Positions 1 to 64,000 of a DNA stretch of 64,000 nucleotides are shown one piece after another. The DNA is from a virus (Duplodnaviria > Caudoviricetes), in the IMG/VR virus record IMGVR_UViG_3300021963_000121, positions 1,667 to 65,666 of that record, one strand, 5' to 3'. Made by a program: the position numbers and the translations under genes. Numbering within the stretch: position 1 is the stretch's first letter; every line of letters begins with the position of its first letter. Below the pieces are notes generated by a model. It searched no databases, was not told where the DNA came from, and saw only the letters and a list, made by a program, of their open reading frames with translations.

Positions 1-1747
1 CTAGATGTGATTCCAATGCTATAGCAAACACATCTACAGTTGTATGGTGGGTAGCAACTACAGCTCTACCAGAAACTCCTGCTACAAGTCGTTGACCTTT
101 TTTAACAACACCAGAAACTTTAACTGGCACACGCCCTTTTAATGCCACTGCTTGGCCTTCCGCATCTCTGTTCATCAAATATGCTGGTTTTTCTGATATT
201 ACACCTATAGCTCTGTCACCTAAACTAGCTTCTGTAGCTTCAAATTCGCCACCTACAGCAATTACAGTTCCAACTTCATATTCTTTATCAGTTTTATATA
301 TCTCTGCTAAGTCAGCGTATTGTGCTGAAGTGGCGGTACCATTAAAGTATCTAGCTTCCACGTCGCCGCCGTTGTTTCTTAATACAACAGTATTTGGATC
401 TTTTGTTACCGATAATGCTCTTCCATTTACAGTAATTGTATCAGTTGACTGCCCTTCAAATCTAGCTGCTCGAATAATTCCTGTTGAAGTTCTAATAGGT
501 ATTGTAGCAACACCAGGTGTTGCCAATTCGCTAGGATCAAGATTGTTTAATTTTGATGCGGTTATTGATGATGTTGATTGACCGTTAATTGGCCCTGTAA
601 ACGAACCAGTAAAACTATCACCAACAAATGCTCGAGTTGTTGCGTTAAAGGCCACAGTATCGTTGGCTGCTAAAAGATTTCCTTTATGAATACCAACAGA
701 ATTTCCTGTAACATTACCAACAAGATTACCTTGAACTGTATTAGCGTAAATTGTTTTCCACTGTTTTGTAGAAGTACCAAAATTTAATCTTCCAGTAGCA
801 CCTGGAAATATAGCATTAGCCGAACTTGCGTCTGAATTGTCAAACTGGTCCCTAGTCATAATCATCATGTCGTCTTTATCGACATTTGATCCGCTGTTAG
901 AAATTCTTAATACTATTGGACCGTTAACTTGATTTTCAATAGTTGGTTGTTGATTAGTGTTGATCCAAACTCTAAGATCTTTTCTGTTACCTGAATTAAC
1001 AGTTAACCCTGCTTTAAAATTAATTTCAGCTGTAAAACCGCCTTCAGCATCACTACGAATAAATTTTTCAATTGGTTGTCCGCCAAGTTTTTCCGAGTTA
1101 CTGGCAGTTCCCCAGAATCTATACCCGGCAGCATCACTAACTCCTGTTGAAATAACAGAATTTAATGTAATACCTTTCTTAATTTGGCGGCCAGTTTCTG
1201 AAAATCCGCCAATAGTATTAGATGAAGATAAAGTAAAATCAGGATCGTTACTAAACACTGCGGTAGTAACACCGCCTACTACCGCACGTAAAATAACATG
1301 AGATGTATTGTTAACGTCTTTGACCACTTGTGTAACAATCTGAGAAGTACCAAAACCAGGAGCACTTTGTGGACCAATCAATACAAAGCTAGATCCGTTC
1401 CATGCTGACAACTGATTAGTGCCGTTATCAAACCATAAATCGCCTGCGGCCAGTCCGGATGGAGCTGTAGATGCTACTTCAGCACCACTTGCTACTTTAA
1501 ACTTAACACCGTCGTAAAATTTTAATTTTTTTGTACCAGAATCGTACCAAATTTGGCCGCTGATAGGTCTAGACGGTGCTACTGTATTTGAGAAATTTTC
1601 TAATAAGTGTAGAAAATTTTCATTTTGTATCTCACCGTACCCAGAATAATTTCTACCCACGAACCGTAGATCAGTGGTACTATCGATGGTGCCGTCAGCA
1701 ACATTTGTTAAAAAAGTTCTATTATATCTGTCTACGCGATAGGTCAT
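1..1747 (-). CDS. Tail fibre/baseplate fibre paralog 1 with C-terminal peptidase G2-like intramolecular chaperone domain (3' end runs off window)
   Basis: Not in the ORF track because it is truncated. Hand translation from ATG 1747: MTYRVDRYNRNFLTNVADGTIDSTTDLRFVGRNYSGYGEIQNENFLHLLENF, the N-domain shared with the neighbouring paralogs. C-terminus reads YADLAEIY...GVISEKPAYLMN...VALKGRVPVKV...VFAIALE. Confidence 0.8.
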   Translation of the reverse strand, partial: MTYRVDRYNRTFLTNVADGTIDSTTDLRFVGRNYSGYGEIQNENFLHLLENFSNTVAPSRPISGQIWYDSGTKKLKFYDGVKFKVASGAEVASTAPSGLAAGDLWFDNGTNQLSAWNGSSFVLIGPQSAPGFGTSQIVTQVVKDVNNTSHVILRAVVGGVTTAVFSNDPDFTLSSSNTIGGFSETGRQIKKGITLNSVISTGVSDAAGYRFWGTASNSEKLGGQPIEKFIRSDAEGGFTAEINFKAGLTVNSGNRKDLRVWINTNQQPTIENQVNGPIVLRISNSGSNVDKDDMMIMTRDQFDNSDASSANAIFPGATGRLNFGTSTKQWKTIYANTVQGNLVGNVTGNSVGIHKGNLLAANDTVAFNATTRAFVGDSFTGSFTGPINGQSTSSITASKLNNLDPSELATPGVATIPIRTSTGIIRAARFEGQSTDTITVNGRALSVTKDPNTVVLRNNGGDVEARYFNGTATSAQYADLAEIYKTDKEYEVGTVIAVGGEFEATEASLGDRAIGVISEKPAYLMNRDAEGQAVALKGRVPVKVSGVVKKGQRLVAGVSGRAVVATHHTTVDVFAIALESHL

Positions 1748-1765
1748 GTTTGTTCCAGTTTTCTA

Positions 1766-1772
1766 TATTTAT
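1766..1772 (-). promoter_or_regulatory. T4-type late promoter (ATAAATA)
   Basis: ATAAATA on the minus strand in the short gap upstream of ATG 1747; the motif recurs before many structural genes and gp55 is encoded in the window. Confidence 0.6.
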
Positions 1773-1774
1773 TC

Positions 1775-2245
1775 TTACTCAAATCTACGCTTCTTATCAA
1801 TTATATCGTGTTCTTCTTCTTCAGAAACCCACGTATATGCGTCAGGGTTCGAACTGTATGCTGCTATTTGCTCTGCGTGTTGTACTTTAACTTTATCAAT
1901 ATACTCTTTAAGACGTGTAAATGCTTCAGTTTTAGGCAATCCGGACTGATCTAACATGTCTATTATTATGTTAATCTGCTTGTGTATAGGATAATGAGCG
2001 TGTACTACCATATTAGAATCAAATTTAATATAGCTTTCTGTGACCACAGGTTTTTCAACTTTAGATCTAATTTCACCCGTGTCGTGATCACCATACCAAT
2101 ATTCACCAAATTCAGGATCAAGCTCTACGCTTTTAATCAAAAACTTTTCAAAATTCAAAGATTCTCTATCTGTTTCTGGCCCTAATTCTCCTATGAGAAC
2201 TCCGGTAGATTTGATGAATAATAAATCTCTAGCTACTTTTGCCAT
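1775..2245 (-). CDS. Hypothetical protein, possibly a tail fibre assembly chaperone
   Basis: 156-aa ORF inside the fibre operon. YPIHKQINIIIDML followed by a helical C-terminus resembles small phage fibre-assembly proteins (inference). Confidence 0.5.
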   Translation of the reverse strand: MAKVARDLLFIKSTGVLIGELGPETDRESLNFEKFLIKSVELDPEFGEYWYGDHDTGEIRSKVEKPVVTESYIKFDSNMVVHAHYPIHKQINIIIDMLDQSGLPKTEAFTRLKEYIDKVKVQHAEQIAAYSSNPDAYTWVSEEEEHDIIDKKRRFE

Positions 2246-2246
2246 A

Positions 2247-2741
2247 TTAAATTCTTCCCCATGTAAGCACTAGGCTATATTTTGGTTGCTCGTCGGCACC
2301 GATTTCTGTTACTTCATGTTCTAAATGAACAGGCATATCTAAATATGCCCCTGGTTTTTCATCAACAATGTGACCTATTCCCTGTTCGTCATAATATTTA
2401 AAATGTGATTTATCGCTTCTAAGAAAAATCAATTTAAATTTCCAATACCCTGCGCTGCTGTCTTTGTGTCTTATCAAATAATCGCCTGGTTCATAGCGAT
2501 TAATAGTAAACGTCGATACAAATTCTCTGTCATCTGGAATAGTTTTAAACACTGCGTTTTTTAATTCTTCGCTCATATTAAAATAAAATAAACTTTTTAA
2601 TTTACTATGACCGTAATTAGTTTTAAAACTATGAATATTACCCGGGCCCCTATCTGTGAACTTATCTAGGTGCTGTTCAGTTAGACTAATAACTTCGTCA
2701 ACATTAGTCATATAATTTTCAACAAGGTTAACCTGATACAT
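2247..2741 (-). CDS. 2OG-Fe(II) dioxygenase (prolyl-4-hydroxylase-like fold)
   Basis: INRYEPGDYLIRHKD gives the HxD, HEVTEI the distal His, and KYSLVLTW has K at the 2OG-binding basic position. Confidence 0.8.
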   Translation of the reverse strand: MYQVNLVENYMTNVDEVISLTEQHLDKFTDRGPGNIHSFKTNYGHSKLKSLFYFNMSEELKNAVFKTIPDDREFVSTFTINRYEPGDYLIRHKDSSAGYWKFKLIFLRSDKSHFKYYDEQGIGHIVDEKPGAYLDMPVHLEHEVTEIGADEQPKYSLVLTWGRI

Positions 2742-4509
2742 ATTCCCAACTTGTCCTTGTAGAATTAACTTGGTATATCAAAAGATTGTTTCTAGTAGGG
2801 TTCTGCATAGTAGTTTGAACTGATACACCAACCAAATATGTTGAACCAATCCTTGACTGATACTGCAAAGACGCTACGGATTGAACGTTTTGAATAGTAC
2901 TAGCAATGTGCGCTCTAGTTCCAGGTAAAAAATTCTCAGTTGGTGCTAATTGATTTAATATTGCCACCACTGACCCGGCACCGGCGCCTGATAATAACAA
3001 GCCTTTTGTATCTAAACTAAAGAATAATGTTCTTGAAGCTACCTTGTCGTCAACATATTGTTTAGTAGCCGCATGATTAGGCTGCGTTGGTTCTCCTACT
3101 AAAGTTAAGTAGCCAGTCATTGAGCTGCCTAGTTTAGCAACTTTAGTATCATCTTCAATGGTAATGTTAGAAGAACCATCAAAGGCAACTCCATTAATAT
3201 ACTTTGGATCTAAAAACTTACTTGATGTGGCTGCGTTACCAACCAAAGAGCCCGTAAACTGTTTTGTTCCAGCATTGTAAGCAATAGTATTATCATTGGC
3301 ATAAATGTCGCCTTTGAGATCTCCAACTACTTGATTAATAACTGTTAATGTGTCTATTGAAGAATTAAGAAAGTTAGTATTAGATCCTGTAAAAGTTTTA
3401 GTAGATCCGTCATAGGCAACACTGTTATCTAATGCTCTAACATTGCCAGCTATTGAACCAGTTAACGACCCAAATAATTCTTTAGTTACTCCATTTATCA
3501 TTACTGAATCATCTTCAGCATAATGACTACCAGTTACTGATCCCCTAACATTACCAAACAGATCAGTAGCATGAACTTCATTCCATTTTTTAATTGGCGA
3601 TCCAAGATTATATGTGTCATTAATACCCGGAGTCATTCCAGTAACATCAAATATACCAACATCTTCTTTAATAGTGCCATTCATTATTCTAACACGTATG
3701 CTACTGCCAACTTGGTTAGATATTACTGGTTTATTAGTATCTTCTACAAATATTTTTATATCAGAATCATTGCCTACACTAAAGCCAGTATCGTCAAATG
3801 TTGAACCAGATCCAGTTCTTAACACAAAGTCTGCGGTAGTTTTTCCATCAAATTTTAACGCATTACTAGCAGTACCCCAAAATCTGTGGGTAGACGAAGT
3901 TACTCCAGATGCTGGAGTATTGATTAAAGTTATACCTTTCTTGATTGTAGTGAATCCGTCAATTTCATCTACATCACCAATACCGTATTCTTCATTGCTA
4001 ATTGTTCCAATAACTTCGTCATCAGAATAAATTTTAATTATAGCATGTTGGGTGTTTCCGTTGTCACGGATAGTACTGGATGTTAATTTAGTTTCTCCAA
4101 AATTTACAGCAATTTCTGGACCAATAACAACATAATTTGTGCCATCCCATACGTTGATTTGTTTGAGTGTATCGTTATACCAAACATTACCTTTATCTCT
4201 AGCTGCTAAGCCAGTTGGAGCTGTAGTAGAAACATCAACTATTGCTGTTGTTTTCCATGTGTTTGTGTAATCTCTAAATTTTAATTTGTTGTTTAACTCG
4301 TCATACCATATTTGACCAACTATTGGTCGACGCGGAGCAAATTCGCTACGAAAATGTTCTAATAGATGTAAAAAATTCTCGTTTTGTATCTCGCCATACC
4401 CGGCATAATTTTTACCAACTAATTTAATGTCACAACTCGACGAGTCCACTGTTTGATCAGGGACTGTTGAAAATATTGTTCCGTTATATCTATCTACCTG
4501 ATATGGCAT
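2728..4509 (-). CDS. Tail fibre/baseplate fibre paralog 2
   Basis: Shared N-domain (LVGKNYAGYGEIQNENFLHLLEHF...GQIWYD); fibre motifs INGVAFDGSSNITI and PTQPNHAATKQYVD. Confidence 0.75.
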   Translation of the reverse strand: MPYQVDRYNGTIFSTVPDQTVDSSSCDIKLVGKNYAGYGEIQNENFLHLLEHFRSEFAPRRPIVGQIWYDELNNKLKFRDYTNTWKTTAIVDVSTTAPTGLAARDKGNVWYNDTLKQINVWDGTNYVVIGPEIAVNFGETKLTSSTIRDNGNTQHAIIKIYSDDEVIGTISNEEYGIGDVDEIDGFTTIKKGITLINTPASGVTSSTHRFWGTASNALKFDGKTTADFVLRTGSGSTFDDTGFSVGNDSDIKIFVEDTNKPVISNQVGSSIRVRIMNGTIKEDVGIFDVTGMTPGINDTYNLGSPIKKWNEVHATDLFGNVRGSVTGSHYAEDDSVMINGVTKELFGSLTGSIAGNVRALDNSVAYDGSTKTFTGSNTNFLNSSIDTLTVINQVVGDLKGDIYANDNTIAYNAGTKQFTGSLVGNAATSSKFLDPKYINGVAFDGSSNITIEDDTKVAKLGSSMTGYLTLVGEPTQPNHAATKQYVDDKVASRTLFFSLDTKGLLLSGAGAGSVVAILNQLAPTENFLPGTRAHIASTIQNVQSVASLQYQSRIGSTYLVGVSVQTTMQNPTRNNLLIYQVNSTRTSWEYVSG

Positions 4510-4521
4510 TTATTGCTCCAA

Positions 4522-6330
4522 TTAAAATTTTATACATGGTAACATTGCTACGTTTCGTGGACGAGTCTCGTGTATACCTGTATTGTATGTTCCGTGCTGT
4601 AAGAAATGGGCACCGTTATCGTAGTCAGTGCCTCTATTTGAACCAGCACCCGGGCCAACACTAATAGATCCTAGTTGAGGATCGTTGTATGTATAACTTC
4701 CACTAATTTCACTCCAACGGATGTCATCAAATATGTGTCCATGAGATTCAATAGAATCTGTTTGCTGTGAAGCAAATGCTCGACCAGTGTCGACTTCTCG
4801 ACCAGCATCCCATCCTCGGATAAATTCTCCTCGAAGATCAGGAAGATTAAACGAAGTCACGCCGTCTCCAGCACCCCACAATGTTCCAATTGCTGAAAAT
4901 AAACTTGCGTATGTAGTTCTAGATACTGCTTGCCCATTGCACACAAGCCAACCAGATGGAGCTGTTTGTCTTGCGAAATAGGCCACTTGTGCTATAATAC
5001 CATTAGGTATACTTTCCCATGCTACACCAGTCGATGATAAAATATTACCAGACGGCCCAGGAGCAATTAATTGAACTGGAGATCCGCCACCGCCAACTAC
5101 TAAATGATTTAGTGTTAAAGTATTTCTTCCTGAGCCACCGTTGCCTACAGACAATGTGTTTGTTACTTGAGTCGTAAGATCAATTGTAGCAGATCCCCAC
5201 TCCGGTGACAAGCCTGCGCCTCTTGATTTTAAAACTTGGCCAACAGTTCCAGCAGAATCTAAGAATTTTAATTCGTCATTTATTGAAACTACTGTAAATG
5301 TTGCTGAGGTTGGCGATGCGCTACCAATTATACCGTTTACTGAACCTGTTACATTACCTGTTACATTACCTGTTACATTACCTATTACTGGGCCAGTGTG
5401 AGTTCCTATTGTGTTTCCAGAAACGTTGCCTTGAACGTTTCCGTAATGTGTTCCGGTTGTATTACCTGTCAAATCAGCCGTTATTGTACTTGCTGAAAAA
5501 TTTCCTAATCCATCTCTAGCTACTATTTTATCATCAATATTAGACGATGTAGCATCAATACTCCACGTTGTGGTGGCAGATCCGTCAAAATCATTGCCAA
5601 TGATATAATTTCCACCAACAAGGTAATTAGTTGTATTAGATTTAACAACTATGTTAGCAGATCCATCAAACGAAACACCGTTAATAGTACGTGGAGTTTC
5701 TAAGGTGCTAGCTGTAGAAGCGTTGCCTGCCACTGATCCTTTTAAAAACGATGTTGAAGATAAAGTTATACCTTTCTTTAGAGAACTAAATCCAGGTACT
5801 GCGTCAGCAACAAGTATATCAAAATCTCTTTCCGTAATTATAGCTACTACTGTATCATTTAACGTTACTTTAATCACTGGTCTAGAAGTTGACCCAGTAT
5901 CTCTTATTTTTGTAGATACTAGACGTGTTGTGCCAAAATCAGTAACTGCTTCAGGTCCTACAAATTTAAATTGTGTGCCGTCATAGACATAAAATTGATT
6001 TGAATCAGTATCTAACCAACCATCGCCCGGAGCATTTTCAATTGGTTGTGTAGGAGAAATAGTTGTATTTCCTACAATGTTCCAAGAAAGACCAGTATAA
6101 ACTTTAATACGTTGTGTATCAGAGTCATACCATAGTTGACCAATTATTGCTTTATTTGGAGCAGCAGCGCCGGCAAAATTTTCTAACAACCATAGGAAAT
6201 TTTCATTTTGTATTTCGCCGTACCCAGCAAAGTTTTTACCTACTAGTCCTACACTGGTCGTAGAATCAAGTGTACCGTCTTCTAGTACAACTAATCTATC
6301 ACCGTTAAATTTATTAATTTGATATGGCAT
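4522..6330 (-). CDS. Short tail fibre-like paralog 3 with phage tail collar domain
   Basis: Shared N-domain; GNVT repeats; collar motif APSGWLVCNGQAVSRTTYASLF...FNLPDLRGEFIRGWD; HGH motif; ends ETRPRNVAMLPCIKF. Confidence 0.85.
   Translation of the reverse strand: MPYQINKFNGDRLVVLEDGTLDSTTSVGLVGKNFAGYGEIQNENFLWLLENFAGAAAPNKAIIGQLWYDSDTQRIKVYTGLSWNIVGNTTISPTQPIENAPGDGWLDTDSNQFYVYDGTQFKFVGPEAVTDFGTTRLVSTKIRDTGSTSRPVIKVTLNDTVVAIITERDFDILVADAVPGFSSLKKGITLSSTSFLKGSVAGNASTASTLETPRTINGVSFDGSANIVVKSNTTNYLVGGNYIIGNDFDGSATTTWSIDATSSNIDDKIVARDGLGNFSASTITADLTGNTTGTHYGNVQGNVSGNTIGTHTGPVIGNVTGNVTGNVTGSVNGIIGSASPTSATFTVVSINDELKFLDSAGTVGQVLKSRGAGLSPEWGSATIDLTTQVTNTLSVGNGGSGRNTLTLNHLVVGGGGSPVQLIAPGPSGNILSSTGVAWESIPNGIIAQVAYFARQTAPSGWLVCNGQAVSRTTYASLFSAIGTLWGAGDGVTSFNLPDLRGEFIRGWDAGREVDTGRAFASQQTDSIESHGHIFDDIRWSEISGSYTYNDPQLGSISVGPGAGSNRGTDYDNGAHFLQHGTYNTGIHETRPRNVAMLPCIKF
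5344..5379. repeat. 3 x 12-bp tandem repeat (ACCTGTTACATT) encoding GNVT-type fibre repeats
   Basis: Three exact copies read directly from the sequence, in frame within the fibre gene. Confidence 0.85.
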
Positions 6331-6356
6331 CTGCTTCTTCCGTCAGTTTATTTAAT

Positions 6357-8417
6357 TTACCATAGTGGTCTAATAAAGCTGCTTATTCCAGCTCCAGTAG
6401 CACCTGGTACAACATCATCTTCTGTTCTTGTGTCTAATACCCACTCAATTGTTGTAGGGCCTGTTTGTGTCAAAATACAAGTAATTAATCCTCTAACAAC
6501 ATAAAATCTTGGAGGTTTTTGTGTTGGTATTTGTGAATCAACTGCTACTTCTTTAATTGCGTTGTATGTGCCTGGCGTGCCAGACGGTGTTAATGCTCCA
6601 GTTACATCATACAGAGTTTCTGTAGCTATCATATTACCACCGTCCCACTGAACACCAACTGTAGATACGGCTGGAATATTTTCTAAAAAATATCTCCATG
6701 TTGCTATTCTTGCTATAGTACCTAATTCGTATTCATCAACTGGAGCAATCAATGTTAATTCTGCTTCAACCTCAGCATCAGTTAATCCTACTGGTTCGTC
6801 AGGATCGTATCCAATAAGCCCCTTGCCAGTAACATCCATTGTTAGCGGAATGCTTCTAGATCTAACTAAATTTGTAACATATTTTTTACTTGTAGCTTCT
6901 GACAACTCAGTAGTAGTTAAAACTCCTTGAGCTTCAACCGTTTGGTCAATACTGTTTTCGCTAGTGGTCTGTATGCCAATAATTTTTGGACTTGAAGATC
7001 CATCAAGATATAAATCGCCTCGAGGTTCTATATGTAAATCTGTAGAGTTTATTCCGCCAACGTTGCCGCCGTCCGCATAAGGCATTGTGCTTCCGTTGTT
7101 AGAAATAACATTATCGTTGAGTACAAGGTTATCAATTGTTAAATTGTTTAATGTACCAAAACTTGTTACACCCGGAGCAGATGTTACTGCCGCAGATAAT
7201 TGTATGCCTACACCAGTGTCTTCTAGTACTGGTACACCGTCAATTTTATATGACCCTAAACTAGGAATATCAATTGATTCTGTAGACACCCAAGTGTTTG
7301 TAGCGTTATCCCATAATATAGAATGATTAGTATTACCTCTTAATATTATGCCACCGCCGTCTGCGCCTGTGTCCGAAGGCGATCCCGAACTAGGAACTGC
7401 CAATTCAATATTTTTATCTGCTAGTGTAAGAGTTTCTGATTGAATTATAATTGTAGCGCCTTCAACTGTTAGGTCTCCAGCGACAGTCATGTTACCGCCT
7501 ACGTTAACTTGACTGTTAGCGTTTGATTGAAAAATATTAATTACGTCGTCACCAGTGCTGCTAGGTTCAATAGTCATTGCTGTTAAGGAATTGTTATTCT
7601 TTGTTACCTTAAACGCCATTTTAAAGTTGTTAGACGAATTTCTAAAATATACGTCTCCACCACTTTCAACACCTGCTTGTCCTTGTGGACCTGTGCCCCA
7701 GCGTATACCTTGATCGTTTGATATTGTTAGTTGTTCAGTAAAAATATTAGCTTGATTTTTTCTAGCGTAAAAAATAGCTTCAACGTTACCTAGTTTATCT
7801 GAGTTATTAGAAGTACCTACAAATTTAAAAGCATCAGTGAGCGGATTAAAACCAATTTTTATAATGTTAGCGGTATAGCTTGGTATTGGAAATCTTGGAG
7901 TAAATTCTACAGCACTAAAAAATCCGCCAATTGCGCCGCCTATGTATAATGTTACTACTGTTCTATTTCTTCGAGCCGAGTCTTCTATGGTTTCTACTTT
8001 AAGACCTGATTGCCCTTGGGCCGACGAATAGTCTGGTCCAATCAAGTAGTCTCTTGACCCATCATAAAAATACAACTGATTATCCGTAGTACTAAACCAA
8101 AAATCTCCAGTACTGATATCTAAAGGTCTTGTTGCCGCCAATGCCGATGTGCCAACTGCTTTCCATTCGGTTCCAGAATAAACTTTTACTCGATTTTCTT
8201 CTAGGTCATACCAAAGCTGACCTGTCAATGCTGGAGTTGGTTCGACTCCTGTACTAGCAAAATTTTCTAAAATTTTAACAAGATTTTCGTTTAGGTATTC
8301 ACCAAATCCGCTAAAGTTTTTTCCAATCAGTGTAATGCTTGTTGCTGACTGGTTTATTTGCCCGTCAACAACTGTTGCTATTGTAGTTCCGTCAGTTTTG
8401 TTTATTGTATATGCCAT
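6357..8417 (-). CDS. Tail fibre/baseplate fibre paralog 4
   Basis: Shared N-domain (LIGKNFSGFGEYLNENLVKILENF...GQLWYD); GDLTVEG...LADKNIELA...DGGGIIL fibre module; C-terminal module shared with paralog 2. Confidence 0.75.
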   Translation of the reverse strand: MAYTINKTDGTTIATVVDGQINQSATSITLIGKNFSGFGEYLNENLVKILENFASTGVEPTPALTGQLWYDLEENRVKVYSGTEWKAVGTSALAATRPLDISTGDFWFSTTDNQLYFYDGSRDYLIGPDYSSAQGQSGLKVETIEDSARRNRTVVTLYIGGAIGGFFSAVEFTPRFPIPSYTANIIKIGFNPLTDAFKFVGTSNNSDKLGNVEAIFYARKNQANIFTEQLTISNDQGIRWGTGPQGQAGVESGGDVYFRNSSNNFKMAFKVTKNNNSLTAMTIEPSSTGDDVINIFQSNANSQVNVGGNMTVAGDLTVEGATIIIQSETLTLADKNIELAVPSSGSPSDTGADGGGIILRGNTNHSILWDNATNTWVSTESIDIPSLGSYKIDGVPVLEDTGVGIQLSAAVTSAPGVTSFGTLNNLTIDNLVLNDNVISNNGSTMPYADGGNVGGINSTDLHIEPRGDLYLDGSSSPKIIGIQTTSENSIDQTVEAQGVLTTTELSEATSKKYVTNLVRSRSIPLTMDVTGKGLIGYDPDEPVGLTDAEVEAELTLIAPVDEYELGTIARIATWRYFLENIPAVSTVGVQWDGGNMIATETLYDVTGALTPSGTPGTYNAIKEVAVDSQIPTQKPPRFYVVRGLITCILTQTGPTTIEWVLDTRTEDDVVPGATGAGISSFIRPLW

Positions 8418-8428
8418 TAATCGCTCCG

Positions 8429-10615
8429 TTAATCGTTAGTTGGTTTTCCACTACGTATAATGTAATTCAAAGTTATAAACGGATTCATTACGTTAAACGG
8501 TCTTCCAATCAACGAATCAGAATTTCCAGGAGTTCGTTTATCTTCAATATTAATTCTTACTAGACCACTAGACGACATTTTTTGAGCGCCGCCAATAACT
8601 GTGCCTGCTCTAGTTCTTTCATTTAATCGTCCAGCACCGCCAATTAATGTAAATGGAGAACTGTCTGTGGGCTGCGCAGACGACATATCGTTAATTACAT
8701 AAAACTGTGAACCACTTGGTGTGTTATCTGCTCGTCTACCAACCAAATCATGATCATGGTCAGGAATGTTATACTGCTCAATTACATATTGATCGTCACC
8801 ACCGGCTCCGCCTAATATAGCTGCTTGTCCGTCAGTAACTCTTGGTGGGACTACAAGACCGCCGCCAGCATCTGGGGCTGTTGAACCACCAGGAAATGGA
8901 ATTGTAATTTCGTTGTCCATATTCTGTTTGCCCAACACAAATCTTCCTCGTAGGTCGGGAATTCTAAAGGTTGCGCCTTTTGGAGATCCTAGTAATGGAG
9001 CACTACCGTTGTACGTACTTCCTAATACTGAGCCAAGTTCTCTATAACGATATAATTCAAATTCGCTTCCGTCACATAACAAATACCCTGTTGGAGCTGT
9101 TGTACCAGCATAAGGAAATATCGATCCAATTGGTACAGCAGCATCATCTAAAAATGTTTGTCGTGTTACTTTTCTTAAACCTGTATTATTTCTGTATACT
9201 AACAATTCGTCATTGGGCTGAATGGTACCAAGCGATGCTTTGTTAGAAATAATATCCGATGTTAATGTTGTAGTAAATGTCTTGTTAAGATTTCCAGTGC
9301 CGTTAAATGACACTACGTTACTAGAAACGTCACCTTCTAATTTAAAGTTAGTTGAGTTTGTTAATGATGTAGCTGAATTAGCAGTACCTGAAATGTTACC
9401 AGTCAATGTACCAGTAAAGGTATTAGCAACTAACTGATCAGCATATATTACTTTGTATCGATTACCTAGTTCACCAATAGTCTCCGAAGCTGTCAATGGT
9501 TTAATAGATTTAGTAAACAGACTTCCACTTAATACGCTTAGATCGCCGCCAACATTAAGATTTCTATTAACTGCCATACCGCCTTGGGTTACAAAACTAC
9601 CATTTAGTAAATTTGTAGAATTAGACTCGTCAATGATAGATGCTGTACCAGCAATTTTAACAGTGCCAATAATGTCAAGAGTAGCTGTTGGCGTAGAATT
9701 GTTAACCCCAATTTTATCTTCTATAACACGAATAACTGTTGTTGGAACACCAAAGCTGCCTGTTCTACTTGATTGGATATCAATAGATCCACCAGGTGTT
9801 GAATTATATAAAACTGCGTTGGCTGATTTTACTGCTAGGTTAAAATTTCCGTTTGTTCCTATAAACAAACCAGAATCATCTCTAACGTTAAATTGTGCTG
9901 AAATTGTTTCAATCTGATCTCGTCTTATAAACGATGTTGAAGGAATTTCTGCGGTGCCAATTGCCAACGCATCGGCAGATGTAGCTCTACCTATTAATTT
10001 TGGAATTACTGAGTCTTCCGAAATATCTGTTCTAGTAGTGATGTTAATACCAGTTTGAACACTTGTAAATCCTTGGATAACGACCTTTGGAATAAATGTA
10101 TCTTTACTGATAATAACAACTGGAATATCTCTTGTATAAAAAATAATAACAGTTCTTGTTCTGTTATCGATGTCTAACAGACTTTCAACTAATGGCCCAG
10201 ATTTAGTACCTTCACTAAATTGCGGTCCAACCAATACCCATGTAGAACCGGACCAGAGATATAATTGTTGTGTGCTGTTGTTTACCCACAGATCTCCGAT
10301 ATTAGCCGCTTGTGGCTCAGTTGGTGAAGTAGAAATACCGCTTGTTGGTTTCCAATCAATACCGTCAAAAATCTTTAAACTATTTTCATTAGAATTGTAC
10401 CAAAGCTGTCCAATTACTGCTTTTGAACTTGGGGGAGCAACATCACTAGCAAAATTTTCTAATAGACGTAAAAAGTTTTCAGCAATTATTTTGCCGTAGC
10501 CTGTGACATTTCTGCCAGGTATTGTAATTGAGGTGTCGACGTTAGAAGTATTATCTTGTACTTCTAACGGCTCTGGGTTTAAAGTTTGGTCTGTAAAAAA
10601 TACTTGATATGGCAT
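8429..10615 (-). CDS. Short tail fibre-like paralog 5 with tail collar domain
   Basis: Shared N-domain; VPIGSIFPYAGTTAPTGYLLCDGS...FRIPDLRGRFVLG collar motif; PDHDH; ends MNPFITLNYII. Confidence 0.85.
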   Translation of the reverse strand: MPYQVFFTDQTLNPEPLEVQDNTSNVDTSITIPGRNVTGYGKIIAENFLRLLENFASDVAPPSSKAVIGQLWYNSNENSLKIFDGIDWKPTSGISTSPTEPQAANIGDLWVNNSTQQLYLWSGSTWVLVGPQFSEGTKSGPLVESLLDIDNRTRTVIIFYTRDIPVVIISKDTFIPKVVIQGFTSVQTGINITTRTDISEDSVIPKLIGRATSADALAIGTAEIPSTSFIRRDQIETISAQFNVRDDSGLFIGTNGNFNLAVKSANAVLYNSTPGGSIDIQSSRTGSFGVPTTVIRVIEDKIGVNNSTPTATLDIIGTVKIAGTASIIDESNSTNLLNGSFVTQGGMAVNRNLNVGGDLSVLSGSLFTKSIKPLTASETIGELGNRYKVIYADQLVANTFTGTLTGNISGTANSATSLTNSTNFKLEGDVSSNVVSFNGTGNLNKTFTTTLTSDIISNKASLGTIQPNDELLVYRNNTGLRKVTRQTFLDDAAVPIGSIFPYAGTTAPTGYLLCDGSEFELYRYRELGSVLGSTYNGSAPLLGSPKGATFRIPDLRGRFVLGKQNMDNEITIPFPGGSTAPDAGGGLVVPPRVTDGQAAILGGAGGDDQYVIEQYNIPDHDHDLVGRRADNTPSGSQFYVINDMSSAQPTDSSPFTLIGGAGRLNERTRAGTVIGGAQKMSSSGLVRINIEDKRTPGNSDSLIGRPFNVMNPFITLNYIIRSGKPTND

Positions 10616-10617
10616 TT

Positions 10618-11277
10618 TTATACCTCAGTAAAGCCTGTTAGGCTTTGTATTCTAATAGTGTAATCAATCTGTATTAATCTATTCAAAGATTTTTGTACTG
10701 GATGAAACACCACGTGTGTTAACAACTTATCTGTAACCGCAGATTTAAGACCTAACTCGTCAAATACATAATCTCCGTTCATATCCACAGAATTGTCAAA
10801 TGCTTCTTGGCCGCTTGGCTCACCATAATCAAGTAAACAAGATACTACAATATCTGAGTATGTTGCTCCTGTTATATGTCTAACTTCCATTTTGTTTCTA
10901 ATAGTGTCAGTGTTAGTAGCTGAATTTTGATCAACTACTTTAGAATAAGTTTGATTGTACAAGCTAGAGTTTATACCGTTTGTATTTGGTGTTAGATAGG
11001 TAATAAGCCCTGTAGGATCTACTACTGTGCCGCCGTTGCCAAATACCATTTCTGATATCCACCCACTGCCCTGATTACTCAAACTTTGCGCCATTGCTAT
11101 ACTCATATTTTCATAGTGAATAGCATTGCGTTTGTCAATAAACACTTCTTTAGTTTCTGGATCAAAAATCTTAATATGACCTTCGATGTGAAAACCAGAA
11201 GTTTCATTGGGCTTCTGTGCTGACTGTAAATTTACTTTGTTATTTTCTGGCATAGTTTTGGGCTCTTCTTGTCTCAT
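10618..11277 (-). CDS. Baseplate/fibre-attachment structural protein
   Basis: 219-aa ORF between the giant wedge gene and the fibres. GHIKIFD...NAIH...VFDELGL...IDYTIRI resembles fibre-attachment N-domains. An alternative start at 11253 is possible. Confidence 0.55.
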   Translation of the reverse strand: MRQEEPKTMPENNKVNLQSAQKPNETSGFHIEGHIKIFDPETKEVFIDKRNAIHYENMSIAMAQSLSNQGSGWISEMVFGNGGTVVDPTGLITYLTPNTNGINSSLYNQTYSKVVDQNSATNTDTIRNKMEVRHITGATYSDIVVSCLLDYGEPSGQEAFDNSVDMNGDYVFDELGLKSAVTDKLLTHVVFHPVQKSLNRLIQIDYTIRIQSLTGFTEV

Positions 11278-11283
11278 ATGATG

Positions 11284-11290
11284 TATTTAT
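11284..11290 (-). promoter_or_regulatory. T4-type late promoter (ATAAATA)
   Basis: Motif on the minus strand 6 nt upstream of ATG 11277. Confidence 0.55.
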
Positions 11291-14200
11291 TATGGCAATT
11301 TTGTTGTTGCTTGTTGTAGGAACTTGACAATTGGTGTAGTACTTTGGCTCATTCCTGACCCGTTTGTAACGCTCTCAGCACCTAGATTGTACCAAGTATT
11401 GCCTGTTCTTTTAATTATCGTAACTCTTTGTCCAGCTGCTGGCACAGTGGTTAATCGCACATACTCTGTGGTACCATCTACGCTGAATTCTGCTTCTATA
11501 AGGATGTCGCCTTGCGGGCTGTCTGAGCCTACACTGCTGTCATAGACATACATTGGATCTTTGCGCAATCGGCGGCCAGCGACAAACACTTCAATTTCGT
11601 CGCAAGGGCCGTGATCTTCAGGAATAGTATAGAATATTCCTAATCCGCTTACTGACGCAGTATTGTTATTGCTGAGCGTAACCGTTGTTCCAGAAATAGC
11701 AGTAATTCTAGTATCTGCAGAAATTCCTGTTCCGTTGACATATTGTCCAACTGCTAAACTAGTATTCGACGACACAGTTATTGTGTTTTGATCCACTAGT
11801 CCAGAAATAACTTTGGTTATTTTTTCCCAAACTCTAGATGATTTTGACGGAACAAATGTCAACGGTCCTATTGTTTGAGCAGAGCCAATTGTAGAATCAT
11901 CTGGAGTACCGCTACTAATAAAATCTTCTTTTTCTTGAGATTCTTTGTATGGCAAATACTCAGTGTAACTTGAATCAATTATTGACGATCCAACAGGGTG
12001 TGTTGTTGCTATACTAGTACCATACAGGCCGCGTTTGATGTTTGTTAATACATTACCTTCTTTAGAAAAATACTGTATTTTTTCACCGTTAATAGAAATT
12101 ATACCAGGTTTGTCAAATGTAGGCGTCGGTAAAGATCCAGCGTCATTTAACGTTACTGTGTTATCAAAGTAATTAAGATCAGTAGTCAATACTATTTCGT
12201 TGATAGAATATCTATTAAAATGATGTTGATTTAACACATCTTTAAAAATTTCCCATGATACAGGAGGATTATAAACTGCGTTAGAGTAACTTAATACTTC
12301 AATAATATCTGTTTCTAAAGTTTCTTGTTTTATATAGACTGCGGTATTATTATTTGAAACATAATAATCAATGTCAGGTGTTAAACGAATGCCGTTTTTA
12401 TAAACTCTAACATATGATATTGATAATACAGGACGCTGAATAGGATAACTTACTTTTCCTCCAGTGTGTAGATCTTTTAATAACTCTGTTTGCGGATATT
12501 GATCAGGCCAAAATATTACTAAATCGTCCCCGTCACTTAATGTAACAGCTGGATCAATTATAATATTATTATTTTCAATTTTAAAGTTTACTGAAGAATA
12601 ATCTTCAATCACAACTATGTCACCATGAGTTATACCAGTAACTTCAGTGTTAATAATTACAATATTTGTATCACCATTAAATTCATAGTCAACCCCAAAT
12701 GTTTTTAAAGAACTATTAATGTAGACTTTGATTTCTGATCCAATAATAGATCCAAAGTCTCTAAACGGATCTAAACCAATTGGTATTGTTGGATCACCGG
12801 CATATACAACATACACTGTATCGACCGACGTTAATGTATTTCCATTTAGCTCAACTATTGACCCGCTAGTAGCAGATTGTTCAAATGTTACAAAAGAATT
12901 TATTGGGTATGTTCTTACAGCTGAATCTATTTCAAACGATTGTTGATTAAATCTAACCAAAGATCGACTAACTGCCGACAATGCTATAACAACAATTTTT
13001 CTGTTTAGCGCAGGCGGTGCTCCAAATTCTATCAATGTTTGATCGATTGAATTTACTCTACCGTTACTGTTTACCCAGCCAGCAGCAATTGGAATACCAT
13101 CAATGCTGGCAAATATCGATTGAGTTTCAGCAAACGCAGCACCAGTTAAGAAGTAACGAGTTTCGCCGTCGCCTAAGAATTCTTTAACATCTAATATTTC
13201 AATACCGCCAACGGATATTGAAAAGATTTCAATCACAGAATTAACAACAGGTGCTGATCCAATAAATCTTATTTGATTTGTCGATGATTCTACAATAAAA
13301 TCAGTGCCTAATGTTTTTAATATTTTGTCAACGTATACTGACACAGAAGCCTGTTCTATTATTGACTGGCCTATATCAAACAATGATGTAGTACCATTAG
13401 CAATATAAACACGAGATAGAACCGCAGGCGAACCTTCTCGATCAGTGTGGAATACTTTGATACTCACAGACTCTAGCACTTGTCCAGGAACATTTTCTTC
13501 AGGAGCAGGTACTTGGTCTGGGCTAATAAATCTGTCACCATCAATAACAATTTCTGCTGCTGTTGTTCCAAGCGCAGTAGAATACGCTGTCATTCCAGAT
13601 AAACTTCCGCCTGAAATATTAGCATCTAATAAATTACGTCCGCCAATTGTTAAACTACCGTCGCTGGTCGTCTTGCGGAAAATAAACACATCGTTATCTT
13701 CAACTAAAATTTCATCAGGTATTGTTACAATTGAAGTTGATCCGTCGCCAATAAAAGTAGGCATCTGATCAGGATCTAATCTTGTAGTTTTTCCTGTTGA
13801 TTTTTTACGTTGATAAATGTTTAACTCAACGCCATCTTTAGGTATTTCTGGTAAAGTAAATGTATGAGTGCTTCCGTCAGCAGCAATGTAAAAGTCAGAA
13901 TCTAATGTTTCAGAGCTGTCCCAACCTTCTGTAAACCATGGAAGAGCATCCCAACCTGCGCCAACATCAAATGTTGCCCCTTGAACAATAACGCCACCGT
14001 AATCAATACCTGTCATTAATTGTGAATAGTCATTTTTAATTTCTACAAGATTAGAATTTTCGTCAAATACTTCGGTCTTTTCAAATCCAAGCATACCTTG
14101 TTTAGGTTTATAATACTTGTCTAATCTATTAAGACTATCTAATATTTGATCATTCTTTTCATAAGAAACAATAACATCTCCACTAGCAGGTGCTGGTAGT

Positions 14201-17200
14201 GTTAATCTACCTCTTAACTGAGTGTAACCGTCTACTTCTCTTGTAAACAATGTAATTGTGTATTCGTTACCTAATAATTTATCGTTGCCAACAACTACTG
14301 AAATTTTTGACTTATCAGTTGTAGAAGGATATTTTAAATCATACGTCGATCTGCCGCTTACAAAAGTTTCTGATTCAATAAATTTTTCGTTTTTACTAAA
14401 TGATTTAAATTTACCTGTCTTAGAATAACGATCAAATTTAACCATTAAGTCAAAAGTTCTAGCTTTTGAATCGCCAATAAACGCCACAGCCGTAGCAGCA
14501 TTTTGAATATTGCTGCCTACTCCGCCAACTAGTTTAACTATTGGTCTTGTTGTGTATCCGTAACCGCCCGACACTAGCTGAATTGCTGTTACTTTTCCGT
14601 TTGAAATAAATGCCGTTGCTTTGGCTCCGGTGCCGCCACCGCCTTCAAATATTACCTGAGGAACAGTGGTATAATCAATTCCAGAGTTAACAATAGTAAT
14701 AGCTGTTACTGAATATTTGTAATTGTCAAACCAATTTTTCCAAGGATACTGATCTATTAATGCTGATCCGAGTGTCACTGGGTCAATAGTATTTGTATCA
14801 ACATTGTATACTGGAGGAAGATCAAAGTCTGATGTCACTAGTCCAGCATTATCTAAATTTAAATATTTGCTAGTGTATTTTCTAATTTTTGTTCTATACG
14901 GTTTAACCTCATTGATGTATTCTTGGAAACTTGATAAATTATCACTCTTATAATTAAGTTTCTTTGATACATAACCAACGTTATGAACAGCATTCATAAA
15001 ACTAGTTTTGAATGCCCAGTTCACATACAACTGTTCTGAAAACACATAATGTATATTAACAAAAAATAATTTGTTCCATTCAGAATTTAAATCGTTAACA
15101 AATATATCTTCTTTTACAGCTTTTAATATATTTCTAAATTCTAATGCTGACGATGTATCAAATTTATCACTGTCAAAACTTTGTGTTAGATCATAGCCGT
15201 AAGAATCAGTGTTCTTATTATAGAATCGATCAGATATTTTAATAGTTCCTAATTCACGACCAATAAGTCTATATTTGTCTAACAAAGTAGCATTGGTAGA
15301 CACACGTTCTAACACTGCCCACCCGCCTGCGCCATAATCTTCTAAACGCAATAGTTCTCCAACATTGAGTTCTACTTCTGGTTCAGCATATATTCCAGGT
15401 AAACTATATTTGATTCTAGACTTCTCGCCAAATCCTGTTTCCCACCAGTCAGCTTTACTCCAGAATCTAGTTGTGTCATAGGATTGTGTAGCAGATCTGT
15501 AAAACTCCAATGATCTATCATTGAAACTCCAAATACTCCAGAAGCCGTTAACTGTAGAATCAGATTCTACAAGAACTGAAAATGGTCTTACCTGTAATGT
15601 TGCTGTTGAATATTTTTTACCTGATTTTACAACAGTAACCGAAGTCACTCTACCAAAGGTATCAATGACTGCTAGTAGCTCAGCACCTGTGCCAGTACCT
15701 AAAATTTTAATTGGCGGCGCTACTTTATATCCATAGCCTGATTCAATTACATCAACAGTATTAATATGTCCGTTAATTATGTTAGCTTTCAACACCGCTG
15801 TTTTAGTTTTAAATGTGTTAATTAATAAAATTTCTTCGTATGTTGCGTAGGTCGCATCATACATATTTTTAACTTTAGCAGGCGCCGGATCTATCATGTT
15901 AAGAGTATCATAACTTATAGTATCAGCAAGAGGATATTTAGATAATACACTGTTTATGTAATCTATTGATATTTCAACAGCTTTGTTTCTGTCAACAAAC
16001 ATTGTTTGTCTAGGTCTAGACAATATTCCGTATCTTGACTTGTCTGTTAATTTTCTATCAGGTACTTCATTACCTAATATATCTTCACCAACTAAACTAT
16101 CAATCCATTTTTTCTCTAATTCGCTGTTAGGCAAATCTGTAGTGCCTTCTGCTAACAATTGATATTCGTTATGAATTAAATTTTGATTTTTGTCATTATT
16201 ATAAAACTGTATGTTCATTAAAAATCTATCAGACTCAATAACATACGGAGCATTGTATAATGCTATTTTATTTTCATCTAATAACGCAGCAAAGGGCAAG
16301 CCTGAAGCCAACGGAGATCTTATAAAATTAGCAATTGAAGATGCTGGATTTGTTTTATTACTGTTAATTGGTAAATTAGTTTTGTCTTTAACCCAATAGT
16401 AATAATGAGTTTTGTTTACTTTGCCTGTTATGGAATCTACAAATTCTTTTTTAGAATAATAACGGTCGTCAGCATGTAAAGGTGTGCCACTGATTCCATC
16501 AGCAGTACCTTGAGCAGTTCCCGAAAGAGCAGCCCATCTTGACGGCAATATTGTTGTTTCAATCCATTCATAAACATCTATAGAACTGCCAAATGCTAAT
16601 CTAGACCAATTGCCTAGTCTAAAAGAAGTATCTCCTTGTTCATAAAATACCCATTTAGCAGTTGATGTATTCCACCATATTGTGCCAACTTTATTTTCTG
16701 TCCATGCTTGTTTTTCATCTGTGTTAGATTCGTCAGCACCTACAGAATATATCGATGGATCATAAGATGTTTTGTAATCGATATCTTGATCAACAATTGA
16801 TAATATTTTTTCTTTAAAAGGATCAATTACATCAATGTCTGCTATCTTAACATTAGTGTCACCGTTGTAAAACGATAGATTTTTAATCTTACTAATATCA
16901 ACGCCATTTGTTTGTCTACGAATAGCAGTCCAAGATTCAATTCCCTCTTGCTTAGTAAATTTTTGGATACGACCAATTCGTATTTGATCAAACGCTGGAT
17001 CGTCTGAAAGATACGATGGAGATCCAATAATTATAGAATTATTAGATGTTGATATTGAACGACCAAAATCTTCGTTGTTAGTTAGACCGTCTTCAAATAT
17101 TTCAGACAATATGTATTTGTTGAGATATTGAGTGTACACATACACTTTACCAGTTTTACCAATTGGATCTTTAAATGTAGTAACAAATCTATCAAAAGCA

Positions 17201-20200
17201 GTTTCGCCGGCATCAAATGTCGTAGATTTAAATGTTTCTCCGCCTTCGGCACCTATTGCTAATGTAGAGCTGTTTGGCGAGATAGAAATATTTGAGCCAA
17301 ATTTTTCATCTGCGTCAATTACTACACTTTGTATTTTTTGATCAAATTCAAATACATTATTGTTTAATCTAAACACATACACAGCACCTTGATCGGCGCC
17401 AGACATATCAACATTTGGTGCTGATACAAACAATGTTAACCCGTCAACAGTTAATAAAACTTTATGTCCAAACTGGTCTCCAGATTCAGTATTTGATAAC
17501 TCTGTAACAGTATTTGAATCTAGCGTTTGTATTAAATGATAAACATCATTTTCGTCTTTGGAATATATAAACACAGATCCTGTTCTCGAAACGTCTACAT
17601 TAGTTTCAAGATCCCAAATTAATGGTGTTACTTCAGGTATATTGTTTATAGAATCTGTCAAACAAGTATAGTATGAATTGTTTCTTTTAACAGTATCACC
17701 TTCGTAATAGTTTTGATAAGATTTCCATACACCTTTATAAGAATCAAACTCTGATGAATCTGCCAACGGAGCACTTACAACCAATATCGTGCCTTCCTGA
17801 TTCATGTCAATACTTGAAGCAAATCGATCGCCAATATTTAAAAATTCGACCGGCCCTTCAAAGATTCCAGATTCTATTGTGGATCCGTCATCTACAAACG
17901 CAGACGACTTAGGTAGTATACCTGTATTAATAGCAACAATTTGTTCCCAGGCCGGTGCGGCAGGAACTGTTGAACCATCAGCAACATGGTTTACAACTGC
18001 TTTCCAATAAGAAGTATCATGCCACACGGTTGCGCCAGCAGTGTAATTTTCACTTAGACTAAACACGCCAAGGAAGCTGCTGTCTTCTAGATGTTTCCAA
18101 GAAAACCCTTCATAGGTATAAAGATATGCTCGTCCTTGATCGTCTCTAGATCCAGGAGCTCCTACTATCATGTAGTATGCTTCTTTAACACCACCAAGAG
18201 AAGTTCCAAGAATTTTAATTTGGTCGCCAACTGTGTATCGTGTACCTTTAACATTTACTACGGCTGAGTAGTTTCCGCTAGTTCTAATAATGTTAAAAAT
18301 TGCTCCGGAGCCCGGATCGCTGACATCTTCACCTGTTAGGTCGTTGTAGGTAGTTTCACCAATTGCTGCTTGGCCGTCCCAGACAATACCTGTTGATGCT
18401 GTTCCAGTGATCGCAAAATTAAGTATAGCGTCAAACTCATCAACTTGATTAACTTTAATTGTAATATCGTTGGCTGGTGTAGTTCCGCCTATTTGGTCTC
18501 CAGATATGTATATGGTCGAACCCGCAACATATTTTTTTAATGTCCCTTGTGAATTTTTTTCTTGCCACGGCACTGCTACCGTTGGATAAATTCCTCCAGA
18601 TACTTGTTCCCAATACTCAGTATTAGTTGGGAATATTGTAGTAGCCAATTCATAGTATGCTAGATTAGGTGGTTCAACTCCGGACACTTTTTTAATTGCT
18701 GCGCCGACATCTTCGTCAAAGACTTCAGGAATATTTGAAAGTACTTTGTAGTATGTACTAGATGCCAAGGGATACTTAACAATGTCGCCTGGATAGTAAG
18801 TTCTACCCGCTTCCCAAACTCCTCTGTCGATCCCAGTGTCTTTAATACAAGCATAAATTCTTGAAGAAAAACGAACAACACTTCTAGGTATGTAACCAAG
18901 ACCAGCGTTTGTTGCTGTTACTGAGTAGACACTTCTAACTTTGCTAACAGTGAAAACTGCTGCCACAGTTGGTATTAGAGAATTAATTCCAGAAATATTA
19001 GTATAAGTTTCTGAACCAATAATTTCGCCAGTGAGCGACACTGCTGTCACTGTTATTATTAAATCGTTAAACGGTGTTGTTCCGCCAATTCTACTTCCAA
19101 TAATTTTTAATCTATCGCCAACAACATAACGTATACCGCCCGAACGCACAGTCACAGTATAATTGCCGCCAAATCTACTCACGTCAAATGTAGCATTTTC
19201 GCCAGCGGTACTTACGTCAACGCCACTGATGTTACTGAACACCGAGTCAGCAAGACCACTAATACCTGCTACTGATACTTCGCTTATTCCTCCTTCGGTG
19301 TCGATACTGTTTACAGTTAATACAATATCGCCGCTGGTGCCTTCAATCCCTTGTCGTTTTCCAATAGCCACAGACGAACCAAATTGTTCTCCATGTGCTG
19401 GACGAGGACTAATCAGTGTATCTCTAAATACGTATTGACCTTGATCGTATTCATAAATTTCTATTGCTCCTTGACGTCTATACCCTTGATTGATATCAAA
19501 AATATTTTTACCTAACGGATTCGCCTTGTGTGTTGTAGCAGGAGCCCAATCTGTTGGATCAAAATCTGCTGTGCTTCCGTCACTGTAAACTGGGCGTGTT
19601 GCTGTCCAAAGTTTACCAGAATACAATACCGTATCGCCTTCATTGTAATTGGCTGTTTGACTGTATGTTTCTCTATAGTTAGAAGGAACATTTGATACAT
19701 TAGGCGATGCTACAATTAACCAGCGACCGTCTTTGCTGGTTTTTAATACATCACCATATGAGCCTAAGAAAGTATCTTCTAATCCACTTTGTGGATTTAA
19801 TATCTGTAAAGGTACTAGCCCATCAATGCCTTGAGCATATACAATCACTGCTGCTTCTCTTGAAGCGTCACCGACCGCAACTGTTCGTCCTGGGTTTGAA
19901 ACAATCGTTTGATTTCTTGTTTCGAGATATTCTACAGCTGAACCAGTTCCTGTTGGAAATGAAACACCATATTCAGAAATTTCAGTTACTGAGTATTGTT
20001 TTCTTCTTTCAATAACATTCCAATTATTATTGTCGTCAGCATCCAACCATAGTTTTGTGCCCAACGGTAACGCAGAATACTCATCGCTGATTAGAGGATT
20101 TGAGTTTGGTATTCTTGCTGGAATAAAGTAAGATACATTACAGAATGAACTTTGATCAATTTCAGGTTCTTCTTTAAATCCGTTAATAGCTACAATTATT

Positions 20201-23200
20201 TTTGTTGGCCCAACTGCTTTGATTAGATAAAATCCAGTAAGATTTTTTATGTTAGTCAACCCTACAATAGTGCCCACCGCTAATCCGTGAACTCTGTTTG
20301 TTTCTAACACAACTGTTGTCGGATCAACAACCGCAACTGCCAACACTAAAATATTGCTAATTCTATAACGCAGTACGTTCCAGCCAGTGTCTGTAAATGT
20401 TACCCAGATTGTTTGGCCGTTTTTATATTTTGTAATGTCTTGCTGATAGATGTCAGTAATATTTTTAACAACATAATCTACATCATCTTCAAACACATAA
20501 CCCGCTGTCCAGTTTCCTACACTATATTGAGATGTAGGAAATTTAAAATCTTGATTTCCTACTTTGTAATCATTAGCATTTAATAAGATATAATTTTGAT
20601 ACTCAGACTTTGAAACTCGTCTGTCATCTAATAAAATAGGCTGAGGGTTTAATTTTAAACTATTTTGTTTTAAAGAAACTTCAATTTCTTTGTACTGATC
20701 AACACCACCAACGCTGCCTAATAAGAAAGCCCATTCTTCTTTGAGATCTACTGCGTCAGCATCTATTTTGCTAACTTTATCAAATACTTTAGTGATAGCA
20801 TTAATAGTGCCTTTTTCTCTGATAAATCCTTGGTACAGTTTAAACTGACTAACTTCATCTTCAGCAATATCTTGTAGATACGATCTTGTTTGGTATCCAA
20901 TTGAATGACGAGCCATTACTTTTTGTTCGCCGTTGATGCCTTGATAATCAACTTCAAAGAAGTCTTCAATCTGATTAATTTTATAATCAAAGTTTGTTAC
21001 TAGTCCAGTTTCAGGAGTTGAGTCTAATTTTTCCCAACCAGTTCTATTAAATTCATCTGTGCCTTTTTGGAACAACTTACTAACGTAATTAAATTGTTTA
21101 TACTGAACAATATCACCTAGTCGATAATCTGTAAATTTTTCCCAAGGCTTAATATTGGCAACGTCAAAGATAAATCCAGGGCTGGTATAATCGCCGTCCC
21201 AATCAGCAGTTCTAAACCCTAAAACCTTCATTCGTTCTTGACGGTAACCCGGGCCTTTGTCATAGATAACATCGTTAAAGATTGTTCTATCATTGAAAAC
21301 AACCACATGTTCTTTTAAAACAAAATTTATTTTAGCAAAATAAATGCCTACAGAGATATCGCTAGGAGCAATTAACAATTCGTTGTAGGTTCTATAAACA
21401 TCAACTGCGTCCGATCCTAATTTTCTTCCATCGTTGCCATAAATTGAATAATCATAAAAGTTATCTAATAGATTATCAGCAACACTACCAACTGAGGTAA
21501 TTTTTATTTTTAACGCAGCAGGGCTTAAAGATATAATTGCTCCAGGAGTCCAATTGTGTGTGGTCCAGAACATAAATTCTTTAGCTGAAGTTTCCCAGTC
21601 ATTTGAAACTAAAAGTTCATTGTTAAAATCGTCAAACACTAATCCTTGATCTTTAAGATATTCTTGATATCCTAATAAGAAATCGACTACAGATTGAATA
21701 GTTTCAAATACAGACCCGTAAGGCAAAGTCAGTACCTGCTGCTTATCAAACACAGTTCGACGTACTGCTGTTACTGCTCCCACTAACGGCAATGTTTGTA
21801 TTTCTATAAATTCTTTTAAATCAAAAGTTGCCGAACTTGTATGAGTCTGAACAGTTCTAAAAAACTTACCATTATATTTTATAATGGTGCCCTTGGCATA
21901 GAACTTTTCTGGAATCCAATCAAGATACGTTTCACTTACACCGCCAACTGAAATTACCGGATCATCAAATTTTGAAAAATATGTGTAATATTGGAAACTA
22001 GCATCTAATCTATCGTAACCAATAAGTTTATAACCTGTTGATATTTTTTCAATAACAACACCAGAATAAGTGACCACCGACGACGGCGAACTTACGTTAA
22101 AAAATATTTCGTAGTCTTCAGCTGGAACAAAAACTCCTGAAGTTTTTGACTGCGGACTCTTGCTGTCTAACAAATATTTTTGCTGAGCCTTGTCAACAAA
22201 TCCACCAATACGACTAGATAATTTAATATCAAAATTATCAAAAAAGTCATAGAAAGACGTTGTGCTGACTAAATTTGATCGAACATAATTTATAATATAA
22301 GAGAACAATCCTGTTGGAGAATTATTAATAGAATGTTTTATGTCATCAACAGTAATAAACTGCTGAGTATTAATAGAAACAATTTGATCTAATATATTTT
22401 GGCCGATTACGGATCTATCAAAGTTGTTAGAAACAAACTCCATAGATCTCAACAACGACGATGCTACCATCATAGCAAATGGATACGAACTGCTTTTTCT
22501 CCAAGCATACTCAACAGGAGCCATATCGCCAAATAAGAACGGTGACGGATCTTTACTGATTGTATAATCAATAATACAACCAGTTTGTATAGGATCTTTT
22601 AAATTTCCTTTTTCATTAACTGGTAAAATAGACAACAAATTAGGTCTGGCATAACGAGAATTAATTCCCTGAGTTGGGCCTTGTCGAATCATACCATCAC
22701 GCAGATCTTCCCACAACAATAGATTTCCGCTAGAGTAAGGAGCTGGGCCGTATTCTTCTTCCCACCATGTTGGTTTTTCGCTGAAGCCTAGCATTTCCCA
22801 TGGACATACATGAGGACGAGTTGTATCATAAAGATAGAAATATATTCCTCTCCAATGCCCTGGCATTTGTCTAGTTTTGTTTAAATCACTGGCTCTACTA
22901 TAGGTATAGGTAAAAGGATTGTCGTCACTGAAATAAAGATTAGTGTAAAGATCATTAGTAACTGTCGTAGACCAACGCAAAAAGTCAGCGATGATAATCG
23001 AATCAACTGTTGATTTATCAAAAACAGAATTTCCGTAGTAACCACCAAAGTTTTTGTCAATGTCAAAAATTCTAGGATTGTATTCTTGTTTAATATTATT
23101 GTAAACTCGTTTTTCAAATTCTAATAATACGTCATCTCTAAAATCATCAAAAGCAACAGTGATACTACCGTCATGACCTTGTATTACTTTTGTTGGTGTG

Positions 23201-26166
23201 ACATAAGTGTCGTCAATATAAATTCGTGGAGTATATTTTTTGTATAGTCCTAGTTTTGTAGGTGTTTCGGGGATATAACTAAATGCTGTTGAAAAATATT
23301 CTCTTATTTGAATAATGTCATTTTCATTTAATTGTTTAAGAATTTTTACAAAACCAAATGTTGAATCAAATACATAATCAACCGCATGTAATTGCTGTGT
23401 TCCGTTTATGTAAACATATACCGCTTTGTTTGATTTTGTAGTTAAATCAAATTTTGTTGATAACGCAAATGTAGTAATTCCTTCATCTTCTACAACATAG
23501 TCAATTGATTTGAAAGCGCCGCTGCCGATCATGTCAGAATCAACAAACGGTGAATCTTTGCTTTTTACTTCTGTGACTTTTGCTAGAATATCATCAACTA
23601 GTTTAACAGTGTCCTGATTGTCAAAGGGCAACTCAACGGCCTTTGACAACAGATTAGATTTAAATTTTTCGTATTCAGACGAAGCAAATCTTAAAGATTT
23701 AACTATGTTAAAAGTTTTGTCAGACAACAACGGAAGTGCTGTGCTCGGCACGCCCGAATGTTTCATAAATCTTTTGCCAAATTGCTGATACCCAGTAATA
23801 TCTCTAAGATTGCTTGCTCCTGGGAATTCTCCTACAAAATCTTTAGAAAAATCAACCATAGACCCTAAATGGTCGTTGGCTTGCCCTAGAGAAAATTCTG
23901 TAATATCTTGATTCAGTGGATTACGCTCGATGCCTATTGGGAATTCATAAAATCCCTCATCTGGTTCAGCATCAGTGTATACTTTGATTGTTAAAACATC
24001 GCCTGGATTAAAGACTCTGTTAAATTTAAAAGTTCTTGACAGTGTTAATTCCGAAGTCCAAGAATCTTTAATTAATTTTCCATTTAGATAAAAATATATT
24101 TCTTCTCGAGTAGCTTGATTCCAAAAACACGCATTAAAATCAACTGAATCTGTTTGAGTTGTGATTTCTTGTACCTGAATAATTCCTTGATAATACTTTG
24201 TATCAAAATCTATCCAACCGTTGCCGTATTGATAATCTACAAGGCTTTCATTAATTTTATAAAAATTAGAAGCTAATTGATTTACAGTTGTATCAGTGCC
24301 TATTTGACTAGTAAACGTATCTGTTTCCCACGTTACTTCAAACAATATATCTCCAGAATTATTAATGTTTAGATAGCTGATAGCGAATCCTAATTCTGAA
24401 TCAACTGAGCCTGTGCCTACTTTGTAGCTTACAATAGACGTGCCAGCAAAACTAGAAGTACCATATTTTCCACTGTCTGATATAGAAATACCTTCACTGT
24501 CAAACACATCAAACAATGGAGGCTGATTAACTTTGGTTTTTAATTGACTCTTAGACCATATAGAGCCGTCATAATGATACATTAGACCAGCATTATTTTT
24601 ACCTTGTCTTACAATTAAACATTCGCCAGGCTGAGAATCTACATCTTCAGCTTCAACTAAACTTATCTGTTGTCTAGTTGTTACGTTAGAACTTGTTTGT
24701 ACTGTGATAAAATTTACCACATAAATTTTATTTTTAACTAAAGGATCCGAGTCAGCTGTAAAAAGAACTCGAGCACCATCAAACAAATTAACGTTGTCAA
24801 TGTTATAACCAGCAGTTCCTTCAATAGTAGAAAAAACGTCCTTGGTAAAATCATCAATTAAATCAATAGAGCCTTTGGCAATAATTCCGTGATTAAAAAG
24901 TTGTAGACCAGAATCGAATTCTAAAATAGGTCTTTTAGCTCTAGTGGACTCTGAAAGTCTAGGTGCCGCATCATTTAACGCAGCAGCATATTCAATTGTA
25001 GATCTATGAAACCATCGATTATAACGACTCCACGGATTTAAGTCTTTGCTTGCTCGATTAATTGTAATGTAGTCTTTGGTTGATGGATACGAGGTTGCAT
25101 CATCAAAAGGCAAATCGTCAAATCCGCCGTCATCAAAAACTACTGCCTGGTCAGGATTAGATATTGGTGGCAATTCTAAATCGCTGAATTTAACTAGACG
25201 AATACCTGTGCCTACTCCCTCAACAATCCAACTGCCACTGCTATATTGTTCTGGTGCTGTTCTTCCTAAAAATTCAATTTTAAGACCGTTAGTAAATTCA
25301 ATACCGTTTGTGCTTTTATAATTTGTTTTTCCTAAAATATCAGTATCAACATCTAAGAAAGTACTATCGGTAATATTACTGATTCTAAAAGCACCAACAC
25401 GATTAGTGTTACTACCGCTTTGGTAGTACAAAAGATCGGGGGCATCGTTAGGTACTACAAATTTAATTTTACCAACTTCGGCGCCACTGTTGGTAACGCC
25501 CTTGGTGTAATTAGATTGTGTTCCTAGAACATTGCTAGTTCTAATGTAAAACGGATCCCCAGGAGCATTAACGTTAAATTCGTATGTTTGTCCTCTGTAT
25601 AAAGTAAGAGGCGGGTTTCTAGTAAGTCCGTCAGGAATGAATAACCATTCGTTTTCACCATCTGATCTTACTCTGTATGATGATACTACTTCTTGTCCTT
25701 GGCCAGCAATTGACACACTGTCTGGACCACTTGGTAACCAATAGTAATCTCTATAATTTACAAATTTATCCCAAGCAATAGGCGGCGACCATGTGTAATG
25801 TTCTTGGCCTGTTATTAGATCATCTCTTTCTGATTTGTTGCCAAAGAATTTTTGTTGATTTTTAAAATCAATATAATCATAGAATTTACTTGTTCTATTA
25901 TTTTCTGTAACCGCAACACCAGGCTCTAATTGATAAGCGTATCTTAAAGATTTTTCAACGTCGAGATATACATCATTGGTGTTGTAAGTTTTTCCGTAAG
26001 TTCTACCAATATAACCAGTTAGTCGTTCTAAAGTTCCTGGTTGTACCAGTGCGTCTAATGTAGCTGATAAAAACTTATCGTTAGCAGGGCTCTTAAACAC
26101 CTCCGGTAAGAGGTCAACGGTTTTTCTAACTGGTAGCCCACTTTTCTTAAAAACTTTTTTGTCCAT
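11290..26166 (-). CDS. Giant (4958 aa) virion structural protein, baseplate wedge initiator (gp7-like position)
   Basis: Uninterrupted 14.9-kb ORF directly downstream of the gp6-like gene. Contains FG-GAP-like propeller repeats (FGSSVAI, IVGAPG, GAVYVF), W..xxY..GD.V.Y repeats and G.GY..P.V beta repeats. Confidence 0.75.
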   Translation of the reverse strand: MDKKVFKKSGLPVRKTVDLLPEVFKSPANDKFLSATLDALVQPGTLERLTGYIGRTYGKTYNTNDVYLDVEKSLRYAYQLEPGVAVTENNRTSKFYDYIDFKNQQKFFGNKSERDDLITGQEHYTWSPPIAWDKFVNYRDYYWLPSGPDSVSIAGQGQEVVSSYRVRSDGENEWLFIPDGLTRNPPLTLYRGQTYEFNVNAPGDPFYIRTSNVLGTQSNYTKGVTNSGAEVGKIKFVVPNDAPDLLYYQSGSNTNRVGAFRISNITDSTFLDVDTDILGKTNYKSTNGIEFTNGLKIEFLGRTAPEQYSSGSWIVEGVGTGIRLVKFSDLELPPISNPDQAVVFDDGGFDDLPFDDATSYPSTKDYITINRASKDLNPWSRYNRWFHRSTIEYAAALNDAAPRLSESTRAKRPILEFDSGLQLFNHGIIAKGSIDLIDDFTKDVFSTIEGTAGYNIDNVNLFDGARVLFTADSDPLVKNKIYVVNFITVQTSSNVTTRQQISLVEAEDVDSQPGECLIVRQGKNNAGLMYHYDGSIWSKSQLKTKVNQPPLFDVFDSEGISISDSGKYGTSSFAGTSIVSYKVGTGSVDSELGFAISYLNINNSGDILFEVTWETDTFTSQIGTDTTVNQLASNFYKINESLVDYQYGNGWIDFDTKYYQGIIQVQEITTQTDSVDFNACFWNQATREEIYFYLNGKLIKDSWTSELTLSRTFKFNRVFNPGDVLTIKVYTDAEPDEGFYEFPIGIERNPLNQDITEFSLGQANDHLGSMVDFSKDFVGEFPGASNLRDITGYQQFGKRFMKHSGVPSTALPLLSDKTFNIVKSLRFASSEYEKFKSNLLSKAVELPFDNQDTVKLVDDILAKVTEVKSKDSPFVDSDMIGSGAFKSIDYVVEDEGITTFALSTKFDLTTKSNKAVYVYINGTQQLHAVDYVFDSTFGFVKILKQLNENDIIQIREYFSTAFSYIPETPTKLGLYKKYTPRIYIDDTYVTPTKVIQGHDGSITVAFDDFRDDVLLEFEKRVYNNIKQEYNPRIFDIDKNFGGYYGNSVFDKSTVDSIIIADFLRWSTTVTNDLYTNLYFSDDNPFTYTYSRASDLNKTRQMPGHWRGIYFYLYDTTRPHVCPWEMLGFSEKPTWWEEEYGPAPYSSGNLLLWEDLRDGMIRQGPTQGINSRYARPNLLSILPVNEKGNLKDPIQTGCIIDYTISKDPSPFLFGDMAPVEYAWRKSSSYPFAMMVASSLLRSMEFVSNNFDRSVIGQNILDQIVSINTQQFITVDDIKHSINNSPTGLFSYIINYVRSNLVSTTSFYDFFDNFDIKLSSRIGGFVDKAQQKYLLDSKSPQSKTSGVFVPAEDYEIFFNVSSPSSVVTYSGVVIEKISTGYKLIGYDRLDASFQYYTYFSKFDDPVISVGGVSETYLDWIPEKFYAKGTIIKYNGKFFRTVQTHTSSATFDLKEFIEIQTLPLVGAVTAVRRTVFDKQQVLTLPYGSVFETIQSVVDFLLGYQEYLKDQGLVFDDFNNELLVSNDWETSAKEFMFWTTHNWTPGAIISLSPAALKIKITSVGSVADNLLDNFYDYSIYGNDGRKLGSDAVDVYRTYNELLIAPSDISVGIYFAKINFVLKEHVVVFNDRTIFNDVIYDKGPGYRQERMKVLGFRTADWDGDYTSPGFIFDVANIKPWEKFTDYRLGDIVQYKQFNYVSKLFQKGTDEFNRTGWEKLDSTPETGLVTNFDYKINQIEDFFEVDYQGINGEQKVMARHSIGYQTRSYLQDIAEDEVSQFKLYQGFIREKGTINAITKVFDKVSKIDADAVDLKEEWAFLLGSVGGVDQYKEIEVSLKQNSLKLNPQPILLDDRRVSKSEYQNYILLNANDYKVGNQDFKFPTSQYSVGNWTAGYVFEDDVDYVVKNITDIYQQDITKYKNGQTIWVTFTDTGWNVLRYRISNILVLAVAVVDPTTVVLETNRVHGLAVGTIVGLTNIKNLTGFYLIKAVGPTKIIVAINGFKEEPEIDQSSFCNVSYFIPARIPNSNPLISDEYSALPLGTKLWLDADDNNNWNVIERRKQYSVTEISEYGVSFPTGTGSAVEYLETRNQTIVSNPGRTVAVGDASREAAVIVYAQGIDGLVPLQILNPQSGLEDTFLGSYGDVLKTSKDGRWLIVASPNVSNVPSNYRETYSQTANYNEGDTVLYSGKLWTATRPVYSDGSTADFDPTDWAPATTHKANPLGKNIFDINQGYRRQGAIEIYEYDQGQYVFRDTLISPRPAHGEQFGSSVAIGKRQGIEGTSGDIVLTVNSIDTEGGISEVSVAGISGLADSVFSNISGVDVSTAGENATFDVSRFGGNYTVTVRSGGIRYVVGDRLKIIGSRIGGTTPFNDLIITVTAVSLTGEIIGSETYTNISGINSLIPTVAAVFTVSKVRSVYSVTATNAGLGYIPRSVVRFSSRIYACIKDTGIDRGVWEAGRTYYPGDIVKYPLASSTYYKVLSNIPEVFDEDVGAAIKKVSGVEPPNLAYYELATTIFPTNTEYWEQVSGGIYPTVAVPWQEKNSQGTLKKYVAGSTIYISGDQIGGTTPANDITIKVNQVDEFDAILNFAITGTASTGIVWDGQAAIGETTYNDLTGEDVSDPGSGAIFNIIRTSGNYSAVVNVKGTRYTVGDQIKILGTSLGGVKEAYYMIVGAPGSRDDQGRAYLYTYEGFSWKHLEDSSFLGVFSLSENYTAGATVWHDTSYWKAVVNHVADGSTVPAAPAWEQIVAINTGILPKSSAFVDDGSTIESGIFEGPVEFLNIGDRFASSIDMNQEGTILVVSAPLADSSEFDSYKGVWKSYQNYYEGDTVKRNNSYYTCLTDSINNIPEVTPLIWDLETNVDVSRTGSVFIYSKDENDVYHLIQTLDSNTVTELSNTESGDQFGHKVLLTVDGLTLFVSAPNVDMSGADQGAVYVFRLNNNVFEFDQKIQSVVIDADEKFGSNISISPNSSTLAIGAEGGETFKSTTFDAGETAFDRFVTTFKDPIGKTGKVYVYTQYLNKYILSEIFEDGLTNNEDFGRSISTSNNSIIIGSPSYLSDDPAFDQIRIGRIQKFTKQEGIESWTAIRRQTNGVDISKIKNLSFYNGDTNVKIADIDVIDPFKEKILSIVDQDIDYKTSYDPSIYSVGADESNTDEKQAWTENKVGTIWWNTSTAKWVFYEQGDTSFRLGNWSRLAFGSSIDVYEWIETTILPSRWAALSGTAQGTADGISGTPLHADDRYYSKKEFVDSITGKVNKTHYYYWVKDKTNLPINSNKTNPASSIANFIRSPLASGLPFAALLDENKIALYNAPYVIESDRFLMNIQFYNNDKNQNLIHNEYQLLAEGTTDLPNSELEKKWIDSLVGEDILGNEVPDRKLTDKSRYGILSRPRQTMFVDRNKAVEISIDYINSVLSKYPLADTISYDTLNMIDPAPAKVKNMYDATYATYEEILLINTFKTKTAVLKANIINGHINTVDVIESGYGYKVAPPIKILGTGTGAELLAVIDTFGRVTSVTVVKSGKKYSTATLQVRPFSVLVESDSTVNGFWSIWSFNDRSLEFYRSATQSYDTTRFWSKADWWETGFGEKSRIKYSLPGIYAEPEVELNVGELLRLEDYGAGGWAVLERVSTNATLLDKYRLIGRELGTIKISDRFYNKNTDSYGYDLTQSFDSDKFDTSSALEFRNILKAVKEDIFVNDLNSEWNKLFFVNIHYVFSEQLYVNWAFKTSFMNAVHNVGYVSKKLNYKSDNLSSFQEYINEVKPYRTKIRKYTSKYLNLDNAGLVTSDFDLPPVYNVDTNTIDPVTLGSALIDQYPWKNWFDNYKYSVTAITIVNSGIDYTTVPQVIFEGGGGTGAKATAFISNGKVTAIQLVSGGYGYTTRPIVKLVGGVGSNIQNAATAVAFIGDSKARTFDLMVKFDRYSKTGKFKSFSKNEKFIESETFVSGRSTYDLKYPSTTDKSKISVVVGNDKLLGNEYTITLFTREVDGYTQLRGRLTLPAPASGDVIVSYEKNDQILDSLNRLDKYYKPKQGMLGFEKTEVFDENSNLVEIKNDYSQLMTGIDYGGVIVQGATFDVGAGWDALPWFTEGWDSSETLDSDFYIAADGSTHTFTLPEIPKDGVELNIYQRKKSTGKTTRLDPDQMPTFIGDGSTSIVTIPDEILVEDNDVFIFRKTTSDGSLTIGGRNLLDANISGGSLSGMTAYSTALGTTAAEIVIDGDRFISPDQVPAPEENVPGQVLESVSIKVFHTDREGSPAVLSRVYIANGTTSLFDIGQSIIEQASVSVYVDKILKTLGTDFIVESSTNQIRFIGSAPVVNSVIEIFSISVGGIEILDVKEFLGDGETRYFLTGAAFAETQSIFASIDGIPIAAGWVNSNGRVNSIDQTLIEFGAPPALNRKIVVIALSAVSRSLVRFNQQSFEIDSAVRTYPINSFVTFEQSATSGSIVELNGNTLTSVDTVYVVYAGDPTIPIGLDPFRDFGSIIGSEIKVYINSSLKTFGVDYEFNGDTNIVIINTEVTGITHGDIVVIEDYSSVNFKIENNNIIIDPAVTLSDGDDLVIFWPDQYPQTELLKDLHTGGKVSYPIQRPVLSISYVRVYKNGIRLTPDIDYYVSNNNTAVYIKQETLETDIIEVLSYSNAVYNPPVSWEIFKDVLNQHHFNRYSINEIVLTTDLNYFDNTVTLNDAGSLPTPTFDKPGIISINGEKIQYFSKEGNVLTNIKRGLYGTSIATTHPVGSSIIDSSYTEYLPYKESQEKEDFISSGTPDDSTIGSAQTIGPLTFVPSKSSRVWEKITKVISGLVDQNTITVSSNTSLAVGQYVNGTGISADTRITAISGTTVTLSNNNTASVSGLGIFYTIPEDHGPCDEIEVFVAGRRLRKDPMYVYDSSVGSDSPQGDILIEAEFSVDGTTEYVRLTTVPAAGQRVTIIKRTGNTWYNLGAESVTNGSGMSQSTTPIVKFLQQATTKLP

Positions 26167-26168
26167 TA

Positions 26169-29100
26169 TTACTCGCTTGTTTTGCTAACAACCTGTGAAG
26201 TTAAAAGATTTAACTCGCCAGCTGTAATATTATTAAGAATTTCAATGTTATCGACTGTTGCTGAGCTAACTAAAATTTCATCTGGTCTTGCCTGTATTTC
26301 AATTAAACTGCCAAATGCCTGAGACTGTTGTTTAGGCACAAGTACCATACTGCTAATATCTGGAGCATTTTGTGTTGTCACATAAGTGATCAACTCGCTG
26401 GCATAAAATCTATCACCAAAATCCCAATTAGCAATATCAAAAAATTCATTAATAGAATTTATAATTCTAACTTTTAAATTGTTATCATTAATAGTTATCG
26501 AAGGATTTTTCACCACTTTAAAAGTTGCTTGAAACTCCGGTGCTGCTTTGCTGCCAAACAACGGAAAATATCTTACAGGATGATAAACTATTTCGTCGCT
26601 GATAGATTTTATTTCTGTAAGGTTAGTTCCAAATTTTATTCTCATTGCTTCCGATGTTGGCAACTCAGGTTCCGTAGAAAGATAACCAACCAACCAATTT
26701 CTATAGTTTAGATCATAAGTTCTTTCAAGTAGATAAACATCAATGATATTGCTTACACTTGGGTCAATTCTTCTATCGCTGCTAGCATTATGAATATACT
26801 GAAATTTAAGATTATCTCTGCCAATAAACGCAGAATAGCTAGGATCTAATATAAAAGATCTAGTTACTAGGTCTACACGTTTGATAACATTTTCATCTTG
26901 ATCATAAAAATAAATCAACTGATTGTGATCATAATCATTAACATTGGCATTAATTTCTTTGTCTAAAATTAATATTTTTCCATCAACGTTAGGGATATAT
27001 TTTAAATTTTTAAATCCAAACTCGTCTGTGGCTTCTTGGAAAAACAAATATTTGTTTGTGACAGCGGTACCAACGATTTCGTCAAACGCATCTGGGTTGT
27101 CTGCTGTGCCATCGCTGTCAGTGTCTATGAATGCCAGTTTAATACTTTCATAACTTTGATACCCATCATCATATCTTAACGAATCAGCAACTTCAAAGGC
27201 AATGTTTTGTTTTAGTATCTGATTTTGATTAACTAAATTTATAACGTCAGCAAGTGTAAAATCAATATTAGATGATTTCAAAGACATAATATCGTTGGCT
27301 ACATCAATGTAACTTTTAGCACGACCAGTTGGTGTAGTGTTAATGCCTAACACTTTAACTTGATCTTTGATCACAGTTCTGCTTTTACTATCGTAAATTT
27401 TTTCATTGCTGTCAAAATAAAATCTGTTCTGACTAACACTAGAAAATACATAATCTGTATTTCGTATTCTAACCAGATATTCTTCGCCATCAAACACAAA
27501 TGCTATTAACCAAGATGCGTCACTATTAGCATTAACAGTACTGCCAGCTTGACCTAAACTAAAATCATTGTTTAAATCGATATTTGTCGAAGTTACAATT
27601 TTCCATGTTCTGGAAGTTAGGTCGTATCGTAGGCCAAATGTTTCAGAAGCAAATGAAAGATTTAAAATTTCAGTTTCAATATCTGTGCTAACGTCTGTGA
27701 TAAATTTAGGCACTACCTGAGAAGGTCTTGCTCCTGTAGGAATCACATCACTAAATGTTATTGGTCCTAGGCCAGAATTTAAATTGCCTTTGCCGGCATT
27801 GGTTCCGTCACCGACAATTTTTACAACTCGAGACCAAATGTATTTTGTCTGTTCTAGATCCGCAGGATCAAAATTAACAATTTCTCCGTTTTTAAAAGCC
27901 TGAGATAAATTTGGATCTGTGATAAACTTAACCAATGATCCAACTTCAACAAATCTTAAGTTACTGCTGGTATACGAGCCGCCAACTTTAATTGGAAAAC
28001 TATCAAAAAAGTTTCCAAAATACCCAGTACATGCTGTGGTATCTTTAGTAGATTGGAGCCACTTAACGTTTACATCTGATGTAACTATTTTGTCAAAATT
28101 AGTTAAAAAGAAATTATAAGTTGAAAAGTCTTGTAACGCAGGCTCAACTGTGTTTCTTAAAAAATTTAAAACTATATTTTTGTTTGTGTATCTAAAACTA
28201 AATGTTTTTTCAACGTCTTTTCTATACAAATAACCGTCGTCAGCAAAAACATTCACTTTAGAATATTTTCCAGACGCATCAACAATGTCAAAATTTCTTG
28301 ACACGCCGCTGCTAGTTCTGTTGACTGCTTTTACTTTTAAAATATCTTGGCTGCTCGACAATGGAGCAAGATTATAATCTTCTCCAGTTATCATTCTGTT
28401 TTGTGTATAAAACAATGCCGGAGCTTTGGTTCTAATAGAATCAATATCTTCAGATACTGCTGAATTATCTACAGTATAGTTTAATCCCACAGACAATGTT
28501 AGTGTGTGTTCAGCACCAAGACTATTTCTATATTTTACTTCAAGATTAATGCCCTTCATTTCATTAGGGGATATAGTATACTCTAAACCATTGGATACTC
28601 TGTAATACGCTCTAAAATTTCCTTTAGGTAAATTGCCGTAGACACCGTCAGAAAATAACAAATCAACTTGATCGTTTTCTCTTGTTATAATAGAGTAGAT
28701 ATTTCGTTGATTGCTGTTGATGCTGTTATATACAACATTGTTTCCTTCTACTGAACTAACTTTTGTCCACAGAGCTGATTCAACTCCTTGACTGTTGGTA
28801 GAATATAACCAGAAATCGTCGTTGTTAATTCCGTTTGTTTGAATTGAAACTATTTCACTAGTAGTTGGCTGAACAATTGAAAAATCTGCGCTTTCTAATG
28901 AGCCTTGTTTAAACAACATAAAAAATCCAGTGTTATTACTTGAATTTCCTTTGCCGTCTTGTCTGTAGATAAATCCTATCTGCGTGCCTGGAGTAGGATC
29001 TTCTTCGTATATTGATTCTGAATTAATCACAGAAGTACTGCCAGCTTCAAACGTCATACTACGGCCGCCTGTTACTTTGCTAAAAGCAAATACTGGAACT

Positions 29101-29684
29101 CCAGTAGCTGTCGAATTAAAACGATATTGTTCAGTAGGGATCCCGTCAATGACTGCGCTGCCTTGACTTTTACCAAATTCAATATTTGGAATCATAGCAG
29201 AATTTAATATTAAAATAAATTGTTCGTACCAGTTAGGATTAGTTGGGTCATTCCAACTAATACTTTGTCTTGAAAGATTTAGACCGTTACTGTCAAAAAG
29301 ATTTTCCGTAGTGGATACTGATTCAAATTTTAAAAGTCCCGATGCGGCAATGTTTCGTTTAGCGTTATAGCTGAGCATTCTAGCTAATCTAAGAACGCTT
29401 TCTTTTCGATTGGCTAACTCAATGAAATTTTCTCTACTGTTTAAATCAATGCGGAAAGCAAGACTTTGGCCCAAAAACGCAATAAGATCAATGAGAGCAA
29501 CATACTCAGAACTTTCAATATAATCGTTGAAATCTTCCGGATAATTTTCACGGAGATACTCGATCATTACTCTGCGAAGATTTTCAAAATCGTAAGATTT
29601 AAAATCAGCATTTTTAAATGTCTGATAAATCCTAGTCCAATCTTCTGCTAGAATTAAATTATTTTGTCTTGAGGTAGTGGTCAT
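26169..29684 (-). CDS. gp6: Baseplate wedge protein, T4 gp6-like
   Basis: DFENLR...DYIESSEYVALIDLIAF...ENFIELA.R.SVLRLARMLSY; FSDGVYGNLP; EDIDSIRTKAP..FYTQNRMITGEDY. Confidence 0.85.
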   Translation of the reverse strand: MTTTSRQNNLILAEDWTRIYQTFKNADFKSYDFENLRRVMIEYLRENYPEDFNDYIESSEYVALIDLIAFLGQSLAFRIDLNSRENFIELANRKESVLRLARMLSYNAKRNIAASGLLKFESVSTTENLFDSNGLNLSRQSISWNDPTNPNWYEQFILILNSAMIPNIEFGKSQGSAVIDGIPTEQYRFNSTATGVPVFAFSKVTGGRSMTFEAGSTSVINSESIYEEDPTPGTQIGFIYRQDGKGNSSNNTGFFMLFKQGSLESADFSIVQPTTSEIVSIQTNGINNDDFWLYSTNSQGVESALWTKVSSVEGNNVVYNSINSNQRNIYSIITRENDQVDLLFSDGVYGNLPKGNFRAYYRVSNGLEYTISPNEMKGINLEVKYRNSLGAEHTLTLSVGLNYTVDNSAVSEDIDSIRTKAPALFYTQNRMITGEDYNLAPLSSSQDILKVKAVNRTSSGVSRNFDIVDASGKYSKVNVFADDGYLYRKDVEKTFSFRYTNKNIVLNFLRNTVEPALQDFSTYNFFLTNFDKIVTSDVNVKWLQSTKDTTACTGYFGNFFDSFPIKVGGSYTSSNLRFVEVGSLVKFITDPNLSQAFKNGEIVNFDPADLEQTKYIWSRVVKIVGDGTNAGKGNLNSGLGPITFSDVIPTGARPSQVVPKFITDVSTDIETEILNLSFASETFGLRYDLTSRTWKIVTSTNIDLNNDFSLGQAGSTVNANSDASWLIAFVFDGEEYLVRIRNTDYVFSSVSQNRFYFDSNEKIYDSKSRTVIKDQVKVLGINTTPTGRAKSYIDVANDIMSLKSSNIDFTLADVINLVNQNQILKQNIAFEVADSLRYDDGYQSYESIKLAFIDTDSDGTADNPDAFDEIVGTAVTNKYLFFQEATDEFGFKNLKYIPNVDGKILILDKEINANVNDYDHNQLIYFYDQDENVIKRVDLVTRSFILDPSYSAFIGRDNLKFQYIHNASSDRRIDPSVSNIIDVYLLERTYDLNYRNWLVGYLSTEPELPTSEAMRIKFGTNLTEIKSISDEIVYHPVRYFPLFGSKAAPEFQATFKVVKNPSITINDNNLKVRIINSINEFFDIANWDFGDRFYASELITYVTTQNAPDISSMVLVPKQQSQAFGSLIEIQARPDEILVSSATVDNIEILNNITAGELNLLTSQVVSKTSE

Positions 29685-29701
29685 GTATCGTTCCTATAAT
29701 C

Positions 29702-29708
29702 TATTTAT
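29702..29708 (-). promoter_or_regulatory. T4-type late promoter (ATAAATA)
   Basis: Motif on the minus strand in the gap upstream of the gp6-like start. Confidence 0.6.
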
Positions 29709-29736
29709 TTGATTTTATAATGTGCGCATTTTATTT

Positions 29737-30171
29737 TTAAGAACGTCGAGTATTGTCAAAATTAACTGTCATCTTTTCTTGTACATTGGTGTTGATATAA
29801 AAAAGATCTAGATCTATTCTAACACCTTGATCAACTACATTAACCTGTATGTTTAATGGTTGAACTCGAGGATCTCTGTTAACCACTTCCTCTACGTCTG
29901 CTTTAATTTTGTCTACAGTTTCGTCGTTCATAGGCTCGTATAACAGTGCCCAAATTCCTGTGCCAAACGACGGGTTTTCTAATTTTTCTCCACGCTTAAT
30001 ATTAAAATGATTTAACAGATCTTGCTTTACTAGATCTATATCATATTCTTTAAATTTTTCTTTTTGCCGTCTAGAATTAAAACCTTTATACAAAAATAGT
30101 CCGGTGTTAGACTGGCCAACACTGGCTTTAATTGTTTCAGCTTTTTTAACATTGTAAATTTTATTTGCCAT
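29737..30171 (-). CDS. gp25: Baseplate wedge subunit, gp25/GPW-like
   Basis: DLVKQDLLNHFNIKRGEKLENPSFGTGIWALLYEP...DPRV matches the gp25 family pattern. Confidence 0.85.
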   Translation of the reverse strand: MANKIYNVKKAETIKASVGQSNTGLFLYKGFNSRRQKEKFKEYDIDLVKQDLLNHFNIKRGEKLENPSFGTGIWALLYEPMNDETVDKIKADVEEVVNRDPRVQPLNIQVNVVDQGVRIDLDLFYINTNVQEKMTVNFDNTRRS

Positions 30172-30182
30172 AATCTATTTCC

Positions 30183-31796
30183 TTAGACATCTCTGTCAGT
30201 TTCTAAAAGACCAGTTTTTTCTGGATCAACGTTTTCGTGCCCAGGCCACGGCTCATGCATAGGAATACGTTTCATAATACTTTCTATTGGAGTTGTTCCT
30301 TGAAAGCCCGTTGACTTCCAATCTAGTGTTACGTCAACTTTGATGTTTTCACGTAACGCTAATTCTTTAGGAGTTGTTGCTTCTGTTGCTGGTGTGGCAG
30401 GTTCTGCTACTACAGAACTGTTCATGTAAATTTTGTTTCCAGTAGTGACTTTATGATTGTTTCCACTTAGTATATTTGAATCAACTCCTGAAGTTAAAAA
30501 TGAACTGGCAGCGGTATTAAAATTTAGATTACCAGTCGCTGTAAATGTCGAAACGCCTTTAATTTTAATGCTGTTGTTAGCATCAACTGATAAAGTAGAG
30601 TTACCTGTAATAACTGTGTCTGATGTACCTTTGATTTGAATTTTTTGATCTTTACCAACAATCAACGTGTGATTTTCTACAACCTGTGTGTACATGGATT
30701 TTTCAGCACGGAGATTTATATTTCTTCCAGCTTCAATGTTTACGTCTCGATCAGCTCGGAAGTTAAAGTCACCTTCTGAATGTATGCTGATACTGTCAGA
30801 AGAATAAATGTCAATTTTACCGTTGCTGGTTAGTTCTATCCAAGCTGTGCCTTTGGAGTTTCCTATGTAGATCAAGTCCTCTGAATTGTGCATCAATAAC
30901 TGATGACCAGTTCGTGTTCTTACTCTAAAATACTCATTAAAAGGAATTCTTACGTCACCACCGTCAGCATCACTGCTAACATATTCTGACTTGCCAACAC
31001 CAGCGGCAGTTGTCCTAACAAAACGATCATCGCCGTCGTCCATGACCAATTGTGTGCCGCCAACTCTGCTAACAAACACATCTTTTTCAGAAGGATTTTC
31101 TATTGTTCCTGCTTTGGCTTTTTTTGCTCCAGATCGCTTATCTAAAGGGCCTGGAGTAGAAATTCCATAGACATTAGAAATATAATTTCGTCGCATAGAC
31201 GATGTTGTGGGTCCGCGAATGTAATCTGCTACCAGTCCTTGTGCTAACATAAATCCTGCCATTGGATGTATTGGACGTTTGATATTGTCAGTATTTTTAT
31301 TAGTGTTGGCCTCTTCTGATAATACGTTAATTTCAGCAACCGGCAGTGTAGAAGTTCCGTATTCTGACAGTTCACTAGGAGCACCGTCAACAGAAGCGGA
31401 AGCAGCAATGGCCGGCACCATATGATTCATATGAACATTAGGAACACAGCCAATCCAAAAACATTTTCCTATCTCTTGAACAAAAATTACCAAGACAGTA
31501 ACGCCAATATCAGGAGGCACAAAAGACATGCCATAACTTTTTTGTGTGTCATTGAACGCTTGACTATTGCCAGTATTACTGCCGTTGAACGCTTCGTTGG
31601 TAGATCCAAAGAATGGTGGACAATAATGAGCAGGTATTGTAGATGTTTCTTGCCCAAAGATATCATTGTTCATTCCCAGCAGCTGAACAAACAACGTGCC
31701 CATAAATTCGCTGTCGCCGTGACCAACTACTCGAGCCAAGCGAGGCCCAGACATTTTTGGCGTTTCAATTGTATTATTTGGAATATAAGCTTGCAT
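30183..31796 (-). CDS. Baseplate central spike (gp5/VgrG-like OB-fold plus beta-helix), no lysozyme domain evident
   Basis: ARVVG...PPDIGVTVLV.F.....CFWIGC OB-fold; RTRTGHQLLMH...WIELTSNGKIDIY; beta-helix repeats; C-terminal PMHEPWPGHE. Confidence 0.8.
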   Translation of the reverse strand: MQAYIPNNTIETPKMSGPRLARVVGHGDSEFMGTLFVQLLGMNNDIFGQETSTIPAHYCPPFFGSTNEAFNGSNTGNSQAFNDTQKSYGMSFVPPDIGVTVLVIFVQEIGKCFWIGCVPNVHMNHMVPAIAASASVDGAPSELSEYGTSTLPVAEINVLSEEANTNKNTDNIKRPIHPMAGFMLAQGLVADYIRGPTTSSMRRNYISNVYGISTPGPLDKRSGAKKAKAGTIENPSEKDVFVSRVGGTQLVMDDGDDRFVRTTAAGVGKSEYVSSDADGGDVRIPFNEYFRVRTRTGHQLLMHNSEDLIYIGNSKGTAWIELTSNGKIDIYSSDSISIHSEGDFNFRADRDVNIEAGRNINLRAEKSMYTQVVENHTLIVGKDQKIQIKGTSDTVITGNSTLSVDANNSIKIKGVSTFTATGNLNFNTAASSFLTSGVDSNILSGNNHKVTTGNKIYMNSSVVAEPATPATEATTPKELALRENIKVDVTLDWKSTGFQGTTPIESIMKRIPMHEPWPGHENVDPEKTGLLETDRDV

Positions 31797-31807
31797 TGTT
31801 TTCCTTG

Positions 31808-34069
31808 TTAATCAGGCGGTAGACCAGCATTGCCCCGGTACGGAAAAGGCGATGGACCAGGGCCGAAGTCTGTTGCTGTTAATGGTTTAGCTTCTAGGTT
31901 TGTCTTTGGAGCAACTGCTTGTGAAATTACTCCTAATTTAGCAGCGTCACTGGCTTGTGAAGCAGCACCGGAATTGCTTACTTTAGCAGCGTTACTGGCT
32001 TGTGAAGCAGCACCGGAACTGCTTACCGAAGCTTCGCCAACTTTGTTCGATTCGCCACTTGTTCTATATAAACCAAGGTCACTATCGGTTCTAGCAGCAT
32101 TAAGTTGAGCGTCTCCAAGTTCAAGAGTATCTTGTTGTAAATCTCTCAATAATGTTAGTCGTTGAGTAAACACCCCGTCTTTGATTGTATTTTTAGTTCT
32201 AAGAATTTTGTATAACCCACTAAAAGGACTGTAGCCTCTAGGAAATTCAAAAAATGATCCGTCTGGGACAGGAGCATCTATTGGGGTTCGTATACCCAAA
32301 AACACTCTAATTTCTGATTCGCCGTCGGCCATAGACCCGTTAGACCGGACTAGTTCTGATACACCGGCGGGGCGCTTTACTTGAGCAGCTTGAGATGACT
32401 TGTCTATAAGGAAAACACCAGCTTCACTGAGATAATAAGGATCACCAACAATATCCATCTCAACTCTAATTTTACCTTTATCGTTGGTTGTTCTTAGTGC
32501 CTGTTGAAATATTCTAGCTACTTTAACTGCTGCGTCATCGGCATACGCACCATATTCAGGCGCTGCGGCTGCGTTAGGAGCTCGAAATATTCTATTTGAC
32601 CCAGTAACTCTAGCCAACTGACTAAGATCATCACCAACATTAGCTGTGTAAATTACTTCTTTGTCAACTTTTCCTGCTACTGCTAGTGAATTTGTTGCGC
32701 TATTTCCTGGTTCAGTTACGGTTATTGCGGTAAAGTGTAAAAAATCAAAATTCAATTCCCATTTAATAATATCATCATTTTGACCTGTATACAAATATTC
32801 ATATTTTCTAACTATTGATTTTCTTATTCCTTCAGCTCCTTTAAACCGTTTTCCTGGCTCTTGCCAAATACTAGAATGTGCTTTATACGGAACAACAACA
32901 TATATTAATTTTTTTGCAAAAGCGCCAGATGTTGTGAGTTTTTTTAATTCAACTCTAGTTTCTATTCTATACCAGTCGATATATCCGGTAGGATCTTTTT
33001 GAGCGTTTTTAAAAGAGTTAAGACAGTATTCAGAATGTAGCATCACTTCGTCTATCATTCTTGGAATTGTAGTTCCTTCCTTTACCAACGGAAATGTAAA
33101 TGTCATTGATTGAACACTTATTTGATTTCTAGCTGGATCAAATACGGTTTTAATATCAACAAACTTACTGTTCTCAGGACCGCCGGTTGATAATTTTGAA
33201 GAAAGTATACTAGTTGCTTCAGGAAAAATTTCTATTAAATATTCGTCAGCTTCACCAACAATAGCTTCATTTTGAGATTTTAATTCTTGAGCTTTTAATG
33301 CTGCTGTTAAAGACTTTGAACCGGTTGTTAAAATTTCTTGAAGACTCGCACCTGTTATAGCAATTGAACGTTTTATATTGCTGTATATGCTAAGTTGAGG
33401 AATCATTGCTGCTGATATTGCGTTAACAGTATATACAGACCCAGTTTCATTAAAATTCATTTGAGAATTTACTAAACTAATAGCAAAGTATCGCGTAGTG
33501 CCAGGAGCCGATGACGATTTTACATCAATACTTCCATCTTGTTCCCAACCTTTGAATTCTATTTTTAAAACAAATACAGCCTCTTGATAATTTGGGTATC
33601 CTGCGTTGAGAGAGGCCAACAGCATACTTTGATAAAAAAGTCCCATGCTATAGGGTTCAAATACCTGAAACTGAAATCGTGTTGCTGAAGTACTACCAAC
33701 TTGACTGTCTGGAACATGTATGGTATCAACTTCAAAATTATTAATATAATATTCCGGAGCACCGTAAAATGTGTTTGGGCGTTTGCCGAGCCCCGCAGGA
33801 TCTTTTTTTCCTACATTGCCTCCTTCGCCAATAATAAGATATTCTATAGACTCGTCTGAAGTGTAGGCGCCTTCATTATACCTGTCTTTTTGAATTACAC
33901 CAAGGCTTATCATTGGGGTATATCCGCCAAGAAATACCTTAAGGGGGTTTGGTTCGGCGGCCGGAAACAACGGATCAGTGTTGGCTTTTTTCTGTTCTTC
34001 AGCTGCTACTTTTAAAATTGCGCTGTCATACAGTTGTCCGGCACTGGTTTTTTTTAATACTGCTGACAT
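31808..34069 (-). CDS. Baseplate hub protein (gp27/Mu gp44-like)
   Basis: Lies upstream of the spike gene; MDIVGDPY and FSGLYKILRTKNTIKDGVFTQRLTLLR resemble hub C-termini. Confidence 0.65.
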   Translation of the reverse strand: MSAVLKKTSAGQLYDSAILKVAAEEQKKANTDPLFPAAEPNPLKVFLGGYTPMISLGVIQKDRYNEGAYTSDESIEYLIIGEGGNVGKKDPAGLGKRPNTFYGAPEYYINNFEVDTIHVPDSQVGSTSATRFQFQVFEPYSMGLFYQSMLLASLNAGYPNYQEAVFVLKIEFKGWEQDGSIDVKSSSAPGTTRYFAISLVNSQMNFNETGSVYTVNAISAAMIPQLSIYSNIKRSIAITGASLQEILTTGSKSLTAALKAQELKSQNEAIVGEADEYLIEIFPEATSILSSKLSTGGPENSKFVDIKTVFDPARNQISVQSMTFTFPLVKEGTTIPRMIDEVMLHSEYCLNSFKNAQKDPTGYIDWYRIETRVELKKLTTSGAFAKKLIYVVVPYKAHSSIWQEPGKRFKGAEGIRKSIVRKYEYLYTGQNDDIIKWELNFDFLHFTAITVTEPGNSATNSLAVAGKVDKEVIYTANVGDDLSQLARVTGSNRIFRAPNAAAAPEYGAYADDAAVKVARIFQQALRTTNDKGKIRVEMDIVGDPYYLSEAGVFLIDKSSQAAQVKRPAGVSELVRSNGSMADGESEIRVFLGIRTPIDAPVPDGSFFEFPRGYSPFSGLYKILRTKNTIKDGVFTQRLTLLRDLQQDTLELGDAQLNAARTDSDLGLYRTSGESNKVGEASVSSSGAASQASNAAKVSNSGAASQASDAAKLGVISQAVAPKTNLEAKPLTATDFGPGPSPFPYRGNAGLPPD
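31937..32026. repeat. 2 x 45-bp tandem duplication in the hub gene C-terminal tail
   Basis: TTTAGCAGCGT(C/T)ACTGGCTTGTGAAGCAGCACCGGAA(T/C)TGCTTAC occurs twice with 2 mismatches; encodes VS(S/N)SGAASQAS(N/D)AAK. Confidence 0.9.
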
Positions 34070-34369
34070 TTAGGATCCCATAAATCGTTGTAGATTATTT
34101 TTTTTAGGTATTTTAATTGTGACGCCTGGTTCAAAATCATAGACCGGATCTTTGATCACACCCATATTTCTTTGAACAAATACCCACCACAATTTACTAT
34201 CACCATAAAAATCAAATGCTAATAAGTCTGGTCGATGTTTGTATTGATTTTCTATAACATAATCTTCGTCATCGTCTTCAGCAGGAACAGGACGTATTGA
34301 CAAAATATCTAGGTAGTTAAAATTTTCTGCGGTATTATACCACGGTGATGATTTTCCATAATTAGCCAT
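34070..34369 (-). CDS. Baseplate wedge protein, gp53/LysM-like
   Basis: HRPDLLAFDFYGDSKLWWVFVQRN....DP..DFEPGVTIKIP LysM-like motif. Confidence 0.8.
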   Translation of the reverse strand: MANYGKSSPWYNTAENFNYLDILSIRPVPAEDDDEDYVIENQYKHRPDLLAFDFYGDSKLWWVFVQRNMGVIKDPVYDFEPGVTIKIPKKNNLQRFMGS

Positions 34370-35508
34370 TATAAAACTCCTGAGTACATGCCGCGGGTGT
34401 AATCTTTCATACTAAACTGTCTAACTCGTTCTCTATTGTAGATTGGTGAAACAATCACTGTGATTGTACTCATCATTGGTACCCAAGTTTGATACTTACT
34501 ATCCGCGCCGGTTTCTGTGATGGCACTGACCTCTTTACCTGTTTTAGAGGCAACCATTGTTATTGAATCTGCTTCGGGTCTAAGCCCATCCACTGAAGCA
34601 ATTCTTTTGTAACTTACATTGTCTTTTAATTCTACTTGATAACTTTTAATTACCACCGGAATACCATTAAAAATATAAGGCCCATAACCACTTAGATAAC
34701 AGACAATTGGAGGATTTCCTTGTGGAGTGCTTTGGCCATAAAACATCTTTGTAGCAGACTTTAAAAAAGTTGTAGCAGCAATCCAGTACTGACCGTCACT
34801 GTAAGTGTTCACTGGGAAATCACAGGTTATTGTAATATCTTCAACCGAACTATTTTTATATCCTTGATAAGAAAAATTATTATGTGTAGGGTCTGTAACA
34901 GTATAGTTGGCTTTGTGTGTCATTGTTATACTAGGAGTAAACGGAAACACCATGCCGTTGGTTTCTTTTAAAATTTTAAAAGGATGACCGGTAACATCGC
35001 CGCCGGCTAGTGCTTCAAAATTAGTTGATATTTTTACTCGCCAGTCGGTGGCTGCGGAACCTGAAACTTTAGTGAATACTTGAAAAGGGTCATCTTTGGA
35101 TTTTTTAGCAGGAGACATTCCTTGTAATTGGCCTTTGATATTTCTAAAAATACTTGCGGCATCTCTACCAAATGCTTTAATACTATCCCCAGCTTGACTT
35201 AATATCGCAGGAGCAGAAGATATTAGTTGACCAATAGCCAGCGCAGACCCCAACACGCCTAACGCCCTATCTAATCCTGAAAAATCAGGCAGATCGATTC
35301 CAAATCCTTTTTTAGATTTGGCGCCACCGCCAGGGCCGCCTCTAAAGCCGTTGACCGTTCCTGTGACCTGCGCATCAAGTTTCGATTGTGGATATGTGCC
35401 GCCCGGATCTATGAATGTATAAGATCCAGTATAGCCAGCAGACCCTGGCGCATTTTGTATTGTAGTTGTAGTCCCCGCTGTAGACTCACCGTTGGTTGGT
35501 AATGGCAT
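34369..35508 (-). CDS. Tail tube initiator/baseplate protein (gp48/gp54-like)
   Basis: VFPFTPSITMTHKANY...GNPPIVCYLSGYG...IPVVIKSYQV resembles tube-initiator folds; adjacent to the LysM wedge gene. Confidence 0.6.
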   Translation of the reverse strand: MPLPTNGESTAGTTTTIQNAPGSAGYTGSYTFIDPGGTYPQSKLDAQVTGTVNGFRGGPGGGAKSKKGFGIDLPDFSGLDRALGVLGSALAIGQLISSAPAILSQAGDSIKAFGRDAASIFRNIKGQLQGMSPAKKSKDDPFQVFTKVSGSAATDWRVKISTNFEALAGGDVTGHPFKILKETNGMVFPFTPSITMTHKANYTVTDPTHNNFSYQGYKNSSVEDITITCDFPVNTYSDGQYWIAATTFLKSATKMFYGQSTPQGNPPIVCYLSGYGPYIFNGIPVVIKSYQVELKDNVSYKRIASVDGLRPEADSITMVASKTGKEVSAITETGADSKYQTWVPMMSTITVIVSPIYNRERVRQFSMKDYTRGMYSGVL

Positions 35509-35530
35509 ATTATTTTGGCATCCTTTAGTC

Positions 35531-35537
35531 TATTTAT
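35531..35537 (-). promoter_or_regulatory. T4-type late promoter heading the minus-strand baseplate block
   Basis: ATAAATA on the minus strand upstream of ATG 35508. Confidence 0.65.
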
Positions 35538-35550
35538 TTCCTTAAAAATA

Positions 35551-35559
35551 TGCTATTAT
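35551..35559 (+). promoter_or_regulatory. Putative extended -10 host-sigma promoter for gp55
   Basis: TG-C-TATTAT upstream of GAGGA and ATG 35585. Confidence 0.45.
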
Positions 35560-35584
35560 ATAAGTACTCAGAGGATTATAATTA

Positions 35585-36454
35585 ATGACCATAAACACTA
35601 TAGTACCAAAAATAAAATACCTAACTAACAAAGATTTACTATTAGAAATACACCGAAGTAAGAATACCTACTGTTCTTACACACAACCAGAATACTGCGA
35701 CTACGACATTATACTGCCTAGTCTAGCAAAACTTAATATTAGAACCATAGCAGAAGCCAAGCGCAATCGTGCTGCTAAGTTGAGCAAAGAAGCACACGAA
35801 GCTGCTAAACTAACTGAAAAGAAAGCATCAGCTAAAGACTACGAAATAGATTATAAAAAGATTTCTAAAACAGATCTTGTGTTTCGAATTGTCTGCTGGG
35901 AACATATTCCGCTAGCGCCTGGACGTAAAAAGACAGTTAAAAGCACTGCTGACAGTCACGAAAAAGTTAATTTTCCTCCCTTCCAACATTGGAAATATGA
36001 CGAGGACGACAATCTTATTTGTATAGGCAAAAGTCATTGGAAGGGCGATCTACAAAATGGCTACTTTAGCAAGGATCACGGACGCATGACTGATAATCTA
36101 GCTCGTATGTTTATCAAACTCTGTGAGCGATATGCTACTAGAGGTAACGTTCGAGGCTATACCTACAACGACGAGATGAAGGGTCAAGCTATTCTTCAAC
36201 TTACACAAATAGGACTACAATTTGATGAAAGCAAATCTAATAACCCTTTTGCTTACTATACTGCTGCTGTCACTAATTCATTCGTTAGAATTATCAACAT
36301 TGAAAAACGTAATCAAAACATTCGAGACGACATTCTTGAAATGAATGGAATGAACCCAAGTTGGACTAGACAAAACAGCGGAAAAGATCCAGCCGCAGGC
36401 CCAACCACAACAACTACCATGATACCAGCAGTAGATTGGAGCGCCGATGATTGA
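35585..36454 (+). CDS. gp55: Late transcription sigma factor, T4 gp55-like
   Basis: YLTNKDLL near the N-terminus; ERYATRGNVRGYTYNDEM..QA......FDESKSNNPFAYYT..V.NSF.RII..EKR; sits immediately upstream of gp47-gp46 as in T4-like phages. Confidence 0.85.
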   Translation: MTINTIVPKIKYLTNKDLLLEIHRSKNTYCSYTQPEYCDYDIILPSLAKLNIRTIAEAKRNRAAKLSKEAHEAAKLTEKKASAKDYEIDYKKISKTDLVFRIVCWEHIPLAPGRKKTVKSTADSHEKVNFPPFQHWKYDEDDNLICIGKSHWKGDLQNGYFSKDHGRMTDNLARMFIKLCERYATRGNVRGYTYNDEMKGQAILQLTQIGLQFDESKSNNPFAYYTAAVTNSFVRIINIEKRNQNIRDDILEMNGMNPSWTRQNSGKDPAAGPTTTTTMIPAVDWSADD

Positions 36455-36480
36455 CAAAGCATATGAAGTATGCCTATAAT
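36451..36480 (+). promoter_or_regulatory. Consensus sigma70 promoter TTGACA-N18-TATAAT
   Basis: Perfect -35 (36451-36456) and -10 (36475-36480), then GGAG and ATG 36498. Confidence 0.8.
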
Positions 36481-36497
36481 AACTATGGAGACTCATA

Positions 36498-37511
36498 ATG
36501 CCGTTATTCAAAAAAGTTGCTTGTTTTACTGATATACATTTTGGACTAAAATCAGGTAGCAGAACACACAATACAGATTGTGAAGATTTTGTTAAATGGT
36601 TTTGCGAAACTGCTCAAGCCGAAGGCTGCGAAACAGCTATATTTCTTGGCGACTGGCATCATAATCGTGCGACTACTGATGTTAGCACAATGAATTATAC
36701 CGTTAGTAACATAGAACGGTTAAGCCAAAGTTTTGAAAAAGTCTATTTTATTTTAGGCAATCACGATTTGTTCTACAAAGACAAACGTGAAATCAACTCT
36801 GTTGAGTTTATGCGCTTATTCCCTAATGTAATTCCTATCAAAGAAACACTCACAGAAGGCGATGTAACTATCATGCCTTGGCTTGTGGGCGACGAATGGA
36901 AAAACATTCCTAAACTCAAAAGCCGTTATATATTTGGTCACTTAGAACTGCCCTTGTTCTATATGAATGCTATGGTACAGATGCCAGATCACGGACAATT
37001 ACAAGCCGAACACTTTATAAATCAAGAGTACGTGTTTAGCGGTCACTTCCACAAACGTCAGACCAAAGGCAATGTTACCTATATAGGCAATGCGTTTCCT
37101 CACAACTACGCCGATGCCAGCGACGATGACCGTGGTATGATGATACTTGAATGGGGCGGTAAACCAGAGTATCGTACTTGGCCAGGCCAGCCTGTGTATA
37201 GAACCTACAGATTAAGTCAAATCATTGACAAACCTGATGCGTTACTGCGTGAAAAAATGCACTGTAGGGTTACCATCGACTTGCCAATTACCTTTGAAGA
37301 AGCAAATTTCATCAAAGAAACTTTTATGCCTCAGTACAATCTACGTGAACTGATGTTGATCCCAGAAAAAGCAGAAATTGACAACACTACTGCGCAGCCT
37401 GTGGACATTAAATTTGAATCTGTAGACACTATTGTGGTTAATCAAATAACTGCCATTGATTCCGAAGCCTACGACAAGAAGCTGTTGTTGGAGATCTATA
37501 ATCAACTATGA
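36498..37511 (+). CDS. gp47: Recombination endonuclease subunit (Mre11/SbcD-like)
   Basis: Metallophosphoesterase motifs DIHFG, GDWHH, GNHD, GHLE, SGHFH. Confidence 0.92.
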   Translation: MPLFKKVACFTDIHFGLKSGSRTHNTDCEDFVKWFCETAQAEGCETAIFLGDWHHNRATTDVSTMNYTVSNIERLSQSFEKVYFILGNHDLFYKDKREINSVEFMRLFPNVIPIKETLTEGDVTIMPWLVGDEWKNIPKLKSRYIFGHLELPLFYMNAMVQMPDHGQLQAEHFINQEYVFSGHFHKRQTKGNVTYIGNAFPHNYADASDDDRGMMILEWGGKPEYRTWPGQPVYRTYRLSQIIDKPDALLREKMHCRVTIDLPITFEEANFIKETFMPQYNLRELMLIPEKAEIDNTTAQPVDIKFESVDTIVVNQITAIDSEAYDKKLLLEIYNQL

Positions 37512-39286
37512 TAAAAATTAAAAACTTAACCGTACGAAATTTTATGAGCGTGGGCAATCAAACCCAGGCTATAGATTTTGACAAGGGTCAACTGACATTA
37601 GTGCTTGGCGAAAACATGGATCTAGGCGGCGATGACAGCGGCGCTCGTAATGGCACAGGTAAAACTACTATCATCAACGGTCTTAGCTATGCTATCTATG
37701 GCAATGCTCTAACAAATATTAAGAAAGACAACCTTGTCAACAAGATCAACAACAAAGGCATGCTGTGTACAGTTACATTTGACGTTGACGGCATTGAATA
37801 TCACATCGAACGAGGTCGCAAGCCTAATCTACTAAAGTTCAGCGTTAACGGAGAACAAGTAGATTCTGACGATCAAGACGAATCACAGGGTGATTCTAGA
37901 GAAACACAAAAAGAAATTGAACGACTATTTGGCATGAGTCATGAAATGTTCAAACATCTAGTAGCGTTGAATACCTATACCGAACCATTCCTTTCAATGA
38001 AAGCCAACGATCAAAGAGCAATCATTGAACAATTACTGGGTATTACCCTGCTATCTGAAAAAGCTGACGCTTTAAAAGAAGGCATACGTATATCTAAAGA
38101 TTTAATTCAAACAGAAAACACTAGATTAGAAACAGTTAAAGCTAGTAACGAACGTATTCAACAGAGTATCGAATCACTAGAACGTAAACAAAGACTGTGG
38201 ACTACAACCAAAGACGAATCTGTTGTTAAATTAGAAAAAAGTATCAAGACTCTTAGTACTATCGATATCGATTCTGAAATTATCAAACAAAAAGAACTGT
38301 CCGAATGGACAAAGACCAAAAAAGAAGTTGATAATATATTGGCGTTGATTGCTAAAAGCACAGCCACACTTGAAAAAGAACAGAAAAATCTAGACAAATT
38401 TAACAAAGAGCTTGGGTTATTAGTTGAACACAAGTGTCACAGTTGCGGTCAAGACATACACGATTCAAAACATCAAGAAATGTTAGATGCTAAAAACAAA
38501 CAGATTGCTGACTGCGCTGAAAGTATTACTGAACACCAAGAAGAAATCAAAGCATTTAACGAAGCGTTGGATTTGCTAGGAGAATTAGGCACCCAACCGT
38601 CAGTGCACTATGACAACATCGACGATGCGTACAATCATAAAAATACATTAAGCGGTCTTGAAAAAGATTTAACAAATAAAAAAGCAGAATCAGATCCTTA
38701 TCAAGATCAAATAGACGAATTAAAAAATACTGCTGTACAAGAACTTGATTGGAATAGAATCAACGAGCTTACACGAGTTAAAGATCATCAAGAGTTTCTT
38801 TATAAGTTACTGACCAGCAAAGATAGTTTTGTAAGAAAACGCATCATCGATCAAAATTTAAATTACCTCAACACACGTTTGACCTATTATCTAGATCGAA
38901 TTGGCTTACCTCATACTGTTGCTTTCCAAAACGATCTTAGTGTTATTATCACTCAACTAGGACAAGATTTAGATTTTGATAACCTATCTAGAGGCGAGCG
39001 CAATAGATTGATACTGTCTATGTCATGGGCTTTCCGTGATGTGTGGGAAAATCTATATCAAAGTATCAATTTACTGTTTATTGACGAACTAGTAGATTCG
39101 GGCATGGACTCAAGCGGTGTTGAAAGCTCAATTGCTGTGCTTAAGAAAATGACCCGTGAGCGTGATAAAAATGTATTTTTAATTTCGCACAGAGACGATT
39201 TAACCAGTCGTGTTAATCACGTGCTAAAAGTAATCAAAGAAAACGGATTTACCAGTTATTCAAACGACATTGATATTGTAGAATGA
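37508..39286 (+). CDS. gp46: Recombination ATPase subunit (Rad50/SbcC-like)
   Basis: Walker A NGTGKTT, coiled coil with CHSCGQ zinc hook, LSRGE signature, Walker B LLFIDE, ISH. Confidence 0.93.
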   Translation: MIKIKNLTVRNFMSVGNQTQAIDFDKGQLTLVLGENMDLGGDDSGARNGTGKTTIINGLSYAIYGNALTNIKKDNLVNKINNKGMLCTVTFDVDGIEYHIERGRKPNLLKFSVNGEQVDSDDQDESQGDSRETQKEIERLFGMSHEMFKHLVALNTYTEPFLSMKANDQRAIIEQLLGITLLSEKADALKEGIRISKDLIQTENTRLETVKASNERIQQSIESLERKQRLWTTTKDESVVKLEKSIKTLSTIDIDSEIIKQKELSEWTKTKKEVDNILALIAKSTATLEKEQKNLDKFNKELGLLVEHKCHSCGQDIHDSKHQEMLDAKNKQIADCAESITEHQEEIKAFNEALDLLGELGTQPSVHYDNIDDAYNHKNTLSGLEKDLTNKKAESDPYQDQIDELKNTAVQELDWNRINELTRVKDHQEFLYKLLTSKDSFVRKRIIDQNLNYLNTRLTYYLDRIGLPHTVAFQNDLSVIITQLGQDLDFDNLSRGERNRLILSMSWAFRDVWENLYQSINLLFIDELVDSGMDSSGVESSIAVLKKMTRERDKNVFLISHRDDLTSRVNHVLKVIKENGFTSYSNDIDIVE

Positions 39287-39513
39287 GCACTGATACACAC
39301 GACAGAATGATTCGAGCGTTTCAAGAATACTTTAAATGGCAGGAACGATTTGAGTACAAGAATTCTGACGAAGCAGGAGTCAAAGCTCGCCATTGGCTGT
39401 CAGAAATTCGTAACGAAGCATCAACTAGGCGTGTAGAAATACAAGAAAAAAGGCAACAACGTAAACAATCCAGAAAAGGCATTATGGGCAGACCACGCAA
39501 GGTAATTAAATGA
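39283..39513 (+). CDS. Small basic helical protein, histone H1-like Hc1-type nucleic-acid-binding protein
   Basis: EAGVKARHWLSEIRNEASTRRVEIQEKR resembles the Hc1-like AG.RARK.L.E core; very basic tail; ATGA overlap with gp46. Confidence 0.55.
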   Translation: MSTDTHDRMIRAFQEYFKWQERFEYKNSDEAGVKARHWLSEIRNEASTRRVEIQEKRQQRKQSRKGIMGRPRKVIK

Positions 39514-39948
39514 GTGCTGTGGACCTATCAAAATCAAACTGTAGAAGAAATACCAGAAGGCTATATTGGCTTTGTTTATCTCATCACCAATCTTAAGACC
39601 GGACAGAAGTACATAGGCAAAAAACTAGCTCAATTCAAACGTACTAAACCACCACTCAAAGGCAAAAAACTTAAAAGAAGATCAGTAGTTGAAAGCGATT
39701 GGCGCGACTACTGGAGCTCATCTGATAGGTTACAAGCAGACGTCCAAGCACTAGGTCCGGAAAATTTCACAAGAGAAATACTTTACTACTGTAAATCCAA
39801 GGCAGAAATGTCATATTTAGAAGCAAGAGAGCAGTTTGAACGCAGAGTTTTAGAAACAGATGACTATTATAATGGTATTATAAACGTCAGAGTAGGCGGT
39901 TCAAACATACTTAGGCAACGTCTTTTAGAACAATCTCAGGCAAAATAA
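39514..39948 (+). CDS. Minimal GIY-YIG (Seg-like) endonuclease
   Basis: GFVYLITNLKTGQKYIGKK, DWRDYWSSS, ENFTREIL, YLEAREQF (catalytic Glu) and YYN; GTG start abuts the previous stop. Confidence 0.85.
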   Translation: MLWTYQNQTVEEIPEGYIGFVYLITNLKTGQKYIGKKLAQFKRTKPPLKGKKLKRRSVVESDWRDYWSSSDRLQADVQALGPENFTREILYYCKSKAEMSYLEAREQFERRVLETDDYYNGIINVRVGGSNILRQRLLEQSQAK

Positions 39949-40400
39949 AGCGGTTTTGGCTTGCACTGGCTAACTTCAAGTGCCTAAGAACAACTGGACC
40001 TCGGGTCTCAGGGACGGAAATCTGCGCCGCGGCAGTACTTAATCAGCATCCTTAACAGGACCACGATCGCAAAATGCCTGCGGTTTGATTATTTGAACGG
40101 AGTAACTATAGGCTAAAAGAGGGTTAATAACCCGCGGCTATACGCATGATAGCGTATGTGTATAGACCTGCCGTCATAAAAAAGACGAAGCTCGAGGTAC
40201 CGGATGACCGCCTCTGTAATGCTTTAACGCTGTGTGACTTGTCGAACTCGGATAATGTTCATTTTTTTAGCCCGGAAACGGGCTAAGTGTGACCATAGAA
40301 TCTGGATAATGCTTAAATGCTTCGCATCTATATTAAATAAAGAAAGAAATAAAAAAGTGTTTGAGCGACAGCGATAAACACGAGCGAGCTAGTCTCGCTC
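39949..40400 (+). ncRNA. Candidate large structured non-coding RNA (family not recognised)
   Basis: Longest ORF-free gap in the window, with about a dozen stems including G-U pairs, a GAAA tetraloop (TTAGCCCG-GAAA-CGGGCTAA, 40267-40286) and multibranch junctions. Boundaries are approximate. Confidence 0.65.
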
Positions 40401-40408
40401 TACAAAGA

Positions 40409-40415
40409 ATAAATA
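40409..40415 (+). promoter_or_regulatory. T4-type late promoter (ATAAATA)
   Basis: Motif upstream of AGGA and ATG 40442. Confidence 0.6.
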
Positions 40416-40441
40416 ATGTATCGGTTTTAGGAATATAACAT

Positions 40442-41584
40442 ATGAGAATCCATGACGTTTTAACAGAATCAGATCTACAACAAATAGATGAAGCACCTGC
40501 TGGTATGGGGATGTTTGGTCGAGCTGGCCGAAAAATAGCATCTAAGTTAGGTCATAGCAAATCAACTGGCGTCTTGGATGCTGGCAATGATGCGATTGCT
40601 TTGAGAAAAGAACTTAACAGATACCTTGGTAAAACAGGACAACAACCTAATTCCGAAGCATTGATAGGATTCTTAACCAGTGCGGGATATCCCACACAGG
40701 GCGTAATGAAAATAATTCAAGGGCATGGCGGTACACCAACTGGTGTACTAGGCAAAGGCTCAGCCAACATATCAGCATTTAAAGATAGAATGGGTATGAA
40801 TAAACCCGCTGCTGGAGAAACTCCACCAAAAGTTGAACCTACTGGCACAATAGAAGTTCCACCTGCTGGTGACAAACCTGCTGCTGATGCTGACGCAGCA
40901 CCTGCTGCTACAGACACTCCTGCGGGATTTGGTCCAAAGACTGATGTTAAAACTACAACACCTACAGGCGAACCTATTCCTACAGGCGGAGTACCTAATA
41001 CTTCAATGGATCCACTAGATGCTATTAAGAAAAATGCCGGAATCCCAGCAACTCCTGCTGCCGATACACCCACAGCTGACAAAGCAGCACCTGGTCCAAA
41101 AATTGATCCCGAGCAGGCAGCAGCTCTCAAAGCTAAACTTAGCGGCGGTGGCGGCCTTGGCAAAACTACAGGTACAGGATTTTCTGCAGCTAAAAAGAAA
41201 TTTGGTGCTACGTTTGAAAATTTTGATCTTGAACTTGAAGAAGAAGATGCTGCCAAAGTATTGCCAAACTCTGTTATTGATCAAGCATTACTACGTGCTG
41301 TTCAAGACAGCTACAAACTAGGCGGTGGACAAAATATCAACACTGGAGCTAGCGGTACAACTCCAGGAGCTGACGATGAGAAACCAGGAGCTATGAGTAG
41401 ATTTGGCTCAAACTTCAAAGCAGCAATGAGTGGTGCCGGCGGTGCTGCTGCGGGTGGTACTGACAAAGCTGCTAGTGCTGATGTAGCAAACACTTTGAAA
41501 ACTGCTGCTGGCGGACAACCAGTTCAATCAACAACCAATCAAGGCATTGACACGTTACTTAAGAACGCTGGCTTGCTGAAATAA
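40442..41584 (+). CDS. Low-complexity Pro/Ala/Gly-rich late protein, probably virion-associated
   Basis: 380-aa ORF under a late promoter; N-terminus MRIHDVLTE...IDEA; long disordered linker. Confidence 0.6.
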   Translation: MRIHDVLTESDLQQIDEAPAGMGMFGRAGRKIASKLGHSKSTGVLDAGNDAIALRKELNRYLGKTGQQPNSEALIGFLTSAGYPTQGVMKIIQGHGGTPTGVLGKGSANISAFKDRMGMNKPAAGETPPKVEPTGTIEVPPAGDKPAADADAAPAATDTPAGFGPKTDVKTTTPTGEPIPTGGVPNTSMDPLDAIKKNAGIPATPAADTPTADKAAPGPKIDPEQAAALKAKLSGGGGLGKTTGTGFSAAKKKFGATFENFDLELEEEDAAKVLPNSVIDQALLRAVQDSYKLGGGQNINTGASGTTPGADDEKPGAMSRFGSNFKAAMSGAGGAAAGGTDKAASADVANTLKTAAGGQPVQSTTNQGIDTLLKNAGLLK

Positions 41585-41604
41585 TATTAACAAAGTGGTG
41601 CCGT

Positions 41605-41835
41605 TTAAAAGAACGGCAACCCACTTTGTTTTGTAATATCCATATTTTCTTTTACAATGTCTGTGATAATCTGACGTTCCTCCCAACTGAGGTTCATTGA
41701 TTCAGAGAAACTGACTCCGCCTCTCATGTACCACACAGATCTCATTGCTTCTAATTTTATTGCCCTAGCTTGATCGTCAAGGGCTTTCGATTCCGCTAGG
41801 ATATCCGGAATGCTTAACGTCGAAAGCCTTGTCCG
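41605..41835 (-). CDS. gp51-like / 'T' portion of the tail assembly chaperone, probably expressed as a -1 frameshift extension of 41814-42734
   Basis: WYMRGGVSFSESMNLSWEER resembles the gp51/GT-type C-terminal motif; its frame is -1 relative to the upstream gene at a slippery heptamer. Confidence 0.7.
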   Translation of the reverse strand, partial: RTRLSTLSIPDILAESKALDDQARAIKLEAMRSVWYMRGGVSFSESMNLSWEERQIITDIVKENMDITKQSGLPFF

Positions 41836-41841
41836 AAAAAA
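41782..41841 (-). other. Programmed -1 ribosomal frameshift signal
   Basis: In-frame T TTT TTC (41841-41835), 6-nt spacer GGACAA, then a 9-bp stem GGCTTTCGA/TCGAAAGCC with an inner TTCCG/CGGAA stem. Confidence 0.8.
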
Positions 41842-42734
41842 TCCGATTGATCCATGGTTAGTGTGACATCCCACTCGTGTTTACAGCTCTGACATGTGGC
41901 ATGAAACTTGCTCATAGTTCCAGTTTCTGTGCTTTTGTTGATAGCATCGTTAACTGTTTGGAACACTGCCTTGTCGGCTTTTGATAAAAACTCTCTGATG
42001 TATTCTGGATTGTCAGTAGATCCAGAAACACTTTCTATTTTGTGTACACAGTTAGCAGCAGATTCAATAGTAATGTCAGTGAGTTTGATAAAACTTTCTT
42101 GGAACATTTTGATTTTATCTTGTTCGCTGAGTTTATCATCATTGACTATGCTAAAAATTCTCTGATGCTCAAAAGCCTTTAACGCAGTCTGTGTGGTCTG
42201 TTTGTAAGTCAACGGTCTTAAGGACACCAACATGTCTGAGCCAATTTCAACTTTTTCGTTGAATGTAGATTGATTCAATCCGTCTAAAACATTTCTTAAA
42301 TCCACAGCAAAGTCGTTGCTGGTTGAGCAACTAGGGCACTGAGTAGTAACATCCATTTCAACACCATAGGTAGCAATACGTATGGCAATTAACACAGCGT
42401 CAATGTCGATGCTGGGCATAGACCAAGGATCTTTGATGTTTGGAATACAGCTTTTTACAACTTCCACAGTGGCTGAGCCGTTCATTAAAGCATCTGGAGT
42501 TTTAAACAACAACTCGTCTCTGGCTGTCATAGCAAACACTGGAAACTCTCCAGTTTCTGTTTTTTCTAGAGCACCTTCTGGATAGAATTTTCCCTTGCTG
42601 GGCAAAGACATCCAAATTTTAGGCTGTCTAAAAAATCCAGATAATGGATTAGCAGACACTGGCTGTGCTGGCGTTTTAGCAGGAATAGGTGATAATATTC
42701 TTTCTGCTTTACTGGTTGGATCAAAATCTGACAT
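41814..42734 (-). CDS. Baseplate hub assembly / tail assembly chaperone, T4 gp26-like
   Basis: NPLSGFFRQPKIWMSLPSKGKFY, MTARDELL, DIDAVLIAIRIATYG, two CxxC motifs (CPSC, CQSC); ends DFF; divergent from the tape-measure genes. Confidence 0.8.
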   Translation of the reverse strand: MSDFDPTSKAERILSPIPAKTPAQPVSANPLSGFFRQPKIWMSLPSKGKFYPEGALEKTETGEFPVFAMTARDELLFKTPDALMNGSATVEVVKSCIPNIKDPWSMPSIDIDAVLIAIRIATYGVEMDVTTQCPSCSTSNDFAVDLRNVLDGLNQSTFNEKVEIGSDMLVSLRPLTYKQTTQTALKAFEHQRIFSIVNDDKLSEQDKIKMFQESFIKLTDITIESAANCVHKIESVSGSTDNPEYIREFLSKADKAVFQTVNDAINKSTETGTMSKFHATCQSCKHEWDVTLTMDQSDFFGQGFRR

Positions 42735-42746
42735 GTTTTTTATACC

Positions 42747-42777
42747 TATAAATAATAGTAGTTACAAGGTATTTATA
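42747..42777. promoter_or_regulatory. Face-to-face pair of perfect T4 late promoters
   Basis: TATAAATA on + (42747-42754) and on - (42770-42777), 15 bp apart, between divergent genes. Confidence 0.75.
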
Positions 42778-42816
42778 TGCGCAGATTTCTGGCATTTTCT
42801 TTTTTGGTAATCATAA

Positions 42817-45414
42817 ATGGCTAATACAACAGTAGAAATAATTGGCGGGCAATTATCAGGTGTGCTGCAAAACGCAGCATCTGATGCGACCTTACAAGAA
42901 ATTGTACGTGCTGTTAACAAAATGTCCAACAACACAGGTAGTGGCGCTGGCGCTGGCGCTGGACCTACACCATCATCGCAGTCGAGTTCAGGGTCGTCGA
43001 TTATGGAATCTGCTATGGACATGGTTGGCAATCAAATTGGAAATCTTGTTGGAGCAATGGGATCGTTTGCCGGATTGATAGCCAGCGGTAACGACAAACT
43101 CAGTTCATATACCACTGTATTAAATGATCAGATTATTAAAGGACTACCTCTTGTTGGAAAATACCTAGGAGCCTTTGGCGACGTGATCAACTATTCCATA
43201 GGTACTTTTGAATCATGGAATCAAAGTCTCAAACAATCTACTAAATCAGGAGCATCATTTAACAACAGTATTTTAGAATTACGAATGGCTGCTAACGGTG
43301 CTAACATTTCGTTAGATGACTTTGTTGGAATTGTGTCGGCTAATAGTGAATCGCTAGTGGCATTTGGTGGCACAGTAACTGCAGGTGCTAAAGTATTTGC
43401 TGAATATAACAAATATCTAAAAAGAGAAGGCGGCCCTGTAAACAACACTCTTAGACAAATGGGATACTCTAGCAAAGAAGTATCTGAGATGTTGATGATG
43501 TTTATGAAAAATACTCAGCGAGGAGCATTTAGAGAAAAACAATCAAAAGAACAATTTGAAAAACAATTTATGTTTTATTCTTTAAATTTAGATAGATTGG
43601 TAAAACTAACAGGACAAACAGCTCAACAGTTAGAAAGTAAAATCGCAGGTGTAAATCAAGATGCTGCTTACCAAGCAATGATAATGAGTCTTGGAACAGA
43701 TCAACAGACCATGATGGATGCTGGTCTTAAACAATTTGTTGCCACCTACGGTGATGCTGGCGCTGAACTCTGGAAAGCACTTGCTCTAGGACAACAACCT
43801 CAAACTGATCTAGCTGTTGATCTTATGACTATGATGCCGTTTGCCAGCAAAGGCGCAAAAGACATGGTAACTTCTATTAAAAAAGGCCGTGTGACTTTAG
43901 ATAAATTTGACGATACTTTACGACAAAGTTTTGTTGATCAAAATATGAGTATCAAAGATTATTATGTAAAAAATCAATCATTAATCAATGCAATGTCATT
44001 AATGGAAGGCCCAACTGGAGAACTTTATAGATCAATAAAATCAGCAGTTGCTGGTGTCGGTAGATATGGTAAAATTTCTGATTTAACCGCAGATAAACTA
44101 AATGCGATGTGGAAAGCAGCCAAAGACGAAGCAGACAAACGTGAAGGATTTACAAAATTAATGAATGACCTTTCTATTGCTTTTGACAAGTTCAAAGAAA
44201 GTTTAATAGATACATTGATGCCTATGTTTAACGATATTTCTAAATCGTTAAAAAGCGAAGAAGTTCAAGCAAGAATAAAAGCCTTTGGTGAATGGTTAGG
44301 CACTACTATAAAAAATCATTTGCCAAAAGTTACAGAGTTTTTAAAATTACTAGGTTCAGCTGAAGGTCGAGAATTTATTTTAAGTGAAATTGAACATTTT
44401 TGGCATGTACTTGGAGTACATGGTGAGTTTGCCCTAAAAAGATCGTTTAATACTGACAAAGACGACTGGGAAAAAATGGGAATTACTGACGAGGATAAAC
44501 AGAAAGCATTAAACGCTTTAGAGATTGATCGCGTAACCAGAGCAGCGCAATTAGGGTTTACAATTAAACCAGGAGGAGATTTTCTTGGTACACGTGGTGT
44601 AACATCCGATGACGGCACCGCTGACGCTACTAATGTTCAAAGACCAACTAGAGGTGACTCAGTAACCGGCGGGTATGCTAAAGATGCCGGTGCTGCCAAA
44701 ACAGCACAATACGAACAAGCTATTAGAGAAATGATGGCAAAGAGTGGAGTAAAAACTCAAGCACCTTTAAAAGGAGTTCCAGTTAACAGTGCTCGAGGAC
44801 TGCGTGATGGGACTTTCCACCACGGTACTGATCAAGCAACAAAAGAAGGTACTGAAATAAAAGCCCCAGTGTCTGGTTCAATCCAATACAAACAGCAGGT
44901 TAAAAATGGCAATCTTGAAGGGTATGGTAACTATGCTGAGATAATTGAACCTACAACAGGTACAGTTCATATATTAGGCCATATGAATCTTAAAGCGTGG
45001 GAACAATACAAAAAAATATTTGACGGTAAGAAAAATACTGTTAGTGTAGGCGATATAGTTGGCGGCGTAGGTAATACTGGAACGTCGAGCGGGGCACATC
45101 TTCATTATGAAGTTAGAACTAAAGACGGGTTTAGTGTCGACCCTAGACAAATAATAGGTACACCGGATGCTCAAGGTAAACATGTACCTGCCTTTGCTAG
45201 TGGAACTATAGGAACTTCTAGTGGTTCAACAGCAATGTCTGTAGAGCAAATGGAGAGTATTGCTAAGACTGGCGGGTCAATTAACATAGCTGAACTGATT
45301 ACAACTTTTAATGCTAATATGTCAACGTTGATCGAAATGACGAAAGAAAGGCAGTCAATACATTATCAGCAACTTGACGCACAAAAACAACACAGCGGAA
45401 ATCTAGCACTATAA
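42817..45414 (+). CDS. Tape-measure-like protein with C-terminal M23 peptidase domain
   Basis: Long Ala/Gly/Met-rich helical body; HHGTD, APVSG, GYGNY and GNTGTSSGAHLHYEV give intact HxxxD and HxH zinc motifs. Confidence 0.8.
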   Translation: MANTTVEIIGGQLSGVLQNAASDATLQEIVRAVNKMSNNTGSGAGAGAGPTPSSQSSSGSSIMESAMDMVGNQIGNLVGAMGSFAGLIASGNDKLSSYTTVLNDQIIKGLPLVGKYLGAFGDVINYSIGTFESWNQSLKQSTKSGASFNNSILELRMAANGANISLDDFVGIVSANSESLVAFGGTVTAGAKVFAEYNKYLKREGGPVNNTLRQMGYSSKEVSEMLMMFMKNTQRGAFREKQSKEQFEKQFMFYSLNLDRLVKLTGQTAQQLESKIAGVNQDAAYQAMIMSLGTDQQTMMDAGLKQFVATYGDAGAELWKALALGQQPQTDLAVDLMTMMPFASKGAKDMVTSIKKGRVTLDKFDDTLRQSFVDQNMSIKDYYVKNQSLINAMSLMEGPTGELYRSIKSAVAGVGRYGKISDLTADKLNAMWKAAKDEADKREGFTKLMNDLSIAFDKFKESLIDTLMPMFNDISKSLKSEEVQARIKAFGEWLGTTIKNHLPKVTEFLKLLGSAEGREFILSEIEHFWHVLGVHGEFALKRSFNTDKDDWEKMGITDEDKQKALNALEIDRVTRAAQLGFTIKPGGDFLGTRGVTSDDGTADATNVQRPTRGDSVTGGYAKDAGAAKTAQYEQAIREMMAKSGVKTQAPLKGVPVNSARGLRDGTFHHGTDQATKEGTEIKAPVSGSIQYKQQVKNGNLEGYGNYAEIIEPTTGTVHILGHMNLKAWEQYKKIFDGKKNTVSVGDIVGGVGNTGTSSGAHLHYEVRTKDGFSVDPRQIIGTPDAQGKHVPAFASGTIGTSSGSTAMSVEQMESIAKTGGSINIAELITTFNANMSTLIEMTKERQSIHYQQLDAQKQHSGNLAL

Positions 45415-45417
45415 CAT

Positions 45418-47934
45418 ATGGCAAATAGAACTGTAGAACTAATAACCAGTAGCTACGGACGATTGGTATTTAAGAATGCCGCGTCTGAAGCAACCTTACG
45501 AGATTTAATTAATGCTGTAGAGAATCTTGAAGATTCTATAGGGTCAACAGATAACACTTCTACCCCTACTGTTAGAAATATATCTAAAAAAGCAAAATCT
45601 ATTAACAAAGAGATGTCTTCGATCTCAAAATTTGGCAAAGGTATTAAACAGACCGGTAAAACATTTGTTAATCTTTTAGAAACTAATACTGACAAAGCCA
45701 GTGCTTGGGGTGCTGCTGTTAATGATAATTTAATTAAAAATGTTCCACTGGTTGGAGGATTTTTAGGATCACTTGGTGATGTTGTTATTTCTACTGTTCA
45801 GATTTTTGAAGGGTGGAATGATGTATTAAAACAAACTAGCAAATACGGAGCATCGTTTAATAACAGCGTTATTGCTCTAAGGTTTGCTGCTGCTGACGCA
45901 TATCTTAGTTTAGATACTTTTGCTAAATTAATAATGGAAAATTCTGAAGCACTTGCTGGTATAGGTGGCACAGTAACACAAGGCGCATTTATTTTTAGTA
46001 AATTTAATGAAGAATTAAAAGCAGAAGGGTCTAGAGTTCGAGACGAATTAATGCAGATGGGATTAACCACTGATGATGTTTCTGAGAGATTTATGAATTA
46101 CATGACATTTACTCTAAGAGGAGTTCAAAAAGAAACAATAAACTATAAAAGAGTTACAGATCAATTTGTAGATTACACAAGATTATCTATGCTGGTAAAT
46201 CAGTTAAGTGGTCAAGATGCTAAAAAAAGCGAACAAGAGATGAAAGCAGTTAGAGACGACGCAGCATTTATGGCCGAAGTTAATAATCAAGATGAAAGAA
46301 ATAGAAGCAAACTGTTAAGTGTTTTAGAATTATCATCAATGATTAACGGCAATGCTGGAATAAAATATGCCGAAGCATCATTAAAAAATCAAAAAGGCCT
46401 GAGCGAATCTGCTAACTTGATGGCTACATTATTTCCTAACAATGCGCAAGCCATTGAAGAAATGATGGCAATTGCCAAAGATACAGGCATAGATCAAAAA
46501 GAATTTAATCTTCGTGCTACAGAAATTGTGGCCAAATACGGTGGCCAATTACCTTCTCAACTTAAAAAACTTGGTAAGATTGAAGATAAAATTTCCATTG
46601 GTGCGGTAGGCATGGAAAATTATAAAGATGTAGTGTATGCTGCGTTAGCATTTCAAAATCGCATGGGCGGCGCCGCCGAGATGACTGAAGAAAACATTAG
46701 AAAAAATATTGAAAAAGCTCTCAAAGAACAAGAAAGAAGAGACGGGATTACACGATTATTAAATGCGTTTTCAATGGCAATTATGACTGCGTATCAATCA
46801 ATAATGAAAGTATTAGGTCCTGAGCTAACAAAAATGGCTGAAGAATTGAGTAAACAAGATCTAGGCGGAAAAATAAGAAAATTTGGCTCTGAAATTGGAT
46901 CACAGTTTGATGGCATGTGGCCAAAAATAAAGAATTTTTTAGCATTCATGGCTAGTCCAGAAGGATTAGAATTTGCTAGACAGCACGTTGAAAAGTGGAT
47001 AAGAAAGATTTGGATTAGGATGAAATTCTGGGCAGCAAGATCTGTTCTTAGCGCATTTTTCAGTGATCTATTTGGCTTTGATAAAGCCAGCGAGCTTGAA
47101 CAACTACAAATGGTTGAAAATGCTTATCAGGCACTGGCCAAAGCCCTAGAAGACACTGCCGCATTAAAAAATAATTTAATTTATAAAGCAACAACAGCAA
47201 AAAAAGCAGGAGCTTTTGATGCTGAATCTACAAAATGGTTTAATGAAAATATTTTAAACAAAGATTTTAAACGTTTTGTATCAGAAAAAACTGAGTACTC
47301 TCTAGGAAAAAAAGTTACAGAAAACAATAGAGTTATGAGAGAACTTATTGCTCCAGAGGGATCAGCAATTATGGCTCCGTTTGGTGGCACAATTAAAGCA
47401 TCCACCGGCAAAAATGGTGGAGAGCTTTACTTACATGACGAAAAACGAAATTTAATGTTTGCTTTAAGAGGCGTAGGAGCACACATTGACCCTGTTACTG
47501 GTAGAGATTTGAATAAAGACCTGCTTGCCGGTTATGCTGCTGATATTGGCAAGTACGTTAATGCTGGCCAAGTAATTGGTTACATTGGCAAAGGTGCTGT
47601 GCCACGACTATCTATAGGCCAATCAAACAGTCCATATACTATAGATCCTAGTGAACTGGGTCTTAGGACTGGTACTTTAGGGCAAACAGGCAATTTATTT
47701 GCTAATTTTGATCCTGTAAAAGGAACACCGGCACTGTTACACGGCAAAGAAGCTGTGGTCACAGTACCGCAAATGGGCCAAATTATATCATCAGCTGGCC
47801 AAATATCATTAGCACAATTCATAACGAGTTTAAATAGTAATATAAACGTTCTTATCTCTCTTGCTAGAGAAGAAAATAGAGTAGAAAGGAACAAGCTATC
47901 TGCTATTAAGAATATGAAGTTAGTGAGAAATTAA
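45418..47934 (+). CDS. Second tape-measure-like paralog with degenerate M23-like domain
   Basis: Shares NAAS(D/E)ATL, GASFNNS and GGTVT.GA with the preceding gene. PEGSAIMAPFGG and VNAGQVIGYIG are present but the zinc ligands are not; LLHGKEAVV near the C-terminus. Confidence 0.72.
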   Translation: MANRTVELITSSYGRLVFKNAASEATLRDLINAVENLEDSIGSTDNTSTPTVRNISKKAKSINKEMSSISKFGKGIKQTGKTFVNLLETNTDKASAWGAAVNDNLIKNVPLVGGFLGSLGDVVISTVQIFEGWNDVLKQTSKYGASFNNSVIALRFAAADAYLSLDTFAKLIMENSEALAGIGGTVTQGAFIFSKFNEELKAEGSRVRDELMQMGLTTDDVSERFMNYMTFTLRGVQKETINYKRVTDQFVDYTRLSMLVNQLSGQDAKKSEQEMKAVRDDAAFMAEVNNQDERNRSKLLSVLELSSMINGNAGIKYAEASLKNQKGLSESANLMATLFPNNAQAIEEMMAIAKDTGIDQKEFNLRATEIVAKYGGQLPSQLKKLGKIEDKISIGAVGMENYKDVVYAALAFQNRMGGAAEMTEENIRKNIEKALKEQERRDGITRLLNAFSMAIMTAYQSIMKVLGPELTKMAEELSKQDLGGKIRKFGSEIGSQFDGMWPKIKNFLAFMASPEGLEFARQHVEKWIRKIWIRMKFWAARSVLSAFFSDLFGFDKASELEQLQMVENAYQALAKALEDTAALKNNLIYKATTAKKAGAFDAESTKWFNENILNKDFKRFVSEKTEYSLGKKVTENNRVMRELIAPEGSAIMAPFGGTIKASTGKNGGELYLHDEKRNLMFALRGVGAHIDPVTGRDLNKDLLAGYAADIGKYVNAGQVIGYIGKGAVPRLSIGQSNSPYTIDPSELGLRTGTLGQTGNLFANFDPVKGTPALLHGKEAVVTVPQMGQIISSAGQISLAQFITSLNSNINVLISLAREENRVERNKLSAIKNMKLVRN

Positions 47935-47949
47935 TCTAGGAGTAAGACA

Positions 47950-49662
47950 TTGAGCTGGAAAAAATACTTTACACCTGTACCAACTGGAAAACAAGCCGGA
48001 GGATTTAGTCCACTGGGCAATGGTTCTCGTCCGGGTCCAGCAAAATCAAATTACAGCAGTTTCTTACCAGATGTCTACGCAGGTACTCCTAATCGTGTTG
48101 AACGCTACATGCAGTATGATACAATGGATATGGATTCAGAAGTCAATGCTGCTTTGGATATTCTTGCTGAGTTTTGTACTCAGCCTAACAGAGAAAACAA
48201 CACAGCGTTTCAAATTAATTTCAAAGGACAGCCCACGGCCACTGAAGTCAAACTGCTAAAAGACGGACTACAAAAGTGGCACAAGTTCCAACAATTTGAA
48301 ACTAGAATGTTTCGCATTGTGCGTAACTGTTTCAAATACGGAGACTGTTTCTTTATCCGTGATCCAGAAACACAAAAATTATTTTACATTGACACTGCTA
48401 AATTAGTTAAAATTATTGTCAACGAAAGTGAAGGAAAAAATCCCGAACAGTATGTTGTTCGTGATTTAAACATAAACTTTCAAGATCTAGTAGCAACCAC
48501 AATGCATCCTAACACGCATAATACGCCTGCTGGCACAGCATCATATGTCAGCGGTGGTGCGTATGGTCGAGGCATGGTAGGTGCTGCTCCTCAACAGACT
48601 GGTAGTAGATTTTCAAATCAGTTAAACGAGATTGCTGTTAACTCAGAACACATGTTACATCTAAGTCTTTCAGAAGGACTGGACAACAACTATCCGTTTG
48701 GCAATTCGTTGCTAGAATCAGTATTCAAGGTGTACAAGCAAAAAGAACTGCTAGAAGATGCTATTATTATCTATCGTGTACAACGTGCTCCTGAGCGCAG
48801 AGTGTTCTACGTTGACGTGGGAAATATGCCAGCACACATGGCTATGAGCTTTGTTGAGCGTGTGAAAAACGAAATCAATCAGCGCAGAATTCCTTCATCC
48901 ACAGGAGGTGGACAGAACGTCATAGACGCATCGTACAATCCTCTTAGCATATCAGAAGACTACTTTTTCCCACAGACAGCAGAAGGTCGTGGATCAAAAG
49001 TTGATACACTACCAGGTGGTACTAACCTAGGTGAAATTGACGACTTACGCTATTTTACCAACAAATTATTCCGAGCTTTGCGCATACCTAGCAGCTACTT
49101 GCCGACCATGCCTGACGACAGTCAAGCAGCATTTACAGATGGTAAAGTAGGCACTGCTTACATACAAGAACTGCGTTTCAATGAATATTGTAAACGTTTA
49201 CAGTCTAATCTAATTGCTGAATTCGATTTAGAATTCAAACGTTGGTTGATTAAATCTGGTGTTAATATTGACAACAGCCTGTTTGAACTTAAATTTAATC
49301 CGCCACAAAACTTTGCAGCTTATCGTCAATCAGAACTAGACAACAGTCGAGTACAGACATTTGCTGCGCTTCAAGAAGTTCCTTACATGAGCAAACGCTT
49401 TGCTCTAAAACGATTCTTAGGTCTAAGTCAAGAAGAGATCACAGAGAACGAGCGTCTTTGGAAAGAAGAAAATGGCACAGTGCTTGGAGCTGCTATCAAT
49501 GCTGCTTCTGAAATGCGGTCAGTGGGTGTAAGTCCAGCTGAGATATCAGCAGAAACTGATGCCCAAGATGCTGAAGCTCCAGAAGATCTAGCAGCACAAG
49601 CAGCACCTGCTCCAGAAGAAGGCGCTCTTGGAACTGCGCCCGAACCAACACCAGCAGCTTAA
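47950..49662 (+). CDS. gp20: Portal protein
   Basis: LLEDAIIIYRVQRAPERRVFYVDVGNMP, EDYFFPQTAEGRGSKVDTLPGG.NLGEIDD..YF..KL..ALRIP; TTG start after GGAG. Confidence 0.95.
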   Translation: MSWKKYFTPVPTGKQAGGFSPLGNGSRPGPAKSNYSSFLPDVYAGTPNRVERYMQYDTMDMDSEVNAALDILAEFCTQPNRENNTAFQINFKGQPTATEVKLLKDGLQKWHKFQQFETRMFRIVRNCFKYGDCFFIRDPETQKLFYIDTAKLVKIIVNESEGKNPEQYVVRDLNINFQDLVATTMHPNTHNTPAGTASYVSGGAYGRGMVGAAPQQTGSRFSNQLNEIAVNSEHMLHLSLSEGLDNNYPFGNSLLESVFKVYKQKELLEDAIIIYRVQRAPERRVFYVDVGNMPAHMAMSFVERVKNEINQRRIPSSTGGGQNVIDASYNPLSISEDYFFPQTAEGRGSKVDTLPGGTNLGEIDDLRYFTNKLFRALRIPSSYLPTMPDDSQAAFTDGKVGTAYIQELRFNEYCKRLQSNLIAEFDLEFKRWLIKSGVNIDNSLFELKFNPPQNFAAYRQSELDNSRVQTFAALQEVPYMSKRFALKRFLGLSQEEITENERLWKEENGTVLGAAINAASEMRSVGVSPAEISAETDAQDAEAPEDLAAQAAPAPEEGALGTAPEPTPAA

Positions 49663-49664
49663 AA

Positions 49665-49672
49665 TATAAATA
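49665..49672 (+). promoter_or_regulatory. T4-type late promoter (TATAAATA)
   Basis: Perfect octamer 4 nt before ATG 49677. Confidence 0.7.
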
Positions 49673-49676
49673 CAAG

Positions 49677-49925
49677 ATGAAACTTTTAGAATTTTTCTAT
49701 TTTAGCGATCAACAAAACGAATACACCGACGATAAACGTTACGACGGTCGTAAAGATACATCTGTAGTAAAAGAAAAAGACAAAAGAAAAGTACGTCTAA
49801 CACTGCGTCAAATCAATCAACTTCGAAAACAAACCGAAGCACACCAATTCGAGCAAGCTGCTGAGCGAGAATTTATACAGTTAATGTATGGACAACCACC
49901 AGCTGAAGAACAACCTGCCGCCTAA
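49677..49925 (+). CDS. Small head-module hypothetical protein
   Basis: 82-aa ORF after the portal gene under its own late promoter; MKLLEFF start, RLTLRQINQLRK helix. Confidence 0.65.
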   Translation: MKLLEFFYFSDQQNEYTDDKRYDGRKDTSVVKEKDKRKVRLTLRQINQLRKQTEAHQFEQAAEREFIQLMYGQPPAEEQPAA

Positions 49926-50517
49926 AAAAATAGCTTTTGTATTAGGAAATGGAGTTACACGTCAACGTGTAAACCTGCCTGAACTAAAAAAGTTTGGAAA
50001 AATCTACGGCTGTAATGCGCTGTACAGAGAATTTGAACCAGATTATCTCGTGGCTGTAGACGAAAAAATGGTCAAAGAAATAGAAAAAACACAGTGGCAG
50101 ATGCGGCATGAGGTATGGACCAATCCTAATAAAGGTGTGTTAAAACTACAGGGATTTAGGTTTTTTAATCCCCATAAAGGATGGAGTTCAGGTCCAACAG
50201 CATTGTGGTTAGCCAGCAGTCATGGCTATGATGATATCTATATTATTGGTTTTGATTATCAGGGGTTGAATGGCAAATTCAACAACGTCTACGCAGATAC
50301 ACCTAACTACAAACGCAGTTTAGAACCTGCTACATACTTTGGCAACTGGGTAAATCAAACAGAAAAAGTAATTAGAGAATTCCAAAATATAAAATATCAT
50401 AGAATTATAGAGAAAGACACGTTTATTCCTGATAACATCAGAAGTATAACTAAAAACCTAACACATCAGACATTTGAGGAAATTAGCGAAGATTTCCCCG
50501 ATGCGGTATTTAAATGA
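49888..50517 (+). CDS. Maf/DUF115 (MptE-like, sialyltransferase-like fold) protein
   Basis: AFVLGNG..R, IYGCNALY...PDYLVAVD, SSGPTALWLA...GYDDIYIIGFD. The start position is uncertain. Confidence 0.65.
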   Translation: MDNHQLKNNLPPKKIAFVLGNGVTRQRVNLPELKKFGKIYGCNALYREFEPDYLVAVDEKMVKEIEKTQWQMRHEVWTNPNKGVLKLQGFRFFNPHKGWSSGPTALWLASSHGYDDIYIIGFDYQGLNGKFNNVYADTPNYKRSLEPATYFGNWVNQTEKVIREFQNIKYHRIIEKDTFIPDNIRSITKNLTHQTFEEISEDFPDAVFK

Positions 50518-50568
50518 TCAAAAATCTTCAAAAAACTATCATTTAATGCCTAAAAATAATATTAGTAG

Positions 50569-50574
50569 TAAATA
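50569..50574 (+). promoter_or_regulatory. Late promoter core (TAAATA) for the head operon
   Basis: Motif upstream of AGGAGG and ATG 50614. Confidence 0.5.
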
Positions 50575-50613
50575 TATTCGACAGCCTGTATAACCAATTT
50601 AGGAGGATCAATC

Positions 50614-51504
50614 ATGGCAGACCAGAACAAAATCGCAGAGATGTTAGAATCTTTGCTGAACAACGAACAATCCAAAGCTGAAGAGCTTTTCCACGAGTAC
50701 GTGGTAGAAAAATCACGCGAAATTTATGAAAACTTAATCGATTCAGAAATCGAAGAAGCATCAGCAGACGAAGAAGTAGAAGAAGCTGCTGACGAAGAAG
50801 TTGACGAGTCATCAGACGACGAAGACCTTGAAGAAAACTTTGAAGAAGTTGAAGAAGGCGAAGACGAAGAAGACACCGAAGATCCTACAGGCAAGTTTAT
50901 CAGCGATGTAGAAGACGGTGAGGAAGAAGAAGGTGACGAAGAGGAAGAAGGCGAAGAAGAAGGTGATGACAGCGATCCTGCTACTAAAGGCGATGTACAA
51001 GACCTAAGCCAAGAAATCCAACAATTACAAGCAGCATTTGACTCATTTATGTCAGATGAAAAGAATGAGCCAGAGCACGGCGACATAGACGGCGGTATGG
51101 ACATAGACGGCGGTATGGGCATGCCAAAAGGCATGGGCGACAGCATTGACGCTGGCGTAGACCAAATTCAAGACCTAGCCACAGTACGTGAATACACAGA
51201 AAAAATTGGCGGCGCAACCTATGACAAATTTGCCAAAGGCGGTGACAACGGTGCTAACACCAAGTCAATCGTAGCAGGCAAAAACGACATGGGCGGTACA
51301 ACTTCTAACATCGCTAAAGGTGGCGAAGGTGGCGGTTCAGACAACGGCCTATTAAGCAAGAACACAAAAGATCTTGGCGTAAACGATCCTAAAGCAGCAG
51401 CTAAAGGTGCTTTCAAAAGCAAAGTAGCTGCCGGTCATGGCGCTGAGAAAAAAGGCGCAGGTGAAACTGGCACTAACACAGCTAGTTTATTCCGCGGCAA
51501 GTAA
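50614..51504 (+). CDS. Highly acidic prohead core protein (gp67/gp68-like position)
   Basis: Very long Glu/Asp tract; located between portal and protease; many L/I/V-x-E sites. Confidence 0.7.
   Translation: MADQNKIAEMLESLLNNEQSKAEELFHEYVVEKSREIYENLIDSEIEEASADEEVEEAADEEVDESSDDEDLEENFEEVEEGEDEEDTEDPTGKFISDVEDGEEEEGDEEEEGEEEGDDSDPATKGDVQDLSQEIQQLQAAFDSFMSDEKNEPEHGDIDGGMDIDGGMGMPKGMGDSIDAGVDQIQDLATVREYTEKIGGATYDKFAKGGDNGANTKSIVAGKNDMGGTTSNIAKGGEGGGSDNGLLSKNTKDLGVNDPKAAAKGAFKSKVAAGHGAEKKGAGETGTNTASLFRGK
51082..51117. repeat. 2 x 18-bp tandem repeat (GACATAGACGGCGGTATG; DIDGGM)
   Basis: Exact duplication visible in the sequence. Confidence 0.85.
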
Positions 51505-51517
51505 TCGGAGCCCTTAG

Positions 51518-52150
51518 GTGAAAAATTATCTCAGTGAACATTTGAGTTTTGACCAAGCTGGTTTGATCCTTGAAAGCACAGAAGACGGGGACAAGAAGAC
51601 TCTACATCTTAATGGCATTTGTATACAGGGTGACATTAAGAATGCTAATCAGAGAATTTACCCGTCCTCCGAAATTGCTAGGGCTGTCAAAACCATCAAT
51701 GAACAGATCGGTGGAGGCTACTCATGTCTGGGAGAAGTTGATCATCCTGCGGATCTACGCATAAATTTGGATCGAGTCAGCCACATGATGACTAAGATGT
51801 GGATGGACGGTCCAAATGGATACGGAAAATTAAAAATACTTCCAACTCCTATGGGACAATTAGTTCAAACCATGCTGGAGTCAGGAGTAAAACTAGGCGT
51901 ATCAAGCAGGGGCTCCGGTAACGTTGCCGAAGACGGAAGCGGTAAAGTTTCCGACTTCGAAATTATCACAGTTGATATTGTAGCACAACCAAGCGCACCA
52001 GGGGCATACCCAACACCAGTTTATGAACATCTAATGAATACGTTAGGTGGTAACAAGGCATTTAATATAGCAAGGGAAGTTCAAGGCGACAAAAAGGCAC
52101 AGAAATACATAGCAGAGAGCCTGGTGAAAATCATCAGGGGACTCAAATAA
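51518..52150 (+). CDS. gp21: Prohead protease
   Basis: NANQRIYP, LGEVDHP, VSH, LPTPMG, LGVSSRGSG, DIVAQPSAPGAY. Confidence 0.95.
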   Translation: MKNYLSEHLSFDQAGLILESTEDGDKKTLHLNGICIQGDIKNANQRIYPSSEIARAVKTINEQIGGGYSCLGEVDHPADLRINLDRVSHMMTKMWMDGPNGYGKLKILPTPMGQLVQTMLESGVKLGVSSRGSGNVAEDGSGKVSDFEIITVDIVAQPSAPGAYPTPVYEHLMNTLGGNKAFNIAREVQGDKKAQKYIAESLVKIIRGLK

Positions 52151-52165
52151 CAGTAGGAGAATCAC

Positions 52166-53257
52166 ATGCTAGATATCGTAAAACAACTATTTGAGAACAA
52201 TGTGATTTCCGAAGAACTCAAATCGGAAATTGAATCCGCTTGGTCAAGCAGAATTCAAGAAAACCGTGATCAAGTAACAGCGGAACTACGTGAAGAGTTT
52301 GCTCAGAAGTATGAGCACGATAAAGGTGTAATGGTTGAAGCTCTCGACAAAATGGTTTCTGATCGTCTAACAGCAGAACTTGCTGAGTTGGCAGAAGATC
52401 GTAATCAACTAGTTGAAGCTAAAGCCAAATATGCTAAAAAGATGAAAGACGATGCTAAGAAAATGGAAGAGTTTGTACTCCATAATCTAGCTTCAGAACT
52501 TTCAGAACTACACGAAGACCGCAAGAAAGTGTCTGAAAATTTCGCAAAACTAGAGAGCTTCATTGTAGGCGCCCTAGCTAAAGAAATCGCAGAATTCCAC
52601 ACTGACAAGAAAGACCTAGTAGATACAAAAGTTAAACTTGTACGTGAAAGCAAAGCGAAATTTGACACAGTCAGAGCACAATTCATTGCTAAAGCTTCTA
52701 AGCTAGTCGAAAACGTTGTTGTTAACAAACTAACAACTGAAATGACTCAGCTACGTGAAGACATTGAACTAGCTCGTAAAAATGACTTTGGTCGCAGAAT
52801 CTTTGAAAGCTTCGCAAGCGAATATGCTTCAAGCCTACTCAACGAGAAGTCTGAAACTTCTAAACTATTAAAAGTAGTTAAAGAAAAAGAAGCTGCTCTA
52901 GAGGAAGCACAAAAAGCAATCGATGAAACAACTCGCATTGTTGAAAGCAAGGATCGTGAAATCCGCATTGCAAAAGATGTGGCTACACGTAAAGAAATTA
53001 TGAGCGAATTGTTGAACCCACTAACTGGAGATAAGAAAACAGTTATGAGTGATTTGTTGGAATCCGTTTCAACAGACAAACTACGTGGTTCATTTGACAA
53101 GTATTTGCCTGCCGTTTTGGCCGGCGAGGCTCCTAAAAAGAAGGCACTAACAGAAGGCACAGTAATAACAGGCAACAAGCAGGCCCAACAAACCAGCGGT
53201 GAGGAAAAGACCGCTGAGATTTTTACAATCCGCAAGCTCGCGGGACTTAAAGTTTAA
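52166..53257 (+). CDS. gp22: Prohead scaffolding protein
   Basis: Long charged coiled coil located between protease and major capsid genes. Confidence 0.8.
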   Translation: MLDIVKQLFENNVISEELKSEIESAWSSRIQENRDQVTAELREEFAQKYEHDKGVMVEALDKMVSDRLTAELAELAEDRNQLVEAKAKYAKKMKDDAKKMEEFVLHNLASELSELHEDRKKVSENFAKLESFIVGALAKEIAEFHTDKKDLVDTKVKLVRESKAKFDTVRAQFIAKASKLVENVVVNKLTTEMTQLREDIELARKNDFGRRIFESFASEYASSLLNEKSETSKLLKVVKEKEAALEEAQKAIDETTRIVESKDREIRIAKDVATRKEIMSELLNPLTGDKKTVMSDLLESVSTDKLRGSFDKYLPAVLAGEAPKKKALTEGTVITGNKQAQQTSGEEKTAEIFTIRKLAGLKV

Positions 53258-53268
53258 GGAGAACTAAT

Positions 53269-54447
53269 ATGTCAGAACTACTCGAGTCACGCTGGCAGGA
53301 AACCAAAGAGGCACTTTTAGAAGGCCTAAATGGAACTCGTCGTACAGTGATGGCCACAACTCTTGAAAATACCCGCAAGTATTTGTCGGAGAGTGCCACT
53401 GCTGGTGCTACTTCTGCCGGTAACGTCGCAACACTAAATCGTGTGATCCTTCCAGTGATCAGACGTGTAATGCCTACGGTCATTGCTAACGAATTGGTTG
53501 GTGTACAACCAATGACTGGTCCAGTTGGTCAAATCCATACCCTACGTGTTCGCTATGCGGACAGCGCAGGTGGTGTAACAGCTGGTGAAGAGGCATTCAG
53601 CCCATTCAAGATCGCTTCATCTTACTCAGGTAACGCATCAGGTACTTCAACTGTTGCGGCAACTGCAGCAGCAACCGCAGCATTAGAAGGCGTTGCTGGT
53701 AAGAAGATGTCAATTCAAATCTTGAAACAAACTGTCGAAGCGAAGACACGTAAATTGTCAGCTCGCTGGACATTTGAAGCTGCTCAAGATGCTCAAGCCC
53801 AACAAGGTATTGACATCGAAGCAGAAATCATGGCTGCTTTGGCTCAAGAAATCACAGCTGAAATCGACCAAGAAGTTCTAGGTTCATTACGTAACCTAGC
53901 AGGTACAGGTTCAGAGACTTATGACCAAACTGCTGTATCAGGTACTGCTACATTCGTTGGTGACGAACACGCTGCTTTAGCTGTTCTAATCAATCGTCAA
54001 GCTAACTTGATCGCACAACGTACACGTCGTGGCGCTGGTAACTACGCTGTAGTTTCACCATTTGCTTTGACAATCCTACAAAGTGCTACAACTTCTGCGT
54101 TCGCAAGAACAACAGAAGGTACATTCGAAGCTCCTACAAACACTAAGTTTGTTGGAACATTGAACAGCGCAATGAAGGTGTATGTTGACGCATACGCAAC
54201 AAATGATGCTCCAGTACTAGTTGGATACAAAGGTTCTAGCGAATCTGATGCTCCAGCATTCTACTGCCCATACATCCCATTGATGTCAAGCGGTGTTGTA
54301 CTAGATCCAGCAACATTTGAACCAGTAGTTTCTTTCATGACCAGATATGGTTATGTAGAGTTAACAAACACAGCATCATCTCTTGGTAATGCTGCTGACT
54401 ACTTGGCTCGCGTTGAGATCACTGATACTAGCGTATCATTCAAGTAA
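53269..54447 (+). CDS. gp23: Major capsid protein
   Basis: ILPVIRRVMP..IANELVGVQPMTGPVGQI, VEAKTRKLSARWTFEAAQD, EITAEIDQE, FYCPYIPL, MTRYG; strong AAGGAG RBS. Confidence 0.96.
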   Translation: MSELLESRWQETKEALLEGLNGTRRTVMATTLENTRKYLSESATAGATSAGNVATLNRVILPVIRRVMPTVIANELVGVQPMTGPVGQIHTLRVRYADSAGGVTAGEEAFSPFKIASSYSGNASGTSTVAATAAATAALEGVAGKKMSIQILKQTVEAKTRKLSARWTFEAAQDAQAQQGIDIEAEIMAALAQEITAEIDQEVLGSLRNLAGTGSETYDQTAVSGTATFVGDEHAALAVLINRQANLIAQRTRRGAGNYAVVSPFALTILQSATTSAFARTTEGTFEAPTNTKFVGTLNSAMKVYVDAYATNDAPVLVGYKGSSESDAPAFYCPYIPLMSSGVVLDPATFEPVVSFMTRYGYVELTNTASSLGNAADYLARVEITDTSVSFK

Positions 54448-54466
54448 TCAAAACATTTTAAATGTT

Positions 54467-54495
54467 CAAAAAGGCTCTTTGGAGCCTTTTTGTTT
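54467..54495 (+). terminator. Rho-independent terminator after the major capsid gene
   Basis: CAAAAAGGCTC-TTTG-GAGCCTTTTTG followed by TTT. Confidence 0.85.
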
Positions 54496-54510
54496 GACTT
54501 AAATATCGCT

Positions 54511-54780
54511 ATGGAAGTAGAAAGCGATAAAGATTTTCCAGAATTACGTAAACACTTTAACATATGGCGTAAACGATGGCCAATGTTTAAACACGATGTT
54601 AACAGGATAGAAGCAGTAATAGAAGAACATATTCAAAACTACAGCATAGCATTAGTATACTATAGACAGACTAAACAGCGCAATTATATAGAACGTGCTC
54701 AAAAAGAAATAGACAACATTAATTCTTTGATAAAAACTATAGAAAAAATTGAGCTGATGGCATTGCTAAGTCGCGGATAA
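54511..54780 (+). CDS. Hypothetical helical protein
   Basis: The ORF-track start (54490) lies inside the terminator; ATG 54511 follows TAAATA (54500-54505) and is more plausible. Confidence 0.6.
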   Translation: MEVESDKDFPELRKHFNIWRKRWPMFKHDVNRIEAVIEEHIQNYSIALVYYRQTKQRNYIERAQKEIDNINSLIKTIEKIELMALLSRG

Positions 54781-54850
54781 ATAAAGTATCTAAGTGATTT
54801 ATGCGGTACCCACCGCGTAGGACCTAGAACGTCATTAAAGGAGAAACCAA
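54777..54850 (+). promoter_or_regulatory. Late promoter plus structured 5' leader
   Basis: ATAAATA (54777-54783); hairpin TATGCGGT-ACCC-ACCGCGTA; flanking TGAT/GTCA arms adjacent to AAGGAG. Confidence 0.55.
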
Positions 54851-55222
54851 ATGGGACGTCCAATTAAAAAATTAAACTTCGGTACCGCAGCAACAACTGA
54901 AAAAGGTATTTTAGTTTCCGCACAAAAAACTTCAACAGCACGTACAAGCTATATTGTTAAGCAAGTAGGTTCAAACAAATACGATGTGTATAATGCCACA
55001 GACGGCACTTTCCGTGTAAAACTAGACGAAGGCACAACATTTGCCGCCGACACTGCTCTTACAGCAGTTATGGTTGGCTTTACAGATCCTGGAACAGATA
55101 GTTCACGTGTTGCTATTAAAAAACTAACACAATATAGAGCAGTTGATTTTGCTGGAAACAAATATAAATGGACATTGGTCAACGATTCGTCAACAGACTA
55201 TATCCAATTAACAGCTATCTAA
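54851..55222 (+). CDS. Small virion protein (possible head decoration)
   Basis: 123-aa beta-rich ORF with a strong RBS and late promoter, just after the capsid gene. Confidence 0.6.
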   Translation: MGRPIKKLNFGTAATTEKGILVSAQKTSTARTSYIVKQVGSNKYDVYNATDGTFRVKLDEGTTFAADTALTAVMVGFTDPGTDSSRVAIKKLTQYRAVDFAGNKYKWTLVNDSSTDYIQLTAI

Positions 55223-55235
55223 TTTGGAATAAAGT

Positions 55236-56804
55236 ATGAGTCAAGTCTTACAGACCAGTGGTGACTATAAGATTAAATCCGCTCGCGGCGGAAGCATAGT
55301 CTTAGATACAGGACCTAATATAGGTGAAGTACGGGTCACTGGCGACCTTGTAGTCGAAGGTGAAACAGTTTACATACAGGCTACAAATCTTGAAGTTGAA
55401 GACAATATTATACTTTTAAACAAAGGCGAAACCGGTAACGGAGTAACTGAAGGTTACTCCGGTATCGAAATAGATCGAGGATTTTTTAGTCCCGGTTTAG
55501 AAAATCCTTTTCCAAGTTTTAGATTTGACGAATTAGCAAACGGTTGGGAAATTGTTGAACGTATCGGTACTGTTATTTCTTACAACAACAGTACTCTTAA
55601 AGTTAGACAAATTACCACAGACAGCACCACAGACGGTGGGGACCTTACATTAATTGGCACAGGAACTGGTGTTGTAAAAGTTCTTGGCACAACTAATTAT
55701 GAATTACAGGTTAACGCTGACGACGATATTCCAAATAAACTGTATGTAGATCTTGCTATTAGAAATAGAGATCCAGACAACCTAATACAACGTGGCGATA
55801 CATTTGTCATAGTACAAGACACATCAGGTGGCGCAACCGGTCGTGCGGTAATGACAGCATCTATAGTAACCATCAATCAACCGGGAAGTAATTATACTGT
55901 AGGCGAATTATTAGTTATTAACGGCGGAACTGCTGGTGTTGATGCGGTAATTGAAGTTACAGCAATATTGCCAGGTGGCGGCATTGACGACTTTACAGTA
56001 GTTAGCGGCGGCCAATATATTGAACTACCAATATCAAACACTAACATACCAACGTCAGCAAATTCGTTAGGCATTGGTGCTACTTTTGATATTGTATGGG
56101 CAGTCTACGCAGTTGAAATTATTAATCCAGGCGACGATTACGAATCTGCTACAATTAGTTTTAGTTCGGGCGATGCTGCGGCTTCGGCCACAGTTGACCT
56201 AAATACTTCCAGTATTACCTACAGACAAATAACAGCAACATCAGTAACCAATGATGGTGTAAGCCTTGGCGGCCCTGGATATTTGACAATACCAGCAGTT
56301 ACTTTTATTGCTGGCTCTAGTCTAGCACTAACAGAAAGTCGTGTTAACGTGGTTGTTGACGGACAAACAACAGCAACATTTTACAGCAATCGAGTCGACA
56401 TTGGTGGATTAGAAATATCAGAAAATGCCATAACTAACAATGACACAAATGGCAATATTGTACTAAGAACATTTGGCACAGCTGGTGTTGAATTTAATAG
56501 ATCAGCATTTTTTAACAGTACAGGTACACTTGATCCAGTGTTTGCTATTCCTGGTGGTACATTAATTTTTAGCAATGATCTAACGATAGATTATAAAAAT
56601 CCAGCTGGAGAATTAACGGAAAACGTTGAGGTATTAACACCAGGCGGCACTGGTCTTTATTATAATAACGAATCTCAAACTATTGCTTGGCAGCAATGGG
56701 TAACTAATAATACACAATTTAACTCTGGAGATCTTGTTTCATATCCAGTTAAAAACGAATTAATAAGTAAACATAAAGCACTGGCCTACAGTATTTTATT
56801 TTAA
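55236..56804 (+). CDS. Virion structural/fibre protein
   Basis: GDLVVEG...VEDNIILLNKGETG.G....SGIEIDRG module and PGSNY/PGDDY beta repeats. Confidence 0.7.
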   Translation: MSQVLQTSGDYKIKSARGGSIVLDTGPNIGEVRVTGDLVVEGETVYIQATNLEVEDNIILLNKGETGNGVTEGYSGIEIDRGFFSPGLENPFPSFRFDELANGWEIVERIGTVISYNNSTLKVRQITTDSTTDGGDLTLIGTGTGVVKVLGTTNYELQVNADDDIPNKLYVDLAIRNRDPDNLIQRGDTFVIVQDTSGGATGRAVMTASIVTINQPGSNYTVGELLVINGGTAGVDAVIEVTAILPGGGIDDFTVVSGGQYIELPISNTNIPTSANSLGIGATFDIVWAVYAVEIINPGDDYESATISFSSGDAAASATVDLNTSSITYRQITATSVTNDGVSLGGPGYLTIPAVTFIAGSSLALTESRVNVVVDGQTTATFYSNRVDIGGLEISENAITNNDTNGNIVLRTFGTAGVEFNRSAFFNSTGTLDPVFAIPGGTLIFSNDLTIDYKNPAGELTENVEVLTPGGTGLYYNNESQTIAWQQWVTNNTQFNSGDLVSYPVKNELISKHKALAYSILF

Positions 56805-56813
56805 GGAACAGAT

Positions 56814-57176
56814 ATGATAGAGAATTATACATTAACAACAACTATAGACACAATATTCACTGCTCCTGGGAATGCCGGCGACCTAAATGTTCAAAGCGCA
56901 ATCACTACAATGATATTTTGTAATGTTTTAAGCCCAGACTCGACACCACCAATTGATGAATCAGCAAACGCTGTAGGCATTGAAGTTTTTCTTGTAAAAG
57001 CAGGTGACACTGCTAGTACAACAACTAATGCTATTATCAAAGATTTAATAATTCCCGGCGGTGAAACAGTATTTTTTGACACAGAAAGAATTGTTCTAGG
57101 ACCTGGTGATAGCGTTCAAGCTAGAGCAACACTTAACACTTCTGTTGTGTGCACAGTGAGCGTATTGCCAGTATGA
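56814..57176 (+). CDS. Small beta-sandwich virion protein
   Basis: AITTMIFCN...IPGGETVFFDTERIVLGPGDSVQA; lies in the late operon. Confidence 0.6.
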   Translation: MIENYTLTTTIDTIFTAPGNAGDLNVQSAITTMIFCNVLSPDSTPPIDESANAVGIEVFLVKAGDTASTTTNAIIKDLIIPGGETVFFDTERIVLGPGDSVQARATLNTSVVCTVSVLPV

Positions 57177-58009
57177 AATTTCTTAAAACACAAAATCTTA
57201 GCAAATTTAGTATTAACGATAAAACACTTATTGTTAGATATCCTAGCGGCCGAGCAAGTTTTAATTCAGAAGACAGCCTAAGATTGCCCAAAGGCGCAAT
57301 AAACAAACGCCCAGTAATTGAAGAAGAAGCACAGATAAGATTTACAACAAATCCTACTAGCGAGCATGAAATTGCTGATACTGCGGATTATTTTCCTTCA
57401 AGAGCAGTTGGCTTAGAAGTTTATTTTGAAGGCCAATGGTTTCCTTTAAGACTACAAGGTCCAGCTAAAGTTATTAAATCGGATCTTGGTGTTGGTAATT
57501 GGGATGCTATTACACAAACCAATCAAGATATTAGTAAATGGTTTCCGATCAGTGGTGAACCGTTAACTTACGTACCTGGCCTGGCACAAGGTTTTGATCC
57601 TTTAGATTATGTAGATAATATGATGGTGCTGGTAGAAAATGTCATACAGATTTCTGGAACTAACTTTGACTTAGAAGAATCTGATGGTATTGTAGTCGGT
57701 GTGCAGGTTAATTCGGGTGGCACCGGACTAACACCATCAACACCCGTTGCGGTAACATTTACTACCCCTACGGGCGGTGTAGCAGCCACTGGCACAGCTA
57801 CAGTAGACGGTGGCGGCATAGTAACATACATTTCTGTAAATACTCCTGGCTCAGGTTATGACGGTTTAGAATCGTATACCGTAACAGTTCCTGGAGCAAC
57901 TGGAGGTTCTTATACTGTTAAAATTGCCAAACCTGGCTGGCATATTAAATTCCTCTCAGCAGTACCAAACACAAAACCAGTAACCGTTTATACGGGTTAC
58001 GATCAATAA
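57173..58009 (+). CDS. Virion structural protein
   Basis: Likely ATG 57173 (ATGA overlap); LRLPKG...RP, VLVENVIQ, TPGSGY, IKFLSAVP motifs. Confidence 0.6.
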   Translation: MKFLKTQNLSKFSINDKTLIVRYPSGRASFNSEDSLRLPKGAINKRPVIEEEAQIRFTTNPTSEHEIADTADYFPSRAVGLEVYFEGQWFPLRLQGPAKVIKSDLGVGNWDAITQTNQDISKWFPISGEPLTYVPGLAQGFDPLDYVDNMMVLVENVIQISGTNFDLEESDGIVVGVQVNSGGTGLTPSTPVAVTFTTPTGGVAATGTATVDGGGIVTYISVNTPGSGYDGLESYTVTVPGATGGSYTVKIAKPGWHIKFLSAVPNTKPVTVYTGYDQ

Positions 58010-58024
58010 GCATTAGCCCTTACA

Positions 58025-58031
58025 ATAAATA
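58025..58031 (+). promoter_or_regulatory. T4-type late promoter (ATAAATA)
   Basis: Motif upstream of AAGGAG and TTG 58050. Confidence 0.65.
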
Positions 58032-58049
58032 CGTTGTAAGGAGCGCATC

Positions 58050-61000
58050 TTGTCAGAACTAGGTAGAATTTCCGGAGCAATGCTCAAAGACAATCTCGTC
58101 AGAGACGGGGTTGATCTTATCTTTGAAAATACCCTTGGTGATAATAACCTGTACCTTGACGTAATTACCGGCAAGGTTGGTATCAACACCGATGCGTTAA
58201 CTAGAGAACTCACAGTTAACAATAGTATTAGAACTATTAATTTAATTGTTGACAACTATTTTCAAATAGATGATTGGGTCATAGATGGCCTAAACAATAC
58301 TTTTACATATCTACCCACCAATGTAGTCACAAACAGTGTTATCAACACAGACACTTTAAAAACCACTAGCGGATTACAGTTTAACGATCATTCAATTTCT
58401 ACCACAGTATCAAACGCTAGTATAGAATTAAAACCGCATGGTACTGGAATTGTTGAAACTACTTCTAGTCTTGATGTTAGTGGAAATTTACATTCAACTG
58501 GTGACATAACATTTGACGGAACTATTACCTTTGGTAATCAAAATAACGATTCTGTAACTTTTAATGTTGAGGTAGACAGTGACCTTATACCAAATGTTTC
58601 AGACTCATATCGTCTTGGCTCAAGCCTAAGCGGATTGGTATTAGACGGAGAATATGCTAACTCGCTAGCAGTAACTTTTGTCGATGCCGGCAGCGCATCA
58701 ACAATAACATTTACAGGAATAGCCGACGGCGGAACAAGCGATGCCCAGGCAAAAAAATGGCGAGAGTTACATACTCAATTTGTTAACAGCTTACTTTTAA
58801 TATCACCAAGTATATCATTTCCTGGTATTACAAATATTGCTACTAGACCAGGCAATACCTATTACGTAGCAAACAATGGAAACAACAGTAACGTAGGGGA
58901 CCACCCAAGTGGACCATTTGCTTCTGTAAAATACGCCTTGTCACAGTGTGTTAACGGTGACACAGTTTATATTCTTCCAGGGGAGTATCAAGAAATATTT
59001 CCATTAACTGTGCCCCAAGGCGTAACAGTTAAAGGTACAGGCCTTCGTTCTGTAAAAATTACACCAACCCCAGCAACCAACGATAAAGATGCTTTCTTAC
59101 TCAACGGTGAAACTACAATTTCAGATTTAACAGTAGCTGGATTTTATTATAACAGCAGTACCGGTACTGGATATGCTTTTAGATTTGCCCCAAATATCAA
59201 TGTTGTTTCAAGATCACCGTATGTACAGAATATTACAGTATTAACAGAACCCAACCTTCCATTAATTGAAGCAGGTCGCGGGGCATTTGTTGATGGATCA
59301 GTAGCAGCCACAACATCTAATCAAGCTACAATGTTATTTCATTCTGTAACTTTTATAGTTCCAGGTTCTATTGGTCTTTTTATGACCAACGGTGTGCGTG
59401 TTGAATGGTTAAATTCATTTACATATTTTGCCAGCAAAGGACTCTATGCTACTAACGGTTCATTAGGTTTTGCTGGCCAAGCAACATCATTTGGTGCCGA
59501 ATTAAGAAGTATTGGATCGGCTTGCGTTTACGGCGACGTAGGTGCTGAAGGCAACGGTAATGCTGTTATTATGTATTTGATACAACATAATTTTGGTTAT
59601 GTTGGGTCTGGGTTAGTAAAAACAAATGATCCTACGTTGACTATACAAGATAACGAAGTTGTACCATTAAATGACGCAAAAATATATTATCAAAGCGATG
59701 ACGCACAAGGTAATTTCCGTGTAGGCGAAGCGTTCTTTGTAGATCAAGCTACAGGATTTGTTACATTAAATGGCATTGGTCAAAACGTTGGAGGTATTAA
59801 TGAAATAATTTTATCCAACGGCCCAGATATTGTAAAATTATTGCCTACAGAAGTTGACGCAAACAATATTAAATTTAAAGACAATACTATTTCAAGCATC
59901 AGCGGTAGTATCAATATTGATGCTATTAATAATATTTTAAATCTTAATCAAAATGTAACAGTTAGTGCTAATTTGTCAATGACTGGAAATTTCAATGTTG
60001 AAGGTACATTAGCAGTTGGAAATCAAACCATAGACCAAGTTCAGTTTGATGCTGAAATCAATAGCGATTTACTGCCTAAGGTAACTGAAATTAATAGCCT
60101 TGGTTCAAATTCATTAGTGTGGAAAAATTTATCTGTTGTAGATGTAACTCTTGATAACATTAAAATCAGCGGAAATAAAATTGCCACTACTGTATCAAAT
60201 TCTGATTTAGAATTAACAGCCGCTGGCGCCGGCGTAGTGCGTTTACTAAGCCCAACTGATATTGACAACAACTTCACAGTTAACGGTTTGACTAATTTAC
60301 AATCTGTTACTAATACTGGAAATTTATCAATAGTTGGTGATATTACTCAAACCGGAAATAAAACACAGTTAGGCAACCTATTATTAAACGGTGCGTTCAC
60401 ACTCAATAACTTAACAATGAATGTAGGCAATATTTCTGTTGTTGGAAATACTATATTGACTACTACTTCAAACAGTGATTTAAATTTTATTGCGTCGGGT
60501 ACTGGTCTAATATCAGCACCAACTAATAATGTTGTTATTACAAACGATTTGTTCATTGGCGGTCAGTTTTCAACGCCATCATTAACTGTTGACAATCAAG
60601 TTAGCGCAGATTCTTTATACAACGGCAACATACAGATACAAGGAAATCAAGTTAAAACAACGCTGTCTAACAGTGATCTAGATCTTGCGGCTGTGGCCAC
60701 AGGCAAAATAATCATACAGGACTCTTTACAAGTTGGTCAAGATTTAAATGTAGACGGTTTAACAAATTTTGAATCAACAGTTATCAACGGAACACTTACA
60801 GATAACGGCCTAACAACTCGCATCGGAAACACAACTCAAACAGGTAATCTAAATCTTGTTGGCGATTTAACAGTTACAGAAACTGTTCAATTTACTGAAA
60901 TTAATATTACCGATAACGTTATTCGTACAACTACATCAAACGCAGATTTAGAATTAGTAGCAGGCGCAGGAAACATAGTTGAAATTGTTGATAATGTTCA

Positions 61001-62891
61001 AATAACAAAAAACTTAACAGTTGCTGATACACTAACCGTAGACGATGTGACTATTCTTAATCGACTATCGATGGATCGGTTAACCAACGGCGAAATATTA
61101 GTAGACGACAACAGCATTTACACCACTACTTCAAATGCTGATTTAGAACTTGCTGCCAACGGCACTGGCAAGATATTAATTTCTGACAGTGTCATAATTT
61201 CTAACAATTTAACTGATAATGGTACTGTTAATCTTTCTACAACAAACATAAATGGCAATGTAACGGTACAAAATCTAGCCAATGCGCTGATAACACAAAC
61301 TGGTAATCGAATTCAGGCTGGAGATTTTGATCTAACAGGCACATTAACGCAGAGCAACGGAATAGCCCAACCGGTAAATTTAGCCAACATTAGATTAATA
61401 TCTAATAGGATAACCACAGTTGACAGTAACAGTGATCTAGAACTACGTGCCGCTGGCAGCGGTAATATAGTTATGGCCACTAACCCTGTAATTTTTGGGC
61501 AGAACTTATTAGTAAACAGTACATTGGCTGTAGAGAATATCACTGTTGGCAGAGTCAACTTCAATGGAATTAGCACAGGTACTATTTTAGTCGATGACAA
61601 TTTTATTACAACAACTACATCAAATGCTGATTTAGAACTTAGAGCAAACGGCGCTGGAATTATTTCTGTACCTGTCAACAATTTTGAAACATACGATTTA
61701 ACAGTACAGGGCATTACCAATATTAAAAATACGTCAGTTAGCGGGTTATTATCCGTAACCGGTACAATAAATCGAACAGGAAATTATACATCCATAGGTG
61801 CTTATAATCTAACAGGCGATTTAACAACTAATTCAGAAGCTAGATTTGAAAATTTTAACTTTACTGATAATAGAATCTTTACAACATTATCAAGCAGCGA
61901 TGTAGAATTACGTGCTGCTGGTACAGGTGTTGTTAGATTTAATGATTTTACAAATATATCATTAAATCTTTCTGTTGCTGGTAACATGAATATCAATACA
62001 TTATCTGTAGCAGCATTGATTCAAGCAGATAGTTTTTACGATGACGACATACGCATCAAAGATAATTTTATAACAACAACATTATCTAACAGCAATTTAA
62101 ATCTAAAAGGTGATGGTACAGGCGGTGTGTTAGCTGAAGAAATCTTATTTAGAAATAATTCTATAATAGCCAATACTACTAACGCTGATATTACATTGAC
62201 TCCCGCAGCAGGAAAAAATGTTATAGTTAACAAATCTAATGCGCTTAGATTGCCCAATGGAACTACTGCTCAAAGACCTGTTGGTGTTAATGGCGGATTG
62301 AGATACAACACCACTACTGCTAGAGTAGAAGGATGGAGTGCTGGAGCCACAAAACCATTCAATGGAGTATATTCTGCGGATAAAAACACTAGAGTTACTG
62401 CGTCGGATACATCAAATATTTTAAATTTTGTAGCAGCAAATACCGCAACTATGGAATTTACCACTACTGGGCTAAGATCTAACGGTCTGCTTGTAAACAA
62501 CAATATAGATTTAAATGAGCGTACATTTAGTTCTCAATCTAACGGTAACATAAATCTAACTCCAAACGGTACAGGTACAACGTTGTTAGATCAAACAACT
62601 GTAAATTCTAATCAATTTTTAAACCTAAGCAATAGTTTGCCAATGACCATTAACAGCACTGGTTTTGGATATGTGAAATTTAACTCAACAACAGCATTGG
62701 TAATTCCCAGTGGCGACAACAGCACACGCCCATTAACTCCTGAAGTTGGTGATCTTCGCTTTAACACTCAAATACAATCTCCAGAAATATTCAATGGTAC
62801 TGAATACACTACACTAGCTGGCGATTCAGTAACCGCTACAGAAGCAGAAATAGACGACCTAAGCCAGCTCTACGGCATCCTACTTGGTTAA
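58050..62891 (+). CDS. Large fibre protein with DUF1565/pectin-lyase-like beta-helix and SNADLEL repeats
   Basis: YYVANNGNNSN.G.HP.GPFASVKYAL...GDTVYILPGEYQE..PL.VP.GV.VKG; about nine ITTTTSN(A/S)DLELxAxGxG repeats; two LRLP.GT..RP...G.LR(Y/F)N modules. Confidence 0.75.
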   Translation: MSELGRISGAMLKDNLVRDGVDLIFENTLGDNNLYLDVITGKVGINTDALTRELTVNNSIRTINLIVDNYFQIDDWVIDGLNNTFTYLPTNVVTNSVINTDTLKTTSGLQFNDHSISTTVSNASIELKPHGTGIVETTSSLDVSGNLHSTGDITFDGTITFGNQNNDSVTFNVEVDSDLIPNVSDSYRLGSSLSGLVLDGEYANSLAVTFVDAGSASTITFTGIADGGTSDAQAKKWRELHTQFVNSLLLISPSISFPGITNIATRPGNTYYVANNGNNSNVGDHPSGPFASVKYALSQCVNGDTVYILPGEYQEIFPLTVPQGVTVKGTGLRSVKITPTPATNDKDAFLLNGETTISDLTVAGFYYNSSTGTGYAFRFAPNINVVSRSPYVQNITVLTEPNLPLIEAGRGAFVDGSVAATTSNQATMLFHSVTFIVPGSIGLFMTNGVRVEWLNSFTYFASKGLYATNGSLGFAGQATSFGAELRSIGSACVYGDVGAEGNGNAVIMYLIQHNFGYVGSGLVKTNDPTLTIQDNEVVPLNDAKIYYQSDDAQGNFRVGEAFFVDQATGFVTLNGIGQNVGGINEIILSNGPDIVKLLPTEVDANNIKFKDNTISSISGSINIDAINNILNLNQNVTVSANLSMTGNFNVEGTLAVGNQTIDQVQFDAEINSDLLPKVTEINSLGSNSLVWKNLSVVDVTLDNIKISGNKIATTVSNSDLELTAAGAGVVRLLSPTDIDNNFTVNGLTNLQSVTNTGNLSIVGDITQTGNKTQLGNLLLNGAFTLNNLTMNVGNISVVGNTILTTTSNSDLNFIASGTGLISAPTNNVVITNDLFIGGQFSTPSLTVDNQVSADSLYNGNIQIQGNQVKTTLSNSDLDLAAVATGKIIIQDSLQVGQDLNVDGLTNFESTVINGTLTDNGLTTRIGNTTQTGNLNLVGDLTVTETVQFTEINITDNVIRTTTSNADLELVAGAGNIVEIVDNVQITKNLTVADTLTVDDVTILNRLSMDRLTNGEILVDDNSIYTTTSNADLELAANGTGKILISDSVIISNNLTDNGTVNLSTTNINGNVTVQNLANALITQTGNRIQAGDFDLTGTLTQSNGIAQPVNLANIRLISNRITTVDSNSDLELRAAGSGNIVMATNPVIFGQNLLVNSTLAVENITVGRVNFNGISTGTILVDDNFITTTTSNADLELRANGAGIISVPVNNFETYDLTVQGITNIKNTSVSGLLSVTGTINRTGNYTSIGAYNLTGDLTTNSEARFENFNFTDNRIFTTLSSSDVELRAAGTGVVRFNDFTNISLNLSVAGNMNINTLSVAALIQADSFYDDDIRIKDNFITTTLSNSNLNLKGDGTGGVLAEEILFRNNSIIANTTNADITLTPAAGKNVIVNKSNALRLPNGTTAQRPVGVNGGLRYNTTTARVEGWSAGATKPFNGVYSADKNTRVTASDTSNILNFVAANTATMEFTTTGLRSNGLLVNNNIDLNERTFSSQSNGNINLTPNGTGTTLLDQTTVNSNQFLNLSNSLPMTINSTGFGYVKFNSTTALVIPSGDNSTRPLTPEVGDLRFNTQIQSPEIFNGTEYTTLAGDSVTATEAEIDDLSQLYGILLG

Positions 62892-62902
62892 TTGTCCAAA
62901 CG

Positions 62903-63009
62903 ATAAATACATTTGATTACAGAAAAAGACCGTTTTCTGTATGATTAAACTGTGGTAAACCCGCAATGCAAGGTGGTTAACCGTGAAACACGGGGTGTGA
63001 GGAGAGCGA
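62903..63009 (+). promoter_or_regulatory. Late promoter plus ~95-nt structured 5' leader
   Basis: ATAAATA (62903-62909); hairpins at 62918-62941, 62951-62965 and 62981-62993 just before GAGGAG. Confidence 0.6.
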
Positions 63010-64000
63010 ATGAGCCAGCTTGGTCGTATTTCTGGTCCGCTCTTAAAGGCAAACCTTCTACGCCAAGGTGTGGATCTAGCCTTTGAGACCGACCTACTTT
63101 ATCTTGATGTAAACAACTTACGTATCGGCGTAAAGACCGCTAATCCTACACACGATCTACAAGTCAACGGAACAACAAGAACTACTAATCTAGAGTTAGA
63201 AAATAGATTAGACGTTGGCAACATCACAATAGAAAACAATACTATTACCAGTTCGACTGGTGATATCAATATTGTAACAAATACAGAATCAGCATTTGTA
63301 GCACCAAAGTTTTTAGTTGGTGATTTTACAATATTTGACAATGTTATACAAACTAATTCATCAAACGCAAACATAGAATTAAGACCAAACGGTACTGGTC
63401 AAGTAGAAATCTATTCCAATGCGCTAGTTAACGGTGATCTACATGTCACTGGAAATATTACCGCCGACGGCAACATTGAACTAGGCGACGCTAATACTGA
63501 CAATGTTGTATTCAACGCAGACATCGCCAGTGATATTATTCCTAATCTCAATGAAACATATACATTAGGTAGCAATCCTGCGCTGGGCGGAAAACGTTGG
63601 GCCGATACTTGGGTTAGAGATTTATATGCTGATGCCATATACACAGCTAACGTTATTATTGACGGCATTAATTTATCGTTTAGAGCAGACAACATCATCT
63701 ATGTGTCAGAAAACGGCAACGATACATACAGCGGAACACATCCAGCTGATCCTGTAAGAACTGTAAAACAGGCTCTTTCACAGGCAGTAAGCGGTGACAC
63801 CATACACATATACCCCGGTGTGTATCAAGAAATATTTCCATTAACTGTGCCAGTTGGAGTAACTGTTAGAGGTACAGGAATTCGTTCTGTGCGTATCGTG
63901 CCCACTACCGCTACAGAATACAATGACGGTTTTTTATTAAACGGTGAAACTACTGTTGAAGACCTAACAGTTGCTGATTTTTACAGTGGCGGCAATTATT
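63010..64000 (+). CDS. Paralogous large fibre protein (runs off window)
   Basis: Not in the ORF track because it is truncated. MSQLGRISGPLLKANLLRQGVDLAFETDLLYLDV parallels MSELGRISGAMLKDNLVRDGVDLIFE, and it has the same GDTIHIYPGVYQEIFPLTVP beta-helix start. Confidence 0.85.
   Translation, partial: MSQLGRISGPLLKANLLRQGVDLAFETDLLYLDVNNLRIGVKTANPTHDLQVNGTTRTTNLELENRLDVGNITIENNTITSSTGDINIVTNTESAFVAPKFLVGDFTIFDNVIQTNSSNANIELRPNGTGQVEIYSNALVNGDLHVTGNITADGNIELGDANTDNVVFNADIASDIIPNLNETYTLGSNPALGGKRWADTWVRDLYADAIYTANVIIDGINLSFRADNIIYVSENGNDTYSGTHPADPVRTVKQALSQAVSGDTIHIYPGVYQEIFPLTVPVGVTVRGTGIRSVRIVPTTATEYNDGFLLNGETTVEDLTVADFYSGGNY

What the first reader, a model, noticed from the sequence alone, without database searches (positions are those of the whole stretch)
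39514..40400. Minimal GIY-YIG nuclease followed immediately by a ~450-nt highly structured RNA: candidate nuclease-RNA (RNP) system
Seen in sequence: intergenic gaps elsewhere are at most ~120 bp, but 493 bp after the GIY-YIG stop are ORF-free and packed with stems. These include GACC-TCG-GGTC (39997-40007); CTGC/GCAG (40022-40035); a three-way junction closed by TAATCA/TGATTA (40040-45/40086-91) holding TCCT-TAAC-AGGA and GATCGCA/TGCGGTT; GGGTT-AAT-AACCC (40121-33); a 10-bp CTATACGCAT/ATGTGTATAG stem with a G-U pair (40138-65); CGTC/GACG; nested AAGC-GAGG-CGG/CCG-CCTC-GCTT (40188-40224); and an 8-bp GAAA-tetraloop hairpin. A possible closing helix pairs 39949-55 with 40226-31. G-U pairs and the GNRA loop work on the + strand, which favours RNA-level structure co-transcribed with the nuclease. 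The 144-aa nuclease has only the catalytic domain plus a basic insertion (KRTKPPLKGKKLKRRS) and lacks the C-terminal DNA-recognition modules typical of Seg/I-TevI homing enzymes. Established: compact nucleases paired with adjacent structured RNAs exist (HEARO/omegaRNA-IscB, TnpB). Inference: this could be an undescribed GIY-YIG ribonucleoprotein, or an independent phage ncRNA or replication/recombination-priming RNA beside gp46/47.
Basis: partly seen in the sequence, partly recalled or inferred. Interest (0 to 1): 0.85.

Follow-up and report, generated by a model that had tools for sequence, protein, structure and literature searches.

The report
Large phage RNA beside GIY-YIG nuclease
The gap after a small phage nuclease gene holds a real folded RNA of about 440 bases; its first third is an already catalogued RNA motif of unknown function, the rest is uncatalogued, and the RNA always travels with the nuclease gene in uncultured T4-like phages.

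Summary
Window 39949-40441 is the longest ORF-free stretch in the 64 kb. It carries a + strand RNA of about 440 nt and about 19 helices (39958-40400).

On 42 non-redundant homologues, 95.3% of pair cells are paired, against 35-41% for slid controls. 54 of 83 pairs show compensatory changes.

Novelty is partial. Positions 39958-40094 match Rfam Polynucleobacter-1 (RF01718) at 91.2 bits (cut-off 37). The other ~300 nt match no Rfam family. A second RNA type in related phages shares their layout and has no Rfam match at all.

Linkage to the nuclease is very tight:
- RNA to GIY-YIG gene: 70 of 71 type-1 loci and 105 of 105 type-2 loci.
- GIY-YIG gene to RNA: 56 of 57 loci.

Upstream and downstream neighbours sometimes differ. 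Yet relatives of the nuclease at 39-63% identity in cultured phages have no such RNA. No guide-like segment was found, and no nuclease residue tracks the RNA's variable bases.

One feature is unexplained. Two boxes flank a hairpin and carry a heptamer that differs between phages (14 variants) but is identical in both boxes of one RNA (165 of 168).

Verdict: a real, partly known, large phage RNA. The RNP reading is possible but unshown.

The parts
36498..37511 (+). gp47-like (Mre11/SbcD-type) phosphoesterase; first gene of the tightly packed block
   Evidence: Pfam Metallophos, E 8.8e-08. Its end overlaps the next ORF by 4 nt.
37508..39286 (+). gp46-like (Rad50/SbcC-type) ATPase
   Evidence: Pfam AAA_23, E 1.2e-14. 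Homologues lie upstream of the RNA in most related loci.
39283..39513 (+). orf76, a small basic protein of no known family. Its start overlaps the gp46 stop, and its stop abuts the GIY-YIG start codon.
   Evidence: ORF list. No Pfam or PHROG match. Homologues lie between gp46 and GIY in many loci.
39514..39948 (+). Stand-alone GIY-YIG nuclease, 144 aa. It has the catalytic domain only, a Lys-rich insertion, and a predicted homodimer.
   Evidence: PF19835 at 122 bits. phrog_447 at E 3.6e-38. Motif residues are invariant in alignment A2. AlphaFold2 model pLDDT 81. Best solved match is the I-TevI catalytic domain, Z 8.6, rmsd 2.5 A over 80 residues. Dimer prediction.
39958..40400 (+). Whole structured RNA, about 443 nt and about 19 helices
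   Evidence: Consensus structure and pair counts on A1. 3' hairpins on A4.
39958..40094 (+). 5' domain, equal to Rfam Polynucleobacter-1 (RF01718), full model 1-141
   Evidence: 91.2 bits against a gathering score of 37. 15 of 15 tested related loci score 89-122 bits.
40121..40224 (+). Middle domain (helices 8-14). It includes the near-invariant GGUACCGG-N-ACCGCC core.
   Evidence: Compensatory changes in helices 8, 9, 10, 12 and 13. There is a weak, sub-threshold resemblance to RF02947 cow-rumen-2: 21.4 bits here, 23.2 bits in L066, gathering score 66.
40234..40256 (+). Box 1 (GTGAC-N12-GATAAT); variable heptamer GGATAAT at 40250-40256
   Evidence: Pattern hit. The heptamer matches that of box 2.
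40266..40287 (+). 8-bp hairpin with a GAAA loop, lying between the two boxes
   Evidence: Helix 15: 5 of 8 pairs show compensatory changes.
40289..40310 (+). Box 2 (GTGAC-N11-GATAAT); heptamer GGATAAT at 40304-40310
   Evidence: Pattern hit. The box pattern occurs only at these two sites in 64 kb.
40317..40327 (+). Short hairpin with a UUCG-containing loop
   Evidence: Helix 16: 3 of 4 pairs show compensatory changes.
40357..40381 (+). Hairpin with an inner GC-GACA-GC tip
   Evidence: 38 of 39 homologues fold to the same form. 17 different stem sequence pairs are seen.
40382..40400 (+). Last hairpin, GAGCGAG/CUCGCUC
   Evidence: Helix 18: 7 of 8 pairs show compensatory changes.
40409..40415 (+). 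ATAAATA, resembling a T4 late promoter (consensus recalled). It lies between the RNA and the next ORF.
   Evidence: Present at this place in 47 of 64 type-1 and 48 of 102 type-2 loci, against 6 of 457 background windows.
40442..41584 (+). Downstream ORF, 380 aa, low complexity, no known family. It is not part of the RNA.
   Evidence: ORF list. No Pfam or PHROG match.

Best explanation
The ORF-free stretch encodes a large structured noncoding RNA, 39958-40400 on the + strand. It is a core feature of an uncultured clade of T4-like phages.

Its 5' third is the catalogued Polynucleobacter-1 motif. Its middle domain and 3' region are uncatalogued. The 3' region runs box 1, hairpin, box 2, then three hairpins. 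A second RNA type in related phages shares this 3' layout but has a different 5' domain. Polynucleobacter-1 is therefore one lineage's 5' module of a wider RNA family.

Shown:
- the structure, the strand and the extent;
- the partial Rfam identity;
- the near-constant position after the stand-alone GIY-YIG gene;
- the matched heptamers in the two boxes.

Inferred:
- The RNA is made as the 3' end of the gp47-gp46-orf76-GIY transcript. It starts about 10 nt after the stop codon, and no promoter-like site lies between.
- It ends before the late-promoter-like ATAAATA of the next gene.
- It acts as a stable RNA in its own right. Its two boxes are two copies of one recognition site for a partner that differs between phages or hosts.
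- It is not a guide RNA for the nuclease and not a leader of the downstream gene.

The nuclease is an I-TevI-like catalytic domain that probably pairs with itself. It belongs to a family that works without this RNA in other phages.
For: Structure:
- On A1 (42 sequences under 96% identical), 83 pairs form 18 helices, with 95.3% of cells paired against 34.7-41.5% for slid partners.
- 54 pairs show compensatory changes, and 0 of 500 shuffles reach any of the five measures.
- RNAalifold found compensation in 51 of 71 pairs.
- Two further 3' hairpins are supported.
- G-U cells number 267 against 36 A-C cells.

Rfam:
- RF01718 scores 91.2 bits.
- 15 of 15 tested relatives score 89-122 bits.

Extension beyond the Rfam model:
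- The part after 40094 is found by blastn in 64 of 71 loci. Of the 7 misses, 2 lack downstream sequence and 5 are a divergent group.

Second RNA type:
- It has the same 3' layout.
- It has no Rfam hit at gathering score in 20 loci.
- No family recurs at E up to 10 in 10 loci.

Linkage:
- A GIY homologue lies directly upstream in 70 of 71 type-1 loci. The one miss has only 47 nt upstream.
- It lies upstream in 105 of 105 type-2 loci that have 800 nt or more upstream.
- The RNA is found after the GIY gene in 56 of 57 GIY loci with 600 nt or more downstream. The second-type profile was built from 30 of these same loci.

Not a leader:
- In L004/L063, L026 and L044/L046 the next gene is a convergent baseplate gene.
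- ATAAATA lies between the RNA and the next ORF in 47 of 64 and 48 of 102 loci.

Matched boxes:
- Heptamers are identical in 62 of 63 type-1 loci (5 variants) and 103 of 105 type-2 loci (9 variants).
- Mutual information between the two box columns is 0.98 bit, and no complementary partner column exists.
- There are at least 11 concordant changes on a tree built without the box columns.
- 7 of 7 independent pairs on supported branches go the same way, sign test p 0.016.

Nuclease without the RNA:
- Gaps after the homologous gene are 148, 28, 87 and about 0 nt in Melnitz, phiM12, S-SRM01 and Ps15.
- L150 also lacks the RNA.
Against: - No transcript ends or discrete RNA were shown. The public RNA runs gave only short contigs of relatives, and such libraries can hold DNA.
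- The constant adjacency to the nuclease gene, kept even where the upstream genes differ (L063), is also what a functional nuclease-RNA pair would show.
- The predicted nuclease homodimer fits two identical boxes.
- All loci come from one phage lineage with a conserved gene order. The linkage counts are therefore not independent events.
- The box search picked the best-matching candidate pair per locus, which leans towards identity.
- What the two boxes recognise is not known.
Confidence: 0.5

Rival explanations
1. Nuclease-RNA partnership. The dimeric GIY-YIG protein has no DNA-binding domain. It binds its downstream RNA, one subunit per box. The RNA then targets, activates or restrains it. 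The restraining version resembles an RNA antitoxin that holds a toxic nuclease in check.
For: - Near-universal, immediate adjacency in 175 of 176 RNA loci and 56 of 57 GIY loci.
- The pair is kept where other neighbours differ.
- The protein is a catalytic domain only, with a Lys-rich insertion.
- Homodimer prediction: score 0.76, best of 3 controls 0.02. In the tool's calibration the mark was reached by 20 of 30 proteins solved as pairs of one chain and 1 of 23 solved as single chains. The three runs agree in 100% of contacts and the partner pLDDT is at least 91. My own alignment was used, so these counts hold only roughly.
- Two identical boxes per RNA.
Against: - Family members at 39-63% identity in cultured phages have no long RNA after the gene, and L150 has none either.
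- No GIY alignment column tracks the heptamer variant. The best mutual information is 0.49 bit, at a gappy C-terminal column.
- The two GIY subtypes (90-95% against 50-60% identity to the window) do not sort with the box variants.
- In about 10 of 105 type-2 loci, and in L115, an extra ORF lies between the gene and the RNA.
- No complementary, guide-like segment was found.
Confidence: 0.2
2. Cis-acting 3' UTR element. The RNA has no life of its own. It controls the stability, processing or translation of the operon mRNA that ends with the nuclease gene.
For: - The RNA starts about 10 nt after the stop codon.
- The genes upstream overlap each other, so one transcript is likely.
- No promoter-like site was found on the + strand between the gene and the RNA.
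Against: - About 19 helices and many invariant unpaired bases over 440 nt far exceed what known 3' stabilisers need.
- An ORF can be inserted between the gene and the RNA without loss of the RNA.
Confidence: 0.1
3. Cis-regulatory 5' leader of the downstream gene. This appears to be how the original catalogue classed the Polynucleobacter-1 motif.
For: - In most loci a + strand ORF follows 400-470 nt after the motif.
- By eye, its N-terminus looks conserved between the window and L115.
- The table row of Weinberg 2010 reads 'y y ?'. The column meanings are recalled, not seen.
Against: - Five loci (three distinct contexts) keep the RNA but have a convergent gene next.
- A late-promoter-like ATAAATA lies after the RNA, just before the ORF.
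- The downstream ORF varies from about 190 to 630 aa.
Confidence: 0.07
4. DNA-level element. The conserved stretch is the homing or recombination target of a mobile GIY-YIG gene, or a replication origin, and the RNA fold is secondary.
For: - There is an island of high nucleotide identity. Between the window and L037, L021 or L055 the GIY gene is 84-96% identical, peaking at its 3' end and the RNA start. gp46 is 55-75% identical and the downstream region about 50%.
- Third-codon-position identity is 0.75-0.83 in GIY against 0.48-0.55 in gp46 for five loci with both genes (L037, L021, L055, L023, L035). L005 has GIY only, at 0.77.
- Contig ends cluster here. 19 of 80 contigs end within 320 nt after the GIY gene or inside its 3' end, against 2 of 80 within 320 nt upstream.
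Against: - Compensatory changes keep pairing, and G-U outnumbers A-C 267 to 36, which points to selection on RNA.
- The GIY gene is present in every RNA locus, not sporadically as homing genes are.
- The GIY gene is under strong purifying selection: about 90% amino-acid identity where third positions are 0.57-0.60 identical.
- The protein has no DNA-recognition domain.
Confidence: 0.08

Closest known systems
Rfam RF01718 Polynucleobacter-1 RNA motif (Weinberg et al. 2010, PMC2864571; I saw only the table row)
   Same: Window 39958-40094 matches the whole 141-position model at 91.2 bits, including its helices. The listed habitat is fresh water/estuary.
   Different: - The catalogued motif is only the first third of the RNA found here.
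- It is not in a leader position.
- It is a phage element in the collections searched. Two pattern scans of 185,579 species genomes gave 0 and 66 hits, and none of the 66 was confirmed.
- Related phages carry a different 5' domain in its place.
Large ornate bacterial and phage noncoding RNAs (GOLLD, ROOL, OLE, raiA, HEARO); this comparison is recalled
   Same: Size of several hundred nt, many helices, invariant unpaired bases, phage-borne, function unknown at discovery.
   Different: No Rfam model of these families matches, even at E up to 10. The fixed partnership with one small nuclease gene and the two matched boxes are not features I recall of those RNAs.
T4 seg genes and I-TevI (GIY-YIG homing endonucleases). 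T4 segB sits among tRNA and small stable RNA genes. Recalled.
   Same: A GIY-YIG gene next to a conserved structured-RNA gene in a T4-like phage. The catalytic domain is closest in fold to I-TevI. There are signs of local genetic exchange.
   Different: The protein is 144 aa with no DNA-binding module. It is present in all related loci rather than sporadically, and it is under strong purifying selection.
OMEGA systems (IscB/TnpB with omega RNA; HEARO)
   Same: A compact nuclease gene with an adjacent long structured RNA.
   Different: - The nuclease fold is different: GIY-YIG, not RuvC/HNH.
- No transposon ends were looked for.
- No guide segment was found.
- No Rfam match to HEARO or the IS605-orfB RNAs.
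Type III toxin-antitoxin pairs (ToxIN); recalled
   Same: A nuclease gene beside an RNA with repeated units that stay identical to each other.
   Different: Here there are only two short boxes inside a large folded RNA. The RNA lies downstream, not upstream. The protein is a GIY-YIG DNA-nuclease fold, not ToxN.
Rfam RF02947 cow-rumen-2 RNA motif
   Same: The middle domain aligns over the full 106-position model. Shared features are a UAGC-loop hairpin, GCCGNCA, GG-AUGA-CC and GUAA. A second relative hits at the same place.
   Different: Scores are 21.4 and 23.2 bits against a gathering score of 66. This is a lead only, not a membership.

Membership tests
Rfam RF01718 Polynucleobacter-1 | Covariance-model score at or above the gathering score of 37 bits over the whole model | tested here: met
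   91.2 bits, model positions 1-141, window 39958-40094 +.
Rfam RF01718 Polynucleobacter-1 | Model helices kept by covariation in relatives | tested here: met
   Helices 1, 4, 5 and 7 each have 4 pairs with compensatory changes. Helices 3 and 6 never vary.
Rfam RF01718 Polynucleobacter-1 | Proposed cis-regulatory (5' UTR) position | tested here: not met
   A convergent gene follows in five loci. A late-promoter-like ATAAATA lies between the RNA and the next ORF. This feature is the catalogue's guess, not part of the model.
Rfam RF02947 cow-rumen-2 | Score at or above the gathering score of 66 bits | tested here: not met
   21.4 bits (window 40136-40232) and 23.2 bits (L066).
GIY-YIG nuclease superfamily (Pfam PF19835 SegE_GIY-YIG) | Profile score above the cut-off and catalytic motif residues present | tested here: met
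   122 bits against a cut-off of 25. The GFVY and YIG motifs, R87, E103 and N120 are invariant in 32 sequences.
GIY-YIG nuclease superfamily | GIY-YIG fold | tested here: met
   Model pLDDT 81.3. I-TevI catalytic domain 1ln0: Foldseek probability 0.99; VIA-align Z 8.6, rmsd 2.5 A, 80 residues aligned. UvrC N-terminal domain Z 6.3.
Seg / I-TevI-type homing endonucleases | C-terminal DNA-binding module joined to the catalytic domain | tested here: not met
   The protein is 144 aa and PF19835 covers residues 3-123. No other Pfam domain is found.
Seg / I-TevI-type homing endonucleases | Sporadic presence among related genomes, a sign of mobility | tested here: not met
   The gene is present in 70 of 71 and 105 of 105 RNA loci. 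There is an identity island in some pairs, so local exchange does occur.
RNA-guided nucleases (OMEGA: IscB/TnpB with omega RNA) | RuvC or HNH nuclease with a cognate omega RNA family | tested here: not met
   The nuclease is GIY-YIG. There is no Rfam match to HEARO or the IS605-orfB RNAs at E up to 10.
RNA-guided nucleases (OMEGA: IscB/TnpB with omega RNA) | Variable guide segment complementary to a target | tested here: inconclusive
   No complementary partner column exists inside the RNA. Targets elsewhere in the phage or host were not searched.
T4 endonuclease II (denA)-like minimal GIY-YIG enzymes (recalled) | Sequence or fold similarity to T4 EndoII | tested here: inconclusive
   No PDB sequence hit for the single protein or the profile. 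EndoII is not among the listed fold matches, which does not exclude it. The Melnitz homologue lies just after nrdB; T4 denA lies there too (recalled).
Group I introns carrying GIY-YIG genes | Match to the group I intron model and flanking exons | tested here: not met
   No intron family matches at E up to 10. The flanks are separate genes.
Type III toxin-antitoxin (ToxIN-like) | Tandem RNA repeats upstream of a ToxN/AbiQ-fold endoribonuclease | tested here: not met
   The protein has a GIY-YIG fold. The RNA lies downstream. There are only two 22-23-nt boxes. The PADLOC library was not searched.

The most novel reading that the evidence does not exclude
The RNA and the nuclease form one working unit. 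The homodimeric, domain-poor GIY-YIG enzyme sits on the two matched boxes of its own downstream RNA. The RNA either holds the nuclease inactive until needed, like an RNA antitoxin, or directs it. The phage-specific heptamer acts as the lock that keeps each phage's RNA and partner matched. That would be the first ribonucleoprotein built on a GIY-YIG nuclease.
Probability: 0.15. Interest if true: 0.85.

Novelty: new variant of a known kind. Interest (0 to 1): 0.6.

Why it matters
- An orphan Rfam motif known since 2010 turns out to be one module of a much larger phage RNA. That gives it a genomic home (uncultured T4-like phages), a full extent, and a constant protein-coding partner.
- The wider family has a second type that Rfam does not cover. 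It adds a large, ornate RNA to the short list of such RNAs in phages, several of which proved to be ribozymes or large assemblies (recalled).
- The two boxes stay identical to each other while differing between phages. This is an unusual signature and gives a direct handle for experiments: change one box, or both.
- If the nuclease and the RNA work together, it would be a new kind of nuclease-RNA system. If not, it is still a conserved phage RNA whose function is open.

Tried and rejected
- **tRNA or tmRNA.** ARAGORN found none in the window.
- **Group I intron or other known ribozymes and large RNAs.** No Rfam match at E up to 10 in 39400-40600 apart from RF01718 and chance-level rows.
- **Boxes as a genome-wide promoter motif.** GTGAC-N(8-14)-GATAAT occurs only at the two box sites in 64 kb. 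The 10-mer with one mismatch is at chance level. No + strand sigma-70-like site was found in 39000-41000.
- **Box 1 pairing with box 2.** RNAalifold suggested this. The GC and AC heptamer variants break it, by eye.
- **Small conserved ORF in the gap.** The 46- and 47-aa ORFs are crossed by frame-breaking indels. The commonest box 2 variant puts a stop in that frame, by eye.
- **CsrA-type GGA sites** (recalled consensus). Most variants have AGA or ACA.
- **Closing helix 39949-55 with 40226-31.** No covariation supports it.
- **Long-range pairing of CGCU (about 40227-30) with the GAGCG hairpin**. My column check was mis-registered, so this is left open.
- **Bacterial or archaeal copies.** The first pattern gave 0 hits. 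The looser pattern gave 66 hits, all matching only about 25 nt with nhmmer E 0.009 or worse.
- **T4 EndoII likeness.** Not found by sequence and not listed by fold.
- **Expression.** Ten RNA runs held small shares of the words. Four were laid at 80% likeness and gave short contigs of relatives over gp46, orf76, GIY and the RNA up to about 40338, with nothing over 40339-40824. These are contigs from libraries that can hold DNA, so they show neither a transcript nor its ends.
- **Nuclease residues tracking the heptamer.** None was convincing.
- **Column-based count of the 40357-81 stem on A1 and A4.** It failed because the window row is out of register. It was replaced by per-sequence folds.
- **The search of earlier findings.** Closed.
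- **Supplements.** Those of Weinberg 2010 (genomic contexts of the motif) and of PMC10690425 (8,495 viral candidate RNAs of 29-151 nt) could not be seen. Pieces of the uncatalogued part may be listed there.
- **Print searches.**
  - 'Polynucleobacter-1' and 'RF01718' found only catalogue-type mentions.
  - GIY-YIG with RNA-guided, noncoding RNA and phage returned 407 papers holding at least 3 of the 4 terms. Among the 15 titles and abstract starts shown, none described a GIY-YIG with a partner RNA.
  - Structured RNA, T4-like, freshwater and related terms found nothing describing this RNA.
  - 'cow-rumen-2' gave only the Rfam 15 paper and its preprint.
  - 'freshwater-2' with 'RNA motif' gave nothing.
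Full report
**What is there.**
- The window is a fragment of a T4-like virus record.
- Four overlapping or abutting + strand genes run into the finding:
  - a gp47-like phosphoesterase, 36498-37511;
  - a gp46-like ATPase, 37508-39286;
  - orf76, a 76-aa basic ORF, 39283-39513;
  - a 144-aa GIY-YIG protein, 39514-39948.
- After the GIY-YIG gene come 493 nt without an ORF. This is the longest such stretch in the window; the next is 109 nt when ORFs of 70 aa or more on either strand are counted.
- Next is a low-complexity 380-aa ORF at 40442.

**The RNA is real.**
- A conserved 27-nt piece of the gap was used as a pattern. It found 71 viral contigs.
- I aligned the 42 elements that are under 96% identical (A1).
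- RNAalifold predicted 71 pairs, 51 with compensatory changes.
- A structure of 83 pairs in 18 helices, built from block-wise consensus folds, gave these counts:
  - 95.3% of cells paired, against 34.7-41.5% when the 3' partners are slid by 1-3 columns;
  - 54 pairs with changes on both sides;
  - none of 500 shuffles reaching any of the five measures.
- These sequences are related, so the shuffle count is not a probability. The slid control is the fairer one.
- Two more 3' hairpins hold. The 40357-81 hairpin folds to the same form in 38 of 39 sequences, with 17 different stem sequence pairs. The last hairpin has 7 of 8 pairs compensated.
- G-U cells outnumber A-C cells 267 to 36, so the + strand is the one under selection.
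- Single-sequence folding agrees weakly: z -2.5 on the + strand, -1.45 on the - strand, and -3.3 for 40095-40300.
The proposed closing helix has no covariation support.

**Part of it is already known.**
- Positions 39958-40094 match Rfam RF01718 (Polynucleobacter-1) over the whole model, at 91.2 bits against a gathering score of 37.
- All 15 related loci tested also match, at 89-122 bits.
- In the papers searched, the motif appears only as one table row of Weinberg et al. [quoted passage not shown] I saw that row only. The column meanings are recalled, and the supplement with its contexts is closed.
- The remaining ~300 nt match no family.
- The middle domain shows a weak full-length likeness to cow-rumen-2: 21.4 bits here and 23.2 bits in L066, against a gathering score of 66. 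I keep this as a lead only.

**A wider family.**
- A search with an alignment of the nuclease (A2) found at least 585 viral contigs; the best 80 were kept.
- Many of these carry a long gap after the gene that the freshwater profile matches only in its 3' half.
- Aligned on their own (A3), they show the same 3' layout: box 1, hairpin, box 2, short hairpin, A-rich linker, two hairpins, then ATAAATA and a start codon.
- They have a different 5' domain and a different conserved middle motif.
- Rfam finds nothing in 20 of them at gathering scores. No family recurs in 10 others at E up to 10.
- Polynucleobacter-1 is therefore one lineage's 5' module of a larger RNA family.

**Linkage to the nuclease gene.**
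- From the RNA side, a GIY homologue ends 34-54 nt (once 106 nt) before the motif in 70 of 71 type-1 loci. The miss has 47 nt of upstream sequence.
Of the 105 with 800 nt or more upstream, all 105 have the gene 143-570 nt before the motif.
- From the gene side, 56 of 57 GIY loci with 600 nt or more downstream have the RNA. Only L150 does not. The type-2 profile was built from 30 of these loci.
- Most loci share gp46 and orf76 upstream, so much of this is inherited gene order and not independent events.
- Still, L063 and L026 lack a gp46 hit upstream. L004/L063, L026 and L044/L046 have a convergent baseplate gene downstream in place of the usual ORF. The GIY gene is the one constant neighbour.
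- In L115, and in about 10 type-2 loci, an extra small ORF sits between the gene and the RNA.

**The nuclease.**
- It matches PF19835 and phrog_447. The latter is a 148-position family oddly labelled 'NAD synthetase'.
- The catalytic residues are invariant in 32 sequences.
- The AlphaFold2 model (pLDDT 81.3) is closest to the I-TevI catalytic domain: Foldseek probability 0.99; VIA-align Z 8.6, rmsd 2.5 A over 80 residues. PD-T4-3 and the UvrC N-terminal domain follow.
- There is no DNA-binding module.
- A two-copy prediction supports a homodimer through residues 101-138:
  - score 0.76, best of 3 controls 0.02;
  - in the tool's calibration the mark was reached by 20 of 30 proteins solved as pairs of one chain and 1 of 23 solved as single chains;
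  - the runs agree in 100% of contacts and the partner pLDDT is at least 91;
  - my own alignment was used, so those counts hold only roughly.
  - This is the model's confidence, not a measurement.
- The family is wider than the RNA. 35 cultured-phage records hold relatives at 39-63% identity. In Melnitz, phiM12, S-SRM01 and Ps15 the gene sits in four different contexts, with gaps of 148, 28, 87 and about 0 nt after it.
- Against some relatives the gene is an island of high nucleotide identity, 84-96% against 55-75% in gp46, with third-position identity of 0.75-0.83 against 0.48-0.55. Against others third positions are near saturation while the protein stays about 90% identical.
- So the gene is exchanged locally at times, and it is under strong purifying selection.

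**The matched boxes.**
- Two boxes, 40234-56 and 40289-310, flank the 40266-87 hairpin.
- Each ends in a heptamer that varies between phages but is the same in both boxes:
  - 62 of 63 type-1 loci, with five variants;
  - 103 of 105 type-2 loci, with nine variants. The other two differ at the last base only.
- My search took the best-matching candidate pair per locus, which leans towards identity.
- On A1, without that choice, the two A/G columns share 0.98 bit, and no column in the RNA is complementary to them.
- On a tree built without the box columns the base changes at least 11 times, always in both boxes. All 7 independent pairs on supported branches go the same way, sign test p 0.016.
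- The box pattern occurs nowhere else in the window.
- Identity rather than complementarity suggests two copies of one recognition site for a shared partner, or gene conversion. I could not tell which.
- No nuclease residue tracks the variant.

**Position in transcription (inferred).**
- The RNA starts about 10 nt after the GIY stop, with no promoter-like site between.
- ATAAATA resembles the T4 late-promoter consensus (recalled). It lies between the last hairpin and the next start codon in 47 of 64 type-1 and 48 of 102 type-2 loci, against 6 of 457 background windows.
- This fits an RNA made at the end of the gp47-GIY transcript, and a next gene with its own late promoter.
- Public RNA runs gave only short contigs of relatives and cannot settle this.

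**Verdict.**
This is a real, large, partly catalogued phage RNA with an unusually constant nuclease partner.
- A ribonucleoprotein is not shown, and there is some evidence against an obligate one.
- I put 0.5 on an RNA that works in its own right and is co-transcribed after the nuclease gene. I put 0.2 on a nuclease-RNA unit. The rest is spread over a 3' UTR element, a leader, and a DNA-level element.

Noticed in passing
window 54777-54853 (+): A second Rfam hit: freshwater-2 (RF02980), 52.2 bits against a gathering score of 49.9. It begins exactly at an ATAAATA. It lies just upstream of a 123-aa ORF (54851-55222) and downstream of the gp23 major capsid gene (53269-54447). It may be a late promoter plus leader rather than a free RNA.
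   Followed up: partly
window + strand 40409, 42748, 49666, 54777, 58025, 62903: ATAAATA occurs at only six + strand places in 64 kb. At least three lie just upstream of ORFs (40442, 42817, 54851). This fits T4-type late promoters; the consensus is recalled.
   Followed up: partly
L074-L153 and L223-L340, at the RNA: Contig ends pile up in the RNA. 19 of 80 GIY-selected contigs end inside the gene's 3' end or within 320 nt after it, against 2 of 80 within 320 nt upstream. In the type-2 set, 12 of 118 end within 200 nt after the middle motif and 9 begin inside the RNA or the gene. This looks like an assembly break at a conserved element with a hypervariable insert.
   Followed up: no
L024:11190-11680 (A1 columns 260-423): A natural deletion variant. 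It keeps the 5' domain, box 2 and the 3' hairpins but lacks most of the middle domain, box 1 and the hairpin between the boxes.
   Followed up: no
window 40442-41584 and L115:4166-4789: The downstream ORF has no known family and is low in complexity. It varies from about 190 to 630 aa between loci. By eye, its N-terminus looks conserved between the window and L115. tblastn missed it, probably through the low-complexity filter.
   Followed up: partly
window 39283-39513: orf76 is a small basic protein wedged between gp46 and the GIY gene with overlapping stop and start codons. It is conserved in many related loci and matches no Pfam or PHROG family. It is another candidate partner of the RNA.
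   Followed up: no
L115:3419-3697, and type-2 loci with the GIY gene ending 487-570 nt before the middle motif: An extra 92-aa ORF is inserted between the GIY gene and the RNA in some phages.
   Followed up: no
phrog_447 and RefSeq records of phiM12, phiN3, S-SRM01 and Stenotrophomonas phages: This small GIY-YIG family is widely labelled 'NAD synthetase' in phage annotation. That looks like a carried-over mislabel.
   Followed up: no
A3 columns about 555-630 (type-2 RNAs): A segment of very variable length and sequence, often hairpin-forming, lies between two near-invariant motifs of the type-2 RNA.
   Followed up: no
L150:2153-2578: A GIY homologue at 69% identity is followed at once by ORFs, and no RNA is detected. 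It is the only such case among the 57 loci.
   Followed up: partly
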